A stretch of DNA of 27,933 nucleotides, taken from contig CAZGJX010000050.1 of assembly GCA_964525635.1 (NCBI GenBank), positions 1-27,933 of the forward strand. Reading direction: 5' to 3'. Under the pieces are notes generated by a model that saw only the letters and a list, made by a program, of their open reading frames with translations, was not told where the DNA came from and made no database searches. The DNA is from an uncultured archaeon (GTDB lineage Archaea; Asgardarchaeota; Lokiarchaeia; Sigyniarchaeales; SOKP01). Of this stretch, positions 1 through 27,933 are shown in pieces; position 1 is the first letter of the stretch; each line of letters opens with the position of its first letter. The position numbers and the translations under genes were made by a program.

Positions 1-33
1 ATTATGGTTTTGGAAGTATAAAAAAAAAGTGAT

Positions 34-1484
34 TGCTTAACTTAATGACATTGCTTTAAGGAGGGGATGAATTGAGCACAACTGTAAATATTAATAAATT
101 GTTAGGGTCTTCTTATATTTAATGGATCTCCCATATTTTTCATAGGAATGTTGCTATCACAAAAAATACGAATATATCCATCAGAGAAGCAAGAACAACT
201 TCTATGGATCTTCTCTGAAAAATGTCGTCTTATTTTTAATTTTGCGTTAGCACAGCGAATTGAGAATTGGAAAGAAAATAAAAAGAAACCAAAAGAAGAG
301 CGTACGTATATTACCTATAATGACCAATCAAAATATCTCCCATTATTGAAAGAACAATATACAGAATATCGATGGGTGTATTCGAAAGTTTTGCAAACCA
401 CCCTTGAAAAACTCAAACGAGATTATAACTCCTTTTTTTCTCTATGGAAAAAGGGAGATACAACAGCACGACCTCCACGATTTAAGGGGAAGAACTATTT
501 TAATACACTCTGTTATAATCAATCTGGATTTAAAATAGAAGAGAATTCAATCACCTTTTCTCATAAGCATCCTTCAAAACTACCACTTCAATTTACCCTA
601 CTTCCTCATCTTATTCCACAAGAGAAGATAAAACAAGTAGAACTTTTTCAGTCTAATAAGAAATGGTTTATATCAATTACCTATGGCTTTAAGCCTCCAA
701 AATATTTTAATAATTCTTTATATCAAGCATTTGATGTAGGAATTCATCAAACTGTTGGAGTAAATATAGGAGGAAAATCAATTCATTTTAGAAATCGAAG
801 AGCAGATCTCTATTGGAAAAAAAAGATTGAACAAATGCAATCAAAACGAGATCATTGTAAGAAGTATAGTAAGAGGTGGAATTGGTATCACCAAAAATTA
901 TCCAAAATGAAAAGAAAATGTACTTATCAACTCAGAGACTATCAGCACTGGCTTTCACATCAAATTAATGAAAATACGAAAGCTAATACAATTATAGTAG
1001 GAAAATTAAAGGTAAAACAAATAGTAAAAAAGAAGAAACGTACAGGGAACGCTAAAACAAATAAACAGAAAAAAACACTAAATCATTCAGTTCAAAACAC
1101 AGGATTTATGTCTCGATTTATACAATTCTTAACCTATAAAGCAGAAAAAGTAGGTAAAAGAGTAATAAGAATTGATGAATCAAATACATCCCAAGTTTGC
1201 TGTAATTGTGGAAAAAAAAACAAAAGAGCTATTTACGAAAGAGTTATTATTTGCGCTTGTGGAAATCATATTGACCGAGATATTAACTCAGCAATTAATA
1301 TTATGGTCAAATTTCTTTTGCGTAAAAAAGAGCATACCTATGATTTCCTATCGCATCAACCCTCTGTGAACGAGGAATCATTCCTAGAGCAATGGGATGG
1401 TTTTCTACGATATACAGACCAATCCGTAGTAGAAGCGATTGCGCACTCGTAGGAAGCTGCAACCTTTAGGTTGTAGTAGTTCAG
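34..1484 (+). mobile_element. IS200/IS605-family (IS1341-like) non-autonomous element: left end, tnpB, right end; no TnpA
   Basis: tnpB ORF. Left-end motif TGCTTAA..TTAAGGAGGGGATGAATTGAGCA (34-77). Right-end hairpin GCTGCAACC-TTTA-GGTTGTAGT (1456-1477) followed by AGTTCA(G). Both ends are shared with the second copy at 9505-9786. Exact boundaries are inferred. Confidence 0.8.
148..1452 (+). CDS. tnpB: RNA-guided endonuclease TnpB (rearranged RuvC-II type)
   Basis: N-terminal KIRIYPS..Q HTH_OrfB motif, PRFK motif, RuvC-I AFDVG, TSQVCCNC..CACG zinc finger, RuvC-III DRDINSAINI. Confidence 0.95.
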   Translation: MLLSQKIRIYPSEKQEQLLWIFSEKCRLIFNFALAQRIENWKENKKKPKEERTYITYNDQSKYLPLLKEQYTEYRWVYSKVLQTTLEKLKRDYNSFFSLWKKGDTTARPPRFKGKNYFNTLCYNQSGFKIEENSITFSHKHPSKLPLQFTLLPHLIPQEKIKQVELFQSNKKWFISITYGFKPPKYFNNSLYQAFDVGIHQTVGVNIGGKSIHFRNRRADLYWKKKIEQMQSKRDHCKKYSKRWNWYHQKLSKMKRKCTYQLRDYQHWLSHQINENTKANTIIVGKLKVKQIVKKKKRTGNAKTNKQKKTLNHSVQNTGFMSRFIQFLTYKAEKVGKRVIRIDESNTSQVCCNCGKKNKRAIYERVIICACGNHIDRDINSAINIMVKFLLRKKEHTYDFLSHQPSVNEESFLEQWDGFLRYTDQSVVEAIAHS

Positions 1485-1504
1485 TTTCATATTAAAAGAG
1501 TGTT
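1342..1504 (+). ncRNA. TnpB omegaRNA (reRNA) scaffold overlapping the tnpB 3' end, plus putative ~20 nt flanking guide
   Basis: Overlaps the last codons of tnpB and the right end. Stems CTACGA/TCGTAG and terminal hairpin; internal TGAAC can pair with terminal GTTCA (pseudoknot). Conserved in the second copy at 9505-9648. Confidence 0.75.
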
Positions 1505-1640
1505 CTTTTAAATAAAATTTGAATTAAAAATGAATTATATTTTAAATTTTAGAGTTAAAGCGTTTCTTCAAGAAACTTTATATAAATCCTAAAATGAATG
1601 AAAGCTTAGGAAAAAAAAATTATTAAAATTTAAAACCTTC

Positions 1641-2549
1641 TTAATTTAATTTAACATAAAATTTTCCTTGTTCTTTCAATCTTATCAAATATATATTAGG
1701 ATGATTATTAATTGGATTAAATTTAATATTTAATTTCTCTAAATTCTTAAGATTGAATAATGATTCTGGTAGATTAATTATAAGATTGTCTTTTAAGTCT
1801 AAAATCTCCAATTTTTTTAGATTTAATATTGATTCAGGAATAGATTTTATATTATTACACCTTAAAATTATTTTTTCAAGTCCTTTTAACTCACTTAATG
1901 ATTCTGGGAATAATTTTAATTTACAATTTGATATACAAATTCCTTTAACTTTACCATTCATCACAGAAAAACTCATTTTATCTCTTTTACTAATTTCTTT
2001 TACTAAAGTAAAATTGAATCCTACATCTTTTTCTATTTTTTCTAATATTTCAACTTCATATTGAGGAATTTTTGAAGATTTAAAATTTATCAAATTATTT
2101 TTAATATCCATTCCACAGAAAGAACATACTTTTGTTGATTTATCTAATTTTTCTCCACAATTTTGACAAAATTTAATTTTAAGATTCAATATAGAATTAA
2201 TTTCATCATTCTTTGTACCACAGAAAGAACAATATTTAGAGTCTTTTTCTATTCTTAATCCACATCCAGAACATTTTATTGGTTTTTTAATGATTATTTT
2301 TTTATTTAGATTAAAATCATTAAATTGCTTTAAATAATTAATCATAGAATCTAGATTATTGAGTTGGTCTATTTTAGATTCTTTTGTTATATATTTCTTT
2401 AATGATATTATAATAATGGCAATAATAATAAAGGAAATAAATATAACAAATACTATAAATGACATTTTGATCATTACTATTATTATAAGAAAGAAAAAAA
2501 TAAATACAATCATCTTTGCTTTAACTACATCTTCATCTTCTCTATCCAT
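1641..2549 (-). CDS. Membrane-anchored double zinc-ribbon plus leucine-rich repeat protein
   Basis: N-terminal hydrophobic segment, CxxC..CxxC pairs (CSGC/CSFC, CQNC/CSFC), C-terminal LRRs (LxxLxLxxNxIxxLPESI). Confidence 0.8.
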   Translation of the reverse strand: MDREDEDVVKAKMIVFIFFFLIIIVMIKMSFIVFVIFISFIIIAIIIISLKKYITKESKIDQLNNLDSMINYLKQFNDFNLNKKIIIKKPIKCSGCGLRIEKDSKYCSFCGTKNDEINSILNLKIKFCQNCGEKLDKSTKVCSFCGMDIKNNLINFKSSKIPQYEVEILEKIEKDVGFNFTLVKEISKRDKMSFSVMNGKVKGICISNCKLKLFPESLSELKGLEKIILRCNNIKSIPESILNLKKLEILDLKDNLIINLPESLFNLKNLEKLNIKFNPINNHPNIYLIRLKEQGKFYVKLN

Positions 2550-2708
2550 TTTCAGTTTTTCCTTTTTTTCCTTTTTCTATATAAATTATATATAAATTAA
2601 TATATAAAAATATTCTGGATATAGAATTTATAATATATATAGTAATATATATAAAATCTAGATTAATACTTAAGAATTAATTTTAGCTAAAAAGATGAAA
2701 GATTGGGA

Positions 2709-2736
2709 TTATTGATTTTTTATAGAAAATCAATAA
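2709..2736. repeat. Perfect 11-bp inverted repeat (possible operator or terminator)
   Basis: TTATTGATTTT-TTATAG-AAAATCAATAA between the rpl34e 3' end and the LRR gene 5' region. Confidence 0.35.
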
Positions 2737-2812
2737 AATTTTTTATAAAAATTCAACAAATAAGTTAATATAATAATTTCAATTTCTATAAGGTTTTTAA
2801 GGAAAATATGAT

Positions 2813-3082
2813 TTATACATTTCTAACTGTATTTTTAATTAAATTTTGAAGACAGCTTGTACAATAACGACTACTCTCTATTCGATTTGCTCTTCTATTG
2901 GTTTTATCCGTTTTTTTCATTTTTGCAGGTCTTAATCTAGGAACGGATACAAGTTTTTTTTTACAGATTAAGCAAGATGCCCCCTTAGGTTTTCTACGAT
3001 AATAATGAGTTACATTTTTCCTACCAGGGGTTCTTAATTTCTTCCGCTTTTGTTTCTTTGATCTTAAGCCAGGTCGTGGCAT
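2813..3082 (-). CDS. rpl34e: 50S ribosomal protein L34e (eL34)
   Basis: MPRPGLRS..RTPG..HY.RRKP..C..C motif, C-terminal YCTSC. Confidence 0.93.
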   Translation of the reverse strand: MPRPGLRSKKQKRKKLRTPGRKNVTHYYRRKPKGASCLICKKKLVSVPRLRPAKMKKTDKTNRRANRIESSRYCTSCLQNLIKNTVRNV

Positions 3083-3169
3083 TTTTATCGTCCTTTTAAA
3101 TTATATTCTTAATAACAATAAATTTGTTATCTATTAGAATAAAGTAAACTTAATTAATTTTTTTATTTT

Positions 3170-3817
3170 CTATAATTTAAGACTAAGTATCTCCTGAAAT
3201 TCTTTAAATAGATTATAAAGATGGTCTACTAATTTTTCACGATATTCATAATTCTCTTGAAAAGTATTTATATTATGAGATACATGTTTATACAATTTAT
3301 CAAATTTCTTTACTATATTATCCAATCCTGGAAATTTGATTATTTGATTTTTTAATCCTTTAAATAAATCTAAAATAAAATCGGTCCCAACTGAAACATC
3401 CAATTTTATTGCATCCATTAAAGTAATAAATGAGGAGGTTATTTCAGAAGTAATTCCAGGTAAATTTAAAATAGATGATTCAATTAAATTTGAATATTTA
3501 GAGGATTTATCATTATATTGTCTAAACAGATCTTTTGTGTAATAATTATTTTTTGAAATCTTATCTATAACGAAAATAGCTTTATTATATTCTCTGACGA
3601 ATTCTTTTTCTGTTATGATTTCAGAAAGATGAATGTGTTTTTTTTTTAAGGCGACTTTTATTTTTATCAATTCATAGACAGAATTTTTAAATGATTTTTG
3701 AAAAAAGTCATTATTAATTTTAGCTTTTTGGAACTTTTCATATAATTTGTTAATAGTACTAGTGACAGCAAATAATTCTGATTCTAATTGCTGGATTGAT
3801 TTATGATTATTATCCAT
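3170..3817 (-). CDS. vps28: Vps28-like protein (ESCRT-I homologue)
   Basis: N-terminal SELFAVTSTINKL resembles the Vps28 ELYAII motif; C-terminal SEITSSFITLMDAIKL resembles the Vps28 CTD FITxMDxL(K/R)L motif; length is Vps28-like. Confidence 0.7.
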   Translation of the reverse strand: MDNNHKSIQQLESELFAVTSTINKLYEKFQKAKINNDFFQKSFKNSVYELIKIKVALKKKHIHLSEIITEKEFVREYNKAIFVIDKISKNNYYTKDLFRQYNDKSSKYSNLIESSILNLPGITSEITSSFITLMDAIKLDVSVGTDFILDLFKGLKNQIIKFPGLDNIVKKFDKLYKHVSHNINTFQENYEYREKLVDHLYNLFKEFQEILSLKL

Positions 3818-3878
3818 AATTTAGAGAAGTGCTGTTTTTTCTTGCTTAAATATAATTGGATTCTAAAATTAATAAATT

Positions 3879-4817
3879 TTAACCAAATAAAGTTGGTCTT
3901 AAAAAGAATATGAATATTGAAGCTATTATACTTATGATATAAATAGGAGTCAAAACACGATAAGTTGATGAATTAGATAACTCTCGAATTGAAATTGTGA
4001 CTAATATTGGTACCCAAAGCGAAAGAGTCAATGCGTCCAACATGTCTAATACACTCCAAATAGGTTGGTTCATTATTTCTGTATTAAAAAATATATCTAA
4101 AGCACCAGGGCCGATACTTATATCTACTTGGTTCATAGGAAATCCAATTGTAACAATCAAAACTTTTACTAGGTTAATTATTAAGAATGGAGTAAAAGCA
4201 CATAGCATCATTTTAAATTTAGAAGCTTCTTGCTTCTGAAGCAACACGCCTCCTTTATATATACTGAATGGGCTTAACTTTGATTCTTCATATTGTTTTT
4301 CCTTCTTTTTTCCCTTGACTATATCAAATCTCTTTTCTAATTTTTGAGTAAATCCAACAGCATAATTAGCACCTTTAGTATATAACCAAATTAATAACGA
4401 ATAGATAAAAAGGTAAAGTAAGAATCCAAAGAGAAAAAAGAATCCAAATATACTGAGATTAAATAGAGTATTCAAACCTAAACTAGGAACTTGTCCAGCT
4501 CTATCAATATTAAGACGAGAAATTACAATTAAATGAACAAGACCCCAAGCTAATGAGTTAAATAATAAAATAAGCATACCAGGACTCTTTTTACGGAGAT
4601 GGTTTATATCCCAAAATGCTCTTGAGGGATTAATGATTAAGTATAAAATCTTTAGATATAAGGGGTATGGATTAAACCAATCTTCCTCAATCCTTTTTAG
4701 GAAAGGGATCCTTTCTATTCTTTCAATTCTTAATCTCTTGCCACAGAAACTACAAGCATAAGATTCTCCACTGTTTTCATTTCCACAGCGAGGACAACTT
4801 TGTATTGCTATTGACAT
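3879..4817 (-). CDS. Zinc-ribbon plus Yip1-like polytopic membrane protein
   Basis: CPRC..CSFC at the N-terminus, LIINPSRAFWDI (Yip1-like P..F motif), about 5 TM segments. Confidence 0.6.
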   Translation of the reverse strand: MSIAIQSCPRCGNENSGESYACSFCGKRLRIERIERIPFLKRIEEDWFNPYPLYLKILYLIINPSRAFWDINHLRKKSPGMLILLFNSLAWGLVHLIVISRLNIDRAGQVPSLGLNTLFNLSIFGFFFLFGFLLYLFIYSLLIWLYTKGANYAVGFTQKLEKRFDIVKGKKKEKQYEESKLSPFSIYKGGVLLQKQEASKFKMMLCAFTPFLIINLVKVLIVTIGFPMNQVDISIGPGALDIFFNTEIMNQPIWSVLDMLDALTLSLWVPILVTISIRELSNSSTYRVLTPIYIISIIASIFIFFLRPTLFG

Positions 4818-5037
4818 AGTTTTAATGCATTAAAAATTTTTATAATATTCATATAAAAACCATCTTATAAAAACTTCTTTACTTAAAAACTTGAATCTTC
4901 TATTTTATAGAATATTTTATTACATTTTTACATTATTACTCTGTTAAATTTAGTTAATTTAAGCTCTTCTTATTTTAAATAATCTTAATATTAATATCTT
5001 GTTTAATTAATTATCAAAATTTGGTATATATTGTAAT

Positions 5038-6108
5038 TTATAATGATTGAAATTCAATTATTGATTCGTTTTCATTAGTTTGAATTAAATACTCTCTGTT
5101 AGTAAAACGTTTGATTAATTCTAAATTTGTTTTAGTATGATTTGTTACCTCTAAAACTTTAATTTTTGGAGGAGATTTAATATATCCCATTAATGGGAGT
5201 AGTTGATCGCTTAAGTAATTATCAACCGGAATATTATTTTCGATATATTTTAGAAGTTCATTTACTGCAATACTACCAACTTTTTCAGAAGAAATGTTTT
5301 TTTCTCCTAAGATAGTCCCTGAAGAAATTATTGCTCCTTTATCTGATTTTCCCCATAAACAAAGTCCCACACCAGTGCTTAAAGTATTAACATATTGAAA
5401 TTCAATATCTGTATTAATCTCCAATTTTTGATTTATTTCTTTATCAATTGATTTTTTAATTCTTTCAGATACTTTCGCATGAATTAAATTTTCTGAACAT
5501 ATTATTTTTCCATTTATTATATCAATATTGCCTAATTCTGTTAGATTAATTGGTTTAAGTTCCTTTGAAGAGAGTGAAACTATACATTTTGTTTTAGCAC
5601 CACCTTTAGGATAAAATCCATATCTTTGGATATCAATATTAATTTTATAATTAGATTTCTCAAATATTTTATAAGTCACGTTTTTTAGATAATTTAAATC
5701 AGGGGCCCATTTTCCTATGGTGCCCCCTCCATTTAGATTTAGCACTAAATTATTTGAGTGATTAAATCCTAAACACGCAATTTGAATAGGTTGCAATAGT
5801 AATCCAATACTTGCAGCAGTACTAATCTTTATATCAATATTTAATTTTATATCATTGTTATTAGGTCTAAATATAATTTCTTTTGTTCCGACATCACAAT
5901 CACTTAACTTACTATTGGTTATTTTTGCAAGCGTTTTTAATCCCAATAAATGTTGTAAGCGAAGGCCTGGTTTAGATCGATTTGCTCTAATATTATAAAT
6001 TTTTATAGGTTGATTAAATAAAATGGAATATCCTGCACTTAGGCGAACAATAGAACCACCACCTTCTCCAAATGATCCATCTATTTCTAAAATATTTTTT
6101 TGAACTAT
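5038..6108 (-). CDS. rtcA: RNA 3'-terminal phosphate cyclase; extended to an ATA start upstream of the ORF-track call
   Basis: The frame stays open upstream of 5946 and encodes LEIDGSFGEGGGSIVRLS..IRANRSKPGLRLQH. Also GFYPKGG, YLSDQL and catalytic-His motif HTKTN. ATA at 6108-6106 follows SD-like AGGTGA. Confidence 0.9.
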   Translation of the reverse strand: MVQKNILEIDGSFGEGGGSIVRLSAGYSILFNQPIKIYNIRANRSKPGLRLQHLLGLKTLAKITNSKLSDCDVGTKEIIFRPNNNDIKLNIDIKISTAASIGLLLQPIQIACLGFNHSNNLVLNLNGGGTIGKWAPDLNYLKNVTYKIFEKSNYKINIDIQRYGFYPKGGAKTKCIVSLSSKELKPINLTELGNIDIINGKIICSENLIHAKVSERIKKSIDKEINQKLEINTDIEFQYVNTLSTGVGLCLWGKSDKGAIISSGTILGEKNISSEKVGSIAVNELLKYIENNIPVDNYLSDQLLPLMGYIKSPPKIKVLEVTNHTKTNLELIKRFTNREYLIQTNENESIIEFQSL

Positions 6109-7250
6109 GGGATCTCACCTTTCTTCATGTAGTTTTGAATTCGATTAATTCCATTAAATTTCTGAATCAAACTAATCACTTCATTTGGCACAAGTAATCT
6201 CCATTCTTTTTTTTCATTATTTATTAGATTTCTAATATTTTTTCCATTATATTTATTTTTAAAGATGGTTGTTTTTTTTGAGATTTCATAATTGTTGTTT
6301 TTAAATAATTCTTCAACCCAATAACTATTAGAATATAATATATCAAATTGTCCAACAATGGAGATAACATGATTGACCCAATTTTGAGCATTAAAAATAT
6401 CTGGAATGTAATAAATATTAAATTTTTCGGTAGGAATTGACCTTTTTTTCAACGCGGCTTCAATGAATTGTTTTCTTTCTTCTTTTGAAAACGGATTATT
6501 TATTGTGTGAGATATTTGAGAACTACCAATTCCAATTTTAAGAAATTTTCCTTTTTTTAGCATTTCATATATTACATGAATATGACCATGATGCAATGGT
6601 TGAAATCTTCCAATAAACAGTGCGATTTTTTTATTTTCCTTCTTTCTTGATTTAATTTGATTTTTAAAAATAAGATCTAAATTTGAATTTAATAATTCTT
6701 GCCATATCTCTTTTGAATAATCTACAAAATTATTACTTTTAATTAATCTTTCTAATTCAGATCTCGAATAAAAAGTACTACCATTTATTTCTAATTCTTC
6801 AGGATTTGGCCTCAACTCTACATTGTTATTTACCATACCAATAAATATATAGGCAATTTCGAGTGACAACTTATCATCCTCAGTTTTTAAGTCATAGAAA
6901 TGAAATTTTTTGATGTTATCTCTATTAATACCAAATTCCTCATTTAATTCTCGGAGAGCATTATTTTTTATATCATTTAAATTTATTTTTTTTTTATAAA
7001 GAATATGTCCACTAGCAGAATCAGTATAATAATCTGGAAAGCTTTTTTTATATCTTCCTCTTCTTTGTACAAGAAATAATATTTTTCCTTCTTTGGTTTT
7101 TGTGATGATGAATACACGGACAATTAGATGGGGGATCTTTTCTTTATGTGCTTGGATCCTTGATTTTGGGAAAATATATTTTGAAATTTGACCTGAATGT
7201 AAATATTTAACATTAGTTTTATCAATACAAGCCAAAACTTCATCATCCAT
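6105..7250 (-). CDS. nadM: Nudix-domain / nicotinamide-nucleotide adenylyltransferase fusion
   Basis: N-terminal IDI-like Nudix (H..VRVFI, QRR..K..FP..SASGH, RELNEEFG); C-terminal FIGRFQPLHHGH, IGSSQ, NPFS..ER. Confidence 0.85.
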   Translation of the reverse strand: MDDEVLACIDKTNVKYLHSGQISKYIFPKSRIQAHKEKIPHLIVRVFIITKTKEGKILFLVQRRGRYKKSFPDYYTDSASGHILYKKKINLNDIKNNALRELNEEFGINRDNIKKFHFYDLKTEDDKLSLEIAYIFIGMVNNNVELRPNPEELEINGSTFYSRSELERLIKSNNFVDYSKEIWQELLNSNLDLIFKNQIKSRKKENKKIALFIGRFQPLHHGHIHVIYEMLKKGKFLKIGIGSSQISHTINNPFSKEERKQFIEAALKKRSIPTEKFNIYYIPDIFNAQNWVNHVISIVGQFDILYSNSYWVEELFKNNNYEISKKTTIFKNKYNGKNIRNLINNEKKEWRLLVPNEVISLIQKFNGINRIQNYMKKGEIP

Positions 7251-7261
7251 ATTGATCTAAC

Positions 7262-8095
7262 TCAATCAAATCTTATTTTTATAATATCTCCAGAGGAAGC
7301 ATTTAATATTTTAGATGCATTCCCTTGATTAATTGATATTTCAAGATAATCTGTTGAACCTTTAATTATTAGTAATGAATTTTTTGAAAATGTTGTATAA
7401 TGGGACTTATAAACAGAATCATGTTTTATACCATTAATATGAATTGTTATCTTTTGATTTTGTTTTAAATATTTTTCTGTATTTTCTATTTTATTATTTT
7501 TTAATTTAATATTTGTGATGATATTACCAAAATCATCAATATATTGAACCGTACATAAAATCTCATTACAATTTTTATCTATTTCATAAACCATAGATAC
7601 TTTTTTTAAATCTTTCATATATATTTTAGGCCCAAATTCATTCATGGAAACACCCTTACTAAGATAAGCACCAACAGGAGACATAATATCTCTTCCATGA
7701 AAAGTATTTGAAACTGGTTTATGAAAATATTTTTCATTTTCAACAATTATACATTCTGAAGGATTTGAATTTATTAATAAAGAAAAGATACCATTATCTG
7801 GGCCAATAAAATAATAATTATCCTCTGATTTTAAAATTAAAATCTTTCTCTCACTGCCAACCCCAGGATCTACAACAACAATAAAAATAGTTCCTTCTGG
7901 AAAAAGGGAGTAAGTTGATTTTAAAATATATGAGGCCTCAACAACCGAAAAAGGAGTCAGAAAATGAGAAATATCAACTATTTTTATTTTTGGATTTATT
8001 CTATAAATAACTGCTTTCATAGATGCCACATAATGGGCACCTTTTAATCCAAAATCAGTTAATAAAGCAATTGTATTTACTTTACAGTTATTCAT
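7262..8095 (-). CDS. SAM hydroxide adenosyltransferase (DUF62, chlorinase/fluorinase family)
   Basis: LLTDFG, VVDPGVGSER, GPDNG, SNTFHGRD, IDDFGN, LEISINQGNA motifs. Confidence 0.92.
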   Translation of the reverse strand: MNNCKVNTIALLTDFGLKGAHYVASMKAVIYRINPKIKIVDISHFLTPFSVVEASYILKSTYSLFPEGTIFIVVVDPGVGSERKILILKSEDNYYFIGPDNGIFSLLINSNPSECIIVENEKYFHKPVSNTFHGRDIMSPVGAYLSKGVSMNEFGPKIYMKDLKKVSMVYEIDKNCNEILCTVQYIDDFGNIITNIKLKNNKIENTEKYLKQNQKITIHINGIKHDSVYKSHYTTFSKNSLLIIKGSTDYLEISINQGNASKILNASSGDIIKIRFD

Positions 8096-8108
8096 GATTT
8101 AAATGTTT

Positions 8109-9017
8109 TTATTCCTTCTTCTTGTATTTTAGGTCAACTTGATAAAAATCATTAAGAGCTTTGGATTTTAATCTATATTCTTCTTCTTTTTCAAATTGAA
8201 CTAATTTTTTAGATATTTCACTAGCTTGTTTATATAATAGATAAGCTTGATGGAAATCCTCATTTCTTAAGGCATTTCTTGCATCTTGTACTATTTTTTC
8301 TCGTTGTTTTGATAATTCTGGAGTTTTTTGAGAAAATGAGCCTTTTTCTTTTAATGTTTTTGTTATTTCAGATTCATCACCTAATAATTCTTGTGCTATT
8401 TCACCAGCTTTATTAAAGTTTTTACCAGCTTTTTCAAAATCATTTGATTTTAATTCTTTTTTTGCTTGTTTGTAGTATTGTGATATTTTTAGATATTCTT
8501 CATTTTCCACTTTTTCCAAAAGTTCCTGAGCTAACTTTCTTTCTTTTTTACCTCCTGATAAAAGTGTTTTAGTTCTATTTATTATATTATCTCTCAGTAT
8601 TTCTGGTTTTAAAATATCTATTAGTGGTTCTAGGATTTCTTGATAAATTTCAATAAATTTTTGGTTGAATTCATCATTTTTGATTTTAAAAAGATTTAAT
8701 TCAGTTAAATTATCAGCTGCTTCCTTTAGAGGAGATCTATATTTTTCAGGTTTTTCTTCTTTTTCTAAAATTAAACCAAGAATCAATCCCAAAGCTTTAG
8801 TTCTTTTTTTATCTTCAAATTTATGGAAATATGAGAATAGTTGATGGTCTTTAAGTTTTAAAAATGTGTAATCATTTCTTTCATGATCTAAATTTAATCT
8901 CAAAAAAATATCTCCAGTTATCTTAAAATTTATATCTTTTTTATCTTTAAAATAATAACCAAGAATCTTATAATCAGAATCCAATGGTAATAAAATACAA
9001 AAACTTCCTTTTGGCAT
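8109..9017 (-). CDS. Hypothetical protein; alpha/beta N-terminal domain and helical TPR/MIT-like C-terminal repeats
   Basis: 302-aa ORF leading the operon, with repeated A...Y/F.KA.EIA/S..L helices. Confidence 0.6.
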   Translation of the reverse strand: MPKGSFCILLPLDSDYKILGYYFKDKKDINFKITGDIFLRLNLDHERNDYTFLKLKDHQLFSYFHKFEDKKRTKALGLILGLILEKEEKPEKYRSPLKEAADNLTELNLFKIKNDEFNQKFIEIYQEILEPLIDILKPEILRDNIINRTKTLLSGGKKERKLAQELLEKVENEEYLKISQYYKQAKKELKSNDFEKAGKNFNKAGEIAQELLGDESEITKTLKEKGSFSQKTPELSKQREKIVQDARNALRNEDFHQAYLLYKQASEISKKLVQFEKEEEYRLKSKALNDFYQVDLKYKKKE

Positions 9018-9352
9018 ATTTTTATCCTCTTATTATCAATTTATTTATAAATTCAAGAAATTTATGATAAATCAATTATTGTTTGAAAAATATGTTTAGA
9101 TTAAATAAATTATGATAGTATTAATTTCTTTTTTCAGATTTTTGATAATTATATATTTCTATTTAAAATATATAAAAAAAGTATATAAAACCTAAGATAA
9201 TGATAATAAATCAATACAATAAATTTTATATTAATTAAAAAAAAAATAAGCTTTAAATAGTAAGAAATCTTAATTAAATATGTTTAATGATATATAATTA
9301 AATATAATAAATTATAGTTATATATAATTTAAATTCAATAGAGAAAAACAAA

Positions 9353-9508
9353 ATGGTCCGTTCATTTACTATAGGTGAAAAAGCAAAACAAATTGACCAA
9401 AAAAAAATTGGAGATCGAATGAAAATTCGAAGAAAAACTATAGGAAAAATAATAGCTACAATAATTATCTATTTTTTAACTATGGGTATATTCTCTTTCT
9501 TTCTGTGA
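9353..9508 (+). CDS. Small (51 aa) C-terminally membrane-anchored protein; stop codon supplied by the inserted element
   Basis: MVRSFTIGEKAKQIDQKKIGDRMKIRRKTIGKIIATIIIYFLTMGIFSFFL*: basic N-terminus plus one TM segment. The TGA lies inside the element right end. Confidence 0.5.
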   Translation: MVRSFTIGEKAKQIDQKKIGDRMKIRRKTIGKIIATIIIYFLTMGIFSFFL

Positions 9509-9648
9509 ACTATAAACAGTCTAAAGACCGTTGCCCCCTACGAGTACACAACCACTTCTACTACGGGTTGGCCTGTTTATCGTAGAAAACCATTCCATCA
9601 TATTAGGAATGATTCCTCGTTCACAGAGGTTTCATGTGATAAGAAATT
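9485..9648 (-). ncRNA. Stand-alone TnpB omegaRNA; putative guide AGAAAGAAAGAGAATATACC
   Basis: Homology to the tnpB 3'/right-end region with compensatory changes in the terminal hairpin; GTGAAC/GTTCAC pseudoknot pairing. Confidence 0.7.
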
Positions 9649-9786
9649 GAATTTTTAACAGTATTCAATTTCCTTCCTAATTTATTAACATAGAATTACT
9701 GAAAAAATGTAAGATTCTTATGATTTACTAAATTTTTTTTCAAACTTAATTCATCATCTCCCTAAGAGGAGGTATTTTCTTGAGCA
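9505..9786 (-). mobile_element. Non-autonomous IS200/IS605 mini-element (PATE/MITE-like): left end, omegaRNA and right end, no ORF
   Basis: Minus strand begins TGCTCAA..TTAGGGAGATGATGAATTAAG (cf. 34-77) and ends with ~144 nt about 78% identical (manual alignment) to 1342-1484, terminating TAGTTCAC. Confidence 0.85.
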
Positions 9787-9906
9787 ATTATGATAAATAA
9801 AAAATTACTTAATTAATTCTGTTTTATTTTTTAATAGATTAGGTTTTATAATTAAAAAAAAAATAAGATTAATTCATTTTTGAAAATAGAATTTGAATTT
9901 AATAAG

Positions 9907-9999
9907 GGCCTTTGTCGGTTAGAGTGGTCTCTGACGCTGGGCTTCAAACCCAGTTATCCTGCGGAGGGATAGCGGTTCGATTCCGCACGAAGGCCGCCA
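9907..9999 (+). tRNA. selC: tRNA-Sec (UCA), archaeal/eukaryal 9/4 fold, CCA encoded
   Basis: 9-bp acceptor GGCCTTTGT/ACGAAGGCC, 7-bp D stem with 4-nt loop, anticodon TCA at 9944-9946, long variable arm, 4-bp T stem GCGG/CCGC, G discriminator plus CCA. Confidence 0.96.
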
Positions 10000-10130
10000 T
10001 TTCTATATAAATAAAAAAAAGTTTTACAGTAATTTCATATTTTCAGATTGAGTAATTAAAATTATTTTTAATAATAATTTAAATAAAAGTAATCTGAATA
10101 TTGAATTTATAACCATTAATATAATTTTTA

Positions 10131-11507
10131 GTGTTTAGTTTGGTAGATCTAAATAAAATCATTGATTATTTTAAAGAATCTAAAATCCCAGAAAGTATAT
10201 TAAATAGAGGAAGAATAGTATTAAAAGATTATATCACTCCAATAAAGGTTTTATTAGAACAGAAAGGAGTGCCTGATAATCCATGGAATGATGAGAAAAT
10301 TGAGTTTTTTCTGAATATATTATCTCAAATGGATACAGATAAAGATGAAAAAGCTGCAAAAGTAGGAGAAAGAGAAGCTAGAATAGCATCAAGCATACAA
10401 TTAAAACTTTCTGCTGGTTTTTGTCATGGAATTGGAAGGAGTGGTAGCTTAAATGCACCTCAACCTAAAGCTTCTGGAAGTTCAATTTTGTATGAAATAA
10501 CGAATTATCTTGCTAGAGATATTATGAGAAAGTTTGGTTTACCAAATATTAAAGCTGCTATAATAGTACCAGTTGCTACTGGAATGGCTTTAGCTTTAGT
10601 TTTATCTGCATTTAAACCAAATTTGGAAAATAAAGATACTTCAAATAAAAGAAAAGTGTTGATTCCTCAATTAGATCATAATTCAATTTTAAAAGCTATT
10701 GTTTTTTCTGGTTTTAAACCAAAAATAATAGAGGGAAAAATTTTTGGTGATGCTGTACGCGTTCCTATTGAGGATATAAGAGCATCATTCGATAGTGAAT
10801 GTTTTGCAATATTATCTTTTACTAGTTTTTTTCCTCCAAGAGAGGCTGATGATATAAAGGAAATAAGCAAACTAGCTGATGAAAAAAATCTTGTTCATAT
10901 TATAATTAATGCTTATGGTGTACAAAGTCCTGAGTGGATGAAATTAATCCGTTCTGCTATAGATTCGGGAAGAGTTGATGCAATAATTCAATCTACCGAT
11001 AAGAATTTTCTAACTCCCGTAGGAGGAGCTTTAATTGCTTCTCCAGTTGAAGAAAAAATTCATATTATTAGTAACGCATATCCGGGCAGAGCATCTTCCT
11101 CCCCTATTGTTAATTTTCTTGTCTCTATTTTATCCTTAGGATATAAAGGATATGATAAATTAATAAAGACTCAACAGGAAAATCGTAAGCTTTTAGAAGA
11201 AGAACTTGGAAAAGTTGCAGAAGTATTAAATGAAAGATTATTGAATATCTCTAATCCCGTTGCTGTAGCATTAACATTAAAAAATTTGGAGAAAGACGAA
11301 TTATATGCTTTAGGTGGAGCTTTATATAACCTTAGAGTAACTGGTCCAAGAGTTTATGATCCTCAACAAAATCCATTTGGTACTTGCACAAAAATATATC
11401 CTACACCTTATATAGTTATGAATGCTGCTATTGGATCATCAACAAAGGATATAAAAAAAGCTGTAAAAAGATTTAAAAAAGCCTATTCTCAAATTATAAA
11501 AAATTAA
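10131..11507 (+). CDS. spcS: O-phosphoseryl-tRNA(Sec) selenium transferase (SepSecS)
   Basis: GEREAR, FCHGIGRSG..QPKASGSS, P.ATGM, NAYGVQ, PLP-lysine QSTDKNF, YPGRAS; directly downstream of tRNA-Sec. Confidence 0.96.
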   Translation: MFSLVDLNKIIDYFKESKIPESILNRGRIVLKDYITPIKVLLEQKGVPDNPWNDEKIEFFLNILSQMDTDKDEKAAKVGEREARIASSIQLKLSAGFCHGIGRSGSLNAPQPKASGSSILYEITNYLARDIMRKFGLPNIKAAIIVPVATGMALALVLSAFKPNLENKDTSNKRKVLIPQLDHNSILKAIVFSGFKPKIIEGKIFGDAVRVPIEDIRASFDSECFAILSFTSFFPPREADDIKEISKLADEKNLVHIIINAYGVQSPEWMKLIRSAIDSGRVDAIIQSTDKNFLTPVGGALIASPVEEKIHIISNAYPGRASSSPIVNFLVSILSLGYKGYDKLIKTQQENRKLLEEELGKVAEVLNERLLNISNPVAVALTLKNLEKDELYALGGALYNLRVTGPRVYDPQQNPFGTCTKIYPTPYIVMNAAIGSSTKDIKKAVKRFKKAYSQIIKN

Positions 11508-11663
11508 AATAAAAGATCAAAAATATTTAGATTAAATCAAAATATAAAAATTTAAAATAATAATAATTATATTTTATTAAGATAAGAAGATTTTTTTTTA
11601 GTTTTTTGATAGATTCTTCAGATTATAATATATAATATATAATATAGTAGAAAAGGAATATTT

Positions 11664-12341
11664 ATGGAAAATAGGCTCCTAAATCAGTTTAATAATGTTA
11701 TTTCAATTGAATGGTTGACTGAAGAAATTAATGTACCTATTAAACCATTAAATTCTAGAGAATTATTTGAATTAGCATATCATACCGCTAATAGCATAAG
11801 TACTCGATGTGTATTAATAAAATTGGTTCATGATTTTAAGGAAGGATCAAAAGCAATTTTATATTCACAAAATAAAACTTTTACATCTATAGAATCATTT
11901 GATAATAGTATTAATTTAAAAAAATTTTATAATGAAGAAGAAAATATAACTAAATTGTCAGATGTATTATTACCCCTACTTAAGAAAAGAAAAGACAAAT
12001 TCAACAGTAAAGACAAAGATTTTAAAATCCAAATGTTGAAAACTATATTAGTTGAGAGAAAAATTGATGAATGTGCCAATTTAGTTATGTTAAAAGATAT
12101 TAATCGAAAAATTTATTTTGCAATTGGTGATGCTCGTGAATCTGCTGCTGTTGTACCAATATTTATGGGAGCTGAAGGGTCCAGCTTAGTTCAATTAGCA
12201 CTTAATAAATGGATGGCAACCGCTCAGAATCTTCCCCCAGAAGAAACTTTTCCAGAGCATAAAGTACCTGGTTTACTTAAGAATCTAATGCAAATAAAAC
12301 GATGGATTTTAAATTTAATATCTTCCCAGTTGGATGGATAA
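11664..12341 (+). CDS. Hypothetical protein
   Basis: 225-aa ORF with purine-rich leader; no recognised motif. Confidence 0.7.
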   Translation: MENRLLNQFNNVISIEWLTEEINVPIKPLNSRELFELAYHTANSISTRCVLIKLVHDFKEGSKAILYSQNKTFTSIESFDNSINLKKFYNEEENITKLSDVLLPLLKKRKDKFNSKDKDFKIQMLKTILVERKIDECANLVMLKDINRKIYFAIGDARESAAVVPIFMGAEGSSLVQLALNKWMATAQNLPPEETFPEHKVPGLLKNLMQIKRWILNLISSQLDG

Positions 12342-12413
12342 ATGAAATAAAAAGAATTACTAATACATAATTGAGAGACTTTTTAAAAAATAATGTTTAT
12401 TTTAAGAAAATAA

Positions 12414-12594
12414 TGGTCCAGGTGGGATTTTCATCCAATTCTTAATTAGAAATTTATTTCGAACCCACGATATCAGGCTTTTACTGAAATGGACTTTTTT
12501 ATGTATTTGTATGTCCATCGGTCATTTATAAGACCTGCGCTTGTGACCAAGCTTAGAAATCCTATGCTCGCTTACCAAGCTAAGCCACTGGACC
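12414..12594 (-). tRNA. tRNA-Ile(UAU) with three introns (about 12571-12542, 12526-12480, 12457-12428)
   Basis: Removing 30+47+30 nt gives a 74-nt cloverleaf GGTCCAG TG GCTT AGCTTGGTA AAGC G CAGGT CTTATAA GCCTG ATATC GTGGG TTCGAAT CCCAC CTGGACC A. Each junction forms a BHB-like motif; anticodon TAT at 12530-12528. Confidence 0.88.
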
Positions 12595-12914
12595 ATTTTA
12601 AGACTTAATTTTATAAAAGAATAATTTAATTATAACTCTAATTGGTTTTTAATATTCAATAATTTAACCATTAGTGATTTATTATTCATTTAAAATCAAA
12701 TCTATATTATAATTTTAAAAGCATGAAATTATAAAAATTTTATTTAATATAAAGAAGGAAGTTGTAATTAATTTAATTTAATAACTGAAAAAGTTTAAAT
12801 AGATTAAAAAAGGTGATTAATGTAATAGTAAATATTATAAGTGTAATTCTTAATCATTTACTAAATGAAAGAAATTAAAATTAAGAAAGAAAAGATTATT
12901 TAGGTGATTTTAAA

Positions 12915-13340
12915 ATGGCAGAGATGCTAACAGATCTTCTTCAAAATATTTATGGTCGAATTGCTCAGCTAGGAAAGGCAATTCAAGAATTAAAAACGAG
13001 TATGGATGGATTAAATCAAAATATTGAAGAGAAAATAACTAATCTTAATGAGAAGATGACTAATTTTTCACAAGAAATATCAAATACACAAACAAAACAT
13101 TTAGATGTTCTTAAGGATATAGGGGAAGGGACTTCAGAAGAGATTCAACAAATACAAGAAGGTCTAGGATTAAACGCTTTAAAAAAAATGATATCTGACA
13201 TGGATGATTTTTCAAAATTAGCTAAAGAAGTATTAAATCAAGATACAGTTAATTTATTATTATCTGAAGCAATTTCTTGCGTAAAAACTTTAAAACAACA
13301 ACAAGGAACACCAACAGTTGAAGAGGAAGAGAAAAAATAA
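12915..13340 (+). CDS. Hypothetical coiled-coil protein
   Basis: Heptad pattern; SD AGGTGA upstream. Confidence 0.75.
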   Translation: MAEMLTDLLQNIYGRIAQLGKAIQELKTSMDGLNQNIEEKITNLNEKMTNFSQEISNTQTKHLDVLKDIGEGTSEEIQQIQEGLGLNALKKMISDMDDFSKLAKEVLNQDTVNLLLSEAISCVKTLKQQQGTPTVEEEEKK

Positions 13341-13547
13341 TCTAAAACCAACTAATCCTTTATTTAAATTTATAAGATCTCTCCTTTTTATTAAAAATCT
13401 GCTTTTAAATATCTTGGATAAAATTGTTTTTATAATTATCTTAAAGATAATAATATAAGACACTATTCGCTAAAATTTAAATATTTATAAAAGATGATTA
13501 TTAATAATAAAGGAAAAATATAGAATTTTAAAAAATAGGCGCTGTAT

Positions 13548-13979
13548 ATGGCTGACCCCATGGAAAATCTTCTTAATGAAATGATTACTAAAATTGAACA
13601 AATCATGAGTTCTTTAGATGGAACAATCGCTCAGATAGGGAATATGAATGAATTAATTAATCAAATGAGTAATAGATTTTCCCAAGAGATTGTCAGTTTA
13701 ACAGAAAATGTTAGACTTATTGTAGAAGTCCTAAAACAATTTCGAGTTCAAACAAGTAAAAGTGTACAGGAATTATCTAGTGAAATAAATGATAAAATTA
13801 AGGAACTATGGGATAAAAAATCTATTGAGGTAATCTTAGATGATGAGAAGAAAGCAATTGGTACCATTAAAAATGCTCAAAAAGCAGTATCAGACAATTT
13901 ATATTTTGCTCAACTTCTCACAATTATTCAATCAATTCGAGAAGAAACAAATAGAATTCTAAGTAGTTGTAATTTATAG
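13548..13979 (+). CDS. Hypothetical coiled-coil protein (possible paralogue of the preceding gene)
   Basis: Similar length (143 vs 141 aa) and N-terminal pattern LL..(I/M)..(R/K)I.Q. Confidence 0.75.
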   Translation: MADPMENLLNEMITKIEQIMSSLDGTIAQIGNMNELINQMSNRFSQEIVSLTENVRLIVEVLKQFRVQTSKSVQELSSEINDKIKELWDKKSIEVILDDEKKAIGTIKNAQKAVSDNLYFAQLLTIIQSIREETNRILSSCNL

Positions 13980-14163
13980 TTTTATTAATTTTTATTTTTA
14001 TTTTATCTTGATCCGTGAGTTATTCTCTATTTGATAAAAAGGAATGAATCAAGGAAGAAATAGTTCTAAAATTGGCTCTTTTTTAAATAAAAAAAAATAT
14101 AAATTACATTAGAAAAGAAGTTATCGTTGAATTTTAGATCCCTTTTTTTTACAGTGAAAAGAA

Positions 14164-14865
14164 TCATTTTTTTTTATCTTTTTCTTTAATATATTTTTTT
14201 ATTGATTGCAAGATATCATAATCAATATTCTTTTGATTTAGTTCTGAGATTTCATGGTTATATACCTTATTGATAAATTTCACAATTATTTTTGCTGTAG
14301 CACCCCATATTAAATAATTTTTTTTTTTTTTAGGACTATAATAATTATAATAAAAAATAGGATATTGAATTTCTTCTATTTTGAAAAATTCTTCTTTAAA
14401 ATTCTTTTTTTTTACAAAAAAATCTATAGGAACTTTTATAATATCTTGAACTTCTCTTTCTTCTGGTATCAATTCTGAGTCAGGAAAGATCTTCGCTACA
14501 AAAGGTGTTATAATATATCTCGTGGTTGTAGGAATATCATCTAAACACCCTAGGATTTTTATTTTTTTTCTTGAGATCCCTATTTCTTCTTCTGTTTCTC
14601 TTAAAACCGTGTCTAGTAAATCCTTATCTTTATCTGGATTGAATTTTCCTCCTGGAAATGCCATTTCCCCTGGATGATGTACCCCCATGTTCGTTCTCTG
14701 AATAATTATTAATTCATATGGTTTATTTTCATTGGGTAGAATTGTAAATAAAACTGCAGAATTAGTAAAATATTGATCTTTTAATCTAATACGGTTAAGA
14801 GAATTAAAATGATATAATTTAGATTTTATAAGAGTTTCATTAAAAATAGGATCAATTAATGGCAT
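14164..14865 (-). CDS. CoA pyrophosphatase (Nudix, NudL/Pcd1 family)
   Basis: SAVL, HPGEMAFPGGK, LRETEEEIG, ITPFVA, IWGATA motifs. Confidence 0.9.
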   Translation of the reverse strand: MPLIDPIFNETLIKSKLYHFNSLNRIRLKDQYFTNSAVLFTILPNENKPYELIIIQRTNMGVHHPGEMAFPGGKFNPDKDKDLLDTVLRETEEEIGISRKKIKILGCLDDIPTTTRYIITPFVAKIFPDSELIPEEREVQDIIKVPIDFFVKKKNFKEEFFKIEEIQYPIFYYNYYSPKKKKNYLIWGATAKIIVKFINKVYNHEISELNQKNIDYDILQSIKKYIKEKDKKK

Positions 14866-14942
14866 TTATCGCAAAATTTTAAGATTATCCTTAATTGTTA
14901 AAAATAATATTTATTCTAATAAAATTTTTAGTAGATTAGTTG

Positions 14943-15245
14943 ATGAATTTGAAATTACCTAAAGAATTACATGATAGACGGGATCTCGACTCAAAAATTG
15001 GGAAAACCAAAAAATGTACGATTAAAGGATGTAAAAAAACTGCCATCCGAAGTGTCTCTGAAAATAAATGGAAGGATTATATTGAAAAAGCAGGTTTTTC
15101 ATTTATTGAAAACAGAGCGAAGAAAGTCTATATATGTAGAGATCATTATAAAGAAGTAAAAAAAGTGAAGCAAAAAGAGGAGAAATTTTCCCAGAAAAAA
15201 GGATTTTTAAATGATGCTCTGCCTTATAGAAGAATGGGATTTTAA
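14943..15245 (+). CDS. Small basic putative zinc-binding protein
   Basis: CTIKGC..AIRS..ICRDHYK (C3H pattern). Confidence 0.65.
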   Translation: MNLKLPKELHDRRDLDSKIGKTKKCTIKGCKKTAIRSVSENKWKDYIEKAGFSFIENRAKKVYICRDHYKEVKKVKQKEEKFSQKKGFLNDALPYRRMGF

Positions 15246-15276
15246 GGCTTTAAATAAATAATAATAAGAAAATCAT

Positions 15277-15402
15277 CTAAGGAGATGCTATCATTTTTTG
15301 TATCATAGGTTCTATATGAATAAAATCAGATAATACAAGACCATAAGTTATAAGTGATAATGCTACTATTAGAAAAATTATACCTATTAGTTTTTTTCTC
15401 AT
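15277..15402 (-). CDS. Putative 41-aa single-TM small protein
   Basis: MRKKLIGIIFLIVALSLITYGLVLSDFIHIEPMIQKMIASP*; fills the intergenic gap and is co-oriented with the upstream gene. Confidence 0.4.
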   Translation of the reverse strand: MRKKLIGIIFLIVALSLITYGLVLSDFIHIEPMIQKMIASP

Positions 15403-15448
15403 TGTTATTTTTTTTTAGTTAATTAAGATAAATAAAGATTTCTCTTTG

Positions 15449-16339
15449 TTATTTGGTAAGTTTTTCTAATGTACTAATCTTTGCTTCAACTTTCTTCAAT
15501 TTAAATTCTAAATCCTTTTTCGTCTTCTCATATACTTCTTTATCTATTTCTTTTGAAGAAAATTTACCTTTGTTTAATTTTAGTTCTCCAATGGTATCTG
15601 TTTTCTCTATTTTTAACTCACCAATCCATTGTAGCATACCATCTTTTAAATCAGTTCTCTCTTGTTCTTGTGATTCTTTTTCATTTTTATATCGATCTCT
15701 CAATTTCTCAAATGTATCTTTATCTATTTTTTTTAATCTATATTCTCGAGTTAAATTTTTAAGTTGATAGACTTTAGCATCAATTTTATTATTTAATTTT
15801 TGAATAATGAAAACATCATCCATTTCTTTCTCAATTTCTTTTTCTCTATCTTTTAATTCTTGTATTAAAGACTTTAACGCTTTAAATTTAATATTAACTT
15901 TCTCTTTATAATCAAAATCATATTCATATTCTTCAGCTTTCATCATTTGTGAAACACCATTTAGTTTTTCAACTAAAGTTTGTTTATGAAATTGAATATC
16001 TGAAAATTCTGCATAGATTTCTATTTGATGTTTTACATCATCAGGTAATGGTTTAATTTCTTTTTTTTCTTTTTTTTTTTCTTTCACAACTTCTTCTTTT
16101 TCTTTTTCCTCCTCTTCTTCCTCTTTTTCTTCCTCTATCTCTTCTTCTTTTTTATCGGATTTAGATTTTTCTTCTGACTTAGATTCTTCTTTTGATTTTT
16201 GAATATCTTCTTGTAAGGTTTCTTCTGCTTTCTTTTTCTCTTTCTTAGGAAGATCTACAATAAGAGGCTTTCCACAAATAATACAATATTTATCTGATTG
16301 ACGAACTGGATTCCCACAATATGGACAAAATTTAGCCAT
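15449..16339 (-). CDS. Zinc-ribbon plus acidic linker plus coiled-coil protein (CdvA-like C-terminal pattern)
   Basis: CPYC..CIIC, E/K-rich linker, two KID..(F/Y)EK-type helical repeats. Confidence 0.7.
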   Translation of the reverse strand: MAKFCPYCGNPVRQSDKYCIICGKPLIVDLPKKEKKKAEETLQEDIQKSKEESKSEEKSKSDKKEEEIEEEKEEEEEEKEKEEVVKEKKKEKKEIKPLPDDVKHQIEIYAEFSDIQFHKQTLVEKLNGVSQMMKAEEYEYDFDYKEKVNIKFKALKSLIQELKDREKEIEKEMDDVFIIQKLNNKIDAKVYQLKNLTREYRLKKIDKDTFEKLRDRYKNEKESQEQERTDLKDGMLQWIGELKIEKTDTIGELKLNKGKFSSKEIDKEVYEKTKKDLEFKLKKVEAKISTLEKLTK

Positions 16340-16628
16340 GGATAAATACCTTTTTTTTTATTTTTTATCAATAATTATAATTAAAAACAAAATTTAAATA
16401 AATAAATCTATAGTAGGCTATTTTTTATTTATTTGTTTTTTTAATTAGAATTATATTTTTAATATTTTAGATATTTAAAAAAAGTTATATTTATCTATGA
16501 ACTTATATCTTTTCGTTGATGAAATAATTGAATAAAATATAATCTTTATATATATACATTTTAAAGATCAAGAATGATTCCATTGACACGTCTATTTTAT
16601 TTCAGATTTATTGAAGGAATACTTAATA

Positions 16629-18041
16629 CTAATTAGCATGAAAATTCCTGAGTTCTTTTAAAATAACAGGATCATTAACATTAATGTTTAAAGTATTATT
16701 TTCAATACCCACAATTACAGAGCCTTTAGTCCCAAAAGTATCCAAAATTTTAGTAAATGGTGATTCTAACTTTTTTCCTAATATTTTTCTAGCACCAATT
16801 AAACTCTGAGCTAATCCTGTACAGATATATCCTTGAGGATGGTCAATGTTAGTGATTCGTCCTGTCTTCTTTTTATATTTATAAAATAATGGTGTTTTAT
16901 CATGGATCTCTATTAATCTTGAGGCTCCTAATATTCTTAAAGTGGTTGGAGGTAAATCCAATCTACTTAAGAGCATAATATTCCTTTTTTTTCTAATTAA
17001 TATCTTCTCATTTAATAATAATATCGCATTAAACTCAGTATCATCCACGGAAATTTGGGTTTTTACTTTTTTTCCTTCTATTTCTTTATATGGATAAATT
17101 TTACCCGCTTTAGTTATCATACCGATTGTTATATGGATTTGTGTTCCAAATTTGATATCATATTTGAATAATTTTGTTTTTTTTACATGTATTTCAACAA
17201 TATCAGTAAATTCGAATGCTTTTGGATTATCTGTTAAATAGCAACCTCTATATATCTGTCTAGTATCAATATTTTTAAGATTAATGCCTACTCTATGCCC
17301 TGCCTGAGCTGTTTCCGTAATTTGGCGAAAAATTTCGATATTTTTAACTCTTCCTTTCTTTTTTATTGGAAGGATAGATATTTCTTGATTTGATTTTATT
17401 TTTCCAGAAACAATAGTCCCTGTTATTATAGTACCTTTTCCTTTCAGATTAAAATAATGATCAATTGGTATGATTAGATCATCCATATAATCTCTTTTTA
17501 AATGTAATTTTTCTATAATTTTATAAATTCCTTCCTTTAATTGTTTAAATCCTATCTTATTTTTTGCTGAAACCGTGAAGATCGGAATATTTGAGCCAAA
17601 AGTAGTTGATTTAAAGAATTCTCTCATCTTATTTAATTCTGAATCAATATCTCCCCTAAATAAATCTATTTTATTGAGTACTACTACGATATTTTCTATG
17701 TTTAAGGATTCTATCATGATTAAATGTTCTCCTGTCTGTATTTGTGGTCCTTTGGTAATATCCACCACAACTAACGCTAAATCAATGATTTCTACAGAAG
17801 AAGCACTTATTTTTATCAAATCAGCATGACCGGGAGCATCAACTAGCGTTATTAAATAATTATCTAATATAAAACTAGTAAATCCTAAGTCTATTGTAAT
17901 ACCTCTCTCTTTACTTTGAGGATGAGCATCAATTCCAGCTGTTGAAATAATTTCAGAAAGTTCTTTAGCAATTGCTGTCTTTCCAGTATCAATATGTCCA
18001 AATAAACCTATATTAATTGGGATTTTATTGGTAATATCCAT
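16629..18041 (-). CDS. selB: Selenocysteine-specific elongation factor SelB/eEFSec (archaeal type)
   Basis: GHIDTGKT, ERGITIDLGF, DAPGH, QTGEH, NKID, PIDH.F..G.GT, RLDLPPTTLRI, C-terminal domain with TFGTKG. Confidence 0.94.
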   Translation of the reverse strand: MDITNKIPINIGLFGHIDTGKTAIAKELSEIISTAGIDAHPQSKERGITIDLGFTSFILDNYLITLVDAPGHADLIKISASSVEIIDLALVVVDITKGPQIQTGEHLIMIESLNIENIVVVLNKIDLFRGDIDSELNKMREFFKSTTFGSNIPIFTVSAKNKIGFKQLKEGIYKIIEKLHLKRDYMDDLIIPIDHYFNLKGKGTIITGTIVSGKIKSNQEISILPIKKKGRVKNIEIFRQITETAQAGHRVGINLKNIDTRQIYRGCYLTDNPKAFEFTDIVEIHVKKTKLFKYDIKFGTQIHITIGMITKAGKIYPYKEIEGKKVKTQISVDDTEFNAILLLNEKILIRKKRNIMLLSRLDLPPTTLRILGASRLIEIHDKTPLFYKYKKKTGRITNIDHPQGYICTGLAQSLIGARKILGKKLESPFTKILDTFGTKGSVIVGIENNTLNINVNDPVILKELRNFHAN

Positions 18042-18188
18042 AGTTCAACCTTTTAATTGTTTATAAAAAATATTCAATTATTAAGTATTTTCCATTGAGA
18101 AGCCAAATTTTATATTTTTAATACATATATTAATTATAACAAATTTTTATAAATAATCAAACGGTTATAATATTAGAGGTTTCAAAAG

Positions 18189-18623
18189 TTGGTTGCATTT
18201 CATTGGTCGGAACTTAAAAGCGTTGATAAGAAGGTCTTAAGCGATTTAATGAGAAATTTAGAATGGTTAGAAAGTTCTACGGATTTAGAGGGTACAGCTA
18301 TAGTTTCAAAAACAGGTTTAAGAGTTGCTAGTTCCGAAACAGCTGATCTTACAGCAGATATATACAGTGCAAGTCCTGCTACATTAATATCATTAGGAGA
18401 AAAAATAAGTACTGGTCTAGAACAAGGAGATTTACAAGAGATAGTTATAAGAGGGACTCACGGATACACGATCATAGTGGTAGGCGCGAAGGAGAATAGT
18501 TTTATGCTCTTTACAAATTGTAAAAAAGGATATAAACTCGGTTACTATTTTCATAAAATTAGAAAAGCATTTAGAATAATGGAACCATTATTAAAACAAA
18601 TAGAAAAGCAAGAAAAACACTGA
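18189..18623 (+). CDS. Roadblock/LC7 domain protein
   Basis: LEGTAIVSKTGL.VAS..LISLGEKI..L.QG.LQEIVIRG..GY, LG motif; TTG start after GAGGT. Confidence 0.85.
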   Translation: MVAFHWSELKSVDKKVLSDLMRNLEWLESSTDLEGTAIVSKTGLRVASSETADLTADIYSASPATLISLGEKISTGLEQGDLQEIVIRGTHGYTIIVVGAKENSFMLFTNCKKGYKLGYYFHKIRKAFRIMEPLLKQIEKQEKH

Positions 18624-18695
18624 TCTGTTTTAATTATTACAGATTATTTATTGATATATTCAATATATTTCTATTTTTGCCATAAATACCTAAAG

Positions 18696-19322
18696 TTATT
18701 TTATTTGAATTTTCGAGATTTTCAAATTTTGTTCATCAATAACAAAATCTTCAAAAACAGTAGGAACTTTCTCTTTAAAAATCTTTAATATTTCAATAAC
18801 TAATTTTCTAATTTCCCATTGCGCTGCTTTTTCTCCCCTTATTTTTATTATATGTCTCCATTCTCTAAGATTAGCAGTAATAACCATTTGGGTTGTTGTC
18901 GCATTGGGTAAAATATATCTAGCATCTTCTTTTTTGATTCCTAATTCTCTTAATTTTTGGTAATTTGTTTGAATATCTTTCATTAATTGTATAAAAATAT
19001 TATGAGCTTCAGAATTAACACTAATGTCATTAGGTTCAATATATTTATACTTTTTTTCATTAACATATCTTTGGGATTGTTGAGTTATGGAACAAAATCG
19101 ATGTCGGACGAGTTGATGTGATAAAGCTCTTGATATTTCTGAAATTTGAAAAGTAGCATTCGTATGTTCCAAAACAGACTCATGTCCATTTTTAATAATC
19201 ATTCTAATAAACTTCTTTTCACTTCCAGGTTTTTGTTTATCAAATGATAAATATGATGTTCTTCCAGCCATTTCAATTAATTTTTCCGCGTTAAGACTTA
19301 AACTTAAACATTCAACCTTCAT
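18696..19322 (-). CDS. thyX: FAD-dependent thymidylate synthase
   Basis: GHESVLEH, SRALSHQLVRHR..S..QQSQRYV, EDARYILP, NLREWRH, AQWEIR. Confidence 0.96.
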   Translation of the reverse strand: MKVECLSLSLNAEKLIEMAGRTSYLSFDKQKPGSEKKFIRMIIKNGHESVLEHTNATFQISEISRALSHQLVRHRFCSITQQSQRYVNEKKYKYIEPNDISVNSEAHNIFIQLMKDIQTNYQKLRELGIKKEDARYILPNATTTQMVITANLREWRHIIKIRGEKAAQWEIRKLVIEILKIFKEKVPTVFEDFVIDEQNLKISKIQIK

Positions 19323-19404
19323 AGTTTTTCACTATATTATCTAATAAAAGAAATATTAAAAATATAAGTACAGTGTATTTTATTTCTAATAGTTATCTTT
19401 ATAA

Positions 19405-19938
19405 TTAATACTCGATGCCATACCGGGCAATTATGCCTTGAGAAGAATAATAATGTTTAATCATTTTCATTTCTGTGATTAGGTCAGCAATTTCTCTTAA
19501 TTTTGGATGGATTTTTCCTCCTCCAGTAAGAATTAATTCTACCTTCCCTGGTTTTTTTTCAATCAATTTCATTACATCATCAATAGAAACAACTCCCATT
19601 TCAATGGCTACTCCAATCTCATCCAAAATAATGATATCATATTCTTTTTCACTAAATACGCTTTCAACGAACATTATAGCTTTTTTCGCTTCTTCTAAAT
19701 CAATATTTCTAGGAGCAATTATAAGATCTTTTGTTCCAAATTGTTTTACTTCAAAATAAGGATTCTTCTTTAAAGCTTCAATTTCACCATATTTTGTATC
19801 CCCCTTCATAAATTGAATCATTAATACTCTAAATCCATGACCTGTTGCTCGGAGTCCTTGTCCTATTGCCGCAGTTGTCTTTCCTTTACCACGCCCCCAA
19901 TATACCTGAATTAATCCTTTTTTTAATCCTTTCATCAT
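19405..19938 (-). CDS. cobO: Cob(I)alamin adenosyltransferase (CobO/BtuR)
   Basis: QVY.G.GKGKTTAA.G, IQFMKG, ILDEI, ELILTG, AD.ITEM..IKH, GIEY. Confidence 0.94.
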   Translation of the reverse strand: MMKGLKKGLIQVYWGRGKGKTTAAIGQGLRATGHGFRVLMIQFMKGDTKYGEIEALKKNPYFEVKQFGTKDLIIAPRNIDLEEAKKAIMFVESVFSEKEYDIIILDEIGVAIEMGVVSIDDVMKLIEKKPGKVELILTGGGKIHPKLREIADLITEMKMIKHYYSSQGIIARYGIEY

Positions 19939-20143
19939 AATATAGGATAGGTTTCCTATATTTTTATACTTTATTGCAATTAAAAAAAACCTTATTCTTA
20001 TGTTATCAATTTGAATTCTTGATAAGGATTATTATAATATTTCTTTGAATAGCATCATTTGATATACTGGTTGAAATTAATTAATTCATAATAATTTTTA
20101 CCATGGAATTAATCCTCAAGAATATATAACAAAGTTAGAGGAT

Positions 20144-20356
20144 CTAATCACTTAATCTTTTCCAAATCTGCTCAGCACTATATATCGAAAAGTAAAGTGT
20201 CCACATAGCAAATATTCCCAACATCACAGCATCGGTGTATGCTAGAAAAGGATTATTTGATATATTGGTTGAACCATACAATATTATAAATATAGCTATA
20301 ATTAAATCAATTATAAAACCAATAATAATTGCAAAGGCCTTTTTCAAATTGGCCAC
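20144..20356 (-). CDS. Small two-TM membrane protein
   Basis: 70-aa ORF with two hydrophobic helices and a GTG start. Confidence 0.6.
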   Translation of the reverse strand: MANLKKAFAIIIGFIIDLIIAIFIILYGSTNISNNPFLAYTDAVMLGIFAMWTLYFSIYSAEQIWKRLSD

Positions 20357-20545
20357 CTTCTTCTATTATTTAATATAGCTTTTTTTTTTTAATTAAGATT
20401 TTTGAAAAATAAAAATATAACTTTAAAATTAGAGATAGAATTTAAAAAGAAATATAGAGAACATGATTCTTCTTGCCTAAGAAAAGAATTTTCTTCATTT
20501 AAAAAATTGTAATTATAACTAGAATAAAAAATATTTAGAAATAAT

Positions 20546-21028
20546 TTATTTTTTGGGAAAGAGATAAGTTACTTTCCCCCCTGCTTTTTTAATTTTATCT
20601 AAAGCATTTTTAGAAGCTTTTTTAACACTAACATTTACTTTTTTATTTATATTTCCACGACCAAGAATTTTTTGAATATTTAGATCATCTAAATTGATTA
20701 TGTACGTATTCCCAGACTTACTCGCCTTATCTTGTTTTACGAATTCTTCGAGTTTTAAATCTAGTTCCCTAATATTTATTGTATTTACCTGAGAAATTCG
20801 AACTACATCTTGAGGGCGTTTAAACCCTGTCTTTCCAATATCCCAATCAGGGTCAGGAAATCCCAGTTCTTTTTGTTTGAGATAGTAACTTTTCTTACTT
20901 TTTTTCCATCCTGTAGTTTTACCCTTTCCTGCTCTTTGACCTGCTTTTCTATGTTGGCCCACGCGACCATAACCAATAGTTCTTGTTCCTCTCTTATCAC
21001 GTATTTTTTTTTTATATTTTACAGTCAT
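20546..21028 (-). CDS. rpl15: 50S ribosomal protein uL15
   Basis: RGTRT.GYGRVGQHRKAG, GK.GF.RP, KILG.G, A..KI..AGG. Confidence 0.95.
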   Translation of the reverse strand: MTVKYKKKIRDKRGTRTIGYGRVGQHRKAGQRAGKGKTTGWKKSKKSYYLKQKELGFPDPDWDIGKTGFKRPQDVVRISQVNTINIRELDLKLEEFVKQDKASKSGNTYIINLDDLNIQKILGRGNINKKVNVSVKKASKNALDKIKKAGGKVTYLFPKK

Positions 21029-21041
21029 AAATAATCCCTCA

Positions 21042-21578
21042 CTAAATCATTCTGAAAATTAATTCATTAATAAAAACACTAACATAACCAAGAGTTCCTC
21101 CTTCATTATAATGTTTTTTAATTGAACCACGATGTCCCTTTATAGGAGGATGTAGTCTAAAAACGGGTTTTATTTTATGAAGATATTTAGGATTATATTT
21201 AATTTTACCATCGTATATATCTTTTGCAAATTCTTTAATGTTTTTATAATCAGTAAGATTCCTTATATGCTCATCTGTAAGTGGTTTATTACCTTCAATT
21301 TTACCTCTTACTCTTAAAAGTCTTACTAATGTTTTCTCATGTATTTCACCAAAAGCAATGTAATCCTTACATTTTTGAAGCATCCCATAAATAGGTTTTT
21401 CTCCCCAGAGTAAAACACCATGATTAACTTTATGCATCCTTAACATTTTTAATGTATCATTTATTTTTGTGTTTTTACCTGGTGCTCCTCTAATCCGGAT
21501 TGCAAAATATAACTTAGGAATAAATTCTACGTGTTTCAATTTTAACTTCTTTTTACTCAAATTTTCTACCATAACCAT
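21042..21578 (-). CDS. rpl30: 50S ribosomal protein uL30
   Basis: AIRIRG, DTLKMLR.HKVNH, FRLHPP.KG; operon position. Confidence 0.95.
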   Translation of the reverse strand: MVMVENLSKKKLKLKHVEFIPKLYFAIRIRGAPGKNTKINDTLKMLRMHKVNHGVLLWGEKPIYGMLQKCKDYIAFGEIHEKTLVRLLRVRGKIEGNKPLTDEHIRNLTDYKNIKEFAKDIYDGKIKYNPKYLHKIKPVFRLHPPIKGHRGSIKKHYNEGGTLGYVSVFINELIFRMI

Positions 21579-21594
21579 TTACACACCACTTAAA

Positions 21595-22221
21595 TTAGAT
21601 ATTAAAACAATATTTATGAGCATTTTTAAGAGCATCGAAGGTTGCTTTAACTAAATTTTCACTAGTTCTAGTATCACCAAAAGTTTTACTCCATATATCT
21701 TCAATTCCTGCAAGTTTTAATACTTGTTTTACCTTATCTGCACATGCTAAACCTACTCCTGCTGGTGAAGGAATTAATCTAATTCTAACAGATCCACATT
21801 TTCCTTGAATTTTAAATGGAATACTATGGTTTCCTCCACATCCACATTCCTTACTACCACAACCTCTCTTTATTGGAACTATAGATAATTTAGCTTTATC
21901 AATAGCTTTTCTTATGGCTGGACCAACTTCTTTACTCTTCGCAGAACCAACACCTAAAAAACCATCTGCTCCAACAATGACAACTGCTTTAAATCTTGAT
22001 TTTTGACCAGAAGCTGTCATTTGCTGAACCATTGCAATTTTTATAACTTCATCTTTGATCTGTGGAAGAAGAGTATCTATAATCTCAGTCTCCTTTACAA
22101 TAAGATTGTTCTGGAAAATCTTATCCAATGTAATTAGTCCTTGCTGTACTAATTCACCAAGTTTAGTTCGTGGGTTCCAAATAACTTCAACACTTTTTCG
22201 ACGATTACTCATAATTCTCAT
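21595..22221 (-). CDS. rps5: 30S ribosomal protein uS5
   Basis: W.PRTKLG, RGCGS.EC.C, GKCGSV, GIEDIWS. Confidence 0.96.
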   Translation of the reverse strand: MRIMSNRRKSVEVIWNPRTKLGELVQQGLITLDKIFQNNLIVKETEIIDTLLPQIKDEVIKIAMVQQMTASGQKSRFKAVVIVGADGFLGVGSAKSKEVGPAIRKAIDKAKLSIVPIKRGCGSKECGCGGNHSIPFKIQGKCGSVRIRLIPSPAGVGLACADKVKQVLKLAGIEDIWSKTFGDTRTSENLVKATFDALKNAHKYCFNI

Positions 22222-22817
22222 CTTTTAATTTGACTTTCAATTTTTTGGAGAGATTTTTTGACAATTTCTGAAAATCTCTCTGGATTTATATTATCCTTAT
22301 TAATATACCTAGAAAATATTTTTTGATATTTATCTGAATCTTCTTTTTTTAATAATTTAGCATAATTCTCAATATGAGTCCCTTTAATTCTTTCATTTAA
22401 ATTATTAGGAAAAAACGCCTCATTATAAGGGATTTCTACTCCTGCATCAAGAACTCCTTTAAAGGCAGCTAATACTCGATTTCTATGAAGAAAAATACCT
22501 AAATCAAGAATGGCTTCTTTTACACCTTTATTTTTTGCTTGTAATCCTGCTAAATACCCTGTAAGATATGCAGCAGGAATATTTCCAGTGTTCCCATTCC
22601 AATCAAATTTTTTTATCAATTCATTAGAATTGGAAGCAATTAATATTTTATCACCTTTATATTTAGACTCAATAAATTGAACAATAATATGATTATTTGA
22701 GGCTCTGATAACAGTCCTTATCTTTTTTGATATTATCAATTTTAATCTTCTATGATAATTTGTTTTTCCTTCTGCTCTTCTTCTTAACGGTTTTGAAAAT
22801 CTAGGTCCTTTTGCCAT
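22218..22817 (-). CDS. rpl18: 50S ribosomal protein uL18
   Basis: RRR.EGKTNY.RRL, GN.PAAYLTG, G.HI..YA. Confidence 0.96.
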   Translation of the reverse strand: MAKGPRFSKPLRRRAEGKTNYHRRLKLIISKKIRTVIRASNNHIIVQFIESKYKGDKILIASNSNELIKKFDWNGNTGNIPAAYLTGYLAGLQAKNKGVKEAILDLGIFLHRNRVLAAFKGVLDAGVEIPYNEAFFPNNLNERIKGTHIENYAKLLKKEDSDKYQKIFSRYINKDNINPERFSEIVKKSLQKIESQIKR

Positions 22818-22818
22818 C

Positions 22819-23283
22819 TTATTTCTTCCTCCTGCCTCTTATAATTAATTCTTTTTCATCAATATATCTATTAATATGAGCAACGCTATGGAACATTCCT
22901 CCTTTAGCGTTTTTATATAATTTTCGATAATTAGTTTTTGAGATTAATTTCCTATCTCTTAATTTTTTAAGTTCTCTACGGATTGGACGGATTCTTTTTA
23001 TCCAGGCTCTTTTTTTTGGAGTTCTAGCAGTTTTTTTACCTTTTCTTTTACCTATACCAGTACCTCTGCCTTTTTTCTTACGTTCATGATTTTTGTTTTT
23101 TCTGTAATTTGATATTCCTTTTTTATATTTCTTTCGTATCACACCTTCTTTTATCAAATTTCTAATATCTTCTCTGGTAATTGCCATCTTGATCTCATCA
23201 ATTAAATAAGGATCAAAATAGACTCTATTCTCTCCACAATCCAATATATCTGCTGCGATACGCTTTTGTGCATTTAATTTCAT
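22819..23283 (-). CDS. rpl19e: 50S ribosomal protein eL19
   Basis: QKRIAA.IL.CG.NRV..DP, AITREDIR.LI, G.RKGKK.AR. Confidence 0.96.
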   Translation of the reverse strand: MKLNAQKRIAADILDCGENRVYFDPYLIDEIKMAITREDIRNLIKEGVIRKKYKKGISNYRKNKNHERKKKGRGTGIGKRKGKKTARTPKKRAWIKRIRPIRRELKKLRDRKLISKTNYRKLYKNAKGGMFHSVAHINRYIDEKELIIRGRRKK

Positions 23284-23348
23284 ATTTATTACCTTACAGA
23301 CAATTTTATTTTCTTATTATATAATTCATTTTATTCTAATTAGGAATT

Positions 23349-23801
23349 TTAATCCTCATCTTCAAGTTCAGGTACGCTTGTGTCTAAAATACTTTCTAAT
23401 TCTTCTAGTTCTTTTTGTGAAACTCCAAGATTTAATATTTTAAATCCTCTTCTTTGAGCATATTCAATTAATTTTATTCTCTTTCTTGCACCTAATCTAC
23501 TAGCAACTTTAATTGCATGCTTTTTTGGACTTAATCCTTCTAAATCCTTTATTGTTATAACATTTATTTCTTCAAATCCTGAAGGGTGTAACCCTCTTAT
23601 TGATTTTGGAGCTCTATATCCTACTGAGGGAGATTTTACTCCTGATTTTGATTTTATTCTTGTTCTTGAATCAATACCTCTTGCTTTTCTCCAAGAATCT
23701 TTAACCCTTTTATAACGCCATGATTCTACCCTTCTGAATTTAGGGCGCTTTTTTTTCATTTTTTTTCGAAGTTCCAATAAATTTTTCTTATTTTGTACCA
23801 T
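23349..23801 (-). CDS. rpl32e: 50S ribosomal protein eL32
   Basis: P.FRR.ES, WRKARGIDS, RGLHPSG. Confidence 0.96.
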   Translation of the reverse strand: MVQNKKNLLELRKKMKKKRPKFRRVESWRYKRVKDSWRKARGIDSRTRIKSKSGVKSPSVGYRAPKSIRGLHPSGFEEINVITIKDLEGLSPKKHAIKVASRLGARKRIKLIEYAQRRGFKILNLGVSQKELEELESILDTSVPELEDED

Positions 23802-23825
23802 AATTTAACACTTTTTAACTATTAT

Positions 23826-24410
23826 TTATTTTATTTGCCATAAAATTTCATCTCCACGCAAGATTTTGTATAAGTATACTCCATCTTGGAAAATACGTGG
23901 ATCTTTTTTTCGAATACGACAAATCTTTTTAAGGTCGGCCGCAATTTGTCCTAATACTTCTTTATCGACACCTATGAAGTATACATCCTCTCCATCTACT
24001 TCCACAGTGATCTTTTCAGGATTATATTTAATTTTTCTAGGAGCTCTTTCTCCCAAAAAATTAACAACATGAATTTCTTTATTTTTTGATTTCACTTCTA
24101 CAGAACAAGGAAAATGTGAATAACAAACTTTTGAAACATATTTATAATTCTCAAGAACTCCTTTAATTAAATTATTTATAATATTGATAAGCGTATTTGC
24201 GAGTGCTACAGTCGAACCTTGAGGAAAATTAGCTGAGAAGATGAGTTTATTATTCTCCTTCAATATATTTATCCCTCTAATATGAGAAAAATCTTTAGAG
24301 ATGGGTCCACCTTTGGGTCCCTTTATTGTTATGTGATTATCTCCTTCTAATGTAATTTCAACATCTTTTGGGATTTCCAATTGTTCTTTAAAAAAGGCTA
24401 TTTTTACCAT
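23826..24410 (-). CDS. rpl6: 50S ribosomal protein uL6
   Basis: KGPKG, YSHFP, NFLGER, KDPRIFQDGVY. Confidence 0.96.
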   Translation of the reverse strand: MVKIAFFKEQLEIPKDVEITLEGDNHITIKGPKGGPISKDFSHIRGINILKENNKLIFSANFPQGSTVALANTLINIINNLIKGVLENYKYVSKVCYSHFPCSVEVKSKNKEIHVVNFLGERAPRKIKYNPEKITVEVDGEDVYFIGVDKEVLGQIAADLKKICRIRKKDPRIFQDGVYLYKILRGDEILWQIK

Positions 24411-24907
24411 GTACAATCACAATTTAATTAATTTGCATATCTTTTCTATCGTGCATAATTATAATAATAATTTCAAACTTATGTGACAAAAATCTAAATT
24501 AACTTACTCAAAATCGATCCTTGTAAATGTTAGTAGTAGAAGATTAAATTTTAATTTTATGATAAAAATTCTTAAAAGATTTCTAAAGGATAAAGTTTTT
24601 AAGTGAATTTTCGCGAAAGATTGAAAAATTTCTTAATTGTATCTTTAAAAAAAAAGGAAGAATAAAATAGAAATTGAATTGGTTTTTATATAAAAATCAT
24701 ATCTTATTATTTATTTGAGTATCAGCTTTCAAATAAATGATTTTTCTTTTAAAAAGTTGATAATAAAAATAGTGATTATTTACTATTATTCTGTCTTAAA
24801 ACTTTTTAGATTAAATTAATAAAAATATTATTTATTCAACAGGAAAATACTAAATAAAAATAAGTTAAAAAGAATTTGTTATATCTAATGAAAATTAAAA
24901 AAGCTTC

Positions 24908-25291
24908 CTAAAAAATAAAGCATAATGTCATACCACCAATTCCCTTTTCTTCTGCTTCTTGCATAGTCATTATTCCTTGATTGGTGGTAAAAACTATAGT
25001 TCCTAAACCAGGAGCGGGTAGTAATTTTCTTTCAAGAGTTTCAAATTGATCCACTCTTAGGTTTAATCTTATTAAAGCTTTACATTCATTTATTCTTCCT
25101 AGAAGGGCAATTTTAAATTTTCCTTGCCTTCCATCATCATATCTTTCAAATTCACCAATATATGCATGTTGTTGGAATATTCGAAGAATGCGTTGGATTA
25201 ATTTAGAAGCAGGACTAATAATAACTTCTTTTTGACGTGCTCTTTCAGCATTTTTTATAGCAACCATTGCATCTGCTAATGTATTTACCAT
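24908..25291 (-). CDS. rps8: 30S ribosomal protein uS8
   Basis: LADAM..IKNAE, PASKL, YIGEFE..DDGR.G, GRINEC. Confidence 0.96.
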   Translation of the reverse strand: MVNTLADAMVAIKNAERARQKEVIISPASKLIQRILRIFQQHAYIGEFERYDDGRQGKFKIALLGRINECKALIRLNLRVDQFETLERKLLPAPGLGTIVFTTNQGIMTMQEAEEKGIGGMTLCFIF

Positions 25292-25329
25292 ATCAATTCA
25301 CTTTATCAACATTTTTTATTTTTAATAAA

Positions 25330-25476
25330 TTAATCAAATCTGCAGAAACCAATATCCTTTCCAATTTCATAAAAACATCTTCTACAAATATAAAGCCCAT
25401 ATCTTCTTATTAAACCTCGATGGGTACCACAACGCCTACAGGCTCTTTGACCTTTACCATGACTTCCTTGAGGAAT
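25330..25476 (-). CDS. rps14: 30S ribosomal protein uS14 (zinc-binding), probable ATT start; missed by the ORF track
   Basis: (M)PQGSHGKGQRACRRCGTHRGLIRRYGLYICRRCFYEIGKDIGFCRFD*, located between uL5 and uS8. Confidence 0.93.
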   Translation of the reverse strand: MPQGSHGKGQRACRRCGTHRGLIRRYGLYICRRCFYEIGKDIGFCRFD

Positions 25477-25529
25477 TTTAATTCACCAAATACTTTATTT
25501 ATATATTTTAATTTTTATTTTAATTTATT

Positions 25530-26120
25530 TTACAAATATTCTAATTCTAATTTCTTTACGATTTTTACTTTAAAAAATTTTTCAAGGAAATATTTTGTTT
25601 CATCTCGAGAAACATAATGATATCTTGGAATTTTTGCTCTATGGGCTTTTCGATATTTTATTCTCATTCCAGGTCTGACAACTCTACCACAAACATCAAG
25701 ACCCCAAATACCGATTAAATTATCATATTCTACACTAGGTATCGTAATATGTTCAACAATTCCAAATCCGAAATTACCATAATTATCAAAACTTTTCCTC
25801 ATGATTCTATTATTATGAACTATCAAAAGTCTTTTAAGAAGCTTTTCTGCTTCTTCTCCTCTCAATGTAACTTTTACACCAATAGGACGTCCTTTTCTTA
25901 AATTGAATTCTTTAATATTCTTTTTTGAAAGCATCTTTTGTGGTTCTTTTCCAGAAATAGTCTTTAAAACCATAGAGGCACGTTCTAATTCTTCACCACC
26001 AGTTCCTACTCCGATATTTAATACTAATTTTTCTAAATAAGGTTTTTTCATTGGATTATTCCATTTTTCATCATATACATTATTTATTGCTTGTTTTTTC
26101 TTTTTACTTTCTATAGTCAT
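25530..26120 (-). CDS. rpl5: 50S ribosomal protein uL5
   Basis: NPM..P..EK.VLNIGVG, IG.KVTLRG, FD..GNF.FGI.EHI. Confidence 0.96.
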   Translation of the reverse strand: MTIESKKKKQAINNVYDEKWNNPMKKPYLEKLVLNIGVGTGGEELERASMVLKTISGKEPQKMLSKKNIKEFNLRKGRPIGVKVTLRGEEAEKLLKRLLIVHNNRIMRKSFDNYGNFGFGIVEHITIPSVEYDNLIGIWGLDVCGRVVRPGMRIKYRKAHRAKIPRYHYVSRDETKYFLEKFFKVKIVKKLELEYL

Positions 26121-26145
26121 AATTTTTCACTTCAATTCTTTATTT

Positions 26146-26895
26146 CTATTTATTTGGTAAGCTTATTTCTGATTGTTTTTCTCCTATTATAAAAGTATAA
26201 TCATATAATGTCTCTGTTAAATCTCCATTTTGTTCAATGGATACTGTACTAGCATTAGGGCCAAATCTTTTCTTTATTTCTAAAATATTTCCTACTTGAC
26301 CAATATTTTTTCCATCCACGATTATTGCTAAATTATTTTTCTCAAATTTTAATGAATTTAAAATTTGTTTTTCTGGTAGTGATATTTTTAAAATATCCAT
26401 TCTTTTGTAGGTATCTTCTTTTGGTTCTTGAGGATTTTTTACATTTATCAAAATATTTTTTCCATCATGAAGATTTAGTTGTATATTACCACCTTTAACT
26501 GTGGTTTTTCCATTAATTCTACATAGCTTGAAGAGACTCTCTTTTTCTGGAATTTCGTGAAGAATTAATCCATGATGAGAATCAGGTAGAATTCTATAAT
26601 TTTTATTTATTTTATCAATAGATAAAACATCCATTAAACCAACAGGATAAGATTTATCCTTAATTACTTTACCATCTACTTTAAAATATCCAAGTCCAAT
26701 TAATTTTTTTGCTTCCCTATGAGTATCTACTATTTTTAATAGATCTCTTATTATATGAATTAAGGGCAAACAAAATTTCTTTTTGTGTGGTCCTGGAGAT
26801 GGATTAACGAAAAAAGTTCCATGTTTTCTTTTAATCTGTAAATGTTTTCCTGTATTTAACCTTTTTAAAACCTTTTGGCTACCATGTCGTGTCAT
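26146..26895 (-). CDS. rps4e: 30S ribosomal protein eS4
   Basis: LKRL, PSPGPH, VDGK..D..YPVGLMDV, QLNLHDG.N. Confidence 0.96.
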   Translation of the reverse strand: MTRHGSQKVLKRLNTGKHLQIKRKHGTFFVNPSPGPHKKKFCLPLIHIIRDLLKIVDTHREAKKLIGLGYFKVDGKVIKDKSYPVGLMDVLSIDKINKNYRILPDSHHGLILHEIPEKESLFKLCRINGKTTVKGGNIQLNLHDGKNILINVKNPQEPKEDTYKRMDILKISLPEKQILNSLKFEKNNLAIIVDGKNIGQVGNILEIKKRFGPNASTVSIEQNGDLTETLYDYTFIIGEKQSEISLPNK

Positions 26896-27333
26896 TTACT
26901 CTGCATTCACCTCTTTTTCTTTCTTAGGTCCTCTTAATTCCTCCTTCCAATCAAATCCAAAAACAGATTTCCTGTCTATCATGGAAACACGCCATTGATC
27001 CATATCTTTTCCTTCTTTTTTAAACTTTGTTATTATTAGATTTGAAATATGAATGCCTGGATTCCATTCAGTTCCATCTGCTTTTTGAAATGCAGCTTCT
27101 TTAATTTTAGCTCGTATATTTTTTGATATACTAATTACTTCACCCTCAAAATCTTTGAATTCCCCTGAGATTACACGTACCTGATCTCCAACTCTCAGAG
27201 GAAGTCTTTTTACACCATATTCTTCTTGTAGAAAATCAGCTAATCGAGTATTTAATAATTTTGATTTTTGATGATTTTTATATGTGTATAGTGCCTTTCT
27301 TTGTTTTTTAGGTTTTTTAGATTTTACTTTCAT
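26896..27333 (-). CDS. rpl24: 50S ribosomal protein uL24
   Basis: SKKPKKQRK, LRVGD.VRVISG.FK..EG.V, K.DG...IH.SN. Confidence 0.95.
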   Translation of the reverse strand: MKVKSKKPKKQRKALYTYKNHQKSKLLNTRLADFLQEEYGVKRLPLRVGDQVRVISGEFKDFEGEVISISKNIRAKIKEAAFQKADGTEWNPGIHISNLIITKFKKEGKDMDQWRVSMIDRKSVFGFDWKEELRGPKKEKEVNAE

Positions 27334-27354
27334 AATAAACACTTTCTATTATTT

Positions 27355-27780
27355 TTATATTATTAATGATGATATAGATGCTAATCTAGGGAATGTTTCT
27401 GCTGCTTCTCTTGCAATTGGACCTCTAATTTCTGTACCCTTTGGTTCTCCTTCTTTTGAAACAATAACTCCAGCATTATCCTCAAAACATAAACGAGAAC
27501 CATCTAATCGACGGTAAATACGTTTTTGTCTTACAACTACACATTTTAGAATATTACCACGTAATTCTGGTTTTCCTTTTTTAATTGTAACTGTACAAAT
27601 ATCACCTACTGTTGCATGAGGTAATCTTCTTAAACGTGTTTTTGCATGGTCCACGCCAATAATTTTTGCTATTTTCGCTCCAGAATTATCTGTAATTTGG
27701 AGTTTGGAGCCATTACATAGTCCATAACTAGTACGTGGTTTTACTATTTTCTTTCTCCCTAATTTTCTTCGACTCCCCAT
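27355..27780 (-). CDS. rpl14: 50S ribosomal protein uL14
   Basis: DNSGAK, RR.P.A.VGD, KKG.PE.R, FEDNA.VI, GPIAREAA. Confidence 0.96.
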   Translation of the reverse strand: MGSRRKLGRKKIVKPRTSYGLCNGSKLQITDNSGAKIAKIIGVDHAKTRLRRLPHATVGDICTVTIKKGKPELRGNILKCVVVRQKRIYRRLDGSRLCFEDNAGVIVSKEGEPKGTEIRGPIAREAAETFPRLASISSLII

Positions 27781-27933
27781 TAGATTTCACCTACTTTTTT
27801 TATTTTATCCAATACAATAAATGATTTTGTTTTAGAAATTTTACGACTTTCACCTACAACTACCATATCACCCAGTTCAATTTCGTGTTCCAAACAATCA
27901 GGTAAATGGCATGCTAGTCGAGAATTTCTTCTT
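27780..27933 (-). CDS. rps17: 30S ribosomal protein uS17, 3' part (runs off the window)
   Basis: ..RRNSRLACHLPDC..GD.V.VGESRKISKTKSF..*; stop overlaps the rpl14 ATG (TAATG). Confidence 0.9.
   Translation of the reverse strand, partial: RRNSRLACHLPDCLEHEIELGDMVVVGESRKISKTKSFIVLDKIKKVGEI

What the first reader, a model, noticed from the sequence alone, without database searches (positions are those of the whole stretch)
9485..9790. Protein-free mini-element carrying a stand-alone TnpB omegaRNA, 8 kb from its cognate tnpB
Seen: the reverse complement of 9505-9648 aligns to the tnpB 3' end/right end (1342-1484) at about 78% identity by hand, including a 26-nt exact block CCTCTGTGAACGAGGAATCATTCCTA. 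The terminal hairpin is almost fully rewritten but still pairs (TGCAACC-TTTA-GGTTGTA vs AACGGTC-TTTA-GACTGTT). The CTACGA/TCGTAG stem and the GTGAAC/GTTCAC pseudoknot are retained. The other end (9786 downwards) resembles the left end at 34-77, no tnpB coding sequence is recognisable in between, and both copies share a TTAATAAATT box (91-100; 9688-9679), which here sits about 30 nt before the scaffold. Known: TnpB omegaRNAs derive from the IS200/IS605 right end and take their guide from the flank. Inference: a ~280-bp mobile guide cassette expresses its own omegaRNA (guide AGAAAGAAAGAGAAUAUACC) and loads a TnpB in trans, giving a one-nuclease/many-dispersed-guides system in an Asgard archaeon. 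The hairpin covariation could reflect selection on the DNA end recognised by TnpA, on the RNA, or both.
Basis: partly seen in the sequence, partly recalled or inferred. Interest (0 to 1): 0.85.

Follow-up and report, generated by a model that had tools for sequence, protein, structure and literature searches.

The report
Gene-less mini-transposon carrying TnpB guide RNA
This is a real 288-base gene-less jumping element of an Asgard archaeon that carries only a shortened guide RNA for a DNA-cutting enzyme (TnpB) made elsewhere; the kind is already described, but here comparison of many copies shows that the RNA fold itself is being preserved by selection.

Summary
Window 9792-9505 (minus) is a 288-bp ORF-less IS605-type element (PATE): TAM TTTAT, end TTCAC, no target duplication (empty sites of two sister copies). 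It has 7 copies in this genome, about 50 recent ones in a congener, and was found only in this Promethearchaeota genus. It keeps the tnpB upstream region and the whole omegaRNA. Selection on the RNA is supported: between mini subfamilies 0 of 65 scaffold stem columns change, against 9 of 36 unpaired and 15 of 67 spacer columns, and the pseudoknot covaries across genera. Its 5' hairpin is a covarying long-range stem of the tnpB coding tail, with the 62-68-nt inner domain cut to 9-12 nt. Most likely it borrows TnpB to cut its own empty site and be copied back. Corrections: the shared TTAATAAATT box is chance, window 1-57 belongs to another IS, the 8-kb proximity means nothing, and the guides have no common target. 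It sits on the stop codon of a 51-aa gene, leaving the protein unchanged. Expression was not testable; no Y1 TnpA was found in this assembly. The kind is published (Meers 2023; Altae-Tran 2023), and this scan found it before in other Asgard genomes.

The parts
9505..9792 (-). Whole mini-element (omegaRNA-coding PATE), 288 bp
   Evidence: Boundaries from sharp conservation edges in >40 copies and from empty orthologous sites of two sister copies
9793..9797 (-). TAM TTTAT, host DNA, outside the element
   Evidence: 19 of 19 left ends scored read TTTAT; retained in an empty site
9745..9792 (-). Left end: DNA guide AAGA/AAAA (9781-9775), subterminal hairpin (9775-9756), conserved ATGAATT(G/A)AG
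   Evidence: guide-to-TAM pairing rule from IS608 (own knowledge; principle)
9699..9707 (-). Candidate TATA-like box (consensus TTTTTAAG; TTTTTCAG in this copy), about 22 nt before the 5' stem, in the position of the box before the tnpB start codon
   Evidence: Positionally conserved in the subfamilies, as TTTCTTAAG in A1; promoter function is inferred, genome calibration was weak
9642..9673 (-). P0, 5' stem-loop (10 bp, 12-nt loop); shortened homologue of the long-range stem 1261-1270 / 1339-1348 of tnpB
   Evidence: Compensatory changes in coding and mini copies; folds in both contexts
9615..9629 (-). P1 hairpin whose loop GTGAAC forms the pseudoknot with the terminal GTTCAC
   Evidence: double-sided covariation across genera
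9588..9614 (-). P2 hairpin, invariant stem, variable loop
   Evidence: 4 of 10 pairs with changes on both sides
9536..9587 (-). P3 stem (9587-9580 with 9543-9536) enclosing P4 (9570-9549)
   Evidence: P4 covaries; P3 97.6% paired but without double-sided change, and RNAalifold offers an alternative partner for its 3' arm
9505..9538 (-). Right end: DNA guide (GGGG here, GAAG in 48 of 61), terminal hairpin 9532-9515, TEM TTCAC 9509-9505
9485..9504 (-). Predicted guide, host flank; antisense to the last 7 codons of the 51-aa gene
   Evidence: Follows TTCAC; no TTTAT+guide target in the genome
9353..9508 (+). Host gene for a 51-aa membrane micro-protein; its stop codon TGA is supplied by the element (empty allele CTA TAA, filled CTG TGA)
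   Evidence: Homologues in 20 of 40 family genomes; all 11 examined end at residue 51; filled and reconstructed empty alleles give the same protein
148..1452 (+). tnpB, 434 aa, rearranged RuvC-II (D196, G285, E344, D378), intact Zn finger; one of two intact family copies
   Evidence: Pfam, invariant columns in 44 homologues, dN/dS 0.26 against the C1 copy
1261..1484 (+). omegaRNA of the tnpB element, from the P0 5' arm to the altered end TTCAG
1..57 (.). End of an unrelated IS (DDE-type family) inserted in the left-end hairpin loop of the tnpB element
   Evidence: Same end on 10 other places, all at TTTA/TAAA-type hairpin loops; a complete relative encodes PF01609

Best explanation
A non-autonomous IS200/IS605 derivative (PATE) that parasitises two proteins in trans. 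A Y1 TnpA recognises its end hairpins and moves it as ssDNA to TTTAT sites without duplication (shown by boundaries and empty sites; the enzyme is inferred). The retained tnpB promoter region starts an RNA at about the place of the former start codon, which is now the 5' stem of a shortened (~170-nt) omegaRNA scaffold that runs out into the flank (start site inferred). A family TnpB loads this RNA; when TnpA excises the element, TTTAT is joined to the flank, the RNP cuts that empty site and recombination restores the element (mechanism shown for Geobacillus elements, inferred here). Copies with a working scaffold therefore persist and multiply, which is the selection seen on the fold. The guide serves the element, not the host. 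This particular copy is ageing (altered right-end DNA guide and TATA-like box, no TnpA found in the assembly); odds that it is active today are about even.
For: 7 copies in the genome, about 50 at ~96% identity in G002, more in G001/G003; TTTAT/TTCAC ends and scarless empty sites; stops in the former frame in 33 of 36 minis, so protein coding does not explain conservation; between subfamilies A1/A2/A3 0/65 stem columns differ against 9/36 unpaired (p 4.5e-5) and 15/67 spacer (p 2.6e-5), while variants within subfamily A1 fall evenly (1.19 vs 1.25 per 100 letters); 93.6% of cells paired, 12 of 44 pairs with double-sided changes, 7 of them outside the terminal hairpin; pseudoknot covariation across genera; P0 kept with both arms while its inner domain was deleted; this copy's paired-site changes keep pairing 6 to 1, against 9 to 18 in A1 copies (p 0.03); no excess of right ends without scaffold in G002 (101 right-end hairpins, 120 scaffold motifs); two intact tnpB genes with an active-type site; an intact Y1 tnpA with a similar left-end hairpin in the congener with the burst; mechanism and PATE precedent in 10.1101/2023.03.14.532601.
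Against: No Y1 tnpA in this 245-contig assembly. The promoter is only a weakly TATA-like box, mutated in this copy. Subfamilies were defined by eye and tree and are related, so p-values are optimistic; a cruder shared-versus-private test gave only p 0.055. Most double-sided changes separate coding from mini or coding from coding copies, not minis from each other. TnpB TAM and loading are untested.
Confidence: 0.75

Rival explanations
1. DNA-only relic: the element spreads through TnpA alone; the scaffold is carried along, or matters only as ssDNA structure during transposition, and no functional RNA is made.
For: No expression data; old decayed copies exist (7 copies with broken stems); private mutations break stems freely; PATE-type deletions are common in archaea.
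Against: Loops and spacer diverge between subfamilies while stems 40-170 nt inside the right end do not; a second deletion spared both P0 arms; many tolerated changes are G-U wobbles. TnpA is known to need only the subterminal hairpins (own knowledge, IS608).
Confidence: 0.12
2. Decoy or competitor: the RNA binds TnpB (or TnpA) and mainly titrates it, damping the activity of full elements, rather than guiding cuts at its own empty site.
For: Would also keep the fold; competition for TnpA was proposed for an expressed Halobacterium PATE RNA (PMC4615843).
Against: Does not explain why the element itself would gain copies; the scaffold ends exactly at the boundary that yields a usable guide and TAM.
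Confidence: 0.07
3. Host domestication: the copy is kept as a guide or antisense RNA that regulates a host gene (here the 51-aa gene it abuts) or targets foreign DNA.
For: The guide is antisense to the 3' end of a conserved gene and the insertion is protein-silent; this copy differs from the A1 consensus at 2 of 65 scaffold stem columns but 13 of 82 end-core columns; no TnpA found.
Against: No mini-element was seen at this site in the congeners where the region could be read (it is broken by contig ends; G002 has other family insertions there); every copy has its own flank as guide; no TTTAT+guide match in the genome or in IMG/VR; TnpB has an active-type site, unlike nuclease-dead repressors; only 4 of 70 insertions sit on such stop codons.
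Confidence: 0.06

Closest known systems
omegaRNA-coding PATE-like elements of Geobacillus stearothermophilus (ISGst1/ISGst5-related; Meers et al., 10.1101/2023.03.14.532601)
   Same: Gene-less, both IS605 ends, omegaRNA said to need TnpB in trans; same motif pair as ISGst2 (TAM TTTAT, TEM TTCAC); scarless insertion
   Different: Archaeal (Promethearchaeota); partner TnpB has a rearranged RuvC-II; many copies allow a test of selection on the RNA; the scaffold is internally shortened at P0
Stand-alone omegaRNAs of OMEGA systems (described in PMC10691335, citing Altae-Tran 2021)
   Same: Mobilised guide RNA gene without effector or transposase in a genome that has effectors; shown there to work in trans
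   Different: The experimental case concerned IscB as far as I recall (original paper not retrievable); function here is untested
PATEs of Haloquadratum walsbyi, especially HqIRS71 (PMC3119063), and the expressed PATE RNA VNG_R0052 of Halobacterium salinarum (PMC4615843)
   Same: Archaeal, no inverted repeats, near-terminal palindromes, no target duplication, too short for a transposase; HqIRS71 keeps a disrupted tnpB C-terminal segment; hairpins are hit by other mobile repeats
   Different: Described before the guide-RNA role was known; most are terminal-only fusions without a full scaffold
TnpB2 / RIIr-type TnpB (TvTnpB, PMC10530073; RIIr-5, PMC10691335)
   Same: RuvC-II glutamate replaced by glycine with an invariant alternative glutamate downstream
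   Different: Gap is 59 residues (a lysine-rich insert of about 11 relative to ISDra2) rather than about 45; clade number not assigned here

Membership tests
PATE (IS200/IS605 non-autonomous element) | Near-terminal palindromes related to an IS605-type element, no terminal inverted repeats | tested here: met
   Hairpins 9775-9756 and 9532-9515 align to the ends of full tnpB elements
PATE (IS200/IS605 non-autonomous element) | No transposase or other ORF | tested here: met
   All three sense frames are broken by stops; tblastn finds only TnpB residues 398-434; no ORF of 70 aa on either strand
PATE (IS200/IS605 non-autonomous element) | Insertion 3' of a fixed 4-5-nt motif without target duplication | tested here: met
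   TTTAT 19/19; two empty orthologous sites of sister copies; the empty site of this very copy was not found
PATE (IS200/IS605 non-autonomous element) | Mobilised in trans by a Y1 TnpA | tested here: inconclusive
   None in this assembly; intact tnpA with similar left-end hairpin in G002; activity not testable
TnpB omegaRNA (reRNA) | Scaffold overlaps the tnpB 3' end and stops at the right-end boundary, guide from the flank | tested here: met
   Conservation ends at TTCAC in 51 of 62 ends, all flanks differ
TnpB omegaRNA (reRNA) | Conserved fold with terminal hairpin and pseudoknot to the 3' end | tested here: met
   no Rfam family matches
TnpB omegaRNA (reRNA) | Is transcribed | not testable with these tools
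TnpB omegaRNA (reRNA) | Binds TnpB and guides TAM-dependent cleavage | not testable with these tools
   Needs biochemistry
TnpB2 / RuvC-II-rearranged TnpB (partner protein) | G or P at the canonical RuvC-II position, conserved alternative E, intact RuvC-I and III aspartates | tested here: met
   D196, G285, E344, D378 invariant in 44 homologues; spatial closeness not modelled
Domesticated guide (TldR-like regulator) | Nuclease-dead partner and a guide conserved across orthologous loci with a TAM-flanked target | tested here: not met
   Active-type site; no conserved locus seen and no target

The most novel reading that the evidence does not exclude
The cassette is at an early stage of host use: with TnpA gone and its end signals eroding, its RNA is still kept folded and acts, alone or with TnpB, on the conserved 51-aa gene whose 3' end is its guide, so that dispersed minis form a regulatory or defensive guide repertoire in an Asgard archaeon.
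Probability: 0.06. Interest if true: 0.75.

Novelty: new member of a known kind. Interest (0 to 1): 0.36.

Why it matters
The role of stand-alone omegaRNAs is called unknown in PMC10691335, and trans use of PATE omegaRNAs by TnpB was proposed rather than measured in the passages read. This family gives population-level evidence that gene-less copies are selected for the RNA fold, which fits selfish retention, and supplies a ready test set: intact TnpB, TAM, a native full-length scaffold (~225 nt) and a naturally shortened one (~170 nt) that drops the hairpins overlapping the RuvC-III codons. That is useful for defining the minimal guide of RuvC-II-rearranged archaeal TnpBs. It is not a new kind of system.

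Tried and rejected
Rfam: no family for the scaffold. Shared-versus-private variant test: only p 0.055, blurred by recurrent changes. Genome-wide promoter calibration: only a weak TATAAA rise at -30 to -28, not enough to validate the box; the sigma-70 scan is at chance level and not suited to archaea. Empty site of this copy: no exact match in JGI metagenomes. Guide targets: none in the genome for this guide, only chance-level AT-rich hits for three others; none in IMG/VR. TTAATAAATT as promoter: rejected. Contig C85 as the missing half of the window's tnpB left end: rejected, both abut the same IS end. General preference for stop codons: 4 of 70 against 0.9% of all TTTAT sites (p 0.004), but not significant against an assumed 3% among tolerated sites (p 0.16). 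A loose regex census of single-hairpin elements was uninformative. Altae-Tran 2021 could not be retrieved.

Full report
Observation. The reverse complement of the finding matches the 3' end of the tnpB element: 132 nt at 80%, the best inverted repeat in the window, E 6e-29 by BLASTN. The RNA folds better than all 200 shuffles (z -3.6). Three details are wrong. The element runs 9792-9505. Bases 1-57 of the window are the end of another IS sitting in the loop of the tnpB left-end hairpin, so only 58-77 of the quoted left end is real. The shared TTAATAAATT box is not homologous in position, is absent from the sister copies and occurs 397 times in the genome.

Copies and ends. The genome holds seven minis of about 290 bp (C50, C42, C4, C170, C9, C61, C153; 74-81% identical to this one) and three full tnpB elements, two with intact frames and one with a stop at codon 43. 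All three congeners carry minis; G002 has about 100-120 family ends, roughly 50 of the A1 mini type, 96% identical on average. The mini junction pattern occurs in GTDB only in these three Promethearchaeota genomes among the 30 hits returned. Left ends follow TTTAT in 19 of 19 scored, right ends read TTCAC in 51 of 62, and all 62 flanks differ. Two G001 copies have empty orthologous sites in G003 that join the TAM position directly to the right flank with no duplication (one has TTGAT). This is the IS605 signature.

Anatomy. After the left end comes a spacer that aligns with the tnpB upstream region up to the start codon. A TTTTTAAG-type box lies about 22 nt before the first stem in the subfamilies, the spacing of an archaeal TATA box; it reads TTTTTCAG in this copy and its function is an inference. 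The first stem, P0, is not new: in full elements positions 1261-1270 pair perfectly with 1339-1348 (5 in 20,000 shuffles), and the two arms change together in relatives (GGAAATC/GATTTCC, GGTCATC/GATGACC). The stem closes a 50-68-nt domain that spans the RuvC-III codons. Minis keep both arms with new compensatory sequence and a loop of 9-12 nt. Then follow P1 with the pseudoknot loop, P2, P3/P4 and the terminal hairpin. The pseudoknot covaries across genera: GTGAAC/GTTCAC, TTGAAG/CTTCAA, ATGAAC/GTTCAT. Over 36 sequences 93.6% of cells pair and 12 of 44 pairs change on both sides, 7 outside the terminal hairpin; slid controls give 36-43%. P3 has no double-sided change and RNAalifold proposes another partner for its 3' arm, so it is the least certain helix.

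Selection on the RNA in gene-less copies. The former frame is broken in 33 of 36 minis. Among the related subfamilies A1, A2 and A3, none of 65 scaffold stem columns outside the TnpA hairpin differs, against 9 of 36 unpaired and 15 of 67 spacer columns (p about 3-5e-5). New variants inside A1 fall on stems and spacer alike. So mutation hits the stems, but lineages that went on to multiply kept them. This copy's changes at paired sites keep pairing 6 to 1. Caveats: related sequences, hand-made subfamilies, and a cruder test at p 0.055. Old copies do decay, as expected for a selfish element.

Proteins. The window's TnpB has D196, G285 in place of the canonical RuvC-II glutamate, E344 and D378, all invariant in 44 homologues, the pattern of active rearranged TnpBs (PMC10530073; PMC10691335; one RII-r5 orthologue active in PMC10278001); dN/dS against the second intact copy is 0.26. 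Its element is immobilised at the left end and ends TTCAG, and nothing ties the mini to it more than to the other copies (81-85% to all three), so the 8-kb distance carries no meaning. No Y1 tnpA was found in this assembly (100% marker completeness but 245 contigs). G002, where the burst is recent, has an intact tnpA whose left-end hairpin resembles this family's.

Guide and site. TTTAT plus this guide occurs nowhere in the genome or in IMG/VR; its only target is the empty site. The element sits on the stop codon of a conserved 51-aa membrane protein gene (9353-9508): CTA TAA becomes CTG TGA and the protein is unchanged (lead from e1-5620983). The RNA is thus antisense to that gene's last codons, probably a by-product. 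No mini was seen at this site in congeners, where contig breaks limit the view; G002 has independent family insertions in the same interval.

Mechanism and standing. Shown: mobility, ends, fold, constraint on the fold, an active-type TnpB in the genome. Inferred: transcription from the retained promoter, loading of TnpB in trans, cutting of the empty site and restoration by recombination, as demonstrated for Geobacillus elements. Meers et al. state that PATEs often encode omegaRNAs that need TnpB in trans; Altae-Tran et al. describe stand-alone omegaRNAs that work in trans; archaeal PATEs and an expressed PATE RNA are known. The scan has reported the same kind in other Asgard genomes, twice with a tnpB-internal hairpin; these notes are not independent evidence, and I found P0 before reading them. 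Verdict: a real, well-supported new member of a known kind; its added value is the selection test and the naturally shortened scaffold. Interest 0.36.

Noticed in passing
window 1-57; G000 C26, C36, C57, C85, C113, C125, C133, C212, C218 (end type GCAATGTCATTAAGTTAAG) and C9, C31, C52, C72, C84, C113, C124, C153, C157, C168 (end type CAGTACCGAGTATTTTT): Two IS families insert almost only into the TTTA loops of IS605-type end hairpins (about 26 ends), with an apparent 4-bp TTTA duplication; complete copies of 1.3-1.5 kb exist (C36 encodes a PF01609 DDE transposase; C52 and C113 ORFs have no Pfam hit) beside 52- and 124-bp derivatives. This recalls the SMR-A repeats of Haloquadratum whose mobilising enzyme was unknown (PMC3119063) and may supply a candidate type of enzyme.
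   Followed up: partly
window 9353-9508 (+): Unannotated 51-aa membrane micro-protein family, no Pfam match, in 20 of 40 family genomes, three paralogues in this genome, strict length of 51 aa in the 11 homologues examined.
   Followed up: partly
window 9907-9995 (+) and 10131-11507 (+): tRNA-Sec (Rfam RF01852, 59.9 bits) directly upstream of SepSecS; in G001 and G002 the tRNA locus looks lengthened or rearranged in its 5' part and was missed by the family search.
   Followed up: no
G002 L119, L120, L104 (C7, C59, C35): A second amplified deletion family joins about 44 N-terminal codons to the last ~55; it lost the original P0 5' arm, and N-terminal codons can pair in its place, but the fold is not better than shuffles.
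   Followed up: partly
G002 L070, L081, L121: A third deletion family joins the left end straight to the tnpB C-terminal region, keeps the whole omegaRNA including P0 but lacks the promoter spacer.
   Followed up: no
G000 C17:11732-11680 (-), C52, C72, C113: Single-hairpin elements of another IS605 family (TTTAC ... TAGTTCAA) with a left-end 5' arm and a right-end 3' arm, like the 52-bp terminal-only PATEs of Haloquadratum.
   Followed up: no
G010 L063 (C47:34204-35493): The only family tnpB of that genome is intact (61% identity) but its omegaRNA ends in an AT-rich hairpin unlike the family right end, with TTGAAC/GTTCAA pseudoknot halves kept; a possible immobilised copy.
   Followed up: no
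G000 C137:8942-8992: A lone 51-bp right-end hairpin with TEM, without scaffold, next to a zinc-finger ORF.
   Followed up: no
window 9538-9535 (-) and G002 L002: Both copies share the GAAG to GGGG change in the right-end DNA guide at different loci, so this variant probably still transposed; the change keeps RNA stem P3 through G-U pairs.
   Followed up: partly
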